From NCBI GenBank assembly GCA_965219955.1, contig OZ244799.1:2880001-2944000 (forward strand): 64,000 nt of DNA. Reading direction: 5' to 3'. This DNA comes from a bacterium (GTDB taxonomy: Bacteria > UBA8248). Of the stretch, positions 1 to 64,000 are shown in pieces. The first letter of the stretch is position 1, and the number at the start of each line of letters is the position of its first letter. The translations under genes were made by a program, and so were the position numbers. Below the pieces are notes generated by a model that saw only the letters and a list, made by a program, of their open reading frames with translations, had not been told where the DNA came from and searched no databases.

Positions 1-110
1 GGCCCGAGGGGGTAGATTCCGGCATTTCGTCTTTCCAACCCGTAGGGGCGGTTCATGAACCCCGGACAGGCGCAGGGGCCAGTCCGGCTACGGGCGAATG
101 TGGTTTTGAT

Positions 111-248
111 CGTCATTCCGGCGAAAGCCGGAATCCATTTGCGGATGCGGGTGGATGAACGACGGCGTTTCATTCCCCGCCGATGCGCAGAAACCCTGAC
201 GAAAGGCAAAAGGCGTAAAAATGGATTCCGGCTTTCGCCGGAATGACG
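111..248. repeat. Family-A inverted hairpin doublet (REPIN/MITE-like, non-coding)
   Basis: Perfect 30-bp inverted ends CGTCATTCCGGCGAAAGCCGGAATCCATTT (111-140) and its reverse complement (219-248); each end is itself a hairpin. Confidence 0.9.
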
Positions 249-272
249 GCCTTAGGGTCTCTTGACATCGAA

Positions 273-1319
273 TTACCCCCTCTCCGCAAACCCCGTAAAA
301 GCCACGGGTATCGTCTGGATGTCCTGAATCAAATCGGGCGGGAGGTCCCTGTCCGCCGTGGGGAGCATCCCTGCGTAGAGGGTGTCGACGCCGTTCCCGA
401 AGCGCGTCTCTATCACATCTTTGATTTCCGAGTGCACACCCACGGCGGCGAAAAGGCGCACCAGGTCGTCGGGTATCTCGCCCGCCAGCTCACCCCATTT
501 GCCCTCGCGCGTCATCTGCCTGAGTTTCCGCCCCAGGTCGCCGTAGCCGTGCATCTCGAGAATCGGCCAGTAATCGGGCGTGGAGCCGTAAAAGCCGAGG
601 CGCACCTTGACCTCATCCATCCCGCGGCGCAGGGCCTCCTCATCGCGTCCGGTGACGACGTAGCCGCCGCCGGTGATCTCGAAGTTCCCGCGCTCAATCC
701 CGTTCTCCCCGAATCCCTCCGTGAGCCTCGGCAGGCAGAACTCCTCGAAATACCGGCTGGTGCAGAAAGGGTGCAGACGCACGCCGTCGCAGCGGCTCCC
801 CGCGACTTTCAGCATCCCCGGCCCCACCGCCGCAATGGTGACGGGCGCCATGGGCTGCCCTCCCGATGGCGGCGTGAAGGCGGGCGTCATGAGGCTGAAC
901 TGGTAGTGCTCGCCCTGGTAATCGAGCTTTTCCCCGCTTTGCCAGGCGCGCCATATCGCGCGGAGCGATTCCACGTATTCGCGCATCCTAGCGGCGGGCG
1001 CGCTCCAGGGCACGCTGAAACGACGCACGTTGTGCGCCCGTATCTGGGGCCCAAGTCCCAGGACGAACCGCCCGCCCGAGCCGACCTGCAGATCCCACGC
1101 GGCGTTCGCGCACACCATGGGACTCCTCGGAAAAGCGATGGCCACGGCGGTCAGAAGCTCTATGCGCTCGGTCTCCACCGCCGCCACGGCCAGGGGCAGG
1201 AACGGGTGGTGCGCGTTTTCCATGGTCATGGCGCCGTCATAGCCTGCCGCTTCGATTTCTCGCGCGGCGGGACCCGCTTTTTTCAGGTCATCCATCGGTA
1301 GTGTGGTCATGATACGCAT
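273..1319 (-). CDS. LLM-class, probably F420-dependent oxidoreductase (TIGR03617-like)
   Basis: Motifs HHPFLPLA, AIAFPRSPM, GRFVLGLGPQIRAHN.RRFS.PW, FYGSTP.Y; start moved to MRIMTT. Confidence 0.85.
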   Translation of the reverse strand: MRIMTTLPMDDLKKAGPAAREIEAAGYDGAMTMENAHHPFLPLAVAAVETERIELLTAVAIAFPRSPMVCANAAWDLQVGSGGRFVLGLGPQIRAHNVRRFSVPWSAPAARMREYVESLRAIWRAWQSGEKLDYQGEHYQFSLMTPAFTPPSGGQPMAPVTIAAVGPGMLKVAGSRCDGVRLHPFCTSRYFEEFCLPRLTEGFGENGIERGNFEITGGGYVVTGRDEEALRRGMDEVKVRLGFYGSTPDYWPILEMHGYGDLGRKLRQMTREGKWGELAGEIPDDLVRLFAAVGVHSEIKDVIETRFGNGVDTLYAGMLPTADRDLPPDLIQDIQTIPVAFTGFAERG

Positions 1320-1457
1320 CTCGAAACTCCTGTCTTGATAAAGAAAACGCCGCCGGGCGGCGGCGCGGCGCCATGATACACGATCCATCCCGCGCGCACA
1401 TCGTGATATGATGGCGCATCGAACACACGCTCAAGCGCATCCAGTGGAGCAGCCTCC

Positions 1458-2204
1458 ATGGCCCAGCCGTGCCGTCTCGAATACCGGGGCTTTCACCAGC
1501 TCGAACTCGTGCGCCACGGCGGCGAGGAGATCCGTATCGGCGGACAGCCCCGTACCCTGCAGGAACCTCCGCCCAACGTGGCCTCGCGGCCTCCCGTCGA
1601 TACGGTGCAGTACGTCTATGCGAAGTGGGATGAAAAGCGCGAGCGCGTGAAGCTGGTCGCCTCGACGACGGGGCACGAAACCCTGGACGGCGAGGAGGTG
1701 ATGCGCGGCGAGCCGGCGGCGCTCCTCGTCGGCATGGGCAGGCCCTATGAGAGCAGGCCCAGGCACTACCACTGGGCGGACAGGCCCGAGCACAGGACGC
1801 TCATCCTGAGCCGGCACAACCGGAAGCGGGTCGAGTGGCGGCAAAGGCTGCGCGCGGATGCGGCGGTTTCACCGGGCGAATGGCGTGAGATTTCGCCCGA
1901 TATGAGCGTCTCTTTTCTCGTGTGGGGAGAGGAGGAGGCGGGTCTCGAAATCGAGGGCCGCGTGCGGAACGAGGGGGCCGCCTCGCCGCTGCTCCTGGGC
2001 GTGGGTCTCGACGGCGCGCCGCCCGAATCGGCTGACTTGGAGATTACGCCGAAAGAGGCGTCACAGGATTTCAGACTCGATATCGAAAGACGCTTCGCGC
2101 GCGATGAGGAGGGCTTTCACACGCTTTCTCTATACGGAAAAACCGAAGACGCGTCCTGGACTGCTCTTCAAGGCGCGACGCTACGCTATTCCACCCTTGG
2201 CTAA
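1458..2204 (+). CDS. Hypothetical protein resembling a phage tail-associated beta domain
   Basis: 248-aa ORF, GGAG upstream, host-like codons; motif YVYA..ASTTGHET..LVGM recalled from phage tail proteins. Confidence 0.6.
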   Translation: MAQPCRLEYRGFHQLELVRHGGEEIRIGGQPRTLQEPPPNVASRPPVDTVQYVYAKWDEKRERVKLVASTTGHETLDGEEVMRGEPAALLVGMGRPYESRPRHYHWADRPEHRTLILSRHNRKRVEWRQRLRADAAVSPGEWREISPDMSVSFLVWGEEEAGLEIEGRVRNEGAASPLLLGVGLDGAPPESADLEITPKEASQDFRLDIERRFARDEEGFHTLSLYGKTEDASWTALQGATLRYSTLG

Positions 2205-2215
2205 GGAGCAAGGCG

Positions 2216-3349
2216 ATCAACGAATCTCATCAAGACCCCAAATTCCTGCATGACCTCGGCGTCCGCCGCGTCATCAGCGCGCGCACCCGCCAGACCGTCT
2301 TCGGCGGCTCGAAACTGAGGCCCGAAATCTGGGCCGCCATGCGGGAGGCGAACGCCGCCCAGGTGGACATGAACGAGTTGCACGCCAAGGCGGGCGCGCG
2401 CATCGCGGAGATGACGCAAAACGAGGCGGCCTACGTCACGAGCGGCTCCGCCGCAGGCCTCGCGCTAAGTGCCGCCGCCTGCATCACGGGCGGGAACCCG
2501 GCCCTCATGGACAAGCTCCCCTTCACCGACGGCCTCAAGAACGAGATCGTGATCCATCGCTTCCAGCGGAACCATTACGACATCAACATCCGCCAGGCGG
2601 GGGCGCGGCTCGTCGAGATCGGCTCGCACCGCCAGACCCACCCCTGGGAGTTAGAGGAGGCCATCGGCGAGAAGACGGCGGCCGTCTTCTACTTCCCGGG
2701 TCAGTACATGGGCCGGAACATCCTGAAGCCGGAGACCATCATCGAGATCGCGCACGCCAGGAACGTGCCCGTGGTCGTGGACGCGGCGGCGCAGCTTCCA
2801 CCGTCCGGCAATCTCTGGCGCTACACCAAGGAGATGGGGGCGGACGCCGCCATCTTCAGCGGGGGGAAGAGCATCGGCGGGCCGCAGAACACCGGAATCA
2901 TCCTCGGCAAAAAGGAGATCATCGACGCCTGCGCCATGATGGGAAGCCCCAGGTATTCGGTCGGACGGCCCATGAAGGCGGGGCGCGACGACATCGTGGG
3001 CCTGGTCTGCGCGCTCGAACATTACCTGGACGAGGGCGAGGCCGCACAGTACGCCCACAACGAAAAATGGTGTGAGTTCTTCATGGAGCGCACTGCCGGG
3101 ATGAAAGGGTTATCCCCTCGCATCAGGCGCCCCAACGCCCTGGGGCAGGATTTGCCCGAAGTCGTGATCGATATCGACGAGGAAACGCTCGGCAAATCAC
3201 GCGATAAGATCGCCGCTTCGCTGTGGGAGTGCGAGGTGCGGGTGCAGGTCGGCGTATCGGGTGAATCGGATATCTACATCTCCCCCGACCCGCTCACCGA
3301 CGCCGACGCGGAATACCTGTGGGCGAGGTTCGTGGAGGTTGTTTCGTGA
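2216..3349 (+). CDS. SelA-related PLP-dependent enzyme (DgaE-like)
   Basis: VTSGSAAGL, VVVDAAAQ, FSGGK..GGPQ.TG, GRPMK; homology extends upstream of the ATG at 2339 (LGVRRVIS..T.FGGS); proposed ATC start 7 nt after AAGGAG. Confidence 0.8.
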   Translation: MNESHQDPKFLHDLGVRRVISARTRQTVFGGSKLRPEIWAAMREANAAQVDMNELHAKAGARIAEMTQNEAAYVTSGSAAGLALSAAACITGGNPALMDKLPFTDGLKNEIVIHRFQRNHYDINIRQAGARLVEIGSHRQTHPWELEEAIGEKTAAVFYFPGQYMGRNILKPETIIEIAHARNVPVVVDAAAQLPPSGNLWRYTKEMGADAAIFSGGKSIGGPQNTGIILGKKEIIDACAMMGSPRYSVGRPMKAGRDDIVGLVCALEHYLDEGEAAQYAHNEKWCEFFMERTAGMKGLSPRIRRPNALGQDLPEVVIDIDEETLGKSRDKIAASLWECEVRVQVGVSGESDIYISPDPLTDADAEYLWARFVEVVS

Positions 3350-3431
3350 GGGATGGGCAAGAAAAAAACAGCAGGATTGGTAGAGGCCGTTCGCGAACGG
3401 CCCCTACATTTTCGCCACGCCGATTTATAGA

Positions 3432-3794
3432 CCGTCATTCCGGCGCATGCCGGAATCCAGAAAGATTTTTTGAGCAATGAAACAACCCTGCGTATACATT
3501 CTCGCAAGCAAACGTAACGGAACGCTTTATATCGGTGTTACATCAGACCTCATCCGGCGGGTCTGGCAACACAAGAATGATATGGCAGAAGGCTTCACGA
3601 AGCGTTACGGCATCCACAAGCTGGTCTGGTACGAGAGCCATGAAACAATGGAGAGTGCAATTACGAATGAGAAGAGGCTTAAAAACTGGCCGAGGTCTTG
3701 GAAAATCGGGTTAATTGAAGAGAGGAATCCTGAATGGAATGACTTATACGGAGACCTCATCGGCTCTGGATTCCGGCATTCGCCGGAATGACGG
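3432..3794. mobile_element. Family-A element carrying a GIY-YIG nuclease (candidate autonomous element)
   Basis: 30-bp inverted repeats 3432-3461 and 3765-3794 (29/30 identical) enclose the gene; third copy at 3879-3906. Confidence 0.7.
3477..3791 (+). CDS. Small GIY-YIG nuclease family protein
   Basis: VYILAS..NGTLYIGVTSDL.RRV.QH, FT.RY....LVWYE, AI..EK.LK.W.R.WK..LIE..NP.W.DL. Confidence 0.93.
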   Translation: MKQPCVYILASKRNGTLYIGVTSDLIRRVWQHKNDMAEGFTKRYGIHKLVWYESHETMESAITNEKRLKNWPRSWKIGLIEERNPEWNDLYGDLIGSGFRHSPE

Positions 3795-3960
3795 CAACTT
3801 CGCAATGCTTCGTCAGGTTCAAGGCCTTTCCATCCGGCCACACCCCGCATTCTTCTCGCTTCCGATAAGCAAACCCAACGTCATTCCGGCGAATGCCGGA
3901 ATCCAGGACCGATCAATTTCCCTATGATGCAGACATCTCGAATGTCAGGTATTTACGGCC

Positions 3961-4019
3961 GTAGGGACAACCCCCCGTGGTTGTCCTTCGCCAGGACAGG
4001 CACGGAGGCCTGTCCCTAC
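3961..4019. repeat. GTAG-type REP doublet
   Basis: GTAGGGACAACCCCCCGTGGTTGTCC ... GGACAGGCACGGAGGCCTGTCCCTAC; the family recurs many times in the window. Confidence 0.85.
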
Positions 4020-4046
4020 GAAACCACCGAAAGGGTCGTCCTGCCC

Positions 4047-6755
4047 CTAATTCTCGCCGCTCTTCAGGAGCTGCCGCAGCACGTACTGCAGGATGCCGCC
4101 GTGCTGGTAGTAGGCCACCTCGTTGGGGGTGTCGATGCGCACGGTGGCGTCGAATACGATCGCCTCGCCGCCATTCTCCGGCGTGGCGGTGACGCGCACC
4201 TGTTTGGCTTCTCCCTGCTCCACACCCTCGATGTCGAAGGTCTCCCGCCCCGTGAGGCCAAGTCCCTCCGCCGAGTCGCCCGGCTTGAACTGGAGCGGCA
4301 GCACGCCCATCCCCACCAGGTTCGAGCGGTGGATGCGCTCGAAGCTCTCGGCGATGACGGCGCGGATGCCGAGCAGGCTCGACCCCTTGGCGGCCCAGTC
4401 GCGCGAGGAGCCCGTGCCGTATTCCTTGCCGCCCAGGACGACGAGGGGAATCCCCGCTTCCTGGTACTGCATCGCCGCGTCGTAGATGGGCATGACCTCG
4501 TTCGTCGGGAAATAGGTGGTGAAGCCGCCCTCGGTGCCCGGCGCCGCCCGGTTGCGCAGGCGCACGTTCGAGAAGGTGCCGCGCATCATCACCTCGTGGT
4601 TCCCGCGCCTGGAGCCGTAGGAGTTGAAATTATCGGGCAGCACGTCGTTCATCACCAGGAAATGCCCGCCCGGGCTGTCGCGCTTGATGGAACCGGCGGG
4701 CGAGATGTGGTCCGTCGTCACCGAATCGCCCAGAAGCGCGAGGCAGCGCGCGCCTGCGATGTCCTCGACCGGCTCGGGTTCGGCCTTCATGCCGTCGAAA
4801 TAGGGAGCCTTCCGGATGTAGGTGGACATGTCGTCCCAATCGAACAGGCCGCCCTCGGGCGTCGGGATGCCCTGCCAGCGCAGGTCGCCCCGGAACACGT
4901 CGCCGTAGCTTTTCTGAAACATGTCCGCATTCACGTGGTTCATCACCACGTCCTGAAGCTCGCTCTGCGTGGGCCAGATGTCTCTCAAGTACACCGGATT
5001 TCCGTCCTGATCTTCCCCGAGGGGGTCTCGCGTGATGTCCAGGTCCATGCGCCCGGCGATGGCGTAGGCCACCACCAGGGGCGGTGAGGCCAGGAAGTTC
5101 ATGCGCACCTCCGCGTGCACGCGGCCCTCGAAGTTCCGGTTGCCCGAGAGCACCGAGCAGGCGACGAGATCGCCCTCGGCCACGGCCTGGGAGATGTGCG
5201 CGGGCAGAGGCCCCGAGTTCCCGATGCAGGTCGTGCAGCCGTAGCCCACGTTGTGGAAGCCGAGCGCCTCTAAATAGGGCGTGAGGCCCGCGCTCTTCAG
5301 ATACTCCGTCACCACCATCGAACCGGGAGCGAGCGAGGTTTTGACCCAGGGCTTGGCTTTCAGTCCGCGCTCGGCGGCTTTTTTCGCCACGAGTCCCGCA
5401 CCCAGCATGACGGTGGGGTTCGAGGTGTTCGTGCAGCTCGTGATCGCCGCGATGACGACCGCGCCGTGCGTTATCTCGTAAGTCTTCGTTCCATCCCGCA
5501 CGGTGACGGCGGCGGGCGCCACGGCCGTTCCGCCGCCATCGCCGCCGCCGAGCTCCGTGAGCATCTTGTCGAGTTCGCGCTCGAAGGTGGCGCTGGCTTC
5601 CGTGAGGACGATGCGATCCTGCGGACGCTTGGGACCCGAGATGCTGGGGACGACGTCGCCCAAGTCCAGTTCCAGCGTGTCGGTGTAGACCGCTTCGGGC
5701 GAATCCGCCTCGCGGAACATGCCCTGCGCCTTCGCGTAGGCCTCCACCAACGCGATCTGTTCCGCCGGCCTGTTCGTGAGCTCCATGTACTTGAGGGTTT
5801 CGCCATCGATGGGGAAGATGCCGCAGGTCGCGCCGTATTCGGGCGCCATGTTGGCGAGCGTCGCGCGGTCGGCGAGCGGCAGGTTGTCCAGGCCCGGCCC
5901 GTAGAACTCGACGAACTTGCCCACGACGCCCTTCTCCCGCAGCATCTGCACGACCACGAGCACGAGGTCGGTCGCCGTGGCGCCCTCTCTCAGATCGCCC
6001 GAAAGCCGGAAGCCCACCACGTCGGGGATGAGCATCGAGTAGGGCTGGCCCAGCATGGCGGCTTCGGCCTCGATGCCGCCCACGCCCCAGCCGAGGACGC
6101 CGATGCCGTTGATCATCGTGGTGTGCGAATCCGTGCCCACGACGGTATCGGGGAAGGCGCGCGTGACGCCTCCTTTTTCGTCCGTGCCCACCACCGGGGC
6201 GAGGAACTCCAGGTTCACCTGGTGGACGATGCCGGTGTCGGGCGGAACGGCGCGGAAGTTGTCAAAGGCGTTCTGCGCCCAGCGCAGGAAGGCGTAGCGC
6301 TCGGTATTGCGGTCGTATTCGAGTTGCGCGTTGTTCTCGAGCGCCGTCTCGGTGCCGAACTCGTCCACCTGCACGGAGTGGTCGATCACCAGATCGACGG
6401 GCTGCAAGGGATTGATGAGGTCGGGGTCGCCGCCCAGGTCCTTCATGGCGTCGCGCATGGCGGCCAGATCCACCACGACGGGAACGCCGGTAAAATCCTG
6501 CAACAAGACGCGGCTCGGCATGAAGCCGATTTCTTTCGCCTCCGCGTTTTTCGCGTCCCAGGAGGCGAGCGCCTCGATGTCGGCGGCGCGCACGGAGCGC
6601 CCGTCCTCGTTCCTGAGGAGGTTCTCCAGCAGGACCTTCATCGCGAAGGGCAGCCGCGCGACGTCGCCCTTGTGTTTAAGCGCGTCTATCCGGTAAATCT
6701 CATAGGTTTTCCCGCCGACTTCGAGTTGTGAGCGGGCATTGAAGCTGTTGCTCAT
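4047..6755 (-). CDS. acnA: Aconitate hydratase A
   Basis: [64 protein letters not shown]. Confidence 0.98.
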
Positions 6756-6994
6756 CTTTCACCTCTTTCGGACGGGAAATCCGCCTCCCCGAGAAGCCAC
6801 CGGGAAAACGTCCCCCACCCCGTCAAGCGCTCGTTGCTTCTGAAACCGGCCCCGGAGGCCGGCTCAGGGCAAAAGCTATAACCGATTGAATCATATTGGA
6901 TTGCGGAAATACCGACTTTCTACTCTTGGGGATAATACCACAGATAAAGGCAGAGGACGAGGGCGATCAGAAATTCACGCCCCGGCAGCGCTTC

Positions 6995-7429
6995 TTATGC
7001 CTCCTTCACCACCATATAGGTGGCCGAGGCGAAGCAGATGAGCCTTTCCGCGTCATCGAGGATGCGGATCTCCCAAACGGAAGTCTTGCGCCCCAGATGC
7101 AGGGCCTTCGCCTCGCCGACGAGGGTTCCCTCCTTCACGGGGCGGACGAAGTTCACCTTCATCTCCACCGTCACCACCTCCGTCCCGACCGGGTAGCTCA
7201 CGTAGCTGCCCACGCCGCCCACCGTGTCGGCGAGTGAGGCCAGCGCGCCGCCGTGGATGATACCGAAGGGCTGAAAGAGCCTCGGCTCCACGGGCATCGC
7301 GACGCGGGCGAAGCCCTCTTCGGCTTCCAGAACCTCGAAACCCAGGAGGTCGTTGAAATTCCCCCGCCAGCGGGCCTGGAACACCCGCTCGACCTCCTCC
7401 CTCGTCCAAGAGCGACCCATCGTCATCAC
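6995..7429 (-). CDS. PaaI/MenI-family hotdog thioesterase
   Basis: QPFGIIHGGA..SLAD, VTVEMKVNFVRPV, HLGRKTSVWEI. Confidence 0.9.
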   Translation of the reverse strand: MMTMGRSWTREEVERVFQARWRGNFNDLLGFEVLEAEEGFARVAMPVEPRLFQPFGIIHGGALASLADTVGGVGSYVSYPVGTEVVTVEMKVNFVRPVKEGTLVGEAKALHLGRKTSVWEIRILDDAERLICFASATYMVVKEA

Positions 7430-7553
7430 CTCGAACGCGCGCGCCTCGCGTGAGAGTCGTGCGCGTGAAAAAAGTCCAGGAATTCAACGGAATACCGACG
7501 ACGAAACGGAACCACCTCGGAAAGACTGTAGAGCTTCCGTGAAACGCCGCAAC

Positions 7554-7865
7554 CTACGCCGATCTTTTGAGCAGCACCGCCAGGGCTTCGGTTGATTTAT
7601 CCAGGCCCTCGTTTGTCTTATCCATGCTTTCCAGCGTTTTATCAAAGCCCTCGAGAGTTTTATCCAAACTGGCCATTGTTTTATCCAAGCTCTGCATGGT
7701 TTTCCGCAGCGCTTCCCTGCCCTCCCGGCCCTGGGCGATGATCTCATCGAGCGCTTTGTCCCTTTGCCTTGTGCCGGCGCGCATGGTGTAGAGGCCATAC
7801 CAGATCAAAACGCACTGCGCGATGCCTATGAGGTCTCCCGTATTGATCGGCTGCAAATTGATCAT
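7554..7865 (-). CDS. Small membrane-anchored coiled-coil protein with heptad (DKT) repeats
   Basis: N-terminal hydrophobic helix then 5x [LFM]DK[TS]; paralogue of 52301-52777. Confidence 0.7.
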   Translation of the reverse strand: MINLQPINTGDLIGIAQCVLIWYGLYTMRAGTRQRDKALDEIIAQGREGREALRKTMQSLDKTMASLDKTLEGFDKTLESMDKTNEGLDKSTEALAVLLKRSA

Positions 7866-7967
7866 CTTTCCGCATCCTCTCTTTCCGGGTCCTCATTCAG
7901 GTTATCGGGGTTATCTCGTGAACATTATAGAACCAAAACGCGGGATGAACGCAAACGCGCCCGCCGC

Positions 7968-8510
7968 TCATCGGGAGGAAGTACGGGCTGGATTCCCCAT
8001 GCGTTGTGCGGCTTCCGTGTGGTTTCGGCGGTTCCGCTGTCCGAAACTCTCTATCGACTTGGCGATGCCGGCAAGGGTCTTTGGAGGACCATATAATCCT
8101 CTGGTATCCAGTTCTCGCAATCTCGATGTTTCCCAGTCAGCCAGACACTTGAATACAGTGGATACGACTTGCCCTCTGGACTTGATGCGAGAAACGTCTT
8201 TCCCCTCCTGCTCCAGGAAAGCGCGGACGTGGTTGACGTTCGGCATGAAGGCCTTGTCTTCATATTTCTTCGCAAGCGTCATCAGGACGCTCTTTTTCCT
8301 TGCATCCGACAACGCCAAAGAACCTACGATAGAAACCGCGTTTGGTTTAGTCCTTGGTTTCTTAGCTCGCTTGACTGAGGAGCTTTTTGAAGCAGGAGCG
8401 CGTTTGAGCTTAGGGTCGAAATCCTCCAGCGCTTCACGTACTATCTCATACCCGCAATCATCAACAAGAGTTGAGAGCAAGTCTCGCAAAGTATCTTTTT
8501 CCATGCTCAC
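7968..8510 (-). CDS. Hypothetical protein (lower GC)
   Basis: 180-aa ORF with AAGGAGG RBS; no family recognised. Confidence 0.65.
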   Translation of the reverse strand: MSMEKDTLRDLLSTLVDDCGYEIVREALEDFDPKLKRAPASKSSSVKRAKKPRTKPNAVSIVGSLALSDARKKSVLMTLAKKYEDKAFMPNVNHVRAFLEQEGKDVSRIKSRGQVVSTVFKCLADWETSRLRELDTRGLYGPPKTLAGIAKSIESFGQRNRRNHTEAAQRMGNPARTSSR

Positions 8511-8576
8511 CCCTCCTTGGGCGATAAACCCATCATCTCCGCGATACGGGCGAGAACGGTGCTCCCGAAGGTCCGA

Positions 8577-8891
8577 TCAGCCGAAGATCTGTGTCGGCAC
8601 GCGGCCCCATTCGGCGGGGTCGGTGAGGATGTCGCCGCCCTCGCCCTCGTAGGAGAAGAACAGGAGTTCGGTTTCCGTCTTCTTGCCCTTCTTTTCCAGG
8701 CGGCGCACCGTGATGGTCGGCACGTGGACGCCGAGTTCGAAGTTTTTGGCATGGCTCACCGAGACGCTCGCGCCGAACTTGGCGGCGCAGCCCTCGAGTT
8801 GCTCCCGCGTCGTCTTCACCCGTCCGTCCGCGAGGATTTCCCCGCCGAAATTCTCCGTGAGGTCGACCACAAAAATTTCAGGCTCCAGCAT
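8577..8891 (-). CDS. Hypothetical protein
   Basis: 104-aa ORF, GGAG RBS, host-like codon usage. Confidence 0.65.
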   Translation of the reverse strand: MLEPEIFVVDLTENFGGEILADGRVKTTREQLEGCAAKFGASVSVSHAKNFELGVHVPTITVRRLEKKGKKTETELLFFSYEGEGGDILTDPAEWGRVPTQIFG

Positions 8892-9017
8892 GATGGCGCA
8901 TTCTCCCTTGAAACGTGATGAAAGGAATCCCCAGTTCGGGGCCTGCGAAAGCGCGGAGTCTAGCAGAAAGGGGACGGGGTGAGAAAGGGGGCGGGGGTTC
9001 GCCCGATGGAAAACCCG

Positions 9018-9263
9018 TTATATCGCTATTCGGGAATGAAACATTTGGGTCGTTTCTTCTTCGGGTCTAAGGCATTGCCGGATCAGAAATGCGCCGGCGT
9101 CGTAGCGGCGCTTGGCGGCAGTGTAAGCATCCAGTTCCGATTCGTAGAATCCCTCTATCGACTCATCGTGTATCAACACAAATTCGCCGTGATGTTCCTC
9201 GGCAAGTTCCGTCTGGTGCTGCTGAAAATACGCGATCTGCCTGTCCAACACTTGCATGACCAA
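9018..9263 (-). CDS. DUF5678-like small protein
   Basis: YF.....EL...H.GEFVLIH....GFY....DAY..A.......FLI pattern. Confidence 0.65.
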   Translation of the reverse strand: MVMQVLDRQIAYFQQHQTELAEEHHGEFVLIHDESIEGFYESELDAYTAAKRRYDAGAFLIRQCLRPEEETTQMFHSRIAI

Positions 9264-9389
9264 GACCCCCCGAAAGACAGGTCTTTTTCGAAAACAAACA
9301 ACGCCTTGTCTATGAGATTACACGTAAAATTTGAATTTTTGCAACAGGCTCATTTACAGACAAAATGGATTGTCCCGAAATACCTCCCC

Positions 9390-10154
9390 CTACCAATCCC
9401 AGAACAGCGTATAGGCTCTGCCGGTGACGGGGCCGGCTTCGCGCCACTCCAGGCGGGTCTGGCCGGTTTCGTTCAGAAGGCGGGGGTAGACGCGGCGCTT
9501 GTTGAAGCTGTTCGACGCACCCTGGGATTCCTCGCGGCGCGCGCCCACGAGCTTGCGGCCGGGGGGGATGAGCACTTCGAGCCGGAATTCGTCGGTGGGA
9601 TATTCGACGACCAGGGTGACCCACTCGTTCCGCGACGTGAACGAATCGCGCAGGAGGAGTTCGTGGCGAAGCTCGAAGAGCGCGCCCGCCCGAATCGGCT
9701 CGGGCAGAGCGAGGCTGGCGGAATAATCGGCGCCCGCCTGCTTCTCGATCCGGTATTCCAGGAGCGTCCAGGGGGGGTCGGCTTTTTCATCTTCCAGGAG
9801 GCGGCAGGAATAGGCCACCTCCCTGTCGCCGCTGCCCGTGTGGTAGCGCGTCTTCACGCGGGACAACTCCCGCTGGGCCAGGCAGCGCCGCACGCTCTCC
9901 ATGCGCGCGGTGCGGCCATCGACGTCTTCTATCGTGTAGGTGCGGGCGTGGAGCAGCACGCGGTAGTCGTACTCCTCATCGTCTCCCCCCTCCCCCCGGG
10001 GAGCGCCGGCGGAGCCTGCTTCTTCGATGTGGCGCACGCGCGCTTCGAGCGCATCGAACTTCTCCGAGAGTTCCTGATGGCTCTTGAGAACCGAAGAAAT
10101 GCCGCTGGAAAGCTCTTTGATGAGGTCTGCCGTTTCCGGATTTTCATCCGCCAT
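9390..10154 (-). CDS. Hypothetical protein: N-terminal coiled coil plus beta-rich domain ending YTLFWDW
   Basis: Host-like codons; start placed at MADENPE. Confidence 0.65.
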   Translation of the reverse strand: MADENPETADLIKELSSGISSVLKSHQELSEKFDALEARVRHIEEAGSAGAPRGEGGDDEEYDYRVLLHARTYTIEDVDGRTARMESVRRCLAQRELSRVKTRYHTGSGDREVAYSCRLLEDEKADPPWTLLEYRIEKQAGADYSASLALPEPIRAGALFELRHELLLRDSFTSRNEWVTLVVEYPTDEFRLEVLIPPGRKLVGARREESQGASNSFNKRRVYPRLLNETGQTRLEWREAGPVTGRAYTLFWDW

Positions 10155-10369
10155 GTCGGTGCATCCATCGTGCCGCAATGTGTCGCGCATGAACCCGCAA
10201 TTGCCGCGCCTGTGTCTCCCAAAGGGAGAGGTATACCAACATACCGGGCGCACGGGCAAGGGGCGCTTCGCGCATCTGTGATTTCAACCGGACAATTCTG
10301 AAAAATAAGATAAATATGGATAAATTCACGAGGTTTTCCGGTAAGGGAATGAAAAGTTAAACTGTTGAT

Positions 10370-11524
10370 TTATATTGGTTTAAGATGTTTCAGGCCGCCC
10401 GGTCCGTCCAGGCGGCTGCTATCGGCCAGCTGCCCGCACGCCGCGAGGATATCGACTCCCTTGGCCGTGCGCGTGGTGGCCACCAGGCCGGCGGCCAGGA
10501 GGATGCGGCGGAATTCCTCGACCCGCTCATCGCCGGGCCGCTCGAACGGCGTTCCCGGAAACGGATTCCAGGGTATCAGGTTTACCTTGCACTTGAGTCC
10601 TTCCAGGAGTTTTGAGAGCTCCTTCGCGTCTCGTTTCGAGTCATTCACGCCCCGGAGCATCACGTATTCAAAAGTGATGCGGCGCCGTTCGCCGACCGGC
10701 AACTCCCGGCATTCATCAATCAGCGCCCTCAGATTCCACTTGCGGTTCACCGGCACGAGTTTTCCCCTGGTTTCATCATCCGCCGCATGAAGCGATACCG
10801 CCAGTCCCACGCCCGGAACAGCGGAGACGAAATCCCGAAGCCTCGAGACAATCCCCACAGTCGATACCGTCAGCCTTTTTGCGCTGACGCCGTTCGCGCG
10901 CGGGTGCGTCAGGATTTTCACTGCCTTCACGGTGGCGTCGAAATTATCGAGCGGCTCCCCCATTCCCATGAACACGACGTTGTGAAAACGCTCCCCGGGG
11001 GCGAGCAGCTTTCTTGCGGCGAGAAACTGGCTGACGATCTCACCGGCCGTCAACTGCCGGATGAAACCCATCTTCGCCGTCAGGCAAAACGCGCACCCCA
11101 TCGCGCATCCGACCTGCGTAGAAATACAAAGAGACCACCGCATGACGCCGTTCACGTTTCGCATCGGTATACGCACGCTCTCGACCCGCGCGCCGTCACG
11201 AAGCCGCCACACGTATTTTTCCGTGCCGTCCGCGCTTTTGCTCTCCCGGTCGAGTTCGAGAGCCTCCAGGCGGGCCGCTTCTCCCAGTTTTGCCCTGAAA
11301 CTGTTAGGGACATTGGTCATCTGAGAGAACTCACTCACGCCGTGGGCGTACAGCCACGAGAATATCTGCCGGCCCCTGTAGGGGGGTTCTCCCATCTGCC
11401 CGCATAAGGAGACGAGTTCCTCCTCATCCATGCCGGCAAGCTCGACAGGCCGGGTGGCAGGCCGCAGACCCGCCCGATGTGTTGCGATTTTTGATTTCAC
11501 GTCCTGTTTCATAGATGGGCTCAT
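10370..11524 (-). CDS. rlmN: 23S rRNA/tRNA methyltransferase RlmN
   Basis: CISTQVGCAMGCAFC, NVVFMGMGEP, VSLHA, KVNLIPWN, DILAACGQL. Confidence 0.97.
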   Translation of the reverse strand: MSPSMKQDVKSKIATHRAGLRPATRPVELAGMDEEELVSLCGQMGEPPYRGRQIFSWLYAHGVSEFSQMTNVPNSFRAKLGEAARLEALELDRESKSADGTEKYVWRLRDGARVESVRIPMRNVNGVMRWSLCISTQVGCAMGCAFCLTAKMGFIRQLTAGEIVSQFLAARKLLAPGERFHNVVFMGMGEPLDNFDATVKAVKILTHPRANGVSAKRLTVSTVGIVSRLRDFVSAVPGVGLAVSLHAADDETRGKLVPVNRKWNLRALIDECRELPVGERRRITFEYVMLRGVNDSKRDAKELSKLLEGLKCKVNLIPWNPFPGTPFERPGDERVEEFRRILLAAGLVATTRTAKGVDILAACGQLADSSRLDGPGGLKHLKPI

Positions 11525-11600
11525 GGTGTTATGGTTTGCCGATTTCGCTTCCGGCTTGAATCATAACATGGTTATGCACGCCTGGATGGAGAGTACCCAT

Positions 11601-12236
11601 ATGGCTATACGCGCGCTCCTTCTGGACCACGACGGCACGCTTGTCGACAGCTACGAGGGCATCGCCAAATGCATGCGCCTCATGTGCCGTGACCTGGGCG
11701 TGCCCGAAATGAGCGATGCGGAAATCCTTGCATCCATCGGCCCTACGCTCGAGGACAGATTCACCCAACTATGGGGCGAGAACATGGCCGAAGAGGCGGT
11801 GCGCATCTACCGCTCCCATTACAAGATTCATAACGCCGAGGGCACCCATATCATCCCCGGGGTGAAAAAAACACTCGAAACCCTCGCCCACCGGGGCATT
11901 GAGATGGCTTGCGTTTCGAACAAGGCATGGTTTTTCTGCAAGGAGCAGTTAGAGCATGTCGGGCTCTTGCCCTACATTCGAACGGTATTCGGGCACCGTC
12001 AGGGCTATGCGCCGAAACCGGACCCTGAAATGCTGTTCGCCGCCATCGAATCGCTGGAAGTGAAACCGGAAGAGGTCGTCATGGTCGGGGATACGACGAC
12101 GGACTTGCAAGCCGCCAGAAACGCATCCATCCCGGCATGGATCATCAAGGGAAAATACTCCCAGCACAGTGAGATACTAAAATTAAACCCGGATAAATAT
12201 CTGGAAAAATTAGAGGATCTTCTGGAACTGGTATAA
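11601..12236 (+). CDS. HAD-family hydrolase (phosphoglycolate phosphatase-like)
   Basis: DHDGTLVDS, SNK, KPDP, MVGDT..D. Confidence 0.9.
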   Translation: MAIRALLLDHDGTLVDSYEGIAKCMRLMCRDLGVPEMSDAEILASIGPTLEDRFTQLWGENMAEEAVRIYRSHYKIHNAEGTHIIPGVKKTLETLAHRGIEMACVSNKAWFFCKEQLEHVGLLPYIRTVFGHRQGYAPKPDPEMLFAAIESLEVKPEEVVMVGDTTTDLQAARNASIPAWIIKGKYSQHSEILKLNPDKYLEKLEDLLELV

Positions 12237-12450
12237 TGCGCCAACGGCCGCTTGCACACTTGCTGATGGTTTTCTATCCTTTATTTTGGTCAGGGAGCAG
12301 CAGCGCGGCATTGCACCGACCCAAGTCCGCCGAATGATCTCTACTTCGCGCAGGGTATTGATCTTGCGCTCACATGTCATCGCCTGATGGAACCTACAAG
12401 AGAAACCTTCAACTGATACCCATTCAGATGCAATCCCTGGAGCAGTTGAT

Positions 12451-13185
12451 ATGAATCTCGTTATTATCACCCTGATTGCCATTTATCTTCTGCTGTCAAT
12501 GTTCGAGCTAACGAGTTTATCCCGTGGCCGACGGAAATCCGGATTGGGAATTCGGATACTGCCGCTGGCCGGAATTGTCCTGGCCGGCGCATTCATTCTT
12601 TTCAAACAACCTCTGATGTCTCTTACCGAGCTGATAGAACGAAAAGCGATTCCATTCCCCGCCTCGAAACTCCATATGGACGACGATAGAGCTTCATCGG
12701 CGGGTGGAAGCTTCGGTACCGGGAATCGCGGAATCTTCTGGTACATCAATCATTACGCCAAGCTCTACGGAGTCGACCCCCTGCTGGTGCGGGCCGTCAT
12801 CGAGGTGGAAAGCAACTTCGATCCAAAAGCCGTTTCTCACAATGGCGCTAAAGGCCTGATGCAAATCAACCCGATTACCGCCAGACATCTGGGCCTCAAC
12901 GATGTTTTCGACATCGGTGACAACATCGAGGGCGGGGTGCGGTATCTACGATATTTACTCGAACGATACGGTTGGAATTTGCATATGGCGCTGGCCTCCT
13001 ATAATGCGGGGCCCGCCAACATCCGGCGGTATAACGGGATTCCTCCTTTCCAGGAGACACGGCGATATATCCTGAGGATCATAGAAGTGTATGAGCGCCT
13101 CAAAAGAACGGAGAAAGTCTTCAATGATTCCTCCCGGCTTTCCGCCTTGCTCCGTCAATTGCCCGACACGCAAGAAAAAAACTGA
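12451..13185 (+). CDS. Membrane-anchored lytic transglycosylase (SLT domain)
   Basis: AVIEVESNF...AVS..GAKGLMQI, ASYNAG, PPFQETRRY. Confidence 0.92.
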   Translation: MNLVIITLIAIYLLLSMFELTSLSRGRRKSGLGIRILPLAGIVLAGAFILFKQPLMSLTELIERKAIPFPASKLHMDDDRASSAGGSFGTGNRGIFWYINHYAKLYGVDPLLVRAVIEVESNFDPKAVSHNGAKGLMQINPITARHLGLNDVFDIGDNIEGGVRYLRYLLERYGWNLHMALASYNAGPANIRRYNGIPPFQETRRYILRIIEVYERLKRTEKVFNDSSRLSALLRQLPDTQEKN

Positions 13186-13393
13186 CAGAACAATTCCTGG
13201 AAAATGGCCGTACCCCGGGCTTACACCCGAAAGATTCGTTCCTGTTCAGCAACGCCGGTGTTTCTTGCAGTTCATGGCAATGATGCATCATTCTGAAATC
13301 TTATTGCCAAACCAGACTTGAGTTCTATATTTTACAATTCAAAGAAGCCATCCGGCCCCGATATATCAATAGCGCAACGCACCAGGACTTAGA

Positions 13394-14134
13394 ATGCCGA
13401 CCAGAGTCGCCTCACCAGGCACCCGAAAACGAAAAATCCTGAAACTCACAGACAGACTATTGTCCCGCTTCGGGAAGCCAAAGCGCACAAAGCGAAGCAA
13501 CCTGCTGGATTCCCTGGTCGAAACCCTGCTCTCGCAGAGCACGACCGATCATAACCGCGACATGGCGTTTGATTCCCTGAAAAAGACTTTCGCCAGTTGG
13601 GATGAAATCGCCGACGCCCCTCAAAAGTTTCTTGCCCAGGCAATTCGTTCGGCCGGTTTGGGGAATCAAAAAGCCGGCAGAATCCGGGATTTCCTGAGGT
13701 GGCTCCGTGAGGACCGAGAGCACCTCTGTCTGGAATTCCTGCATCATGAATCAGATGATTTCGCCGTGCAGTATCTCACCCGGCACAAAGGCATCGGCGT
13801 CAAAACCGCTTATGTCACCCTGATGCTGTCTTCAAACCGGGATTTGTTCCCCATCGATGTTCACATTCACCGGATCATGATTCGCCTGGGCATCATTCCT
13901 GAGAAAACGACGCCTGAAAAATCCCACCCGGTCCTCGCGCCACTCATACCAAAAGGCCGTGCTCACGAACTACACATGAACATGCTGCGTTTCGGCCGCA
14001 CCATCTGCACCGCCCGCAATCCCAAGTGCACCGACTGCGACATGAGGCGAATGTGCCCCTACTATAAAGACAAGAACCCAGGAAAACCCAAAGGCGGAGA
14101 AATTCACCTTTCGCAAAAGCAAACCAGCCCATGA
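13394..14134 (+). CDS. Endonuclease III / HhH-GPD glycosylase
   Basis: LLSQSTTD, GIGVKTA, PIDVHIHR, C.ARNPKC..C.....C. Confidence 0.92.
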   Translation: MPTRVASPGTRKRKILKLTDRLLSRFGKPKRTKRSNLLDSLVETLLSQSTTDHNRDMAFDSLKKTFASWDEIADAPQKFLAQAIRSAGLGNQKAGRIRDFLRWLREDREHLCLEFLHHESDDFAVQYLTRHKGIGVKTAYVTLMLSSNRDLFPIDVHIHRIMIRLGIIPEKTTPEKSHPVLAPLIPKGRAHELHMNMLRFGRTICTARNPKCTDCDMRRMCPYYKDKNPGKPKGGEIHLSQKQTSP

Positions 14135-15027
14135 ACTGGATCCAGCTGATCGGCCCGGGCGAGCTGTTGGCCATCGCCTCTTCCATCACATTCTCGGTAG
14201 CGCAAACTTTCCTCAGACAGGGAATGAGAAGCGTATCGCCACTGGCCGCCGCCTTGATAGTCAATGGAATCGTAAGCCTGGGCGGCCTCGTCATGTCTCT
14301 CCTGAACGGCACGCTTTTTACTTCGAAAGCAGAAGCCATCTTCTGGTACGCCGCCGTGGGCGCAGCGGGTCCCACCATAGGCAGATACTGCTACCTGGTG
14401 GGCGTCTCCCGTATCGGGCTCAGCCGCACCGTACCCATATCCTCGGCGGCCCCGATTTGGGGAACTTTTTTCGCCATTCTGATTCTGGGAGAAACGCCGA
14501 CAACCATGGTCGTACTCGGCACCCTGGGCATCGTCATCGGGGTATCCATTCTCGGGATACAAGACGACAAATCCCAATCTTTCAAAAGCTGGTTTCGGGG
14601 AGCGCTCATATTTCCGCTCGTTGCATCACTCGCCTATGCGATAGCACCCATCTTCGCCAAACTCGCTTACACACACCAGATGACGCCCAGCGTCGGCATG
14701 GCCGTCTCCTTCGCCACAGCCAACGGTTTACTTCTGCTTACGAAACCGATCCTGCCCGGCCAAAGTGATATCCGCGGCAAGAAAAGAGGTCTTATATGGG
14801 TGGGAGGCGCAGGCGCCATCGGTATTTGCAGCTCGTTTATGCTCTGGACGGCCTTTACGATGGCGAGCGTGTCCACCGCTCTGCCCCTGAGCCGAATCGC
14901 ACCGATTTGGGTGCTGATCCTGAGCTATTTTTTCCTGGGCAAGCTAGAAACAATCAACCGCAAAACGGTTCTGGCCACCGTTTGCGTCGTCGCAGGCGGG
15001 GTTCTGATAACCGCCTTCCGAAACTGA
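14131..15027 (+). CDS. EamA/DMT family transporter
   Basis: About 10 hydrophobic segments, ILGE / FLGKLE motifs. Confidence 0.88.
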   Translation: MNWIQLIGPGELLAIASSITFSVAQTFLRQGMRSVSPLAAALIVNGIVSLGGLVMSLLNGTLFTSKAEAIFWYAAVGAAGPTIGRYCYLVGVSRIGLSRTVPISSAAPIWGTFFAILILGETPTTMVVLGTLGIVIGVSILGIQDDKSQSFKSWFRGALIFPLVASLAYAIAPIFAKLAYTHQMTPSVGMAVSFATANGLLLLTKPILPGQSDIRGKKRGLIWVGGAGAIGICSSFMLWTAFTMASVSTALPLSRIAPIWVLILSYFFLGKLETINRKTVLATVCVVAGGVLITAFRN

Positions 15028-15088
15028 TTCACAGACAGCGCGCAAAACACCAAATTCTTGAGCCAGATTTTACAACTCCAGCAACATC

Positions 15089-16336
15089 CTATCTGCCCGC
15101 CGCCGCTTCGGCGACACGAGGGGAATAAACAAGATCATCCACTTGCGGCGGATCCTCGAGAAAGCCTGCCGCTTTCAGAGTCAGCACGTCGTTCGTGCCG
15201 TCTGAATGCAGGAAGCTCAAGGCGTCACGCATGAGTTTCTCGATGGGGTTTTTCCGCATATACCCCGCCGCCCCCCAAAGCTCCATCGCCTCCTGGCAGA
15301 CCTGTACGGCGGATTCGGATGCGAATACCTTGCTCAGCATCGCATTCTTCCGGTCCATCTCCTCGAGTTGGGTGGACCACGCCGTGCGCCACAAATAAGA
15401 GCGAGAGGCCTCTATCTTCATCGCCATGCGCGCGAGTCTGATTTGCTGAAGCTGATGGCCGAGCAAAGGCACGCTTCCCTGGATTCGGGCATGGGCATAC
15501 TGCAAAGAGAGGTCATACGCGCGCTGCGCGACCCCCAGGACGGTGGCGCCCGCCTGGATGTTGCTCCCGTGCCTGATGAACAAATTGGCCAGCGCCGGCA
15601 AAGCCTGGCCCACTTCTCCGATCTGGTCTTCCGCTGGAACTTCCACATCGTGAAACTCCAGCGTACCGTTCTGAACACATCTTTGGCCGAGTTTGTCCCA
15701 CACTTCCGTGACTTCAAAACCCTTGGCGTCAGAGGGCACCAAGAAGGCCGTGAGACTGTCCATCATCGGATTGTCTTTATCCGTGCGAGCGGCGATCTGG
15801 TAGACCTTGGCGAGCCCCCCGTTCGAGATATAACGCTTTGTGCCGTTCAACACCCAGCGGTCTCCCTTTTTTTCCGCATACGACTGAATTCCCGCTCCGG
15901 GATTCTGATTGGGCCATACGTTGTCGCTTCCCGCCATAGGTTCCGTCCAGGCCGTCGCCAGAATACACTCGTCGTCATCCATGATTCTGGGGAGCCAGCG
16001 TTTTTGCTGTTCCTCATCCGCCATGTTGGCAATCGACGTCATAATCTTCCACGTCTGATCAAAGGCGACGGCGAGTCCCAGATCCCCATACGCCAGCGTC
16101 TCGCCCACGATGGCGCAGGAAAGCACGTCGGCGCCTTCACCTCCAAACTCTTTCGGGACGGTGAGTGTTCTGAGGCCTCGCCTCGAACCTTCTCGAATGA
16201 CTTCCCAGTTGAAGGATGCTTCAGGATCCTCGATGCGGTCCGCGACCTCCGCCGCGGGAATCATGACTTCGGTGGCGAATCTTTTCGCAGTATCTCTGAG
16301 TTCCATCTGCCGGGGGGTGAGCTGGAAATCGACCAT
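15089..16336 (-). CDS. Acyl-CoA dehydrogenase
   Basis: TEPMAGSD, LNGTKRYISNG, KLGQR, WGAAGYM...PIEKLMRDA. Confidence 0.93.
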   Translation of the reverse strand: MVDFQLTPRQMELRDTAKRFATEVMIPAAEVADRIEDPEASFNWEVIREGSRRGLRTLTVPKEFGGEGADVLSCAIVGETLAYGDLGLAVAFDQTWKIMTSIANMADEEQQKRWLPRIMDDDECILATAWTEPMAGSDNVWPNQNPGAGIQSYAEKKGDRWVLNGTKRYISNGGLAKVYQIAARTDKDNPMMDSLTAFLVPSDAKGFEVTEVWDKLGQRCVQNGTLEFHDVEVPAEDQIGEVGQALPALANLFIRHGSNIQAGATVLGVAQRAYDLSLQYAHARIQGSVPLLGHQLQQIRLARMAMKIEASRSYLWRTAWSTQLEEMDRKNAMLSKVFASESAVQVCQEAMELWGAAGYMRKNPIEKLMRDALSFLHSDGTNDVLTLKAAGFLEDPPQVDDLVYSPRVAEAAAGR

Positions 16337-16462
16337 CGGTTTTATCCTCCAAGGGTAATCGTCCTGGCGATTCAGTCGCGATGAAACAGTCGCGAATCAT
16401 CATGTCAAGAAAGCCCGCTGTTGCGCCTCCGCTTGTTCCGGTTCTCGGGATGCGAGCGTATA

Positions 16463-16873
16463 TTAAAGAGCCTCCGGGTTCTCGCACAACTCGATGCGGA
16501 TATTGCCGGGTCCTCTGACATAGGCGATCATCCGCCCGCCAACCCCGCGGCGCACGGGCTCCACCATAATCTCCGCCCCCTTGCCCCGCAGCCACTGGAC
16601 GGCGGCTTCCACATCCGGAACGCCGAACCCGAAATGATCCAGACCCTGAACCAGTTCCGGCCCCACGGAATCCGGCGACTCCTCGGGTCTGAGGCCGCGC
16701 GCGAATATCACCAGGCGGCCGATTCGGATCGCCGCGTTGGGCGAGCCCTTGAAGTCCTCATCGTAGCGAATGATTTCAGCGTCGAACACGTTTTCGAAAT
16801 ACCCGGCAAACGCCTTCACGTCGGCGCAAACGTAGTGAATATGATCAAAACCGAATTCCATCGAATTCTCCAA
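16463..16873 (-). CDS. VOC/glyoxalase family protein
   Basis: FDHIH, GLDHFGF.V.D, AYVRGPGNIRIEL. Confidence 0.88.
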   Translation of the reverse strand: MENSMEFGFDHIHYVCADVKAFAGYFENVFDAEIIRYDEDFKGSPNAAIRIGRLVIFARGLRPEESPDSVGPELVQGLDHFGFGVPDVEAAVQWLRGKGAEIMVEPVRRGVGGRMIAYVRGPGNIRIELCENPEAL

Positions 16874-16881
16874 ATATGAGA

Positions 16882-18591
16882 TTACGGCGTGATGATGATC
16901 GGCGAATCCTCAGAATCGGTATCTTCCGGAACACCGCCATCCTCGACGTTCTCTTCCTGCATTTCCCCTTCCCCGCCCTGAGACTCCCGAACCTGCCGGA
17001 TAACCCGCTCGAGCATCACGTTGATGGAATACTGGAACATTTCGACGAATAACGGCGCGGGCTCATCCGTATCCACCCGCATTTCATCCGCCAGCGTCAC
17101 GCATTCCCGGGCCATCGCTTCATCGCCCGCCTGATGGAAAACGTACCCGTTGTCTTCCAACTGGCCCGATATGCGCTCCCGCAACGCCGCATCCTCAAAA
17201 CTATCTTTCGCGCCGTTTTCCACAATCTGCTGAAGACGCTCTTTTTTCTGTCTTTCATCCAGCGCCACCTGACTTTCCATCGACTCCAGAAATTCCTGAA
17301 AATACGGCGCCACGAGCTCTTCATCCATCACCCAACTCCAAAAAGGCCGGTGGACGAATATCGTGCGCACTTCCATCCGTTTCTCGCCTTCCGCAAGAGG
17401 ATTCACCATCGCGCGGACAGGATGCGGGCCCTCCGCGGGATACCCCTCAGCCTCCGACAACGGATCGAGCATGAGTTTCGCATGCGTAAAGCCGCGTGGC
17501 AGCGGCGTTTCTCCCATTTCGTTTTCGCGCTGGCCGCGTTCCAGAAGCCAGATCGCATATCCGGCAGGCACCTCCTGTGAGGCCAGAGTGGGCATTTCTG
17601 AAATTCGGCGGAAAACATCACGCAACTCTTTCCCGCTCATTTCCGCATCGGTGAACTCAACGATGCCTCGTCCCCGGTGCAATCGCGCCTGCACGAGATA
17701 CCTTCCCCGGGGAACCCTCGAGCGGGCGAGCCACAAAAGCATCTGCCCGCGCCCGTCTACGGCACTGACTACGGCACGAACATAGTCAGGGTAATTGGCT
17801 CGCTGCGCCGTGCGAACACCCGTATCGGGTAATTTTTCAACTTCTACGCCCTTGTTTTTCAACCGGAACAACGCTTTGCGAATTCGGGACAACGTATCTT
17901 TGTCTTTCGTGGATTCCGAGAGCTTTTGAAGCGCAATCGCGGCCTCCTGCGTAGCCATATCCGCCAGAATCTGAATGAAATACTCAGGCGGCAATATTTC
18001 TGTTTGGGCCATCGCTTCAGCCAGAACAAGCGCACAATCCGCCGAAACGCCATCCGAATTCACAAGGCCGTCACGCAATGTCACTTCCTGCAGAAAAGGA
18101 GGCAGGTCTTTCAACGACGATACGATGGACTTTGCGGAATCAAGCGTGAGAATCGTATTCCCGCCGAGTTGTTCGGAAACATCCCGGGCCCGGCTTAAAT
18201 TTTCGCTATCGAAACCCACCGGCAATTCTGCATTCGCATCCAATGCCTGAAGCGTCTCGTAGAGCGTCGTGAGTCCCGGTATCGACCAGCGCATCGTCCG
18301 GATCAGAGAAACAAGCTTTTCGACGATGGATGGATTGTTCAACTCGCGCAGGGCGAGGAGCGTGGGAATACGACCCTCTGAAGTAGTGGAGGACAGGTGG
18401 TTCAATACACCGGCGAGCCCGACCTCCCCCATTTCCCTGATTTCATCCAAAAGAGGCGCCGGCGCCATGGCGCCCGGCGGAGCCGGCACGGTAAACGACG
18501 CTTCAAGGCCGGCCGCTACGGCGGCGGCCCGGTTCAAATCCTCTTTCGAAAAAGTTTTTTTCGAGGCTTTCATCCTCGCTTTCTTCGCCAA
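16882..18591 (-). CDS. Conserved hypothetical helical protein
   Basis: 569-aa ORF; IRKALFRLK and SAVDGRG..LW motifs; acidic tail. Confidence 0.75.
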   Translation of the reverse strand: MAKKARMKASKKTFSKEDLNRAAAVAAGLEASFTVPAPPGAMAPAPLLDEIREMGEVGLAGVLNHLSSTTSEGRIPTLLALRELNNPSIVEKLVSLIRTMRWSIPGLTTLYETLQALDANAELPVGFDSENLSRARDVSEQLGGNTILTLDSAKSIVSSLKDLPPFLQEVTLRDGLVNSDGVSADCALVLAEAMAQTEILPPEYFIQILADMATQEAAIALQKLSESTKDKDTLSRIRKALFRLKNKGVEVEKLPDTGVRTAQRANYPDYVRAVVSAVDGRGQMLLWLARSRVPRGRYLVQARLHRGRGIVEFTDAEMSGKELRDVFRRISEMPTLASQEVPAGYAIWLLERGQRENEMGETPLPRGFTHAKLMLDPLSEAEGYPAEGPHPVRAMVNPLAEGEKRMEVRTIFVHRPFWSWVMDEELVAPYFQEFLESMESQVALDERQKKERLQQIVENGAKDSFEDAALRERISGQLEDNGYVFHQAGDEAMARECVTLADEMRVDTDEPAPLFVEMFQYSINVMLERVIRQVRESQGGEGEMQEENVEDGGVPEDTDSEDSPIIITP

Positions 18592-18749
18592 AACCGTTTC
18601 TCCTAAATATATGTTTCAGAACCTGCATCATCATCGCGTGCAGCGCGTACTGTCAAGACGATCTGGAAAAGCGCCTTTTTCTCTCCCGCTTTTGCCAACC
18701 GCAACGCATACATGCCACAATCGCCGATATTTCGGCCCTGGGAGATACA

Positions 18750-19757
18750 GTGACCTTTCGATTCGCCCATTGCGGTGATTTCCATCTCGGCTATGACTTC
18801 GGCTACCTCCCGCCTCGCAAAGCCGCGGCGCGGCAAGCCGATCTCCGGGTGGCTTTTTTCCGCTCCGTTCGCGAGACACTCAAATGGGGCGCGCAGGTCC
18901 TTCTTGTTTCCGGGGATCTGTTCGACACCCCTCATCCAGGTGAACGCGACGTCGAAATCGTCTCGAAGAACCTCGCGCATTTATCCAAAAAAGGGGTGCG
19001 CTGTTTCGCCATACCCGGCAACCATGACCCGGTGCGCTCAGAATCCGTGTGGAACCGGCCCGAAATACTGAACAACATCCATCTTCTCCATGGTGCCTCC
19101 GCCGCCGGGCCGGCGCAGGAAAACATCGCGGAACTCAATCTTACGATCGCCGGAATCCCCTGGGATACCGAAGACGCCTTCAAGCCCCCTTTGCAGGAAA
19201 TCCTCACGCGGAAACTCCATCTGAACGACAGATCCATCCTGCTATTGCACGGCTCGGAAGCGGCTCTCGCCTCAGAGCACCCGGCGTTCAAGGAGCATCC
19301 ATTCCAGGCCGATGATTTGAAGCGTCTGCCCTTCGGGTATGTGGCCATCGGCCATTACCACAAACCCATGGACGTCGCCCGGTGGAGCGGCGGCGGCGCA
19401 TGCTACAGCGGCTCTCCGGAAGGGTTGCGCTTCAGCGACCACAACCTGGGGGAGCGCTCTATCGTTTTGGGAGAAATGGATGAACGGGGCTCCCTGGTTC
19501 GACTCGAGCGAAAACCCATCAACGCGCGCACCATGAAAACGCTTTCCTATTCCGCCGGCGACGGGACCACGGCGGACGACTGGTTCCGGGCGGTTGACGA
19601 CATGAGAGACCCGGATACTCTATTGAGGGTGCGTGCGCCGAAACAAAACGGCGATCAACAAAGACGGGCGGAGATTCTCCTGTCCGCGCTGAGCAATGAT
19701 TTTTTCTATCTGGACGTCATTTGGGAATCCCCTCGTGAGCAAGAACACCTGGTGTGA
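18750..19757 (+). CDS. SbcD/Mre11-family metallophosphoesterase nuclease
   Basis: DFHLG, GDLFD, PGNHD, LLHG, YVAIGHYH, YSGSPE. Confidence 0.88.
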   Translation: MTFRFAHCGDFHLGYDFGYLPPRKAAARQADLRVAFFRSVRETLKWGAQVLLVSGDLFDTPHPGERDVEIVSKNLAHLSKKGVRCFAIPGNHDPVRSESVWNRPEILNNIHLLHGASAAGPAQENIAELNLTIAGIPWDTEDAFKPPLQEILTRKLHLNDRSILLLHGSEAALASEHPAFKEHPFQADDLKRLPFGYVAIGHYHKPMDVARWSGGGACYSGSPEGLRFSDHNLGERSIVLGEMDERGSLVRLERKPINARTMKTLSYSAGDGTTADDWFRAVDDMRDPDTLLRVRAPKQNGDQQRRAEILLSALSNDFFYLDVIWESPREQEHLV

Positions 19758-20523
19758 CGTCGCTTTCTCCCACCCGGAAATCCCCGTCAGACTCAAAGAC
19801 GCGCAACGGGCATGCGGAGAAAATGAAAGAAACATCGTCTGCGTCGTCATAGACGTATTAAGAGCCACGACGAACATCGCCGCCATCCTGGAGAACGGCT
19901 GTTCCGCGATACATCCGTGCGCTTCCCCTGAAATCGCGTTTGAACTGGCCCAAAAGCTGCGGCTTCTGCATGGTCCCGAAAAAATCATCCTGGGCGGAGA
20001 GCAGGACGGCAAGCCTATCGAAGGATTCGACGGGGGAAACTCTCCGCTCGAATACACGCGCCGGAGAATCAGCGGGAAAACCCTGATACTCTCAACGAGC
20101 AACGGAACCAAAACACTCTCGGCCGTGCAGCGTTGCGGAGAAATTTTCACCGCTGCTTTCGTGAACATCACCGCTACGGCCGAACGGGTAGCGTCCATTC
20201 TTCAGGAAAACCCCAGGCAATCCCTCCTGATCGCCTGCTCGGGCCGCGAAGGAGCCTATTGTGAAGAAGACACCGCAGGGGCGGGAATGCTCCTGCGTAT
20301 CCTGTCCGGACATTTGGAGAAGCTGGAATTCTCCGACACCGCTCGCGCAGCCCTGCATGTTGCGAACGGCGCTGAAAAAAACCTGGAAAAGATGCTTTTT
20401 CAGAGCTGGTGGGGCAGGCATTTGTCGTCGCTGGGACTTGATGAGGACATATCCTTCTGCGCGCAGAAAGACATTATGAGCATCGTCCCGAGGCTGGATG
20501 ACGGGGTAATAAGGATTGCTTAA
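19735..20523 (+). CDS. comB: 2-phosphosulfolactate phosphatase (ComB family)
   Basis: VVIDVLRATT, GGEQDG..I.GFD.GNSP.E, STSNGT, EED..GAG; start uncertain. Confidence 0.88.
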   Translation: MSKNTWCDVAFSHPEIPVRLKDAQRACGENERNIVCVVIDVLRATTNIAAILENGCSAIHPCASPEIAFELAQKLRLLHGPEKIILGGEQDGKPIEGFDGGNSPLEYTRRRISGKTLILSTSNGTKTLSAVQRCGEIFTAAFVNITATAERVASILQENPRQSLLIACSGREGAYCEEDTAGAGMLLRILSGHLEKLEFSDTARAALHVANGAEKNLEKMLFQSWWGRHLSSLGLDEDISFCAQKDIMSIVPRLDDGVIRIA

Positions 20524-21332
20524 GTTTCCGGCTCCTTCGCCAAAATGCTTTCAACCACGTCCTGTGCGTCCGGAGAACCGGCGCCGGGTTTCAAATGGAG
20601 AAAGAATTCCCGGTTTCCCTTGGCGCCCATGATCGCGCTCGATGCGATGCCCTGGGGAGCCCATCCCGTCCGAAGCGTTTCATCCCAGACGCGGAGGAGC
20701 ACTTCACGGTGAAGCGCGGGGTCGCGAACGATCCCTCCCTTGCCGACACGTCCCTTCCCTACTTCAAACTGTGGTTTAACGAGTACGAGCATCTCCCCGC
20801 CATCTTCGAGCAGGTCATGAACCGGTCCGAGCACCTTCACGACGGAGATGAACGATACATCCACAACGCACAAACCCGGCTGTTCCTCCCCGGCTAACTC
20901 CCGGAACATTTCCGGCGTCAGATGCCTGGCGTTCACACCCTCCAGAAGAGTGACCCTGGGGTCGTTCCTCAGTTTCCAGTCAATCAAACCCTTGCCCACG
21001 TCCACCGACGCAACGCGGCGGGCGCCGCGGGTGAGCAGCACGTCGGTGAATCCACCCGTCGACGCGCCGATATCCATGCAGTATTCATCCAGCGGATCAA
21101 CGCCGAAGAAATCCAGCGCGCCTTCGAGCTTCAGGCCTCCCCGGCTCACATAGGGACAAGGATTTTCTTTGAGGGTGATGGATGCTTCTTCAGGAAATGA
21201 CAAACCCGCCTTCGTGGCGGGTTCGCCGTCGACACTCACAAGACCTGCCAGAATCAGGCTGCGCGCACGCTCCCGGCTCGGAGCCAGCGCACGTTCGACG
21301 AGTAATTTATCGAGCCTCTGTTTCTTCGCCAT
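20520..21332 (-). CDS. tlyA: TlyA-family RNA methyltransferase
   Basis: RLDKLLV, YVSRGGLKL, DIGASTGGFTD, DVSFIS, LVKPQFE. Confidence 0.96.
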   Translation of the reverse strand: MAKKQRLDKLLVERALAPSRERARSLILAGLVSVDGEPATKAGLSFPEEASITLKENPCPYVSRGGLKLEGALDFFGVDPLDEYCMDIGASTGGFTDVLLTRGARRVASVDVGKGLIDWKLRNDPRVTLLEGVNARHLTPEMFRELAGEEQPGLCVVDVSFISVVKVLGPVHDLLEDGGEMLVLVKPQFEVGKGRVGKGGIVRDPALHREVLLRVWDETLRTGWAPQGIASSAIMGAKGNREFFLHLKPGAGSPDAQDVVESILAKEPET

Positions 21333-23271
21333 GCGCCGCCAGATCGGCAGAATCAGCCTTGCCTTCCATCAGATCGCGAGCCGCCTGGGTGATATCGCCC
21401 GGCGTAAGTCCACAGTCGTCGCGCTGCAGTTGAGGCGCTCCGTGCTCGATGAAACGATCGGGAATACCCAGAACCGTGGCGGAAACGTCCCGGATGCCGT
21501 GCTCAGCCAAAAGCTCCAGAACGCCGGCGCCCATCCCGCCGATGCGCGTCCCCTCCTCGATCGTCACGACGCGCTTGCACCGCCTCGCGAGTTCCAAAAC
21601 TTTCTCCTCATCCATCGGCTTCACGAAGCGGAGGTTCAAGACCGACGCCTGAATGCCGAGTTCTTCCAGTTGCGCGGCGGACTCCATCGCGAGACCCACC
21701 ATGGGGCCCAGGGCGATGAGAGCGACGTCATCGCCGTCGCGAAGCGATTCCGCCTCTCCGATGGGAATCGTCTCGATACCCTCGTCCATCGGCACCCCTT
21801 CGCCTGAGCCGCGCGCGAAGCGAAGCGCTGCCGGGCCGGGATGTTCAATCGCGGTCAAGACCATTTTCTGAAGTTCGTTTTCGTCTTTGGGCGACATGAT
21901 CGTCATGTTCGGCAGACACCGGAGATAGGCCAGGTCATAGGCCCCCTGGTGCGTGGGTCCATCGTCACCCACGAGACCGGACCGGTCCAGCGCAAAGGTA
22001 ACGGGCACGTTCGTCAGGCAGACGTCGTGGATGATCTGATCATAAGCCCGCTGCAGGAACGTGCTGTAAATGGCGGCGACCGGCTTCATGCCCTCGAGCG
22101 CAAGGCCTGCGGCGAAAGTCACCGCATGCTGTTCGCACATCCCTACGTCAAAGCAGCGATCCGGCAAGACTTTCTGGTAGTTCACGAGAGCCGTACCCTC
22201 GAGCATGGCCGCCGAGATGGCGACTATCTTTTCATCCGTTTGGCTGAGCTTGATCATCGTATCGGTGAAAACTTTCGAATACCCGGGGGGCCCGGGCGCT
22301 TTTTTGTGGAATTTACCGGATTCCGGATCGAATTTCGTCACACCGTGATAGGTGATGGGTTCCGCCTCGCTGTAAGGGTACCCATACCCTTTACGGGTAA
22401 CGACGTGAACCAGATTTGGACCATCCAGGTTTTTCACGTTCCTCAGAGTGGGAATCAGCAAATCCAGCCTGTGTCCGTCCACCGGGCCGATGTACCGGAA
22501 ACCCAGTTCCTCGAACAAAATCCCCGGCACGATGATATTCTTGAGAGACTCCTCCACCCTGTCCATGAGCGTGACGGCATGGCTGCCCACCAAGGGAAGG
22601 TGGCTCAGTATTTTCTGGACTTCCGCACGCACCTTGCGGGCCCGGTTCGACCATTCACCCGTCATGATCCGAGCCAGGTATGAGCACATGGCGCCCACGT
22701 TGTGCGAAATGCCCATTTTATTGTCATTGAGAATAACGGTGAGGTTTCGCTTCGAATCGCCGGCGTTGTTGAGCCCTTCCATCGCCATGCCGGCGGTCAG
22801 GCTGCCGTCTCCGATGATGGCGACGACCTGAAAATCCTCTCCCGAGAGATCCCGCGCCGTGGCCATGCCCAGGGCAGCGGAAATGGAGGTGCCTCCATGC
22901 GCCACGTTCAGATGGTCGTATTCACTCTCGCGCCTGTCCGGGAAACCGGCGATTCCTTCCCACTGCCTCAGCGTATGGAACCGGTCCCGGCGCCCCGTCA
23001 ATATCTTGTGGGTGTAGGCCTGATGACCGACGTCCCAAATCAACTTGTCCTTCGGCGTGTCATAGAGATAGTGAAGCGCTACAATGAGTTCCGCCGCTCC
23101 CAGCGAAGCGCCGAGGTGTCCGCCCGTATCGGAGGTTACCTGAATGACCACGTCGCGGAGCTCATCCACGACTTGAGGAAGGTCCTCCTCCGCCAGCCGC
23201 CTCAAATCCGCCGGGCTATCAATACGCTCAAGTAATTCGCCCATGTCATCTCCCTCACGAAAATTCATCAT
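21307..23271 (-). CDS. dxs: 1-deoxy-D-xylulose-5-phosphate synthase
   Basis: GGHLGASLG, WDVGHQAY.HK, GDGSLTAG, LNDN, AIYSTFLQRAYDQ, DGPTHQG. Confidence 0.98.
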   Translation of the reverse strand: MMNFREGDDMGELLERIDSPADLRRLAEEDLPQVVDELRDVVIQVTSDTGGHLGASLGAAELIVALHYLYDTPKDKLIWDVGHQAYTHKILTGRRDRFHTLRQWEGIAGFPDRRESEYDHLNVAHGGTSISAALGMATARDLSGEDFQVVAIIGDGSLTAGMAMEGLNNAGDSKRNLTVILNDNKMGISHNVGAMCSYLARIMTGEWSNRARKVRAEVQKILSHLPLVGSHAVTLMDRVEESLKNIIVPGILFEELGFRYIGPVDGHRLDLLIPTLRNVKNLDGPNLVHVVTRKGYGYPYSEAEPITYHGVTKFDPESGKFHKKAPGPPGYSKVFTDTMIKLSQTDEKIVAISAAMLEGTALVNYQKVLPDRCFDVGMCEQHAVTFAAGLALEGMKPVAAIYSTFLQRAYDQIIHDVCLTNVPVTFALDRSGLVGDDGPTHQGAYDLAYLRCLPNMTIMSPKDENELQKMVLTAIEHPGPAALRFARGSGEGVPMDEGIETIPIGEAESLRDGDDVALIALGPMVGLAMESAAQLEELGIQASVLNLRFVKPMDEEKVLELARRCKRVVTIEEGTRIGGMGAGVLELLAEHGIRDVSATVLGIPDRFIEHGAPQLQRDDCGLTPGDITQAARDLMEGKADSADLAAHGEETEAR

Positions 23272-23359
23272 AAATCGAATCTGATTTCATCAAGGGAATG
23301 TCCCGGACGCTGACATTCCGCCCTCCTTCGAAGACTATCCAGATAATGATAGTCAAACG

Positions 23360-24286
23360 TCAGAACCGACGCAAGATAATAAAATGCGCCAAAGATTCCA
23401 GTTCAGGCGCTTTTTTCGGGAAAATTGCGAGGGCTCCCAACGCTTCCTCGCAAGTGGCGTGCGCCAATTGTTTCGATGTCTCCATCCCGTACAAGGCGGG
23501 ATAGGTTGCCTTGTTCAACCCCTCATCCGAGCCCGTGGGCTTTCCCATGAGGGCCTCATCGCCTTCCACGTCCAGAATATCGTCCACAATCTGAAACGCC
23601 AGCCCGATCTTCTCGCCATAAACATGCAGCGCTTCCATCTGCGATTTATCACCGCCGCCCAGCAGGCCCCCCAAACAAACGGAAACCCTCAAAAGCGCAC
23701 CCGTCTTTCTCCTGTGGATTTCCTCCAAATGCGCAACACCACTTACCCGGCCATTCGCACGGATGTCCAAAAGCTGTCCACCCACCATGCCCGTCGCGCC
23801 TGCTGCATCGGCGACCATGCGAATCGCTTTCACATGACGCCCAGGCGAAACCTTCGCACCCATTTGTTCATTCGCCATCAACTCGAAAGCCAGGGCCTGC
23901 AACCCGTCACCCGCGAGAATCGCCGCCGCCTCCCCATAAACCACGTGGCTCGTAGGCATCCCGCGCCTTAAGTCGTCATCGTCCATGGCGGGCAAATCAT
24001 CATGAATCAATGAATAAGAATGAATGCACTCGAGGGCGCATGCGGCAGGCAGGATACATTCAGGGTCGCCGCCTACGGCTTCACATCCAGCCATACAAAG
24101 CACCGGGCGAAGGCGTTTTCCCCCGGCGAAAAGGCTGTAGCGCATGATCTCGAAGATTTCGGGCGGCTCGGAGGATTCCGGCACGAGGCGATCGAGCTCT
24201 TCTTCCACGCGTTTCGCCCATCGGTCCAGGTAAGCCGCTGCGTCGATGCCGACGTGGAGTTCGCCTTCATTCATCATCTTCACCAT
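23360..24286 (-). CDS. ispA: Farnesyl/geranyl diphosphate synthase
   Basis: GGKRLRP, SLIHDDLPAMD...RRG, FQIVDDILD; xseB-ispA-dxs synteny. Confidence 0.95.
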   Translation of the reverse strand: MVKMMNEGELHVGIDAAAYLDRWAKRVEEELDRLVPESSEPPEIFEIMRYSLFAGGKRLRPVLCMAGCEAVGGDPECILPAACALECIHSYSLIHDDLPAMDDDDLRRGMPTSHVVYGEAAAILAGDGLQALAFELMANEQMGAKVSPGRHVKAIRMVADAAGATGMVGGQLLDIRANGRVSGVAHLEEIHRRKTGALLRVSVCLGGLLGGGDKSQMEALHVYGEKIGLAFQIVDDILDVEGDEALMGKPTGSDEGLNKATYPALYGMETSKQLAHATCEEALGALAIFPKKAPELESLAHFIILRRF

Positions 24287-24536
24287 CTGCGAACGGCTGC
24301 AACGATAATGTTTCCTCCGATTCCCCGGTGAGTTCTTCCACCTTCTTTTGCGCCGCGTTCAACTGCTCCCGGCTGTAGCGGAAGAGCTTCACGCCCTCTT
24401 CATACAGCAAAACGGCCTTCTCCAGAGAAGGCTCGCCCTCTTCGAGTTCTTCCACGATGGCTTCCAGACGCTCCAGCGCGGCCTCGAAACTTTCCGGTTC
24501 CGCACCGGAGCTCACAGATTCATTTCCGGTATTCAT
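24267..24536 (-). CDS. xseB: Exodeoxyribonuclease VII small subunit
   Basis: SFEAALERLE.IV..LE.G...LE.A..LYEEG. Confidence 0.95.
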   Translation of the reverse strand: MNTGNESVSSGAEPESFEAALERLEAIVEELEEGEPSLEKAVLLYEEGVKLFRYSREQLNAAQKKVEELTGESEETLSLQPFADGEDDE

Positions 24537-25933
24537 GGGCCCTCTCCTTCGTGGAAAACTTTCTCAACCCGGCACATCAAACCACCTTCGGACAAGCGAA
24601 TCCGCACGGATTCATTTTCTTGAACTTCTGTGGCTTTCTTGATCAGTGCCCCAGCCGGCTCCCTGTACGCCAGGCTATACCCCCGCGCCAGAACGGCCAG
24701 CGGCGATACCAACTCGAGACGCCCGGCGGCGGTCTTGAGCGCGTCCGCCCTGTTCTGCAGAAACAATCCATTCGCCACACGCAAGCGCTTCAGATTATCT
24801 TCAAGTTTCGAAATGGATACAAGAATTTTCTTTTGGGGCGAAAGGGCGCGCAGCCTCGGGACGATTCCGGCCAAATGCGTCCATTTCGTTTGCTGTCGAT
24901 GCCTGGCTTCTCTGCTCATGCGCTCATAGAGCGCATCCAGCCGCTGCGCCAGCGATTCGAGCGGGGCTTCCGGCCTTCTGAATGCGGGTTCCCTGAGTAA
25001 ACGGGAAAACCCGGCATCGAGCGAGGCTATACGAGTTTCCACTGCACGGCGCGCATCATGGAGCAAGCCGGCAACGTCGCGGGCGACACCCAGCCAGCCT
25101 CTGGCCACGCGCTCCGCCGCCGCCGTAGGCGTATGCGCCGATTCATCGGCGGCCAGATCACTCAGCGATGTATCGACCTCATGACCCACCGCCGAAATGA
25201 GGGGCGTCCCGCATCCGGCGATAGCCCGAACCACCTCTTCTTCGTTGAACGCCCACAAATCCTCCCGGCTCCCTCCGCCGCGGCCCGTGATGATGAGGTC
25301 CAGCGGATGCCCCATGCTTGCGAGACCCTCATCCGCCCTTTGAATCGCCGAAGCGATGGAAGATGCGGCGCCCTCGCCCTGCACCTGCGTATGGACGACA
25401 ACAATCTCCACAATCGGGGCGCGCTCCCTGAAAACCCGCAAGATATCCTGCAGGGCGGCGCCTTCCCGGCTCGTCACCAACCCCACGCGGCGGGGGCGGT
25501 CGGGAATTTCCTTTTTACGCGAAGGATCGAACAAACCTTCTTTTTCCAGTCGCTCATGCAGCTGGCGGAAAGCGACCTCCAGCGCGCCCTCTCCCAGGGG
25601 TTCCATGGAAAGCGCCGACACCTGGAAGCGTCCGTCCTTCTCATAAAGCGTCACCCGGCAACGGAGCATCACGCGCATGCCCACTTCCGGCTCGAAGCGC
25701 AGAAAGCGCCTGCGGCCCGAGAACATCACCGCGCTCACCCTGGAGGCGGCGTCTTTCAGGTCAAAATAGGAATGCCCGGATGGATAGGTGCGCCAGGAGG
25801 AGATTTCCCCCTCGACCAGAACCTCGCCGAATTCATCTTCCAGCAATTCTTTAACGCGCGCGTTGAGCTGTGAGACGGTGAGCACCGCAGGTGTTGCGCG
25901 AGGCGTGTTGTCACCCAGAAGGTCTACATTCAT
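24533..25933 (-). CDS. xseA: Exodeoxyribonuclease VII large subunit
   Basis: GEIS....SGH.YF.LKD, RGGGSREDLWAFN, ISAVGHEVD, TPTAAAE. Confidence 0.97.
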   Translation of the reverse strand: MNVDLLGDNTPRATPAVLTVSQLNARVKELLEDEFGEVLVEGEISSWRTYPSGHSYFDLKDAASRVSAVMFSGRRRFLRFEPEVGMRVMLRCRVTLYEKDGRFQVSALSMEPLGEGALEVAFRQLHERLEKEGLFDPSRKKEIPDRPRRVGLVTSREGAALQDILRVFRERAPIVEIVVVHTQVQGEGAASSIASAIQRADEGLASMGHPLDLIITGRGGGSREDLWAFNEEEVVRAIAGCGTPLISAVGHEVDTSLSDLAADESAHTPTAAAERVARGWLGVARDVAGLLHDARRAVETRIASLDAGFSRLLREPAFRRPEAPLESLAQRLDALYERMSREARHRQQTKWTHLAGIVPRLRALSPQKKILVSISKLEDNLKRLRVANGLFLQNRADALKTAAGRLELVSPLAVLARGYSLAYREPAGALIKKATEVQENESVRIRLSEGGLMCRVEKVFHEGEGP

Positions 25934-25946
25934 CCGAAAGCCTTTA

Positions 25947-26825
25947 TCAGCTCGATGCTCCCGCTTCCTGCGACTTGAGAGAATACGCCTGGGTCGTGTT
26001 CATCATCAGCATGGCGACCGTCATGGGCCCCACGCCGCCCGGCACCGGGGTAATGGCGGAAACCTTTTCGAGCAGAGGTTCGAAATCACAATCCCCGACC
26101 AGTTCCCCATCCACCCGGTTGATGCCGACGTCGACCACGACCGCGCCTTCGCGAACCATATCCGCCGTCAGGAATTTCGGCCGCCCCATGGCGGCCACGA
26201 CGATATCGGCTTCTCTCGTGATGGCGGGGATATCGCGCGTCCGGGAGTGGCACACCGTGATCGTCGCATTCTCGTGCATCATCAGAATGGCCAGGGGAAG
26301 CCCCACGATCTTGCTGCGCCCGATGATGGCGGTTTTCTTCCCTTCCAGGCCGATACCGTAGAACTTCAGAATCTCGAGCACGCCGGCGGGCGTGCAGGGC
26401 TTGAGCGTACCCTGCTTGAGCGCGAGCTTTCCAAAATTCTCCGGGTGAAAGACATCGGCGTCTTTTTGGGGGGATACCCTGCGCAGCACTTCTTCTTCGT
26501 TCAAGCCGCCGGGAAGCGGCAACTGCACCAGCATCCCGTCCACTTTTTCATCGCGGTTCAACGCTTCGATGAGGGAGACGATATCCTGCTGGCTCGTATC
26601 CTCGGGCAAACGATGGTCGAAAGTCCGGATGCCGAGTTTCTTGGCGGAACGCCCCTTGATGCGGACGTATACCTGAGAGGCCGGGTCCTCGCCCACGAGA
26701 ACGACGGCGAGCCCCGGAGGCCTGCCCATCCGGGGGAGTAGAGCGTCGATAGAGGCTTTGAGCTCCTCCATCACCTTATCCGCAACGGGTTTACCTTCGA
26801 GAAGCAGGGCTTTTGCCATCTTCAT
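25947..26825 (-). CDS. folD: Methylene-THF dehydrogenase/cyclohydrolase
   Basis: LVQLPLP, PCTPAG, GRSKIVGLP, TPVPGGVGPMT. Confidence 0.97.
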   Translation of the reverse strand: MKMAKALLLEGKPVADKVMEELKASIDALLPRMGRPPGLAVVLVGEDPASQVYVRIKGRSAKKLGIRTFDHRLPEDTSQQDIVSLIEALNRDEKVDGMLVQLPLPGGLNEEEVLRRVSPQKDADVFHPENFGKLALKQGTLKPCTPAGVLEILKFYGIGLEGKKTAIIGRSKIVGLPLAILMMHENATITVCHSRTRDIPAITREADIVVAAMGRPKFLTADMVREGAVVVDVGINRVDGELVGDCDFEPLLEKVSAITPVPGGVGPMTVAMLMMNTTQAYSLKSQEAGASS

Positions 26826-26871
26826 CCTTCATCATCGGGCGCGCCGGCGGCGGACTTATTGCATCTGGCGA

Positions 26872-27843
26872 CTATACCAGAATCTTTCCGTCCTGGATGA
26901 TCATCTGCTCATCCGCCCAGACGGTTGGGTTGTCGAAAATCATGTCGATATGGAGCGGGGCTTCGATGATGCCCCCGATGCTGCCGCTGTCGCCCACCGC
27001 CATGTGGCAGGTGCCCCACGTCTTTTTCGCCTCCCGCATCGTCTCCCGGGGGCGGCAGGCCGGGTTCGTGCCGATAGCGAATTCCGCCACGTTCTTCGCC
27101 AAGTCCCCGTTTTCATCCAGCAGTTTCCAGAACCTGTCCGCGGCGGCGCTTCCGGTGATGGACGCCACCTTGCCGTCCTTGATCTCGAGGCGCATGGGCT
27201 CGGTGACGAAACCCAAATCCTTTCGCTCGATGGAGAAGGGATTCACCATCACGCCGTTCGACGTGCCCTCCAGGGGACTCATGGCCGCCTCGCCATCGGG
27301 ACACGCCGCGAATTCGCCGGATTTTCTCGCCACGCCGATGAGCGGGAAGCAGGTTCTCCCCTCCAGCGAAAACTCCATGTCGCAACCATCCGGCGTCGTG
27401 AACCGGCCCGTTTTGGCTTCGGTGTAGATGTCGGAAATCGTCCGGGTGACCCGGGCGACCTCGTCGTAATCGGCCAGGGCGCCGCCCGCGACCATCATGT
27501 CCTCGCGCCATCCCCACATGTCCAGGACGCGCGCGCCTTGCTTGAGTGCGTTCCTCGCCGTCTCGGTATGGATGGTGGCGAAGCTGGTCTGGAGTATCAC
27601 CACGTCCGATGCCGCCATCGCCGCCCCCACGTGAGGCAGCGGGTCGATTCCCCCGTTCATGTGAGGGGGCATGTGCATGATGGAGAGCCTGGCGCCCGCG
27701 GCGCTCAAGGCATGGGCCAGCGCTTCGGTGACCGAAGCGGGGCGATCCGAATCCGTCACGAGAAGCACCAGTTCGCCCTCTTTCACGTCAAGAACCTGCT
27801 CTACGATTCGCCTGGCGGTAGGCGCCATGTTGAACTTTACCAT
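26872..27843 (-). CDS. Thermophilic metalloprotease (M29)/leucyl aminopeptidase-like protein
   Basis: PDGEA..P, VAEFAIGTNP, GTCHMAVG, HIDM. Confidence 0.8.
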   Translation of the reverse strand: MVKFNMAPTARRIVEQVLDVKEGELVLLVTDSDRPASVTEALAHALSAAGARLSIMHMPPHMNGGIDPLPHVGAAMAASDVVILQTSFATIHTETARNALKQGARVLDMWGWREDMMVAGGALADYDEVARVTRTISDIYTEAKTGRFTTPDGCDMEFSLEGRTCFPLIGVARKSGEFAACPDGEAAMSPLEGTSNGVMVNPFSIERKDLGFVTEPMRLEIKDGKVASITGSAAADRFWKLLDENGDLAKNVAEFAIGTNPACRPRETMREAKKTWGTCHMAVGDSGSIGGIIEAPLHIDMIFDNPTVWADEQMIIQDGKILV

Positions 27844-27940
27844 TTCATCACCCCTGCAGATTGGAAACCAAGAATTGACAATGCATCGATTTGAAATGAA
27901 CCAGTTGCCGACGAAACAGCTCGTTGAATCACCGCATTAC

Positions 27941-28120
27941 GGTGTTGTTGAAAAAGCCCTATCCGACTTTCGAGATTGTTCGCCGTAGGGACAGGCCTCC
28001 GTGCCTGTCCTGCGTCTCCGGGTCGTATACCAACAACGGGCGGGCACGGAGGCCCGCCCCTACGGGAAAACACATCTCCCTGCCAATCCCCCTTGTCAGG
28101 GAGGCTTTTTCAACAACCCC
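27941..28120. mobile_element. Family-F MITE (TIR GG.GTTGTTGAAAAAGCC) enclosing a GTAG-REP doublet
   Basis: 18-bp TIRs (17/18), flanks ATTAC/ATTAT resembling a target duplication. Confidence 0.75.
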
Positions 28121-28219
28121 ATTATAGGGGGCCGGGAAACATGGTCGCAAGGGCATGGCTTCATATGCAAAACTTGGCCGTATCTCACCGATTCCGGTTC
28201 TCTCGAATGTGAGTCGCAA

Positions 28220-28636
28220 ATGGAAACGCCCAGAAATCCTTATCTTACGGTGGACGTCATCATCGAAATCGAGGATGAGAACGGCGGGCAAGGGGTCGTG
28301 ATGATCGAGCGGAAAAACCCTCCCCATGGCTGGGCGCTTCCGGGCGGGTTCGTCGACTACGGGGAAACGCTTGAAACGGCCGCCGTTCGGGAAGCCGAAG
28401 AGGAAACCTCGCTCGAGGTGGAACTGATCCGCCAGTTTCATGCCTACAGCGACCCCGGTCGCGATGAGAGGCAGCACAACGTCACCGTCGTTTTCATCGC
28501 AAGGCCGCTCGGCGGCGCGCTCGAAGCGCGGGACGATGCGGGGCGCGCAGAAGTTTTCAGTCAAACTTCCCTGCCCTCTGAAATCGCATTTGATCACGCG
28601 GACATTCTAAGCGATTATTTTTCAAGGAAGTATTAG
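28220..28636 (+). CDS. NUDIX hydrolase
   Basis: [12 protein letters not shown]....AA.REA.EET, YSDP.RD.R.H, AFDH. Confidence 0.93.
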
Positions 28637-28749
28637 CGTGAATCGTAAGCGCGAAAGGCGCATCGAAACACACTGTGCTATCATGGACGAATGATGCGGG
28701 GGAACATGCGTGTTTCCCCGATTTTTCTTTGACTTAAGGTTTACGAGAC

Positions 28750-29457
28750 ATGGGCGGACTCATCGGAAGTTTCGGGCGCGGATTCGAATCGATGCGAAAG
28801 GACATCGCCGCCGTCATGGAGCGCGACCCCGCCTGCAGGTCGAAGCTGGAGGTGATCCTCTGCTATCCGGGGTTCCACGCCGTCTGCCTGCACCGGATGG
28901 CCCACTACTTCTGGAAGCGGGGATTCCTGCTCCTTGCGCGCTGGCTGAGCCACTGGAACCGGTTCATCACGGGCATCGAAATTCACCCCGGCGCGCGGAT
29001 CGGCGAGGGGCTCTTCATCGACCACGGGATGGGCGTCGTCATCGGCGAGACGACGCAAATCGGGAAAAACTGCACCATCTACCAGGGGGTGACGCTCGGC
29101 GGCGTGAGCCTCAAGAAAGAAAAAAGGCATCCCTCTTTAGAAGACAACGTCGTCGTCGGCGTCGGAGCGCGGGTGCTTGGTCCGCACGTCATCGGCGCAG
29201 GCAGCCGCATCGGCGCCAGTTCGGTCGTCATCTCGGACGTGCCGCCCGGCTGCACGGTCGTCGGCGTGCCCGCGCGCATCGTCTACCGGGAGGGGCAAGG
29301 CAAAGCGGACGATCTGCTCCCCGTCTCTTTCGAGCACCACGAGTTGCCCGACCCGGTGGAAGCGGCCATTCAGGCCCTGAACCAGCGCATCGCGGCCCTC
29401 GAAAAAGAACTGTCCCAGGCGCGGGAGCCGGCACGGGAAAAGCAAGAGACCCCATGA
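28750..29457 (+). CDS. cysE: Serine O-acetyltransferase
   Basis: [35 protein letters not shown]. Confidence 0.96.
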
Positions 29458-30623
29458 AAACCATCTACATGGACCACAACGCGACCACCCCGATGAGGCC
29501 CGAGGTTCTGGCCGCGATGCAGCCCTATCTCGGCGAGAAATTCGGAAACCCGAACAGCATCCACCGGTACGGCCGCGAAACCAGAATCGCGATCGAAAAC
29601 GCACGCGATCATGCGGCGGCCCTCATCGGCGCCGCGGAGAGCGATGAAATCTTCTTCACCTCAGGCGGTACGGAGAGCGACAACTGGGCGCTCCGGGGCG
29701 TCGTCTCCGCCGCTTCGGGAAAAAGCCACATCGTCACCACGGCGATCGAGCACGAGGCCGTACTCGCGACGTGCCAGACCCTGGAAGCGGAGGGGGCGAA
29801 AGTCACCTGCGTGAAGCCGAACCGCAAAGGGCGCGTCTCGGCAGAAGACGTGGCGGCGGCGCTTCGGCCGGATACGCGCATCGTCTCCGTCATGTGGGGC
29901 AACAACGAGGTCGGCACGGTTCAGCCGATCCATGAGATCGGCGCGATTTGCCGGGAGCGCGGCATCCTGTTCCACACCGACGCCGTGCAGGCGCTGGGCA
30001 AGGTGGAGGTCGACGTGGAGCGCGCCGGCGTGTCCCTGCTCTCCGCCACCGGACACAAGATCAACGCCGCCAAGGGCGCGGGGTTTTTGTACGTGAAAAA
30101 GGGAACCGAGCTCGACCCCTTCATGACCGGCGGCGGGCAGGAGCAGAAACTGCGCTCGGGCACGGAGAACGTGGCCGGTATCGTGGCGCTGGGAGAGGCC
30201 TGCCGCATCGCGAAAGAAGAAGGCCCGCAATCCGCAAAAAACGTCGCCGCCCTCAGGGACCGGCTCGAAAACGAAATCTGCGAGCACGTTCCCGATGTCC
30301 TGGTCAACGGCGATACGGCGCACAGGCTTCCCGGCACGTCGAACCTGGGCTTCATCGGCGCGGAAGGGGAAACGCTCCTGATTCGCCTCGATCTGGAGGG
30401 CATCGCCGTGAGCACGGGCGCGGCCTGCAGTTCGGGTTCCCCCGAGCCCAGCCACGTTCTGCTGGCGATGGACTTGCCCCAGGAAACCGTGCAGGGCTCG
30501 CTCAGGTTCAGCCTGGGCTACGGCAACTCGGATGCGGACATCGACAGGCTGCTCGAAGTGCTGCCCGAGGCCGTCAGCAAGGTGCGCGAGATGGCCCCCC
30601 GCCTCAAATCGACGAAGACATGA
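29454..30623 (+). CDS. iscS: Cysteine desulfurase (IscS/NifS)
   Basis: [37 protein letters not shown]; ATGA overlap with cysE. Confidence 0.95.
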
Positions 30624-30632
30624 GAAGAAACC

Positions 30633-31025
30633 TTGGCCCCGAGAGACGACTACCACTATAACGAGACGGTGCTCCGCCACATCGCGGACCCGCGCAACAT
30701 CGGCGTCATCGAAGACGCGGACGCCGAGGGGAGCGGAACGAACCCCGCCTGCGGCGATGAGGTGACGCTTTACCTCAAATTCGAAGGCGAGGCGGTATCG
30801 GACGCCAGGATCAGGATTCTCGGCTGCGGGGCGATCACCGCCGCCATGAGTTCCCTGACGGATCTCGTCCGCGGAAAGACCGCGGAGGAACTCGGACGAA
30901 TCACCGCCGAGGAGATCGCGCAAAGCGTCGGCGGCCTCCCCACCCACAAACGCCACTGCGCCACCCTCGCCCGGCGGGTGCTGCAAAACGCGCTCAAATC
31001 GAGAAACACATCTGACTCCCCATGA
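30633..31025 (+). CDS. iscU: Fe-S scaffold (IscU/NifU-N)
   Basis: HIADPRN.G, NPACGD, GCG, KRHC. Confidence 0.9.
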   Translation: MAPRDDYHYNETVLRHIADPRNIGVIEDADAEGSGTNPACGDEVTLYLKFEGEAVSDARIRILGCGAITAAMSSLTDLVRGKTAEELGRITAEEIAQSVGGLPTHKRHCATLARRVLQNALKSRNTSDSP

Positions 31026-31483
31026 AACCATCTCAACCGGTCAAAGTCCTGGAACTGGACGCCTTGAAGCTCTGGGCGATGCGCACGGACGAGCCCGCTG
31101 GCCCTGAAATCATCGGCCTCACACAGGCCCGCCTGCTCAGGATCTGCGGGAACCTTCCCAAAATCGGCCCCGCTTGCGGACTCGACTACGGGGAAAAGGG
31201 ATACGAAGCCTGCCGGCGAGCGATTACGGAACTGCCCGTACCCGAAGGGCTCCATGAGACGGACTTTCCGGGCGGATGGCATGCGATGGGGACGCACGTC
31301 GGTGGATACGAGGCGCTCAGGCTTACGTTGGGCGAGATGCTCGGCAAATGGCTGCCGCACAGCGGTTTCAAGAGAAGGGAAGGCCCGCTGGTGTACCGCT
31401 ACATCACCGACCCCCGCGAAACGACGGAGGCCGACACCAGAACCGAAATCTGCGTGCCCGTTCAGCCCGACCCGATTGAGTAG
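31022..31483 (+). CDS. GyrI-like small-molecule binding protein
   Basis: PGG..A...H.G.Y..L, WLP.SG, Y..DP, TEICVP. Confidence 0.8.
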   Translation: MKPSQPVKVLELDALKLWAMRTDEPAGPEIIGLTQARLLRICGNLPKIGPACGLDYGEKGYEACRRAITELPVPEGLHETDFPGGWHAMGTHVGGYEALRLTLGEMLGKWLPHSGFKRREGPLVYRYITDPRETTEADTRTEICVPVQPDPIE

Positions 31484-31486
31484 CCT

Positions 31487-31672
31487 CGGACAGGCACAGA
31501 GGCTTCGGACAGGCACAGAGGCCTGTCCCTACGAAAACCGCGTGTATCTCCGTAGGGGCGGCCCCATTTGTCCGACGCATTCAATCATTGCATATTCGGT
31601 GTGTAGGGGTCGCATATATGCGACCCTGCTTTTTCGCCTTCCGACCATGGGCCGCATATATGCGGCCCCTAC
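31487..31672. repeat. GTAG-REP cluster between convergent genes
   Basis: GGACAGGCACAGAGGC tandem, GTAGGGGCGG and a GTAGGGG-(CGCATATATGCG) doublet. Confidence 0.85.
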
Positions 31673-31694
31673 ACCTATGCGCGGCAAGACGGGA

Positions 31695-34646
31695 TCACGC
31701 CCTGGAGATCCGGCACAGCAGGCTCTTGAGGTTCGTCTGGTCCGAGCACGGGTCGCGCTGCGCGATGTCCGTCAGGAAATTCACCGACCGCCAGGGATGG
31801 TAGGGCTGGCGCTCCCCCCAGCCGATGGGAACGTATACCGCGTCCTCCCTTATCCCTGCATTCACCCAGGCCATCGCCTCGATGGCGCCGTGCGCCGTCT
31901 CCACCCGGACTTTCTCGCCGTCCTCGATCCCCAGTTCTCGCGCTTTTTCGGGATGCATCTGGCAATAGAGGTCCGGCCACATCTCCTGCGCCTGCCAGAA
32001 ATAATGCGTCCAGCTGTGAAAATGCGGCGCGGGCGGGCGGCCCGTTATCAGCGTCGTCTCGAAGCCTTGGCGGCGGAGCGCATCGCCCGGGTTCTCCCCG
32101 TCGGGTTGAACGATTCTGGCGGCGCGGGAACCCGTGGGCGCCTTGGAGAAGGGGGAGATGACTTCCATGTCATCGTCTCCGTGTTCATATTCGAGATAGG
32201 GCAGCCCCAGGAGATTCTCTTTCTCGCTGTAAAATTCCGGCAACGCCGAGAGTCCTACTTTCTTGAATTTTTCCTCCAACGCTTCCGTCCAGAACTCGAG
32301 CCGCCCGCTCGGCGTCGGGAAGCGTTTGCCTTCGGGCTGCCCGGTGGCGGTCGTTCCCTCCAGATAAAGCGTCTCCTGCTCGGGGGCGTCCTCGCTCGCG
32401 ACGGGAAAGCGCACCCACCGGTAGGGAACCGAGTGGAGCCGCTTCTGCGTCACGCCGCGCAGGAAATCGTTGTCGATGCACATCTCGTCCCAGAACCTGC
32501 CCGGGTCCTTGTATTCCTCTTTCATGACGTCGCCGAAGCCAAGGCGCCTTCCGAGTTCCGTCCATATCCAGCCGTCGGGCTTCGCCTCTCCCGGCGGGTC
32601 GATCATCTTGTCTATCCAGACGACTCTCCTGTCGTCGTTCGTGCGGCCCGGCTCGCCTTTCTCGATCCCGCCCGCCGCGGGCAGCACGTAATCCGCATAG
32701 GCCGAGGTTTCGTTCGCGAACAGCTCGATGTGGACGATGAGGTCGAGCGCTTTGAACGCCGCGCGCGCCTCATCCTGACCCGGCCATTGCGCCAGCGGGT
32801 TGTTGCACGTGATGAGGCCTTTAATCGGATACGGCCTGCCCTCGCGCATGGCGCTCAGCCAGCCCGCCGGACTCCTGCGCACCATCGGCTTCCTGATTTC
32901 CGCCTTCCTGTGCTCCGGCGCGTTGGCGGCGATGGGCGGGCCCGCCGTCATGTTCACGTAGGCGCCGCCCTTGCGGCCCCAGTTCCCCGTTATCGCGGCG
33001 AGGAACATGAACGTCCGGTTGGTCTGCACCGAGTTGGTGTGCTGGTTGAGTCCCCGGCTCCCGAAGATGACGCAGCCGTCCGCCTTGGCCACGTCCCCGG
33101 CGAGCGCGCGAATCTCATCCGCCGCTATGCCGGTGATGGCTTCCGCCCAATCGGGGGAATAGCCTTTTTCGATAATGAAATCGCGCCAGCGCTCCCAGCC
33201 CAGCACCCATTCGTCGCAGAAACGCGCATCGTGCAAATTTTCAGAGAGAATATGGTGCGCCATGGCGAGGCCGAGGGCCATGTCGGTGCCCGGGCGGATG
33301 GCGAGCCACTTGTCCGCCTTGCTCGCCGTCGCGGTGTATCTCGGGTCGACCACCACCATCGGGGTCTTGTTCCTGATGCGCCAGTCGTTCACCTTGCCGA
33401 AGTAGACCGGGCGCGTCTCGGCCTGGTTGTCCCCGACGTAGAGGTACATCCCGGCGCTGCCGATGTCCTCGGGCGTATAGCTGTTCCCGTTGCCGTTGAT
33501 CCCGTGCGTCACCTCGTAGGCGACCACCTTGCCCGCCGCGCAGAACGGGTCCGTCCCCTGGAGATTCGGCGTTCCCCACATCTGGCTGAACAGCCGCGCA
33601 TAGCCTTTCTGCGTAATCAGGCCCGTGCGGGTCCCGACGAACATCGCCAGCGCCTCCGTGCCCCACCGTTCTCTTAAGACTTCGAGTTTCGCGGCGATCT
33701 CATCGAGCGCCTGCTCCCAGGTGATGCGCTCGAACGCATTTTCGCCCCGGCGGCCGACGCGCTTGAGCGGGTACCTAAGGCGGTGTTCGTTGTGGTGGAG
33801 CTGCAGCGTGAACTGCGCCTTGGGGCAGATTTTTCCGTCCAGGACGGGGTCCTCGTCGTTCCCCGTCACGTTGATGAGCTTATCGCCCTGGAAATGAAAC
33901 TTGGCGGTGCAGCAGTTGAAGCAGAAATTACATCCCCCAGGCTCCACCCGGTCCGCCTTGAGCGCGTTTTTGTCGTGCAGGTAGGGGAAGTCGGGGCCCT
34001 TCTCCTGGAAAACGCCGTTCGCCTCGGGTGAATCCACGAACTTGGGCCGACTCGGGCTTTCAGACGAACCCGGGCCATCCGCGCCGTTCACGCGGCCGTT
34101 TTCTCTCGCGATTTTCTCCAGATATATCGTCTGCGGCTTCAGGAGAAAATGATCGTGATCCCGGAGGTGGCGCTCCTCCTCATGCGCTTTTTCGAGAAGC
34201 GTATCCCTTTCGCCGAACGAGATGGCGTAGCCCGGGCATATCTCGGCGCAGGCGGGCTCCAGATTCTTCTCCCGTCTGTCGGGGCACAAGTCGCACTTCA
34301 CCGAATGATGCCCCTGCGCGTCATAGCCCATCGCGCTGTAGGGACACGCCATGACGCATTCCCCGCAGCCCGTGCAAAGGTCTTCGTGCACCTCCACCAC
34401 GCCGGTATCGGGGTCTTTCGTGATCGCCTTGGGATGAACGGGGCAGGCCCTGAGACAGGCGGGGCGCTCGCAGTGCTGGCAGGTCAGCGTGAGGAAATCC
34501 GGCGTCCCCGTGGAGGCGTCCCCCAGCCAGACGACCTTGTTCCGGTATTCGCCGGGCCCCAGCCTGTGCTCCTGCTTGCAGGCCGCCTCGCAGCTTTTGC
34601 AGCCGAAGCACCGCTCCAGATCGATCATCAAGGCCAGCTTGCTCAA
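31695..34646 (-). CDS. Fused DmsB-type 4x[4Fe-4S] domain plus Mo/W-bisPGD oxidoreductase
   Basis: Four Cys clusters in the N-terminal ~150 aa; CNFCFNCC..CPK, RLRYPLKR, DPR, IRPGTD.AL, ADYVLP, FPTPSGRLE; TTG start. Confidence 0.9.
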   Translation of the reverse strand: MSKLALMIDLERCFGCKSCEAACKQEHRLGPGEYRNKVVWLGDASTGTPDFLTLTCQHCERPACLRACPVHPKAITKDPDTGVVEVHEDLCTGCGECVMACPYSAMGYDAQGHHSVKCDLCPDRREKNLEPACAEICPGYAISFGERDTLLEKAHEEERHLRDHDHFLLKPQTIYLEKIARENGRVNGADGPGSSESPSRPKFVDSPEANGVFQEKGPDFPYLHDKNALKADRVEPGGCNFCFNCCTAKFHFQGDKLINVTGNDEDPVLDGKICPKAQFTLQLHHNEHRLRYPLKRVGRRGENAFERITWEQALDEIAAKLEVLRERWGTEALAMFVGTRTGLITQKGYARLFSQMWGTPNLQGTDPFCAAGKVVAYEVTHGINGNGNSYTPEDIGSAGMYLYVGDNQAETRPVYFGKVNDWRIRNKTPMVVVDPRYTATASKADKWLAIRPGTDMALGLAMAHHILSENLHDARFCDEWVLGWERWRDFIIEKGYSPDWAEAITGIAADEIRALAGDVAKADGCVIFGSRGLNQHTNSVQTNRTFMFLAAITGNWGRKGGAYVNMTAGPPIAANAPEHRKAEIRKPMVRRSPAGWLSAMREGRPYPIKGLITCNNPLAQWPGQDEARAAFKALDLIVHIELFANETSAYADYVLPAAGGIEKGEPGRTNDDRRVVWIDKMIDPPGEAKPDGWIWTELGRRLGFGDVMKEEYKDPGRFWDEMCIDNDFLRGVTQKRLHSVPYRWVRFPVASEDAPEQETLYLEGTTATGQPEGKRFPTPSGRLEFWTEALEEKFKKVGLSALPEFYSEKENLLGLPYLEYEHGDDDMEVISPFSKAPTGSRAARIVQPDGENPGDALRRQGFETTLITGRPPAPHFHSWTHYFWQAQEMWPDLYCQMHPEKARELGIEDGEKVRVETAHGAIEAMAWVNAGIREDAVYVPIGWGERQPYHPWRSVNFLTDIAQRDPCSDQTNLKSLLCRISRA

Positions 34647-34719
34647 GAGTCACTCCTTGAAGAGGGGTGTCGAAAAGGCCCCACGGAGGGAGCGCGTTGA
34701 ATTTCACTCCCCCCTTGAG

Positions 34720-35030
34720 GGGGCTGTTGAAAAACCCCTGCAATGACGAGATTGCCGTCATTCCGGCGAAAGCCGGAATCCATTTTCAGGCAGAATGATA
34801 ATACTGCGGCTTTTCATCTCCTCGTCATTGGCGCGAATCGATCAGAAAACCAAGAACAAAGGCAAAACAAATGGATTCCGGCTTTCGCCGGAATGACGAA
34901 CAAAACCGCACCATCTCGTAGGGACAGGCCTCCGTGCCTGTCCTGACGGCAACCATCCCGCAAAGGACAACCACAGAGGGTTGTCCCTACAACCACCATT
35001 CCTCCTTTATCAAACTTTTTCAACAACCCC
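34720..35030. mobile_element. Family-F TIR-bounded composite enclosing a family-A doublet (34756-34898) and a GTAG doublet
   Basis: GGGGCTGTTGAAAAA ... TTTTTCAACAACCCC; no clear target duplication. Confidence 0.7.
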
Positions 35031-35080
35031 GTACCCGCCCCCTCCGCAGGCAGATTTCCCCAACAACCCGGACGCGCGGG

Positions 35081-35854
35081 CTACCACTTCGTCAGGTGCC
35101 ACCAGTATACCTCTCCACCGCCCGAGACATAACCGGCGAAAAAGGTGACGGTGACGACGTGCCCCGCAATACCGAGAACGAAGGCGAACGCCAAAACGAT
35201 GTGAACCATCCGCCAGTACGCCTGAGCGGCAGAAACGCCTGCGCGGGTGCCCAGCAACCTGTTTTCCCGGCCGATCAACCGGGCGTAGGCGAACGTGAGC
35301 GCGGGCCTTGAGAACCAGTGCTTGAGCCTGGGAGAAAAGGTGCCCTCGTCCGCTCCCGGTTCGAGCCTCGATAATACGGACTCTTTCTCTTCGATGAGGC
35401 GGGCCAGCCGCTCCCGGTCTTCGGAACCGGGCGGGGAGAAGGATTGCTCCCTCGAGGCGAACGTGGCCGACATCTGCCTGGAAATGCGGACGCGCGCCCA
35501 CACGCCCAGGACCACCAGAAGCAAAAGCGCTGCGAGCAAAAGCGCCGGCGCATAGCGGAGAAACCCGCCCGAGTGGACCGTCACCAGCACGCCGCCCAGG
35601 GTGGCCGTCACGACATGGGCGGAGAACCAGCCGAGGGGAGAGCCGCCGACGCCCGTCCGCTTCGTGACCACGAATACCAGGGACACGCACAGGAGGAGCG
35701 TCCCCGCGACGCCGAACAGGTACAGCGTCGGGGAACCCGGCAGATGCCACTCGCGCGGTAATTCGTGCTGGAACGCGAAGAAGGTGACCAGAACGACAGC
35801 CGCCGCGAAGAGGAGATACGCAAGCAGCCTGTCGCCGATATCGAGTCGTCTCAT
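35081..35854 (-). CDS. Membrane protein, possible heme-b anchor subunit
   Basis: Several TM helices with His in four of them (SAHV, TVHS, MVHI, AGHV); upstream of the oxidoreductase. Confidence 0.75.
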   Translation of the reverse strand: MRRLDIGDRLLAYLLFAAAVVLVTFFAFQHELPREWHLPGSPTLYLFGVAGTLLLCVSLVFVVTKRTGVGGSPLGWFSAHVVTATLGGVLVTVHSGGFLRYAPALLLAALLLLVVLGVWARVRISRQMSATFASREQSFSPPGSEDRERLARLIEEKESVLSRLEPGADEGTFSPRLKHWFSRPALTFAYARLIGRENRLLGTRAGVSAAQAYWRMVHIVLAFAFVLGIAGHVVTVTFFAGYVSGGGEVYWWHLTKW

Positions 35855-35859
35855 GAAAA

Positions 35860-36339
35860 TCAGGGAAATTCGATTTTTTCGACGTCCACGATCTCGAAAT
35901 TTCTCACGCCGCCGGGCAACTGAACCGCCACTTCATCGCCCGGCTCTTTCTGCATGAGCCCGCGCGAGAGCGGCGCGCTGAAGGATATGATTCCGTTGGG
36001 GAGGTCGCTTTCCTCCTCGCCCAGTATCTCGTAGGTCAGCTCTTCGTTCTTGTCCAGGTCGAAGAGCGTGACTTTTGTGCCGATGGTCACCTTATCGCCC
36101 GCGATGGGGAGTTCCTCGATCACGCTCGCCTCGCGGATCTTGTCCATGATCCGGCTCACCTCGTTCTTGAGGTTGCCCTGCAACTCGATGGCGGCCTCCC
36201 ACTCGGCGTTCTCGCTCAGGTCGCCCAGGCTCGCCGCCTTGCCGATTTCCTTGGAGACCTCGTGCTTCAGGCGATATTGAATCTGTTCGACCTTTTGCCT
36301 CAGCCCCTCGAGGCTCGCTTTGGTGATGTAATACGGCAT
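35860..36339 (-). CDS. greA: Transcription elongation factor GreA
   Basis: GDLSENAE, V.IGT.V, IS..APL..GL. Confidence 0.93.
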   Translation of the reverse strand: MPYYITKASLEGLRQKVEQIQYRLKHEVSKEIGKAASLGDLSENAEWEAAIELQGNLKNEVSRIMDKIREASVIEELPIAGDKVTIGTKVTLFDLDKNEELTYEILGEEESDLPNGIISFSAPLSRGLMQKEPGDEVAVQLPGGVRNFEIVDVEKIEFP

Positions 36340-36379
36340 TTCTTCCTCATCCGGCGTTGAAATAATCGAAAACCGCGCC

Positions 36380-37297
36380 TCAGGCGCCTTCCGTCATCTT
36401 TTCCTTCACCTGCTCGCGAAAGTCATACCCGGTATCCTCCACGAACGCCTCGATGAGGCGCTTCGTGACGGGCCCCGGAACCGGCGCGCTCGGCTGGAAG
36501 CTGTCGATTTCGCTCACCGGCATGGCGCAGATCGCGCTCGAGGTGATGAAGTACTCCTCCGCCTGCGCCAGGTCGTAGGTCGTCATGTCCCTTTCCTCGA
36601 CGGCGATCCCCAGGCGCGCGGCCAGTTCGAAAACCGCGATGCGGGTCACCCCCTGCAGGATGTTCCGCTCATGCGGCGTCCAGAGCGCGCCGTCTTTCAC
36701 CATGAAGAAATTGGCGGACGAGTTTTCCGCCACGTTCCCCCGAACGTCGAGCATCAGGGACAGGGAACCGGATGCGGCGGCGTCCAGTTCCGCCAGAATC
36801 TGGTTCATCTTGCTCGTCACCTTGGCCCTCGTCTCGATGCACTCGGGCGGATTGCGCCGCGTGGGCGTAATCGCCAGCCGCACGCCGTTCAGATACCGCT
36901 CCGCGAAAGAGGTGACGTTCACGGGCCGCCAGAAGATAAAGACCGAAGCGGGCCCCGCCGCGCCCGCCGCCATGGAGGGGTCGTCATACCCGCGCGTCAC
37001 CCAGTGGCCGACGCGGTACATGGCGCCTTCTTCCAGACGGCACAGGTTCGACTCCAGGGTGGCTAGCGTCGCCTGCTTCATTTCCTCCTGGCTTAATCCT
37101 ACGTCGATACGCACATACTTGAGCGAGCGATAGATGCGGTCGAGATGATCGTCGAGCCGGTAGAGCTTTCCATCGAAACAGGGCGTGACCTCGTACACCC
37201 CGTCGCCCCAGAGGAAGCCGCGATCGAAGGGCGATATCCTGGCGCTGTTCTCTTCCATGATCTCACCGTTGAGATAGACGAATCGCTCACCGGGCAT
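36380..37297 (-). CDS. Class IV aminotransferase (BCAT/D-amino acid type)
   Basis: DRGFLWGDGVYE, HLDR...S, ILQGVTR, EEYFITSS. Confidence 0.92.
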   Translation of the reverse strand: MPGERFVYLNGEIMEENSARISPFDRGFLWGDGVYEVTPCFDGKLYRLDDHLDRIYRSLKYVRIDVGLSQEEMKQATLATLESNLCRLEEGAMYRVGHWVTRGYDDPSMAAGAAGPASVFIFWRPVNVTSFAERYLNGVRLAITPTRRNPPECIETRAKVTSKMNQILAELDAAASGSLSLMLDVRGNVAENSSANFFMVKDGALWTPHERNILQGVTRIAVFELAARLGIAVEERDMTTYDLAQAEEYFITSSAICAMPVSEIDSFQPSAPVPGPVTKRLIEAFVEDTGYDFREQVKEKMTEGA

Positions 37298-37449
37298 CGG
37301 GCACTCCTCCCATGCGCATCAACAAAGAAAGGCCGGCCCGGATCGAGGGGCACAGCCGCGTGTAAAATGAAATTTCATCCTACATAGGGGCATCTTATAA
37401 AAGAAAACGCCGGAGAGCAAAATCGTTCCGGGAAATTCCGCGGCCCGTC

Positions 37450-38480
37450 TTGAAAAGCACCCCCCCTACCCCCCCTTGTCGGGGGGGCAAAAAAACAAAG
37501 CCCCTGATAAGAGTTGGGGAGGTACTACATCGACGAGGGGGCAAGAAAAAACAAAAGCCCCTCTACCGGCGGTGGACGTCGCCTTTTCATACCCCCCTGA
37601 CAAGGGGGGGTAGGGGGGGGTGCTTTTATTCCCTGACAAGGGAGGTTGAACAACCCCGATGAGAGAGGATTCACTCCCCCCTTGAGGGTCGGCCTTTCCT
37701 CCTCGGGAAGGCCGACGAAGAGCTGAGGGCGTAAACCCGAAAGCGATTCGGTGGGGGGTATAATTCGCAATGGCAATAAACGCATTTTACCCCCCACCGC
37801 ATCAGCCTTCGCAAAAAACGCTCGGCTTCTGTCGGGCTTTCCCCTCGGGAAGCCCGACCCCCTCAAGGGGGGAGTTGATTTGAAATTCTCCTCGGTGGTG
37901 AGAGTCTCCATAGGGGGCGCTTGCCAAACAAAGACGGGCGGACACACCGTCAGACATATATGTCTGACCCCTACGATCCGAAAACCGCAGATTGCCGTCA
38001 TTCCGGCGAAAGCCGGAATCCATTTTATGATTTTTGCTTTCGTTTTCGCATTTGATTCCGACTCGCGGGAGGGAGCGCCGCGCCCGAATCCGGAACGGAT
38101 GAGGTGGATATATATGGCGGCGTCCGTATCTTCCCCGGCCGGGAGAGAGGGCGTCCGGGCGAAAGGCAAAGGCGAAAATGGATTCCGTCGAACCCTCCCG
38201 CATTGGTCGGCTCCGACACCGGAATGACGAACGAAACCCCACCGCCTCACCCTGAGTAGCGGCGAAGCCGCGTATCGAAGGGCCTGCGCCGATGCGTTCA
38301 TGATACGCCCTTTTTGACCTTTCCATCCTTCGATACGGCGCTGACGCGCCTACTCAGGATGAGGGGTGTCGGGCAACGGCGGAGCCTGCCCCGAGCGAAG
38401 TCGAGGGGCCGTTACACAAGACGAGGGAGATAAAACAAAGCCCCCCAGACAAGGGGGACTTTTCCAACAACCCCGAACAG
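37450..38480. repeat. Repeat mosaic: families C, B (37673-37875), GTAG, A (37996-38229), E (38245-38411) and F ends
   Basis: Successive hairpin modules, each matching copies elsewhere in the window. Confidence 0.88.
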
Positions 38481-38491
38481 GCTGAACCCGC

Positions 38492-40084
38492 TCAATCCTC
38501 CCTCCCCCAACCGCCGCCGCCGGGCGTTTCCAGGCGTATCCTGTCCCCGCGCTTCGCCGAGAGGCGGGCCTTGCCGGGAAATTCCTGCGTTTCATCCGCC
38601 CGGATGAGCGAGTTTCTTCCCTTCGTGCCGGGCTCCCCGCCGTTCAGGGGCCAGGGAGGCTTCTCCCGCCTTTCCGTCATGAACGAGACGGTGGCGTCGC
38701 CCAGGAGTTCGATCTCGCGGATGATGCCGTCGCCGCCGCGGTGTTTCCCCCCGCCGCCGCTGCCCCGGCGGACGGTGTAGCGGCTCACGCGGAAGGGATA
38801 GGCGTGCTCCAAAGCTTCGATGGGGGTGTTCAGGGTGTTCGTGAGATGGGTGTGGATGGCGTCCTCGCCTGCGCCCCAGGGGCCGCCGCCCATGCCGCCG
38901 CCCGTGGTCTCATAATACGCATAAGGACGTCCCTGCCGGGGTCCCGCGCGGTGGTCCAGCCCCCCCACCGTCAGGTTGTTCATCGTGCCGCACGAGGCGG
39001 CGGGTATCTTGCCGGGACAGGCCTTCGCGAGGGCGCCGAGTATCACGTCCACCATTCGCTGGCTCGTCTCCACGTTTCCGCCCGCCACGGCGGCGGGGAA
39101 CTCGGCGTTCACCACGGTTCCAGAAGGTGCTATCACCTCGATGGGGTCCATGCAGCCCGAGTTGTTCGGGATGTCATAGGGCACCAGACAGCGCAGGGCG
39201 TAGTACGCCGCCGTGCGGGCGATGGACTCCACGGCGTTCACGCTGCCCTGGGTCTGCGGGGCGGAGCCGGTGTAATCGACGCGCATCTTCGAGCCGCGCA
39301 CCGTGATCTCCACCCGTATCGGAACAGGCCCGCTGCCGAAACCGTCGTCGTCCATAAAATCCTCGAAACCATACCGCCCGTCGGGTATGTCGCGTATCAC
39401 CGCCTTGGTGAGCCGCTCGGAATATCTTTGCAGCTCGGCCGTGTAGCGCAGCGTCTCGGCCAGGCCGTGGCGCTCGATGATCTCGAGAATCCGCCGCTCC
39501 CCCACGCGGTTCGCCGCGATCTGGGCGGCGATGTCTCCCCTGCGCTCCTCGGCCGTGCGCACGTTCGCGAGGATGAGCGCGAACACGTCTTCCTGCATCA
39601 CACCCGCGCGCACGAGCTTCACCGGCGGGATGACCACGCCATCCTGGAAAATTTCGGTCGTGATGCTCATGGAACCCGGCGCGATGCCGCCCACGTCGGC
39701 ATGGTGCGCCCGGTTGGCGACGTAATAGATGAGTTTCTCGCGTCCCCGTTCCGTTCCGTACACTGGTGAGATCATGGTGATGTCCGGCAGGTGGTTGCCT
39801 CCGCGAAAGGGGTCGTTCAGCACGACCACGTCGCCCGGATCGAGCGTCATGCGCTCGATGACGTATTCCACCGACATCGGCATGGAGCCCAGGTGGGCGG
39901 GCAGGTGCGCCGCCTGCGCCGCCATCCGGCCCGCCGCGTCGAAGACCGCGCACGAATAGTCCTTGCGCTCCTTGATGTTGGGGGAGAACGAGGAGCGGCA
40001 GAGCGCCACGCCCATCTCTTCCGAGGCCGCGAACAAGAGGTTTCGGAAAACTTCCAGGAGTATCGGATCGTAAGTATTCGCCAT
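38492..40084 (-). CDS. Hydantoinase B/5-oxoprolinase subunit
   Basis: SPNIKERKDYSCA, HLPAHLGSM, NDPF.GG.HLPD, HHADVGG, TPGGGGWG. Confidence 0.95.
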   Translation of the reverse strand: MANTYDPILLEVFRNLLFAASEEMGVALCRSSFSPNIKERKDYSCAVFDAAGRMAAQAAHLPAHLGSMPMSVEYVIERMTLDPGDVVVLNDPFRGGNHLPDITMISPVYGTERGREKLIYYVANRAHHADVGGIAPGSMSITTEIFQDGVVIPPVKLVRAGVMQEDVFALILANVRTAEERRGDIAAQIAANRVGERRILEIIERHGLAETLRYTAELQRYSERLTKAVIRDIPDGRYGFEDFMDDDGFGSGPVPIRVEITVRGSKMRVDYTGSAPQTQGSVNAVESIARTAAYYALRCLVPYDIPNNSGCMDPIEVIAPSGTVVNAEFPAAVAGGNVETSQRMVDVILGALAKACPGKIPAASCGTMNNLTVGGLDHRAGPRQGRPYAYYETTGGGMGGGPWGAGEDAIHTHLTNTLNTPIEALEHAYPFRVSRYTVRRGSGGGGKHRGGDGIIREIELLGDATVSFMTERREKPPWPLNGGEPGTKGRNSLIRADETQEFPGKARLSAKRGDRIRLETPGGGGWGRED

Positions 40085-40093
40085 CGCGTCCTC

Positions 40094-42109
40094 TCAGCCC
40101 GAGTTCTTGAGCACGAGGTTGCCCCACTCGTCCACCCGGCATTCCCAGCCCGGCGGGACGACCGTCGTGGCGCTGAACTCGCACACGAGCGCCGGCCCCT
40201 CGAAGCGGTTCCCGCGGGAAAATTCATCCCGCGCATAGGCGGAACCCTCGACTTCCCTGCCCCCAAAAATCATCTTTTGCTTTCCCATCACGGCATGGGC
40301 AACGCTCTTTCGAGCCTTCGGAAGCCGCTTCGCGGGCGGACGCTCCACTTCGCCTGTGCCCCGCACCCTCAACGTCACGACTTCGACCGCGCTCTCGGGG
40401 CTTGCGGTGCCGAAGCGCTCGTCGTGCAACGCATCGAACGCCGCCCGGAGGCTCTCGCGGAGGTCCACGCCCGTCTCGGGCCGGTAGGGAAGCGTCAGCT
40501 CATACGACTGCCCGAGATAGCGCATGTCGATGAAGAGCGAAAAGGCGGGCTTTGCGAATCCCTCGAACTTGAGGTCCTCGCGCCCTTTTTGCAGCAAGGG
40601 CGAAAAATGGCTCGCGAGCGCTCTCTTGTTCAATCCCGCCAGCGGCAGGAGCACCGTCCGGGCGTAGTCCTTCACCACGTCGGCCGTCAGCATGCCGCGT
40701 GCGGAGAGAATGCCCGGGTCACCCGGGACGACGACATGCGGAATCCCCAGTATCTCGGCCAGGGAGCAGGCGTGCATCGCCCCCGCGCCGCCGAAGGAGA
40801 TGAGGGCGAACCGGCGCGGGTCGTGGCCCCGCTCCACGCTGATCAGGCGGATCGCGCCCGCCATGTGCTGGTTGGCGACGCGGACCACGCCCTCCGCCGC
40901 CTGCCGGTCGTCGAGCCGCAGGGACTTCGCCAGGCGCGCGATACCGGCCTTCACCGGCTCCATGTCGAGCGCCATCCGGCCGCCCAGGAACTGTTCGGGG
41001 TCGAGGCGGCCCAGGAACAGGTTCGCGTCCGTGACGGTCACCTGATCCCCCTTGCCGTAGCATATCGGGCCGGGGTCTGCGCCCGCGCTCTGGGGCCCGA
41101 CGGCCAGCGCGCCGCCCGGATCGACCCGTGCGATGGAGCCGCCGCCCGCGCCCACCGTGTGGATGTCGATGAGGGGGACCCGGATCGGGCAGCCGGCCAC
41201 CTCGGTCTCCGCCGTGAAGCCGACCCCGCCGTGCAGCAGGGAGACGTCCGTGCTCGTGCCGCCCATGTCGAACGCGATGGCGCTCTCGAACCCCGCCCGT
41301 TTCGCCACCTCATAGGCGCCCACGACGCCGCCGGCGGGGCCTGAAAGAATCGTCCGGATGGCCTCCTCGCCCGCCATCGTGCTCGAAATGACGCCGCCGT
41401 TGCTCTGCATGACCCGCAAGCGGCCGGAACCCAGGCGCGACTCCAAATCCTTCAAGTACCTGTTCATCATGGGCGACACGTAGGCGTTCACGCACGTGGT
41501 GCTCATCCGCTCGTATTCCCGGAACTCGGGCAGCACCTGGCTGGACATCGACACGTGGATGCCGCTCCGCCGGACCGCGTCGGCCACCTTCTCTTCATGA
41601 GCGGGGTTCGCGTAAGAATGGAGCAGGCAGATGGCGACGGACTCGACGCCCGCTTCTTTAAGTTTCCCTCCCAGCGCTCTTACGTCCGAAGCCTTCAGGC
41701 GGAGGAGTTCGCCGCCCTTTTCATCGAGGCGCTCCGCCACGCCCATCCTGAGATCCCTGGGAACAAGCGCCGGGGGCTTGCGGTACGCGAGGTCGTAGAG
41801 TTCTTTCCGGTTCTGGCGGCCGATCTCGATCAGGTCCTCGAAACCCGCCGTCGTGACGAGGGCGGTCCTGGCGCCCCGGCGGGTGAGGAGGGCGTTCGTC
41901 GCCACGGTGGAGCCATGCGTGATGTCCAGGGTGACGCCGCGGCCCTCCAGTATCTCATCCAGCCCCTGCAGGATGGCGCGCTCGGGCGCATCGGGCGTGG
42001 AGGGCACCTTGTGGACGCGCACGCGGGCGCCGTCGAACGAGATGAAATCCGTAAAGGTTCCGCCCGTGTCGACGCCGATCCGAAGCGTCTTTCTCGCGCG
42101 CCCCGGCAT
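40094..42109 (-). CDS. Hydantoinase A/5-oxoprolinase subunit
   Basis: GVDTGGTFTD, HGSTVATN, SGPAGG, DMGGTSTDV, SAGADPGP. Confidence 0.95.
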   Translation of the reverse strand: MPGRARKTLRIGVDTGGTFTDFISFDGARVRVHKVPSTPDAPERAILQGLDEILEGRGVTLDITHGSTVATNALLTRRGARTALVTTAGFEDLIEIGRQNRKELYDLAYRKPPALVPRDLRMGVAERLDEKGGELLRLKASDVRALGGKLKEAGVESVAICLLHSYANPAHEEKVADAVRRSGIHVSMSSQVLPEFREYERMSTTCVNAYVSPMMNRYLKDLESRLGSGRLRVMQSNGGVISSTMAGEEAIRTILSGPAGGVVGAYEVAKRAGFESAIAFDMGGTSTDVSLLHGGVGFTAETEVAGCPIRVPLIDIHTVGAGGGSIARVDPGGALAVGPQSAGADPGPICYGKGDQVTVTDANLFLGRLDPEQFLGGRMALDMEPVKAGIARLAKSLRLDDRQAAEGVVRVANQHMAGAIRLISVERGHDPRRFALISFGGAGAMHACSLAEILGIPHVVVPGDPGILSARGMLTADVVKDYARTVLLPLAGLNKRALASHFSPLLQKGREDLKFEGFAKPAFSLFIDMRYLGQSYELTLPYRPETGVDLRESLRAAFDALHDERFGTASPESAVEVVTLRVRGTGEVERPPAKRLPKARKSVAHAVMGKQKMIFGGREVEGSAYARDEFSRGNRFEGPALVCEFSATTVVPPGWECRVDEWGNLVLKNSG

Positions 42110-43125
42110 CAGCGCCTCCTGTGGGGCCAGGCTTCGGGGTTCAGCAGATCGGGGGGACGCCTGCCCATCAGGTAGGCCCTTACGTTCCTCTCCACGCGCT
42201 CCGACACCGCGTCCCGGCCCAGGTCGGTGTTCGTGCCCAGGTGCGGCATCATGACGACGTTCTTCATCCTGAGAAGCCCCGGGTGCGGCCTGGGTTCATC
42301 CTCGAACACGTCCAGCGCAGCACCTCCGAGGCGGCCCGAGCGGAGCGCCTCGACCAGGGCCTTCTCGTCCAGAATGGGGCCGCGGGCGGTGTTGATGATC
42401 ACGGCTCCCTCTTTCATGCGGGCGAACTCCTCAGCACCCAGGAGATGCCGCGTCTCATCGTTCAGGGCCAGGTGCACGCTCAAAAAATCGGACTCGCGCA
42501 AAAGCCTGCCGAAGGCGCGGTAGGAGACGCCCGTTTCTTTCTCCACCTCGGGCGTTTTCCGGTTCCGGCTCCAGTAGCGCACCCTCATGCCGAACGCGTT
42601 CGCCATGCGCGCCACGGCGCAGCCGATGCGCCCCAGGCCGACGATGCCGAGCACCCGGCCGTTCAGGCCCCGGCCCTCGAGCAGCGTGGGCGTCCAGCCC
42701 TTCCACCGCCCCGTTCTGATATACGAATCCGCCTCCGCCACCCGCCTGCATACCGCGAGCAGGAGCGCCATGGCGCATTCCGCCGTGGGTTCGGTGACGA
42801 CGCCGGGCGTGTTCGTGGCCAGGATTCCCCGCCTGGTGATCTCCCCCAGATCGAGGTTGTTGAAGCCGACCCCGCAGTTGGCGACCAGCTTGAGACTCGG
42901 CGCGGCGTCCAGGAAACCGGCGTCTATCTCGTCTCCCACCATCGAGATGAGCACGTCCGCGCGGCGCACGGCGCGCCTGTAGCCGGCCGGAGTCGGCTTC
43001 ACGTCTCTCCCGTGCATGATGAATTCGGTGGAGCGTTTCAGCTCTTCGAAATGATGCGGCGGGAATCTTCGGGAGAGGAATACGCGCGGAAGATCTTCAG
43101 AGGACGCCTTCTCGTTCATCTTCAC
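42109..43125 (-). CDS. D-glycerate dehydrogenase/glyoxylate reductase
   Basis: TNTPGV, GIVGLGRIG, INTARG, LDVFEDEP, PHLG; start at GTG overlapping the upstream stop (or ATG 43119). Confidence 0.92.
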   Translation of the reverse strand: MKMNEKASSEDLPRVFLSRRFPPHHFEELKRSTEFIMHGRDVKPTPAGYRRAVRRADVLISMVGDEIDAGFLDAAPSLKLVANCGVGFNNLDLGEITRRGILATNTPGVVTEPTAECAMALLLAVCRRVAEADSYIRTGRWKGWTPTLLEGRGLNGRVLGIVGLGRIGCAVARMANAFGMRVRYWSRNRKTPEVEKETGVSYRAFGRLLRESDFLSVHLALNDETRHLLGAEEFARMKEGAVIINTARGPILDEKALVEALRSGRLGGAALDVFEDEPRPHPGLLRMKNVVMMPHLGTNTDLGRDAVSERVERNVRAYLMGRRPPDLLNPEAWPHRRR

Positions 43126-44285
43126 AGCCGCTTCACGGCGTCCGCGATGCGGTCCACGGCCCGCTCCAGATTCTCCACGCTGTTGGCGAAGCACATCCTG
43201 AGGTGACCCTCCGCATGAACGCCGAAGGCGGAGCCGGGCAGCGTCGCCACGCCCGCATCTTCGAGGAGATAGTCGGCGAAATCATCCGCGCTCATGGGAA
43301 TTTGGCTCACGTTGGGGAACGCATAGAAAGCGCCGTCGGGGTATTGACACGACATGCCTTCCACCTCGTTCAGGCCCGAGATGAAGATGTCGCGCCTGCG
43401 CCTGAAATCATCCATCATGGCGCGGCTTTCCGTCTGATCCTCCAGAAGCCCCTTAGCCCCCGCCAGCTGGATAAAAGGAGGCACGCAGCTCACCGAGTTG
43501 GTGATGAGCTGGGCGAGGGGTTCGGCGAGCGCCGCCGGCGCGGCGATGAAGCCCAGGCGCCAGCCGGTCATGGCGTAAGTCTTCGAGAACGTCTCGAGCA
43601 TGATGGTGCGCTCGCGCATCCCCGGCAGCGTGGCGAGCGATACGTGCTCCCCCTCGAAGAGCATGTGGGCGTAGACCTCGTCCGACAGGACGATGATGTC
43701 GTTTTCCACGGCGATCTCCGCGATGGCTTCGAGTTCGTTCCGCGTCAGCGTCCCGCCGGTGGGATTGTGCGGGTAGTTCAGGATGAGGAGGCGGGTCTTC
43801 TCGGTGACGCGCGCGCGCAGGTCGTCCGGCGTGAAGCGGAAGTTGTTCTCCTCCAGTATCGGCAGCGGCACGGGCTTCGCGCCCGCATAGAGCGCCACGG
43901 ACTCATAGACCGGGAAACCCGGGTCCGGGTAGATCACCTCATCGCCCGGCCCCGCCGTCGCCATGATGGTGTAGTAGAGGAACGGCTTGCCGCCCGGACC
44001 GACCACGATCTCATCCGGCGAATACGCCCCGCGCCCGTCGCGCCCGAGCCACTCGCACGCCGCTTCCCTAAGCTCCAGCACGCCGGCGGAGGGGCAATAG
44101 TGCGTCTTGCCCGCCTTCAATTGCGCATACGCCTCTTCGACGATGCTCGATGGCGTGTCGAAATCGGTATCGCCAATCTCCAGGTGGATGATGTCCCGGC
44201 CCTGCCGCTCCATCTCGCTCGCCTTGGCGAGGACCACGAACGCGCTTTCCGTTTTGAGCAGGTTCATCCGATCAGCCAGACGCAT
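43122..44285 (-). CDS. Class I/II aminotransferase (aspartate aminotransferase-like)
   Basis: NYPHNPTG, SDEVY, FSKTYAMTGWRLG, GAFYAF. Confidence 0.94.
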   Translation of the reverse strand: MRLADRMNLLKTESAFVVLAKASEMERQGRDIIHLEIGDTDFDTPSSIVEEAYAQLKAGKTHYCPSAGVLELREAACEWLGRDGRGAYSPDEIVVGPGGKPFLYYTIMATAGPGDEVIYPDPGFPVYESVALYAGAKPVPLPILEENNFRFTPDDLRARVTEKTRLLILNYPHNPTGGTLTRNELEAIAEIAVENDIIVLSDEVYAHMLFEGEHVSLATLPGMRERTIMLETFSKTYAMTGWRLGFIAAPAALAEPLAQLITNSVSCVPPFIQLAGAKGLLEDQTESRAMMDDFRRRRDIFISGLNEVEGMSCQYPDGAFYAFPNVSQIPMSADDFADYLLEDAGVATLPGSAFGVHAEGHLRMCFANSVENLERAVDRIADAVKRL

Positions 44286-44300
44286 AATTCATCCCCGTTT

Positions 44301-44906
44301 TCATATCGCCGAGTGAAGAGGCGCGTCCGTCACGACGCCGCACCTCATGAGCATATCCAACACTTCCGGGACGGGCAGGCCCACGACGTTGGTGTAGCTT
44401 CCCTCCACCCTGTCCACCAGGCTCCCGCCCATACCCTGAATCGCGTACGCGCCCGCCTTGTCCATCGGCTCGCCGCTTTCGGCGTAGCGCGCGATGGTCT
44501 CCTCGTCAAGCTCCCGAAAGGACACCTTCGTCGCGACCGCCTCCTCCTGCCTAGAACCCGCTCCCAGAAGCGTGAACGCGGTGATCACCTCGTGCGTTCG
44601 CCCCGAGAGCAACCCCAGCATGCGCGCGGCATCGCCCGCGCCCGAGGGTTTCCCGAGGATTTCCCCGTCGAGGACGACCACCGTATCGGCGCCGAGAACG
44701 AGCGCGCCCGGATTCATCTCCGCCACGCAGCCCGCCTTCGCCTGTGCGCGGCGCATGGCCTCCTCTTCGGCCTCAAGCCCCGGCGCGACCTCCTCCTCCA
44801 CGTCCGGGGGCGCTATGACGACGTCGAAAACAAGGCCCGCACCTTCCAGGAGCCGTTTTCTGCGCGGGGAGCCCGAAGCCAGAATGAAATGCCGAAGCTG
44901 TCGCAA
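44301..44906 (-). CDS. maf: Maf-family nucleoside triphosphate pyrophosphatase
   Basis: ILASGSPRR, GADTVV, GKP, LSGRTH, DKAGAY.IQG, NVVGLP; start uncertain. Confidence 0.92.
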   Translation of the reverse strand: MRQLRHFILASGSPRRKRLLEGAGLVFDVVIAPPDVEEEVAPGLEAEEEAMRRAQAKAGCVAEMNPGALVLGADTVVVLDGEILGKPSGAGDAARMLGLLSGRTHEVITAFTLLGAGSRQEEAVATKVSFRELDEETIARYAESGEPMDKAGAYAIQGMGGSLVDRVEGSYTNVVGLPVPEVLDMLMRCGVVTDAPLHSAI

Positions 44907-44925
44907 GAACCGTACCTGCGGAAGG

Positions 44926-45903
44926 CTAATTGTCGCGATCGACAATGTAGTCGGCGACGTCGCGCAATACGTCGACATGGAAGGAATCCGGCAGAATCGA
45001 GAGGGCCGCCTTCCCCGCCTCCACGTATCCCCGCGCCCTGTCGAGGGTGTAGTCCACCGCGCCGTACTTGGTCATCAACTCGAGAACGTCGTCCAGGTCT
45101 TCCGCCCGGATATCATCCGCGTGAACGACCAGATGGTTCAACCGCTCGAACTCCGCAACCGTGGCCCGGGCGCAGACCCGGAGCAAAGGCAGCGTCACGT
45201 TCCCCTCGCGCAGGTCCTCGCCCACGGATTTTCCCGTTATCCGCGCATCGCCCATGTAGTCGAGGGCGTCGTCGACGAGCTGGAAAGCGTAGCCGATCTG
45301 GACGCCGAACTGGTGGAGCGCGTTCGCGATCGTGGGCGGGCTGTCGGGGATGAGGGCGCCGACGCGGCAGCTCGCGGCGATGAGGGCCGCCGTCTTGCGG
45401 TAGATGACGTCGAGGTATTCCTCTTCGGTGAGCTTCAGGTTGTACATGTTGACCAGCTGGAGCACCTCGCCTTCGGAGAGCAGGGTGCAGGCCTCGCTCA
45501 TCGTTTTGATGATCCGCAAATCGGCGTCCGCGGACATGAGCGAGAAACTCTTGGCGAAGAGGAAATCGCCCACCAGCACGCTCGTCTCGTTGTTCCACTT
45601 CGCGTTGGCGGACGGGTTGCCCCGCCTCATCTGCGCGTCGTCCACCACGTCGTCGTGCAGGAGCGTGGCCGTGTGGATGTACTCCACCACGCAGCCCATC
45701 GTCGTGGCGCGGGGCCCCTCGTAGCCGCACGCCTTGGCGACGAGCACCAGGAGCATCGGGCGGATTCTCTTGCCGCCGGAGCCGATGAGGTAATCGCTCA
45801 CATCGGGGATCAGGACGACGTCAGAATGAAAATTCGCGTGAATCGCTTCTTCCACTTCCTTCATCTCGGAAGCGATTGAATCCGCAATCTCAGAAAATTT
45901 CAT
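44926..45903 (-). CDS. ispB: Long-chain polyprenyl diphosphate synthase
   Basis: GGKRIRP, HTATLLHDDVVD...RRG, GEVLQL, FQLVDD.LD. Confidence 0.93.
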   Translation of the reverse strand: MKFSEIADSIASEMKEVEEAIHANFHSDVVLIPDVSDYLIGSGGKRIRPMLLVLVAKACGYEGPRATTMGCVVEYIHTATLLHDDVVDDAQMRRGNPSANAKWNNETSVLVGDFLFAKSFSLMSADADLRIIKTMSEACTLLSEGEVLQLVNMYNLKLTEEEYLDVIYRKTAALIAASCRVGALIPDSPPTIANALHQFGVQIGYAFQLVDDALDYMGDARITGKSVGEDLREGNVTLPLLRVCARATVAEFERLNHLVVHADDIRAEDLDDVLELMTKYGAVDYTLDRARGYVEAGKAALSILPDSFHVDVLRDVADYIVDRDN

Positions 45904-46108
45904 CCCATCTCCGACTTGCGAGAGATACGCTGCCGCCGGGTTTTCGTTCTTTCGAACATTGTCCCCGATAGCCGCGCACGAAAGCAACTCCATCCATCGA
46001 GGAGGCCCATGGACGCCGGGACGATGAATCGCCCCTTTTCCTCAAGACGAAGCTCGGCTATGTTGCCAGAAACAGGGCGATTGTCCAACCACCCGGAGAG
46101 TTCTTGAT

Positions 46109-46486
46109 TTGAGCAGAAAAATTCGAATCACCACAGGCAACGTAAGCATGGAAGCCGAACTCGCGCAGAGCGAAACCGCGAACGCCTTCTGGGAGGCCTT
46201 GCCGATCACCGGCTCCGCGAACGTATGGGGCGAGGAAATCTATTTTCAGGTTCCCGTAGACGCGCCTCTTGAGGATTCCGCGCGCGAGGAGATGGAAGTC
46301 GGCGAGATCGCCTACTGGCCGCCCGGCAGCGCATTCTGCATCTTTTTCGGCCGCACGCCTGCGAGCGTGGACGAGGCGCCCCGCGCGGCGAGCGCCGTGA
46401 ACCCGCTGGGGAAAGTGAGCGGCGACCCGAAAGATTTCCTGGGCGTCCGCTCGGGGGAGGAAGTGCGCCTGGAGAGAGCATCGTGA
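46109..46486 (+). CDS. Cyclophilin-like fold protein
   Basis: WGEEIYF, GEIAYWPPG.AFCIFFG.TP.S. Confidence 0.85.
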   Translation: MSRKIRITTGNVSMEAELAQSETANAFWEALPITGSANVWGEEIYFQVPVDAPLEDSAREEMEVGEIAYWPPGSAFCIFFGRTPASVDEAPRAASAVNPLGKVSGDPKDFLGVRSGEEVRLERAS

Positions 46487-47736
46487 ATTCCGGTGAGCCG
46501 AAAGACGTCTCCGTCCTCATCCATTACGACGAAATCGGGCTCAAGGGGAAGAACCGCCCGCTGTTCATCGAACGCCTATCGAAGCGGATCGAGCGCGCGG
46601 CCTCTTTATTCTGCGAGGCGAAGGTCAGGAAACGCACGGGAAGGCTCGTTCTCGAAACGAGCGGCCTGAAAAATCCCGACGCCCTGATCACGGCGCTCAG
46701 GAAAGTGTTCGGCGTGGCCTACTTCGCCCGTGCGCGAAGCGTTCCGCTCGACCCCGGCGCGGCGTCAGAAACGGCGCTCGAAATGATCGCTCCCCTCAAG
46801 ACCGATAGCTTCCGCGTCCGTACCCGGAAATCCTTCCCGGCCACGCCCGTCAGCACGCGGGAGTGGGACAGGGCCATCGGCGCCGCGATCCAGGCCAGAA
46901 GGCACCTGCCGGTCGACCTGGATCGCCCCGGCCTCACGGTGCACGTCGAAGTGATCCCCAAAGAAGCCTGGGTGTACGCCGAGAAAATCCCCGGCCCCGG
47001 CGGCCTGCCCACCGGCTCGCTCGGAAAGGCGGCGGCGCTTCTCTCGGGCGGCATCGACTCCCCCCTGGCCGCCTGGCGGGTCATGAAGCGCGGCTGCGAG
47101 GTGGTGTTCATCCATTTTCACGGCGCGCCCTATCTCAGCCGCGCGTCCGCCGAGAAGGCGAAAGACCTGGCCGGCGTGCTGAACGGCTACCAGCTGGGGA
47201 GCAGGCTCTACATGGTCCCGTTCGGCAACCTGCAGAAAGAGATCGTCCTCGCCACGCAGCCCGAGTACCGCGTCGTTCTCTACCGCCGGTTCATGACGCG
47301 CATCGGTGAGCAAATCGCCGGGCTCGAGAACGCCCGCGCCCTCGTCACCGGCGAGAGCCTGGGGCAGGTGGCGAGCCAGACGCTGCAGAACCTGGCCGCC
47401 ATCGAGGACGCGGTGATGATGCCGATCCTGAGACCCCTGATCGGCATGGACAAGGACGAGATCATCGAGGGAGCGAAAGCGCTCGGCACGTTCGAGATTT
47501 CCATCGAGCCCGACCAGGACTGCTGCTCGCTGTTCGTGCCCAAGCACCCCGCCATCCGCTCCCACGCGGGCCACCTGCGCGGGCTGGAATCGCGCCTGCC
47601 CGTCCGGGAGATGATCGAGAAAGTCATCGGCGAGACCGAGATCATCGATTTCGAAGCAGACGGCCGGACAAGCAATCATTCCTTCGCCGAGATTCATCCG
47701 GCTGAGGTGGAGGCTGCGGTCGCGCCGGAAGCGTAG
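46483..47736 (+). CDS. thiI: tRNA 4-thiouridine synthase
   Basis: EIGLKGKNR, GGLPTGS, LLSGGIDS, TGESLGQVASQT, DCC. Confidence 0.96.
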   Translation: MNSGEPKDVSVLIHYDEIGLKGKNRPLFIERLSKRIERAASLFCEAKVRKRTGRLVLETSGLKNPDALITALRKVFGVAYFARARSVPLDPGAASETALEMIAPLKTDSFRVRTRKSFPATPVSTREWDRAIGAAIQARRHLPVDLDRPGLTVHVEVIPKEAWVYAEKIPGPGGLPTGSLGKAAALLSGGIDSPLAAWRVMKRGCEVVFIHFHGAPYLSRASAEKAKDLAGVLNGYQLGSRLYMVPFGNLQKEIVLATQPEYRVVLYRRFMTRIGEQIAGLENARALVTGESLGQVASQTLQNLAAIEDAVMMPILRPLIGMDKDEIIEGAKALGTFEISIEPDQDCCSLFVPKHPAIRSHAGHLRGLESRLPVREMIEKVIGETEIIDFEADGRTSNHSFAEIHPAEVEAAVAPEA

Positions 47737-48449
47737 GGGCGGTTCGCGAACCGCCCGTTTCCCCGACAGGTCGCGACCCCGGACAGGCACAGAGGCCTGT
47801 CCCTACGCCCCGCGTTTCGCAACGAACCCGTAGGGGCGGCCCTCCGTGGCCGCCCTTAACAGAGGATAAAGGCAACCCCCGCAAAAAAGGATCAACTCCC
47901 CCCTTGAGGGGGAGTCAACGAGGCAAGGGCGAAGCCCGCAGGCGAGTTGGTGGGGGGAGCTTTTTCTGTGGCATGTCCCCCCACCGAATCGGCCTTCGCA
48001 CAAACCGCTCGGCCTCTTCGACTCCCCCTCAAGGGGGGAGTTGATCTTGCTCGTGCATCGGGGTTTTTTTACCCCCCTGACAAGGGGGGTAGGGGGGGTT
48101 ATTGCCTTGCCGAAGGGATTGTAGGGGCCGCATATATGCGGCCCGTCGCAGGGCGGCGAAAAATCAGGGTCGCATGTATGTCGGACATGTATGTCCGACA
48201 TACACACCGCTCCGTTCTTCCCGGCCAATCGGGCGGACACGTCGGTCCCCGGACAGGTCGCGGCCTGTCCCTACAGCAACCACGCAAATCGCAACGAACC
48301 CGTAGGGGCGGTTCGCGAACCGCCCGCTTCTCCGACAAGGGCCGTTCACGAACGGCCCCTACGGCGGCTGCGGCTTTCCATCGTCATTCCGGGGTTCAGC
48401 GCTACATGAAGGGCCGTCATCCGCATCTATGTCCGGTGCAGGAATGACG
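47733..48449. repeat. Repeat mosaic (GTAG REPs, family B 47895-48041, family C, degenerate family A 48382-48449)
   Basis: Module-by-module matches to other intergenic mosaics. Confidence 0.88.
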
Positions 48450-48486
48450 GCGGTGGTCGGTTATGACCGAAATGGTTTCTTGATAT

Positions 48487-48675
48487 CCGATAATTGTCGT
48501 TATCAGACAATATAACACCTCTCAAAACCATGTCAAGCGCAATTCCGGGGTCCCGGGAGGAGTTTTCGGGCGCCGTTTTCCGTCTTTTTTCGCCCATTTG
48601 CGGCCCCCGCGCGCCCCGGAACGGGTCTCCCGGCGGAGAACGGGGCTTCCGGCGTCCCGTAACGACAATTAGCGG
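48487..48675. promoter_or_regulatory. Candidate invertible promoter segment bounded by 16-bp inverted repeats
   Basis: CCGATAATTGTCGTTA (48487-48502) and TAACGACAATTAGCGG (48660-48675), 15/16 with a perfect 12-bp core. Confidence 0.55.
48509..48536 (-). promoter_or_regulatory. Sigma70-type promoter pointing away from the lipoprotein gene
   Basis: Minus strand TTGACA-N16-TATATT with TG-n extended -10. Confidence 0.65.
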
Positions 48676-48921
48676 CGGGCAGGCCGCTCGCCTATGGAGA
48701 CCGAGAAAGGTGCGCGCATGCCTCAGGGGTTCGTGTGTCGCGGAAAGACTAATACCAGCCCGGACGATGAGGCCGCAAGTCTGCCGTCCTCCGGGCTGGC
48801 CGAAATACGAATGACCAGTTTGTGAAGGCCCGAAATAAAAGCTCACGAAAGGAGGTTAATCGGAGAAAGCCGGAAATTCACTGAAAATCCCTTTTTCTAT
48901 GTATTCAGGAGGACTCACTAA

Positions 48922-51219
48922 ATGAAGTTCAAACACAAGTATATTCACAAGTTCTACGCTTTCGCGCTGGCGGCGGTTTTCGCGCTGACGCTGGCGGGCT
49001 GCGGCGGAGGCGGCGGTAGCGCCACGACGCCGGAACCGCCGATGACCGGCCCGACCGACGCCGAGAGAATAGCGGACGCGCAGACGGCGGCCATGACGGC
49101 GGCCGGAGTGGCTGCTGCGGCCCTGGCGGCCGTGGAAGCGAATCAATCCGCCGATCTCGATTCATACATCAGGGCGTCAATCGCGAACGATAACGCTCAG
49201 GCCGCCCTGGAGGCCGCGAATGCCGCCACGACCCCGGCGGCAGCGGAGGCCGCGCAGGCCGATGCGGAAGCCGCAAGTGCCGACGTGCAGAAATACGCCG
49301 GCATGGTCACGACCGCGCACAATGCGATGGAAGCGGCCAGAATGGAATTGATGGCGCTCAACGATGCCCGGGCAGCCGCCATGGAAGCCTACATGGACGC
49401 GAAGGCCGCGCTCGATGCGATCGCCGGTCAGGGTGACGCCGACTCCGCGTCATACGATATGGCTGTGGCCGCGCTGGCCGCCGCGTTGATGGCGAATGAT
49501 GCGGCCCAGGCCGCGGAAACGTCCGCGGACGCGGAAGCCGCTCAGGCCGATGCGGAAGCCGCGCTGGCCGATGCCATGAAATACGCCGGCATGGTGACGG
49601 CCGCGCACATGGAAGCGACTGCGCTCTCGACCGCGCAGGGGGCCGCCATGCAGGCGTACATGGACGCGAAAGACGCGCTCGCGGCCGCGGCGGCGAATCG
49701 TGATTCCGACCCGGCTTCCTACGATGCCGCTCAACGGGCTCTGGGTGTTGCGGAGGAAGCGAACATGGCTGCCCAGGCCGCCACCACTTCAGAAGCAGCG
49801 GAAGCTGCTCAAGCGGATGTGGAAGCCGCCAGTGCTAACGCTGTGAAGTATGCCGGCATGGTGAATCAGGCGAAGGCGGATGCGGATGCAGCTGCAGCTG
49901 CTGCCAAGGCGCGAGCGGCTGCCAACAAGATCGCAGGAACAAAAGAAGCAGCCATCTTAGCAGAAAGTGATCCCGATGCTGCCACTGCCGCCGCTAACGA
50001 TGTGAGGCCGTTTGATGGTGGCACCGCAATAGCAGATGGCACTACAACATCAGACCCAGCTGCTACCACCATGTATGAACTTACAGTTAAGCACGATGGA
50101 ACCATGTCAACTGTTGAAGTTCGTGACGAGAGGAACCTTCGTAAAGGCGACCCGAAGTTTTCCAGCGTGGCAAGGTTTGGCGATGGTCAGATGCTTGTCA
50201 GGGATAATAGTGGAACCAGTCGGGAGATCATCGTCCTGCACACGGATATAGAGGCTGATACCCCGACTGCGTTCTCCAAGGTTCATACTTTGGATGCAAA
50301 CGACGACCCGGACACCACTGTAGTGGATAACAAGTCATTGACTGTCGCGACTGGTGGTACTGTGACAACAGGTCTTTCAGTAGGGGATATTGATTTAGGC
50401 ATACCAGCACCTGGAGAAGATGCTACCTCAGAAAAAACATTCGCTGAGGACAATGGTGAAACACCAGCTGTCAATGAGGGTATGCACAGAGGCCGCTTCG
50501 ATGGTGCGATGGGAACATATCTGTGTGTCAATACTAACGGCTGTGTTGTAACAGTTGATGACGAAGGCAAAACCACAGCAGTGACGGGAACATGGACGTT
50601 CACTCCAGACGCCGGAGCCACGGTTGATGTTGCGGATGCTGACTACATGTACTACGGCTTCTGGCTGGACACCACAACCAAAGATGGTGCAATTGCTTCC
50701 TATGACACCGTTCAGACATTTGCTGGATCGCCCCTTGCTGCAACTAGTGCAACCCTTACTAGTGTGACAGGACAAGCGGATTACAAGGGCGGCGCTGCGG
50801 GTGTCTACGTCCACAACACGGTTAATCCAGATTCGACTGATGATGTTAAGTCATCTGGAAGATTTACCGCAGATGTGAATCTGAATGTACAATTTGGAGG
50901 CGCTCCTCCGAATCGTGTCGCAAATTCAATCAGGGGAAGCATCTCCAACTTTGTTCTGGAACACAACGAACCACAGAATTGGTTTGTCGATATTAGGTCG
51001 CAAGTAAGTGCTAGTTTTGGTCTTGACCAGACAAATACACGAGTCAGATCTGATGGGAACGACGGTTCCATTACAGCCCAGTTCCATGGTACAGCCGCTG
51101 ATATATCCGACGCTAACGATGGATCAGTTTTAGCTCCTCCGCCCGTTATTGTTGGCGAGTTCAACGCCACCTTCGACGACGGAAGCGCTGCCGGCGCGTT
51201 CGGCGCGCGGAAGCAGTAG
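48922..51219 (+). CDS. Surface lipoprotein: Ala-rich helical repeats plus TbpB-like C-terminal barrel
   Basis: AGGAGG RBS, lipobox LAGC followed by GGGGGS, three ~90-aa repeats ending KYAGMV, Y.GGAAG.Y motif and C-terminal GEFNA.F..G..AGAFGA. Confidence 0.85.
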   Translation: MKFKHKYIHKFYAFALAAVFALTLAGCGGGGGSATTPEPPMTGPTDAERIADAQTAAMTAAGVAAAALAAVEANQSADLDSYIRASIANDNAQAALEAANAATTPAAAEAAQADAEAASADVQKYAGMVTTAHNAMEAARMELMALNDARAAAMEAYMDAKAALDAIAGQGDADSASYDMAVAALAAALMANDAAQAAETSADAEAAQADAEAALADAMKYAGMVTAAHMEATALSTAQGAAMQAYMDAKDALAAAAANRDSDPASYDAAQRALGVAEEANMAAQAATTSEAAEAAQADVEAASANAVKYAGMVNQAKADADAAAAAAKARAAANKIAGTKEAAILAESDPDAATAAANDVRPFDGGTAIADGTTTSDPAATTMYELTVKHDGTMSTVEVRDERNLRKGDPKFSSVARFGDGQMLVRDNSGTSREIIVLHTDIEADTPTAFSKVHTLDANDDPDTTVVDNKSLTVATGGTVTTGLSVGDIDLGIPAPGEDATSEKTFAEDNGETPAVNEGMHRGRFDGAMGTYLCVNTNGCVVTVDDEGKTTAVTGTWTFTPDAGATVDVADADYMYYGFWLDTTTKDGAIASYDTVQTFAGSPLAATSATLTSVTGQADYKGGAAGVYVHNTVNPDSTDDVKSSGRFTADVNLNVQFGGAPPNRVANSIRGSISNFVLEHNEPQNWFVDIRSQVSASFGLDQTNTRVRSDGNDGSITAQFHGTAADISDANDGSVLAPPPVIVGEFNATFDDGSAAGAFGARKQ

Positions 51220-51489
51220 TTAACTGAAAGCAAGACGCCCTATGGCCTCCGGGGCCTGGCCCCAAGGCCGAGGCGGGCGAAGGAAAAGGAAGAAGAGTGG
51301 AAAAGGGGGTTGCCCGTTGGTTGCTTCCCTCGTGATAGAGCAAACTGTACCGCTCCTTGCTGTGAGTTTGAGTCCTCGAGCCGGGAACGGGAACAACGGG
51401 CAGCCCCTGTTTCGCGTTTCATGAAAGCAGCCGGCACCCCGACTCGGCCTGCACCTCGGGGAATGTGTCGCAGCAGTTCCCACACTCGG

Positions 51490-52270
51490 GGGTTTTTCAA
51501 CAACCCCTGAAAGCAGCCCTTCGAGGGGTGTCGGCCCTTTCCTCCACAGACCGGACGCGCTCGCCTCCCCGCCTTGAACGGCAACCCCCCTACCCCCCTT
51601 AACAGGGGGGTCTTTTTGTTGCTCCCCCCTGTCGAAGTGAAAGAATCAACTCCCCCCTTGAGGGGGAGTCGCAGAAGCCGAGCGGTTTGTGCGAAGGCTG
51701 ATGCGGTGGGGGGTAAAATGCGTTTTATCGCCAGTCCGAATTATACCCCCCACCGATTCGGTTTCGGGTTTACACCCTCACCTCATCGACTCCCCCTCAA
51801 GGGGGGAGTGAATTCCTTTCTAGTTGGTTGGCAAAAAGCCTCAAGGGGGGAGTTGATCTTGCTCGTTCATCGGGGTTTTTTTACCCCCCTGTTAAGGGGG
51901 GGTAGGGGGGGTTATTGCCTTGCCGAAGGGAGTGTAGGGGCCGCATATATGCGGCCCTGCCTTTTCGCCTTCACAAATGCGGGTCGCATATATGCGACCC
52001 CTACACACCGCTTCGTTTTTTCCAGCCAATCGAGCGGACACGCCGGACCCCGGACAGGTCGCGACCTGTCCCTACGTTCCGCGTATCAAGACGACCCGTA
52101 GGGGTCAGACATATATGTCTGACTATGTGTCCGCCCTGCCCTATGGGTCCCCCTCTGCAATCGATTCAATGCACGGATGCACATCCCCGGACAGGCACGG
52201 GGGCCTGTCCGCTACGCCCCCGCGTTTCGAAACGAACCTGCAGCAGGGCGGCTCTCTATGGCCGCTCTAC
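51490..52270. repeat. Repeat mosaic (F end, C, B 51649-51809, GTAG doublets)
   Basis: 51839-52075 is a direct homologue of 48027-48274. Confidence 0.88.
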
Positions 52271-52300
52271 CTCGTGAAACGTCCGATTCTCGTGCGAATG

Positions 52301-52777
52301 CTATTGTGAGGTGCGCCGTATGAGTTCCCTGAGCGCCTCGCTCTGGTCTGCAAGCGCCGCCATGGATTCGCGGTGCCGGTCTTTTTCCGCCTCGCTTTGT
52401 TCTGCGAGCGACGCCATGGATTCGCGGTGCCGATCTTTTTCCGCCTCGCGCTGGACGGCCAGCGCCGCCATGTGTTCGCGGTGCCGGCTGTCAATCCCCT
52501 CCATGGATTCGCGGTGCCGGCCTTCAATCACCTCCATGGATTCGCGATGCCGGCGATCCATCACCTCCATGGATTCGCGGTGACTGCGATCCATCGCCTC
52601 CATGGTTTCGCGGTGCTGGGCGTCCCGGTGACGCGCGGCCTGGCGCATGAAGTAGAGGCCATACGCGATCAGGGAGCACTGCGCGGCCCCGACGAGAGCG
52701 GCGACCCAAACGGAGGCCTGCTGCGCCGCGAGGGTGGCTTGCTGGATTGCGAGGGTTGCGGTTTCGAATTCCGTCAT
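52301..52777 (-). CDS. Membrane-anchored coiled-coil protein with HRESM repeats
   Basis: GGAG RBS; TM helix; 7 HRE[STH]M motifs spaced 11,11,11,11,18,18 aa. Confidence 0.8.
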   Translation of the reverse strand: MTEFETATLAIQQATLAAQQASVWVAALVGAAQCSLIAYGLYFMRQAARHRDAQHRETMEAMDRSHRESMEVMDRRHRESMEVIEGRHRESMEGIDSRHREHMAALAVQREAEKDRHRESMASLAEQSEAEKDRHRESMAALADQSEALRELIRRTSQ

Positions 52778-52929
52778 TCGTCTTTCTCCCACCAAAGTGT
52801 AGTGGGTCCTCTGGCGTTCTCCTTGAATCTAGCGAGGCGCCGCGCGCTTCGTCAAGCGTGGTCAAACGCTGGTGATGAACAAGGAATTGCGGTTATACGT
52901 AGAGACCGTTCATGAGAACGGTCCGGGGT

Positions 52930-53096
52930 CGCGGACCCCGGACAGGCGCGGGGGCGTGCCCGCTACGAAAACCGTAAAATCATAACGAACCCGTAGGGGC
53001 GGCCCTCCGTGGCCGCCCTGCCCTATGGGTCCCCCTCTGCAATCGATTCAATGCACGGACGCACGGCCCCGGACAGGCACGGAGGCCTGTCCCTAC
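52930..53096. repeat. GTAG-REP cluster
   Basis: 53013-53096 repeats 52131-52215. Confidence 0.85.
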
Positions 53097-54964
53097 GGTC
53101 TGCCCTGCCCGGCCTGCTCTCTTTCCATGTCCGCCGCGTCCCCGCCCTCGCTCTCATGCACGCTCTCCCCGCGATGCAGCCGGCGGGCGATGGTCGCGGT
53201 CTGGTGCCTGGCGCGCTGGGTCGGGGAATGCGCGGCGAGAAAGCGGGTCACGGCTATCAGGATGTGACCGCTTTCGGGCTCACCCGCCCACTCGCGGTAC
53301 TGCTGCACGCCCGCCTCGTACATCTGGAACATGTGAAAGCTCGCGTCCTCGCGCAGGAGCGCATGGCCGAGCGTCGCGATGATGCCTGCGGGGTCATGGC
53401 CCTGGCTCAAATACCGGGCGACCAGCCGCGCCGCCGGCTGGACCTGCTGCTGGCGGTCCATCGCATCGAGCAGGCCCTGGCGGAGCGCCGCCGCGTCCCC
53501 GGGGAGCCGGGCCAACGCCGCAGGCTCCTCCTCCGGCAGCCGGGCCGGGGGCACGTTGAGAAAGCGGTTCGTATAGACCGCCATGGCGCCGTGGAACACG
53601 CCGCGCACCACGTCGCCATGGGCCTCGGGCGGCTCCTCGCCCGCCGCGGTGATGCGCTTCAGAGCCTGATGCAATGCGTTGGCGTAGGTGAAGGCGTGAA
53701 GCGCCGCGTTCCAGTCGGAAAACTCGTTCGAGGTGCCGAAGCGCGCCACGCGGATCGCCGCCGCATAAGCGAGCGCGCGGGAGAGGTCCGTCGGCCGGGC
53801 GCCGGCGGCGATGGCAGCATTGATGGCGGCGATGATGGGCCCGGCCTCCTCGCCGAGGATGGCCCCGGCCAGCGCGCGGTGCTCCCGCCAGACGCCCTTC
53901 GCCTCCGCCCCCTTCCTGAAAAGCTTGGGCAGCCCGGCGAAGGCCGCTTCCAGGAGGGGCACCAGATCGAGCGGGTGGCGCCAGGCGTTCGCCTCCTCCT
54001 CGCCGCGCGCCGTCACCATGGTCTTGACCACCGTGGGCAGGATGGCCTCGGCGTGTCGCCAGCCGATGGCGTCGAGGCACTCCATCGCCTTGTTGATGAA
54101 ATCGAGGCTGTGGCCGCGATCGGCGTAGTAGCGATCGGTCTGTGCGGTGACCAGGAGCTCGGCGAGTTCCGCGGGCGTCGCACCGGCGGCGATCGCGGTC
54201 AGCACGGTGCGCTCCGCGCCGTCGCGGTGGCGCACCAGGGACCAGTGCCGGAGCCAGTCCCGCATGGTGTCCGCAGGCGGCGCGGCATCGGCCAGGGGCT
54301 TGCGGTCGCGGCGCGGCATCTCGCCGGCGCAGTCGCCGGCCACCTCGGAGATGCCCTTGAACAGCGCGAGATAGCGGTCGTCCTCATCGAGGGCCGGCAG
54401 CACGTTCGCCAGCGCGGCCAGAATCGTGGAACCGGCGCTCCAGTCGTCGCGGTTCCGCGCGCCGAACAGGAAGGCGTCGGCGAGGATATCGGCGTCCGCA
54501 ACGGATTGATCGAGCAGGCCGAGCACCGCCTTCCCGGACACCAGGTCCAGGTCGTGCGCCATGGCGTCGCCGAGCCGCGTGCGCCAGTAGTCGCCCTCGT
54601 CGGGATAACTGCAATCGGCCGCGACCCAGACCGCGTCGCCCCGCACCTCGACCCTGGCCCTCGGCACGTCGTCGGCCCACAGATCGAAGGTGCAACCGCT
54701 CTCGAGATCGAAGCGGGCGTGATGCCAGTGGCAGGTGAGGATGCCGTTCTCCACCGACCCCCGGTGGAGCGGGAAGCCGAGATGGGGACAGCGGTTGTCG
54801 AGCGCGTGAAGGCGGCCTCCCTCATACACCACGAGGATGGGATGGCGCCGGCCGCTCACCACTTTCATGCGCTCGCGCTTGAGCTCCTCCAGCGCGCCGA
54901 CACGAATGAAATCGCCCGCCTTTATCGACTTGCGGCGGGATTCCGGCTTGCGTTCCGTCATCAT
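53093..54964 (-). CDS. Rieske [2Fe-2S] domain protein with long helical C-terminal region
   Basis: CPHLG...CHWHHARF; His-rich motifs GHSLDF, HAFTYANA, FHMFQ, AAHSPT. Confidence 0.88.
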   Translation of the reverse strand: MMTERKPESRRKSIKAGDFIRVGALEELKRERMKVVSGRRHPILVVYEGGRLHALDNRCPHLGFPLHRGSVENGILTCHWHHARFDLESGCTFDLWADDVPRARVEVRGDAVWVAADCSYPDEGDYWRTRLGDAMAHDLDLVSGKAVLGLLDQSVADADILADAFLFGARNRDDWSAGSTILAALANVLPALDEDDRYLALFKGISEVAGDCAGEMPRRDRKPLADAAPPADTMRDWLRHWSLVRHRDGAERTVLTAIAAGATPAELAELLVTAQTDRYYADRGHSLDFINKAMECLDAIGWRHAEAILPTVVKTMVTARGEEEANAWRHPLDLVPLLEAAFAGLPKLFRKGAEAKGVWREHRALAGAILGEEAGPIIAAINAAIAAGARPTDLSRALAYAAAIRVARFGTSNEFSDWNAALHAFTYANALHQALKRITAAGEEPPEAHGDVVRGVFHGAMAVYTNRFLNVPPARLPEEEPAALARLPGDAAALRQGLLDAMDRQQQVQPAARLVARYLSQGHDPAGIIATLGHALLREDASFHMFQMYEAGVQQYREWAGEPESGHILIAVTRFLAAHSPTQRARHQTATIARRLHRGESVHESEGGDAADMEREQAGQGRP

Positions 54965-55140
54965 CCCTCCATTCCGCGCGGGGCGGGGAGGCTTCGCCGC
55001 CTCGTTCGTCCCCGAACGTCCGCATCACCCTACCGGCGGAACAGCTCCCCGGCAAGAGCAGGTTCTTCAGGCCATCCGCTCAGGGATGGTTTGCGCGCGG
55101 ACCAGGGAGACGGCGCGGACGGCGGGCACGGCGGAGGCGA

Positions 55141-55702
55141 ATTCCCTGACCCCCCTTAACGAGCCTGTTGAAAACCCTCTCCGCCTCATCCTGAGTAGCG
55201 GCCCCTCGACTTCGCTCGGGACAGGCTCCGCCGTTGCCCGACACCCTCATCCTGAGTAGGCGCGTAAGCGCCGTATCGAAGGATGCCCTGTCGCCACGGC
55301 GCGAGTTCCTCGCCCTTCGATACGCCGCCTTCGGCGGCTACTCAGGGTGAGGAAAGAGGCGTTGGCGGTTTGCGGGGATCGCTTTCCACCGAGGAGAATC
55401 CTAAATTCACTCCCCCCTTGAGGGGGAGTCGACGAGGTAAGGGCGAAGCCCGCAAGCGAGTCGGTGGGGGGACATGCCACGGATAAAATCTCCCCCCACC
55501 ACATCGGCCTTCGCACAAACCGCTCGGCCTCTGTCGGGCTTCCCGAGGGGAAAGCCCGACCCCCTCAAGGGGGGAGTTGATTCTTTTTTGCAGGAGGTTG
55601 TTTTTTTGCCCCCCTGACAAGGGGAGGTAGGGGGGGTTGCTTTTCCGGCGTCCCCTTCGACAAACGCAGAGACCCCGGACAGGCACGGGGGCCTGTCCCT
55701 AC
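55141..55702. repeat. Repeat mosaic (F end, E 55184-55352, B 55409-55577, C, GTAG)
   Basis: Partly an inverted homologue of 37450-38480. Confidence 0.88.
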
Positions 55703-55710
55703 GGTCTCCC

Positions 55711-56112
55711 CTACCCGGCCTGCTCCCGCTCCATGTCCGTCGCGAGATCCCGCTGGTCGACGAAATGCGTGTCCTCGTGCAGGTAGCCCGCGAAATTGTC
55801 CAGGCGGATGGGTCCGGCGGCCTCGAAGGCCACCGTGTCTTCGAGGTAGTCCGCCTGGTGCTCGGTGTGCGGCGGCACGTACCAGACGTCGCCCGGCTTC
55901 AGCACCGCCACCGGGTCGTCGCCCGCCTGGACGCGGGCGGAGCCGCTGATGAGGCAGAAAATCTGCTCCGCCTCGTGGTGGTGCCTGCGGGTGGAGTTCC
56001 CGCCTTTCGCGTGGATGTAGCTGATCATGCAGTGCTTCCCGCTCACGAGGCCCACTTCCACCCCCGGGAACGGCACCTTTACGGGCAGTTCGTCCCAATT
56101 CGTCACCGGCAT
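55711..56112 (-). CDS. Cupin domain protein
   Basis: H.H..EQ, L.PGD...VP....H; AAGGAG RBS. Confidence 0.88.
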   Translation of the reverse strand: MPVTNWDELPVKVPFPGVEVGLVSGKHCMISYIHAKGGNSTRRHHHEAEQIFCLISGSARVQAGDDPVAVLKPGDVWYVPPHTEHQADYLEDTVAFEAAGPIRLDNFAGYLHEDTHFVDQRDLATDMEREQAG

Positions 56113-56394
56113 TTTCGTCTCCTTTTTGTGAAACCAATCAGGCAAAGTTGACAGTATCTAAGAGTATAAATATACATGTCAAAACCACTTTCATTTACAT
56201 AATTCATCCGTTCAAGAAAAGAAATGTCAGAAACGGCAAATCCTTATGGTGCTCTGGAAGGGATTCGGGAAACAAGCGAGGTACGAGAGTGGATTCAGGA
56301 TTTCCAAAGAACGGACAGGAATCTTTATCGTAAAATCGAACTGGAAAAAGAAAAATCGGGAACTTATATACTATAGTGCCTGAAATGCCCGAAA

Positions 56395-56835
56395 CTATTT
56401 GGTCTTTTTGGTGGGAGTATCCACTACGATCTTTGCTCCACCGCGCGCGGTCAACACCTTGATAAGCAATTCATTTATCAACCTGATTTCGTCCTTGATT
56501 TCCTTCTCTATCAACCTGATTTCGTCCTTAATTTCCTTCTCCGCCTTGTCGATTTTCGTATCGAATTTCGTATCCAACTTGTCAATTTTCACACTCACCG
56601 CGCGGATGATATTTTTCAGGTCTACGATATCACCATCCAGCCTTTTGACTTCAACGTCCAGTTTGGTTTTCAGAGCAGTATTGCGAGCTATTTGGGTTGC
56701 ATCCTGCTGTGCGAGCGCCCACCTATTCGATGTGGACGATACAGTGATCACCCCCAGTATCACCAAGGCGCAAGTCCACAAACCAGCATGTTCTTTAATC
56801 CACTTGAGCCACTCACCCATCAGGTAGTCCCCCAT
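56395..56835 (-). CDS. Membrane-anchored coiled-coil protein, Bdr/KID-repeat-like, low GC
   Basis: TM helix; KIDKLDTKFDTKIDK; tandem EKEIKDEIRLI x2. Confidence 0.7.
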   Translation of the reverse strand: MGDYLMGEWLKWIKEHAGLWTCALVILGVITVSSTSNRWALAQQDATQIARNTALKTKLDVEVKRLDGDIVDLKNIIRAVSVKIDKLDTKFDTKIDKAEKEIKDEIRLIEKEIKDEIRLINELLIKVLTARGGAKIVVDTPTKKTK

Positions 56836-56926
56836 TTCGGTTACAAGTATTCGGGTTTTTCAGGGCAATGTCAAACCTGCTTTAGCGCCCGAAATGCCTG
56901 AAACCACTGGAACTATTGTATGTAAT

Positions 56927-57470
56927 TCCCCTGTTAGGGGGGCTGTTGAAAAAGGCCTACGGAGCGATTTTGGTTGAGCGCACGCTTTTGAAGTCCACTC
57001 CCCCCTTGAGGGGGAGTCGAGGAAGCCGAGCGGTTTGTGCGAAGGCTGACTCGGTGGGGGGAGGTTTACCCTGTGGCATGTCCCCCCACCGAATCGCTTT
57101 CGGGCTTACGCCCTCAGCTCTTCGACTCCCCCTCAAGGGGGGAGTGAATCCTCTCTCATCGGGGTTTTTCTTCCACCCCCTCCTCATGGGATAAAGGCAA
57201 CCCCCCTAGCCCCCCTTAACAGGGGGGTCTTTTTGTTGCTCCCCCCTGTCGGGGGGACCTTTTTTCTTTTACCCCCCTCGTCGGGCGTCGCCTTTTTATA
57301 CCCCCCTGTCAAGGGGGGGTAGGGGGGGTTGGTTTTCAAGCCGAGGGGAGACCGTAGGGACAGGCCTCCGTGCCTGTCCTAACGAAGGACAACCACGGAG
57401 GGTTGTCCCTACAATTCCTCGCGCGTCAATCGCGATTCACCCGTAGGGGAGGACCCGTGTGTCCTCCCAC
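56927..57470. repeat. Repeat mosaic (F end, B 56997-57145, C doublet, GTAG REPs)
   Basis: Matches modules at 37.6-37.8, 47.9 and 51.6 kb. Confidence 0.88.
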
Positions 57471-57485
57471 CGCATTCATATCCGC

Positions 57486-58394
57486 CTACACCTCCTGCAG
57501 CCTCCTCACGGCTTCGGCGGGCAGGGATTCGCCGCATGCGGCGTTCTGCACCGATTGCTCGGGCGTCCGGATGCCCGGGATCACGCAGCTTACGTTCTCG
57601 TTCGAGACGCAGAAGCGGATGGCCGCCTGGGCCGCCGAAATCCCGAGATTCTCCGCCACCTCGCGGGTGCGGGCGAGCTGGGTCTGGAACTTGCGGATGT
57701 TCTCGGGCGAGAGGATGCCCTTTCTCCGGTCGCCTTCGGCGAACTCGAACGCCTCGTCGATGCGGCCCGAGAGAAAGCCCCGCTTGAGCGGCACGCGGGA
57801 GATGACGCCCACGTCCGCCGCTTTCGCGCGGGCGAAGGCGGGCGCCGCCTCCTGGCTGATGACGTTGTACTCCATCTGCATGGTGGAGGGCTTGTCCTGC
57901 TCCGCGGCGAGGTTGCACTCCTCCACCGTGTTGATCGAAACGCCCCAGTGTTTGATCTTCCCGTCGTCCTTCGCCTTCTCGAGCAGCGCGTAGCTGTCCT
58001 CGGCCGCCATGTTGTCGACGTTCGGGTTGTGGAGCTGGTAGTAGTCGATAACGTCCATCCCGAGGCGCTTCAGGCTCCCCTCCAGGCAGCCCGCGATGTA
58101 TTCAGGCGTGAAATTGCGCGCGCCCGTCGACATGTCGTTCCCGCCCTTGGTGAAGATCAGGATGTCGGCGCGGTCTGCCCGCTCGTTCAGGAACTTGCCG
58201 ATGACGGTCTCGCTGTGGCCGGCGCCGTAGGCGTCAGAGGTGTCGATGAAGTTCATGCCGGCGTCGATTGCGGCGTGCAGCGCGCGGTTGGACTCGCCGT
58301 CGTCCACCGGGCCGAACACGCCGCCGATGGTCATGGCGCCGAAGCCGATGACCGTGACTTCGAGGCCCGTGCGTCCGAGTGTTCTTTTTTCCAT
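57486..58394 (-). CDS. Aldo/keto reductase
   Basis: LGRTGLEV..IGFG, FIDTSDAYG.GHSE, SLKRL..D.ID.YQLH. Confidence 0.93.
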   Translation of the reverse strand: MEKRTLGRTGLEVTVIGFGAMTIGGVFGPVDDGESNRALHAAIDAGMNFIDTSDAYGAGHSETVIGKFLNERADRADILIFTKGGNDMSTGARNFTPEYIAGCLEGSLKRLGMDVIDYYQLHNPNVDNMAAEDSYALLEKAKDDGKIKHWGVSINTVEECNLAAEQDKPSTMQMEYNVISQEAAPAFARAKAADVGVISRVPLKRGFLSGRIDEAFEFAEGDRRKGILSPENIRKFQTQLARTREVAENLGISAAQAAIRFCVSNENVSCVIPGIRTPEQSVQNAACGESLPAEAVRRLQEV

Positions 58395-58590
58395 TTTTTT
58401 CTCCAATAAGAAGGTAGAATTTCAACGATCCGGCGGGCTATTCCAGATAACCCTGAACCGATTCCGGAAAACAGTGATTGTACGGATGCGCGCGATGGCG
58501 GCTGCATCATAGCTTCCCCGCCGCGGGATGCGCAATCGAACCTGCTGATATGGGGGTTGTTGAAAAAGTCCTTGCAGGTCGGGCCAAATC

Positions 58591-58793
58591 ACTCCCCCCT
58601 TGAGGGTCTGGCTTCCCGAGGGGAAAGCCAGACGAAGAGCTAAGGGCGTAAGCCCGCAAGTGATTCGGTGGGGGGTATAATTTGGAATGGCGATAAAACG
58701 AGATTCACCCCCCACCGAGTCAGCCTTCGCACAAACCGCTCGGCTTCCTCGTCTGGCTTTCCCCTCGGGAAGCCAGACCCTCAAGGGGGGAGT
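58591..58793. repeat. Family-B element
   Basis: TIR ACTCCCCCCTTGAGGG / CCCTCAAGGGGGGAGT, with an extra hairpin inside both ends. Confidence 0.88.
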
Positions 58794-59030
58794 TGATATC
58801 CTCTTTCATCAGCCCTCATTCTGCCACAAGCCGCAACCCCGCCCTCTCGAAAACGCCCCGCAATTCCCCGCAATTGCCGTCACTCCCGAAACAGCGGACT
58901 GCGCTATCGTGCGCGCGACGCGGGAAAGGGGTTTTCCCCGGCGGATCGAGGCGCAGGAAGAGGAGGCTTTCTCATGGAATGCGGCGACGGGGCGAGAGTG
59001 AGGGCGACGAACCCCCCAACCCCCCTTGTC

Positions 59031-59215
59031 GGGGTTGTTGAAAAAGTCCTCCCGAAGAACGGAGGGAATCCCGATCATCGAATTGTTTACCGTAGGGACA
59101 GGCCTCCGTGCCTGTCCTGACGAAGGACAACCATTGAGGGCAGGACAGGCACGGAGGCCTGTCCCTACAAAACCATCGTACCCCCACCGCTTGAAACGAC
59201 TTTTTCAACAGACCC
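59031..59215. mobile_element. Family-F MITE inserted in a family-C hairpin, carrying a GTAG doublet
   Basis: GGGGTTGTTGAAAAAGTC ... GACTTTTTCAACAGACCC flanked by a TTGTC direct repeat. Confidence 0.78.
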
Positions 59216-59617
59216 TTGTCAGGGGGGCTTTTTCTCGCCGGAAGTGTTACGGGAATGGATTCAGGAACGGCACGGAAATGAAAATAATGATATTTTCGAT
59301 AAAATCAGATAAATTCACGGGGTTTTTCGATAAATTCCTGAAAATTTCTTTTCTCTTAACTGGTTGTAATGTAAGGAGTTGCCCTCATATCTCGTCCCTC
59401 CGCACCCTGATTCGGCGATAAAAAAAGTTTTTGGCTCCCCCGCATTTGCCCGCAACTGCCCGCATTCGGGCGCGCCGGCGGGAGCGGCAATCAGAGGGCG
59501 GGGCGGCCCCCCTGCCCCGACCCGCCTGAACCGGGCGCCCGTATACGAAACGCCCCGCCTGGGCTATAATCGCCGCATCCAACCCAACCGTATCCGCATC
59601 ACCATGTGGAGGAAGAC

Positions 59618-60940
59618 ATGGACGATCTCAAACGACATGCCGTCGATTACCTCGACGGCCAGGCGGGCGAGGCGCGCGAAATCGCCCGCGAAATCTGGAA
59701 CTTCGCGGAAATCGCTCTCGAGGAATTCAAGTCCGCGGAACTGCTCGAAGACGTGCTCGAGCAAAACGGATTCGAGGTGCAGCGCGGCGTCGGCGACCTC
59801 CCCACCGCCTTCATCGCGAAGTGGGGCGACAGCGGCCCCGCCGTGGGAATTCTGGGGGAATACGACGCGCTGCCCCACTGCGGGGATTCCCACGAGAAAC
59901 AGGGCCACGGCTGCGGACACAACCTCTTCGGCACCGCGAGCTCCTACGCCGCCATCGCCGCGGCGCGCGCCTTGCGCGAATCGGGGACGAAGGGCCAGGT
60001 CGTCTGCTTCGGCTGCCCGGCGGAGGAGACCCTGGAGGGCAAGGTGTACATGGCGCGCGACGGCGCTTTCGACGGCCTCGACGCGGCCGTCACCTGGCAC
60101 CCCGGGGACAAGAGCTTCACCCGGGGCGGCAGCACCAACGCGATGGATTCCATCGTCTTCGAGTTTTACGGCGAGACGGCCCACTCGGCCCGCGACCCGT
60201 GGAACGGCAGGAGCGCGCTCGACGGCGTGGAAATCATGAACTACGGCGTCAACATGATGCGCGAGCACGTCATCGAGCCGGTCAAGATCCACTACGTCAT
60301 CACCGACGGCGGGGTGGCGCCCAACGTCGTGCCCTCCTACTCGCGCGTGTGGTATTACGTGCGCGCGCCCAAGAGGGCGATGGTCAACGAACTGAGCGAA
60401 CGCGTACGAAACTGCGCGAAAGCGGGCGCGCTGGCGTCGGGCACCACGATGAAGGAGACCCTCCTCACCGCCGTGTACGAGAACCTCCCCAACAACGCCC
60501 TGGCCCATTGCGTGCAGCGGAACCTCGAATTCGTGGGGGCGCACAGCTACTCGGACGAGGCGAAGGAATTCGCCCGCAAACTGGGCTACGAGACGCCGCT
60601 CTCGGAAGATGTCTCGCCCCTCGACCCGGCGGACATCCGCCCGAGCAACGAGCGCGGCAACGTGAGCTGGCTCACGCCCCTGGGCAACCTGATGACGACC
60701 TGCCACGCGCCGGGGACGCCGGGGCACTCATGGATGGCCACCCAGCAATACGGCATGGAAATCGGGGAGAAGGGCATGATGACCGCCGCAAAGACCATGG
60801 CAGCCACCGCGCTGGAACTCATCACCGATGAGAACGTATTGAAGCAGGTGCGAGAGGAGTTTCAAGAGAAGACGAGAGGCTTTACTTACGACCCCATCAT
60901 CCCCGAGGGGCAAAAACCGAACCCCCTGGGCATGAGGTAG
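59618..60940 (+). CDS. M20 amidohydrolase (AbgB-like)
   Basis: GEYDALP, GHGCGHNL, PAEE, WHP, GRSALD, GG.APNVVP, PGHSW. Confidence 0.92.
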   Translation: MDDLKRHAVDYLDGQAGEAREIAREIWNFAEIALEEFKSAELLEDVLEQNGFEVQRGVGDLPTAFIAKWGDSGPAVGILGEYDALPHCGDSHEKQGHGCGHNLFGTASSYAAIAAARALRESGTKGQVVCFGCPAEETLEGKVYMARDGAFDGLDAAVTWHPGDKSFTRGGSTNAMDSIVFEFYGETAHSARDPWNGRSALDGVEIMNYGVNMMREHVIEPVKIHYVITDGGVAPNVVPSYSRVWYYVRAPKRAMVNELSERVRNCAKAGALASGTTMKETLLTAVYENLPNNALAHCVQRNLEFVGAHSYSDEAKEFARKLGYETPLSEDVSPLDPADIRPSNERGNVSWLTPLGNLMTTCHAPGTPGHSWMATQQYGMEIGEKGMMTAAKTMAATALELITDENVLKQVREEFQEKTRGFTYDPIIPEGQKPNPLGMR

Positions 60941-60986
60941 AAACCATCGGCGAATCATTCATCACCACGAACCAGGAGAGCACACC

Positions 60987-61826
60987 ATGAAATTCGGCGT
61001 CGCGATTTTTCCGACCGATTACTCCATCGCCCCGCACCGGGTCGCCAAGGAGGCGGAAGACAGGGGCTTCGAGTCCATCTTCTTCCCGGAGCACACCCAC
61101 ATTCCGGCGAGCCGGAAAACCCCCTGGCCCGGCGGCGCGGAACTCCCGAAGGAATACTCGCACTCGCTCGACCTTTTCGTGGCGTTAGGCGCCGCGGCGG
61201 CCGCGACGGAAAAAATCATGCTCGGCACGGGCATCTGCCTCGTCATCGAGCGCGACCCCATCACCCTGGCCAACGAGGTGGCCACGCTCGACCACATCTC
61301 GAACGGCCGCGTGCTTTTCGGGATCGGCGGTGGCTGGAACCGCGAGGAGATGGAAAACCACGGGACGAACTACCAGAAACGCTGGATCGTCCTGCGCGAG
61401 CGCATCGAGGCGATGAAGGCCATCTGGACGGAGGATGAGGCCAGCTATCATGGCGATTTCGTGGATTTCGAGCGCATCTGGTCCTGGCCCAAACCGGTCC
61501 GGAAACCGCACCCGCCCATTCTCGTGGGCGGCAACGGGGCGAGGACGCTTGATCGCGTGATTCGCTACGGAGACGAGTGGATGCCGCTGCCGCGCGGGGG
61601 CCTGGACCTCTCGCCGCGAATCCGGGAGCTTCAGGATATGGCCGCCAAGGCGGGGCGCCCACCCGTTCCGGTCACCATTTTCTTCGCTCCCCCGGACCTC
61701 GAGCAGTTGCGTGAATTCGAGGACCTGGGTGTGGGGAGAAGTCTCTTCCACCTGCCCTCGGCAAAAGAGGACGTCATCCTGCCGAAACTGGACGAGTTGG
61801 CCGGCGTCGTGGCGCAATACGGCTAA
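60987..61826 (+). CDS. LLM-class, probably F420-dependent oxidoreductase (Rv2161c-like)
   Basis: GFESIFFPEHTHIP.SR.TP.P, ERDPI.LA..VATLD, GWNREEM..HG. Confidence 0.9.
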   Translation: MKFGVAIFPTDYSIAPHRVAKEAEDRGFESIFFPEHTHIPASRKTPWPGGAELPKEYSHSLDLFVALGAAAAATEKIMLGTGICLVIERDPITLANEVATLDHISNGRVLFGIGGGWNREEMENHGTNYQKRWIVLRERIEAMKAIWTEDEASYHGDFVDFERIWSWPKPVRKPHPPILVGGNGARTLDRVIRYGDEWMPLPRGGLDLSPRIRELQDMAAKAGRPPVPVTIFFAPPDLEQLREFEDLGVGRSLFHLPSAKEDVILPKLDELAGVVAQYG

Positions 61827-61833
61827 AAACAAG

Positions 61834-61870
61834 AAAAAAGCCCCCGGCAGGCTACAACCCGCCGGGGGCT
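61834..61870 (-). terminator. Intrinsic terminator between convergent genes
   Basis: AGCCCCCGGC / GCCGGGGGCT stem followed by a T-run on the minus strand. Confidence 0.8.
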
Positions 61871-61887
61871 GATGCGTTCGGATTCGG

Positions 61888-62352
61888 CTAGTGGCAGATG
61901 ATCCCGTTTTTCTCGGCATACTGCTGGTGGTAGTCCTCGCCCATCCAGAATCGCGAGGCCTGCGTAATCTCGGTCACTATCGGCCCCCAATGACGCCCTG
62001 ACGCCTCCTGCTCCTCCCTGGACGCCTGTGCCGCAGTTTCTTGTTCGGGTGAGAAGAAATAAACCGCCGAGCGGTACTGGGTGCCCACGTCGGGCCCCTG
62101 GCGGTTCAGCGTGCACGGGTCGTGAATCCGCCAGAAGAGATCCAAAAGCTCCTGATAAGAAACTTTTTCGGGTTCGAATTCCAGATAGACGACCTCCGCA
62201 TGCCCCGTGCGGCCCGTACACACCTCCCGGTAGGTGGGCTCGTCCTTCGCGCCGCCCGAGTACCCCACCGCGGTGTACGCCACGCCTTCCACCTTGCGGA
62301 ACGCCGCCTCTACTCCCCAGAAACAACCTGCGCCGAACATGGCCTTTTCCAT
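61888..62352 (-). CDS. msrA: Peptide methionine sulfoxide reductase A
   Basis: GCFWG, GY.GG, TGHAE, QYRS, EDYHQQY. Confidence 0.96.
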   Translation of the reverse strand: MEKAMFGAGCFWGVEAAFRKVEGVAYTAVGYSGGAKDEPTYREVCTGRTGHAEVVYLEFEPEKVSYQELLDLFWRIHDPCTLNRQGPDVGTQYRSAVYFFSPEQETAAQASREEQEASGRHWGPIVTEITQASRFWMGEDYHQQYAEKNGIICH

Positions 62353-62381
62353 AAACAACGCTCCTCGATGAGAGACAAGAA

Positions 62382-63479
62382 TTACGGCTCTAGCTCAATA
62401 CTCCCTGGCGGGCCATCCACCACCTCGCCGAATACGGCGGCGGAAGCCACGCCCGCTCCGTGAAGTTCGTCCAACAGCGCTTCCGCCTTCGCCGCATCCA
62501 CCGCGATGATGAGCCCGCCGGAGGTCTGCGCGTCGTTGAGCAGGGCGAGCATCTCCTCATCGACGCCCGGTTTCGGCTCGACGAAGGGCTTCGTCCACAA
62601 GCGGTTGCGATCGCCCCCACCCGCCGTGCCCGCAATGGCGTGGGGGAGCAAATCCTCGAACCTGGGCACATCGGAGAACACGACGCGCGCGCGCGCGCCG
62701 CTGGCCTCCATGACGTTGTGCAGATGGCCCAGGAGGCCGAACCCGGTCACGTCCGTACAGGCGTTCACGCCCACCCGCATCATGCACTCGCTCGCCATTT
62801 TATTCAGAGCCTGCATCGAAGCCACCGCCTCTTCGAACACGCCGTCGCGGAGTTTGCCGTTTTTGCCGAAAATGCCGCGCGCGGCCTTAAGCACCGGGTT
62901 CACCTGTTTCGTGACGTTGGTGACGACGCCGGTGCCGATTTTTTTCGTCAAAACGAGCTTATCGCCGGGTTTCGCCCCCTGGTTCGTTACCATCTCTCTG
63001 GGGTCGACGGTTCCCGTGACGGCGATGCCGTATTTGGGCTCCACGTCGTCCACGCTATGGCCGCCCACGATGACGCCGCCCGCCTCGCGCATCTTGTCCG
63101 CACCGCCGGCCAGGATTCTCCCCAAAATGTCCAAACCGATATGGCAGGGGAACCCCACCAGGTTCAGCCCGGTGATCGGCTGTGCGCCCATGGTGAAGCA
63201 ATCGCTCAGCGCGTTGGCCGCGGCTATCTGGCCATAGGCGTAAGGGTCGTCCACGATGGGGGTGAAGAAATCCACCGTCTGGACGATGGCCAGATCTTCC
63301 CTGAGCCGATAAACGCCCGTATCGTCCCCAGCGTTCGTTCCGTAGAGCAGGTTGGGGTCCGAAAACGGCTCGAACTGGCTCAACGCCTCTCGCAGGTCCT
63401 CCGGACCCAGTTTCGAGCCTCACCCCCCCGCCTTGACCATCCGGGTAAGCTGAACTTTTCTCTCCGATGCCGTTGCCAT
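62382..63479 (-). CDS. selD: Selenide, water dikinase, selenocysteine-containing
   Basis: QTVDFFTP, AANALSD, GGHS, DVTGFGLLGH, QTSGGL; upstream ATG with AGGAG RBS reads in frame through TGA (codon 20, 63420-63422) in GG-U-GSK. Confidence 0.93.
63377..63419 (-). promoter_or_regulatory. Putative bacterial SECIS element
   Basis: Immediately 3' of UGA: GGCTC..GAGCC lower stem and GGTCC-GGA-GGACC apical hairpin. Confidence 0.65.
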
Positions 63480-63610
63480 TATCTCTCCTGAAACCTGGAC
63501 GCGGCTTGGGAAAATTCCCGTCCGGGGGGATAATAATACATCTTCAGATGATTAACAAAAAACTGCTGTCTTTCCCCCGTTTCCAATGAATGCGCCAGAA
63601 AGGACTCCTG

Positions 63611-64000
63611 ATGAAAGTCGTGATTTCAGATGATTACCAAGACTGCATCCGCCGCCTCGAGTGTTTCTCCAAGATGGCGGGGCACGACGTCACCATCCAC
63701 AACGACACGCTCGATGATATCGATGCGCTGGCAGAGCGGTTCCGGGAAGCCGAAGCCATCGTCCTGATCAGGGAACGAACCCATATGACGGAAGAATTGC
63801 TCAGCAGACTCCCCAATCTCAAAATCGTGAGTCAGACGGGCGCCGGTTTCGGCGGGCACGTCGATCTGGAAGCCTGCACGCGCCACAAGGTGGCCGTTGC
63901 CGCAGGCGGCACGGGCACGCACTCGACGTGTGAACTCACCTGGGGCCTCATCCACTGCGCCATGCGTTCCATCCCCCGGGAGATCCAGAATCTGGCGGAA
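63611..64000 (+). CDS. D-2-hydroxyacid dehydrogenase family protein (truncated by window end)
   Basis: AAGGA RBS; MKVVISDDYQ, LIRERT, LPNLK..SQTG, HVDLEACT, TCELTWGLI. Confidence 0.88.
   Translation, partial: MKVVISDDYQDCIRRLECFSKMAGHDVTIHNDTLDDIDALAERFREAEAIVLIRERTHMTEELLSRLPNLKIVSQTGAGFGGHVDLEACTRHKVAVAAGGTGTHSTCELTWGLIHCAMRSIPREIQNLAE

Follow-up and report, generated by a model that had tools for sequence, protein, structure and literature searches.

This locus raises the question of whether a short DNA segment, bounded by inverted repeats and lying upstream of a lipoprotein gene, is inverted by recombination and in this way switches transcription of the gene. It lies in a window (the whole stretch of DNA that was analysed) of 64,000 nucleotides from a 4.28-Mb bacterial genome. 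The initial annotation had described 16-bp inverted repeats, matching at 15 of 16 positions and sharing a perfect core, that enclose 157 bp. A repeat search and shuffled sequences bear this description out: the arms at 48487-48502 (CCGATAATTGTCGTTA) and 48660-48675 (TAACGACAATTAGCGG) are 16 nt long, 15/16 (94%) complementary and 157 nt apart. Their perfect 12-mer core, TAATTGTCGTTA (48491-48502 and 48660-48671), occurs exactly twice in the window, once per strand, and two or more matches are reached in 0/100 dinucleotide-preserving shuffles. The complete genome holds no additional exact copy of the core, just two unrelated matches with one mismatch. The elements of the locus, with the interpretation developed below, are the following:

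46483-47736, thiI (PF02568, E 4e-68)
47891..47919, minus strand, strong hairpin of 13 pairs with a T-run, between the switch and thiI
48481..48512, putative left recombination site, lox-like: outer 13-bp arm 48481-48493 (TGATATCCGATAA), spacer 48494-48499 (TTGTCG), inner 13-bp arm 48500-48512
48503..48659, candidate invertible interior of 157 bp, conserved from end to end across the family (59-copy alignment) and reverse-complemented in seven related copies
48509..48536, minus strand, sigma-70-type promoter TTGACA-N16-TATATT with an extended -10 (TG), matching the consensus at 11/12 positions
48568..48595, plus strand (opposite to the promoter), tentative terminator-like hairpin with a T-run, weak in the window copy
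48650..48681, putative right recombination site: inner arm 48650-48662, spacer 48663-48668 (CGACAA), outer arm 48669-48681
48682..48921, plus strand, leader from the switch to the start codon, with conservation between paralogous lipoprotein genes over its final ~95 nt, ribosome-binding site included
48922-51219, plus strand, lipoprotein gene presumed to be controlled by the switch (765 aa, lipobox LAGC, Ala-rich N-terminal part)

The repeats noted at first are thus nested within larger sites, 48487-48502 in the left one and 48660-48675 in the right one, and the right spacer is the reverse complement of the left spacer.

The presence of a promoter inside the segment, on the minus strand, beside the left repeat and with an extended -10, had also been claimed, and a promoter scan agrees. 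TTGACA-N16-TATATT at 48536..48509 is the sole sigma-70-like site on either strand of 47600-49100, the plus strand of this region having none (shuffle mean 0.4 sites). It lies 6 nt from the core, the inner arm of the left site extending into its -10. In the window it faces a stretch of REP-like repeats and then the 3' end of thiI, with the lipoprotein gene behind it. Among the minus-strand ORFs toward thiI, none has a Pfam match and no short ORF is credible, in keeping with the earlier statement that no credible gene lies in the firing direction. Inversion had been expected to place the start site at the right repeat, at the beginning of the lipoprotein leader. This also holds: the right repeat stands where a long leader begins, and 246 nt separate it from the ATG of the gene. 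The fold of the leader RNA is no better than that of shuffles (z -1.28).

The 1.2-kb gap between thiI and the switch (window 47740-48400) is full of REP-like palindromic units (e.g., 48300-48364), pieces of which, 24-65 nt long, recur more than 100 times around the genome. A scan of 47500-49200 against Rfam returned no family, only spurious matches of miRNA models on the REP-like palindromes. Immediately outside the left site, a stretch of 223 bp (window 48262-48484; G000:C1:4271072-4271294, where G000 is the window's own genome) is 97% identical between the two orphan copies of the segment in this genome, which exceeds the conservation of the cassette (~90%); the promoter in its present orientation reads into this stretch, where no ORF is evident. 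The hairpin at 47891..47919 has a folding energy of -19.9 kcal/mol (z -3.4; equalled by 0/200 shuffles) and would end a transcript from the promoter before its antisense entry into thiI. The hairpin at 48568..48595 folds with -7.9 kcal/mol (z 0.5) in the window copy and with -14 to -16.5 kcal/mol in two relatives. The same terminator-like element occurs at loci L017, L015 and, flipped, L021, and a T-run is present in 52/59 copies. In the present orientation this hairpin faces upstream read-through and, speculatively, may block read-through into the cargo gene.

The segment is not unique to the window. A DNA search with window 48400-48960 finds a block of ~485 bp, bounded by the left repeat and the start codon, again elsewhere in the same genome and in relatives of the same genus, and whole-genome blast finds four copies of the repeat-to-repeat segment in the window's own genome. 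A pattern search in which every match was fetched yields 59 complete copies in 12/23 genus genomes, plus one copy truncated by a contig end; this census is a lower bound, as the patterns demand the -35 block and TAA/TTA, which leaves decayed copies under-represented and passes over a diverged one in G020. The copies per genome, counts that are not independent since the genomes are kin, are:

G000 (own), 4
G002, 16
G012, 16
G003, 6
G011, 4
G016, 3
G018, 3
G021, 2
G005, 2
G008, 1
G014, 1
G017, 1

The genus consists of sponge-associated metagenome-assembled genomes (MAGs), and some records of cassette-bearing genomes are titled 'MAG: Nitrospinota bacterium'; the public runs that contain the window stretch are sponge, marine and coral metagenomes. 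Invariance of the -35 and of TAA/TTA across the copies follows by construction from the search pattern. The -10 is TATATT in 34/59 copies, TG is present in 57/59, and the end of the -10 lies 6 nt from the core in 57/59. When 185,579 species genomes were searched with the exact promoter block, all 47 matches (47/47) fell within this MAG group. An orientation-neutral junction pattern gave three matches and no cassette in a metagenome scan; on genome contigs it gave 16, comprising 10 cassettes (all OFF, in the sense defined below) and 6 chance matches. The diverged cassette of G020 (L044 2061-2251) has 16-nt repeats 159 bp apart and a degenerate promoter, TTGACG-N17-TAGAAA, facing a recombinase gene that has its own TTGGCA-N16-TATATT promoter.

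Evidence for inversion comes from comparison of these copies. A copy is called ON when its promoter reads into the leader and the cargo gene and OFF when it reads the other way. Both outer flanks read NCGG, so that flank patterns do not separate the two states, and orientation was called instead from cassette-independent context, with the leader block or the beginning of a cadherin-type gene marking one side and homology to the recombinase the opposite side. By this approach 7 of the 59 copies are ON, 49 are OFF and 3 are not callable, neither marker being present in their fetched flanks (flank signatures suggest OFF for two of these). The ON copies are:

L096, L099 and L102, in G002
L113 and L119, in G012
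L107, in G014
L143, in G005

Each of these has unchanged flanks around an interior that is reverse-complemented precisely between the 12-bp cores. Four relatives, which appear as split blast matches, have window-like flanks (...CCGA-TAA on the left, TTA-RCGGCGG... on the right) and a promoter that reads into the leader and the lipoprotein gene. One of the ON copies belongs to a decayed locus (L024/L143, G005:C304 ~16400-17700): 2 in-frame TAG stops interrupt its recombinase gene, and the conserved ribosome-binding site is not followed by a start codon. A maximum-likelihood tree was built from the interiors, a short tree with weak support for most of its branches; explaining the ON state on it takes 6 changes, of which well-supported branches force at least 3. 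The ON label is unclustered on this tree, 117/500 shuffles being as low, and this absence of clustering is what repeated flipping, and not a single old event, predicts. One orthologous locus in two orientations was sought between G002 and G012; there the similarity is confined to a module of 1-2 kb, from which orthology is not establishable.

At the window locus itself only OFF is seen. Contigs (Logan) from 4 runs of at least 3 studies bridge the sites or the whole segment in OFF only, and no strand-change joint is listed in the contigs of runs X17, X1, X2 and X4, a result that is uninformative on minority forms. Such contigs drop minority forms, so that present switching of the window copy is neither shown nor excluded by them. 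All eight copies (8/8) are OFF in G000 (4) and its closest relative G011 (4), including the G011 ortholog of the window copy. The earlier reading, a promoter inverton in the OFF orientation with its recombinase encoded elsewhere, is nevertheless sustained by the occurrence of both orientations among homologues, by breakpoints at the cores, by covariation of the arms and by adjacent recombinases.

The covariation of the arms gives information on the process that maintains the sites. Every core has the form TAA-N6-TTA, and 23 different cores are found among the 59 copies. Two perfectly matching arms are present in 58/59 copies, the remaining copy having 1 mismatch, against a mean of 2.33 differing positions for arms drawn from separate copies. 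None of 10000 random re-pairings reaches 58 perfect pairs, the maximum being 12. Since N6 is unconstrained by any search pattern, the matching of the arms is not built in. Judged from these comparisons, a match within the locus combined with divergence between loci has the character of a product of strand exchange across a homologous overlap, unlike that of an operator or a transposon end. The four arms of the 59 copies (two outer, the promoter-side inner and the distal inner) share the consensus T(-13), C(-7), Y(-6), G(-5), A/C(-4), TAA, from which it follows that each site consists of two inverted 13-bp arms around a 6-bp spacer. The spacer on the promoter strand reads Y-R-D-Y-A-A, and the promoter-side arm covers the last four bases of the -10. 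Both cores of the window are perfect (12/12) and its arms agree with the family consensus. The idea that the same inverted repeat would precede paralogous lipoproteins is therefore right about the cassette and wrong about the exact repeat, each locus having its own 6-bp spacer.

The initial annotation had also proposed to look for the repeat near a recombinase, and a Cre-like gene does adjoin many copies, including two elsewhere in the same genome. PF00589 is matched 23 times in this genome (20 above the cut-off), PF00239 by just one gene, at 2638437-2638880. Half of the genome's own cassettes (2/4) have a divergent PF00589 gene directly upstream:

G000:C1:~1631623-1632609, tyrosine recombinase (PF00589) gene beside a cassette
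G000:C1:3300512-3301576, tyrosine recombinase (PF00589) gene beside a cassette

The two proteins are full-length and 68% identical to each other, with PF00589 matches at E 2e-18 and 7e-18 (67.4 and 65.4 bits, cut-off 27.1). Among proteins of solved structure, Cre is the closest (E 1.7e-15, with residues 96-350 aligned to Cre 45-319), its chains making up the top 17 PDB matches, and the R..K..HxxR..W..Y residues align with those of Cre in the motifs LLRVSE, RSKTD, GHSLRVG, GRW and GRY. At the level of sequence the enzymes and sites thus resemble a Cre/lox system, a distant resemblance and not orthology. The NCBIfam models for Xer and for FimB/FimE-type invertases have cut-offs that the pair misses by a wide margin (NF007371, 25.5 and 27.1 bits against 222; NF007370, 17.2 and 16.4 bits against 221), and a FimB/FimE-type DNA invertase was ruled out on these scores. 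A serine invertase system of the Hin/Gin kind was likewise rejected: the sole PF00239 gene is ~290 kb from the window copy and beside no copy.

Across the family, recombinase homology is found within ~530 bp of 39/59 copies, divergent and always opposite to the leader side; some of these neighbours, including several in G002, are N-terminal remnants only. Homologues at E <= 1e-30 are present in 13/22 genus relatives, and the recombinase is present in 12/12 cassette genomes. Among the 11 genus genomes without a pattern-defined copy, 9 lack the recombinase, G020 has a full gene by its diverged cassette, and G022 contains a fragment. Outside the genus, MAG-encoded recombinase relatives (L042, L053, L056; 45-75% identical) have no TAA-N6-TTA pair upstream. 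The window copy is an orphan, with neither a recombinase nor a remnant upstream. In G002 the orphan copy L021, which has no recombinase homology within 7.5 kb, is ON, and this is consistent with action in trans.

Taken together, it is probable that the window segment is a genuine switchable member of an inverton family. In the mechanism proposed, two inverted lox-like sites would bracket 157 bp that hold one strong sigma-70 promoter, 6 nt from one of the sites. A Cre-like tyrosine recombinase would pair the sites, exchange strands within the spacer and flip the segment. In the OFF state transcription would head into repeat DNA that holds no genes, pointing away from the lipoprotein gene; a flip would bring the start site to the right site, and transcription would then cover the 246-nt leader together with the lipoprotein gene. 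The promoter of the segment would presumably be the main promoter of this gene. The window copy is presumably flipped in trans by one or both of the paralogous recombinases encoded beside two other copies in the genome.

Among the alternatives, the nearest to this reading is a fossil or locked switch, in which the family is a true inverton family and the orphan copy no longer flips (e.g., no recombinase reaches it), leaving the lipoprotein gene silent or under an unrecognised promoter. Exclusive OFF in the contigs of 4 runs and in the G011 ortholog, the lack of an adjacent recombinase or upstream remnant, and the existence of decayed loci such as G005:C304, with its 2 TAG stops and no start codon after the ribosome-binding site, all agree with such a loss. 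We nevertheless regard it as unlikely, since the 12/12 cores, the consensus-fitting arms and the 11/12 promoter are intact, two full-length recombinase paralogues reside in the genome, the G002 orphan copy is ON, and the contigs are blind to minority forms. That the segment flips by the action of some other recombinase, either a further PF00589 gene or the single serine recombinase, appears very improbable: the genome offers many candidates (20 PF00589 matches above the cut-off and the PF00239 gene), but adjacency and divergent orientation of the Cre-like gene are conserved in 39/59 copies, and recombinase and cassette co-occur across the genus. Moreover, Hin/Gin-type sites have a 2-bp crossover, and inverted arms around a matched 6-bp spacer fit tyrosine enzymes instead.

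The two remaining alternatives dispense with site-specific inversion. Operator sites, the scenario by which the initial annotation would have its own reading refuted, or an RNA stem, in DNA that never inverts, would account for the single orientation at the window locus and for a left-site palindrome that overlaps the -10 in operator-like fashion. The seven homologous copies with a reverse-complemented interior and breakpoints at the cores make this scenario highly improbable; in addition, operators of one regulator would be conserved between loci, not locus-specific yet matched within the locus, and a transcript from the internal promoter holds just one arm. A MITE-like mobile promoter cassette with terminal inverted repeats, inserted either way round, has a next to negligible probability. 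Its ends would share one sequence, not 23 matched pairs, and every context-callable copy sits between the same type of leader and the recombinase side, the repeated unit being the whole module and not the cassette alone. The short, multi-copy and repeat-bounded nature of the segment is what such an element shares with it, but no target-site duplication is visible by eye at the window copy.

If the segment is a switchable promoter, its target in the window is a lipoprotein whose N-terminus, MKFKHKYIHKFYAFALAAVFALTLAGCGGGGG, contains the lipobox. Searches of Pfam and NCBIfam gave nothing above the cut-offs, sequence and profile searches of the PDB gave low-complexity matches only, and none of its 198 homologues is named. 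For the C-terminal part, neighbour clusters in the ESM Atlas carry PF01298 (TbpB_B_D) or PF08794 (FHBP_C), with scores of 0.91-0.92, and weak matches to PF01298 (E down to 0.001) occur in 2/45 relatives of the lipoprotein. The C-terminal part is therefore predicted to be probably TbpB/fHbp-like. The genome has one SlipAM (Slam translocon) gene (G000:C1:2998776-2999645, 94.8 bits), which lies outside the window, ~67 kb past the lipoprotein gene, and the product is likely a candidate Slam-type surface lipoprotein. The 3' half of the gene (window 49850-51200), which encodes the conserved C-terminal part, has 46-55% G+C, against 61-71% in the 5' half.

All four cassettes of the genome precede paralogous lipoprotein genes, the products of which have a nearly identical signal peptide and lipobox and mature parts that are 28-68% identical; a second lipoprotein gene follows 3 of those 4 paralogues. 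The leaders of two paralogous copies (G000:C1:4270507-4270811 and 3301975-3302342) contain an extra ~350 bp that is absent from the window copy. A fifth lipoprotein paralogue (G000:C1:2359139-2359232; L020 ~1501-1594) keeps the 95-nt end of the leader without an invertible cassette, so that some promoter besides the switch must serve at least that paralogue. Units related to the extra leader DNA are repeated upstream of it. Switchless paralogous lipoprotein genes are also found in G013 and G020. Because such paralogues exist, the conserved end of the leader may hold a promoter missed by a simple scan, and OFF need not mean silent. Cargo is not restricted to lipoproteins: G002 also has cassettes ahead of genes for large proteins that combine a long signal region with cadherin-like and fibronectin-III domains (L028-L032; G002:C1 near 705k, 4230k, 1996k, 2557k and 1262k), and several of these loci retain only the N-terminal recombinase remnants mentioned above.

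At the two recombinase loci of the own genome, the OFF-state promoter points into the recombinase gene, and no other sigma-70-like promoter is found between the switch and that gene. Being the sole sigma-70-like site upstream of the neighbouring recombinase, the OFF promoter may feed the switch's own enzyme. A tentative extension is that the family forms a self-wired two-way toggle, in which the promoter would drive the surface-protein gene one way and the flipping recombinase the other way, giving a state-dependent switching rate. Enzyme bound to the arm that overlaps the -10 could damp its own promoter, locus-specific spacers could prevent recombination between the 4 to 16 switches of a genome, and a small set of Cre-like enzymes could govern many combinations of lipoproteins and cadherin-like adhesins on the cell surface of a sponge symbiont. 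This extension is possible but is considered doubtful as a whole.

A literature search found no paper on such switches in sponge symbionts or Nitrospinota; the main text of the DeepInverton survey (PMC11602134) mentions neither sponge nor Nitrospinota, and these MAGs may be among those in its predicted sets. Provided that the switches are active, the uncultured symbionts would vary up to 16 surface proteins per cell line, a variation that would bear on persistence inside a filter-feeding host. Under the toggle, if true, the surface repertoire could act, for example, against host phagocytosis or phages. The family is also a source of naturally occurring Cre-like enzymes, whose sites are short and come with many mutually matched spacers.

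Promoter inversion is a well-established route to phase variation in gut bacteria and pathogens. In Escherichia coli, fimS is a short promoter segment between 9-bp inverted repeats that is flipped by the adjacently encoded tyrosine recombinases FimB and FimE and controls a surface structure. The system described here shares with fimS a flipped promoter segment, tyrosine recombinases, of which there are two paralogues, and a surface target. In contrast to fimS, the recombinase is Cre-like and not of the FimB/FimE type, the sites are lox-like (13-6-13) where fimS has repeats of 9 bp, a genome has 4 to 16 copies and not a single one, and the OFF promoter faces the recombinase gene.

In Bacteroides fragilis, many invertible promoters per genome, with a conserved cassette, precede surface-component genes and are acted on, partly in trans, by Tsr tyrosine recombinases and the serine recombinase Mpi. 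Multiple cassette copies upstream of surface-component genes and, presumably, recombinases acting partly in trans are common to both systems. The present family differs in phylum (records titled Nitrospinota), in recombinase subfamily, in the matched 6-bp spacers that belong to each locus, and in its lipoprotein and cadherin-like cargo.

The Cre-loxP system of phage P1 provides the closest solved relative of the recombinase, with aligned catalytic residues, and like the present sites loxP has inverted 13-bp arms around an asymmetric spacer that is matched between partners. The loxP spacer is 8 bp long, and the system serves in plasmid dimer resolution. Here the relationship to Cre is distant (E 1.7e-15), the spacer is variable, 6 bp long and set in TAA-N6-TTA, the arm sequences are, we take it, unrelated to those of loxP, and the sites form inverted chromosomal pairs for gene regulation. 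The principle is thus known from fimS and Bacteroides; what differs is the combination of a Cre-like recombinase, lox-like sites with locus-matched spacers, up to 16 copies per genome and an uncultured sponge-associated host.
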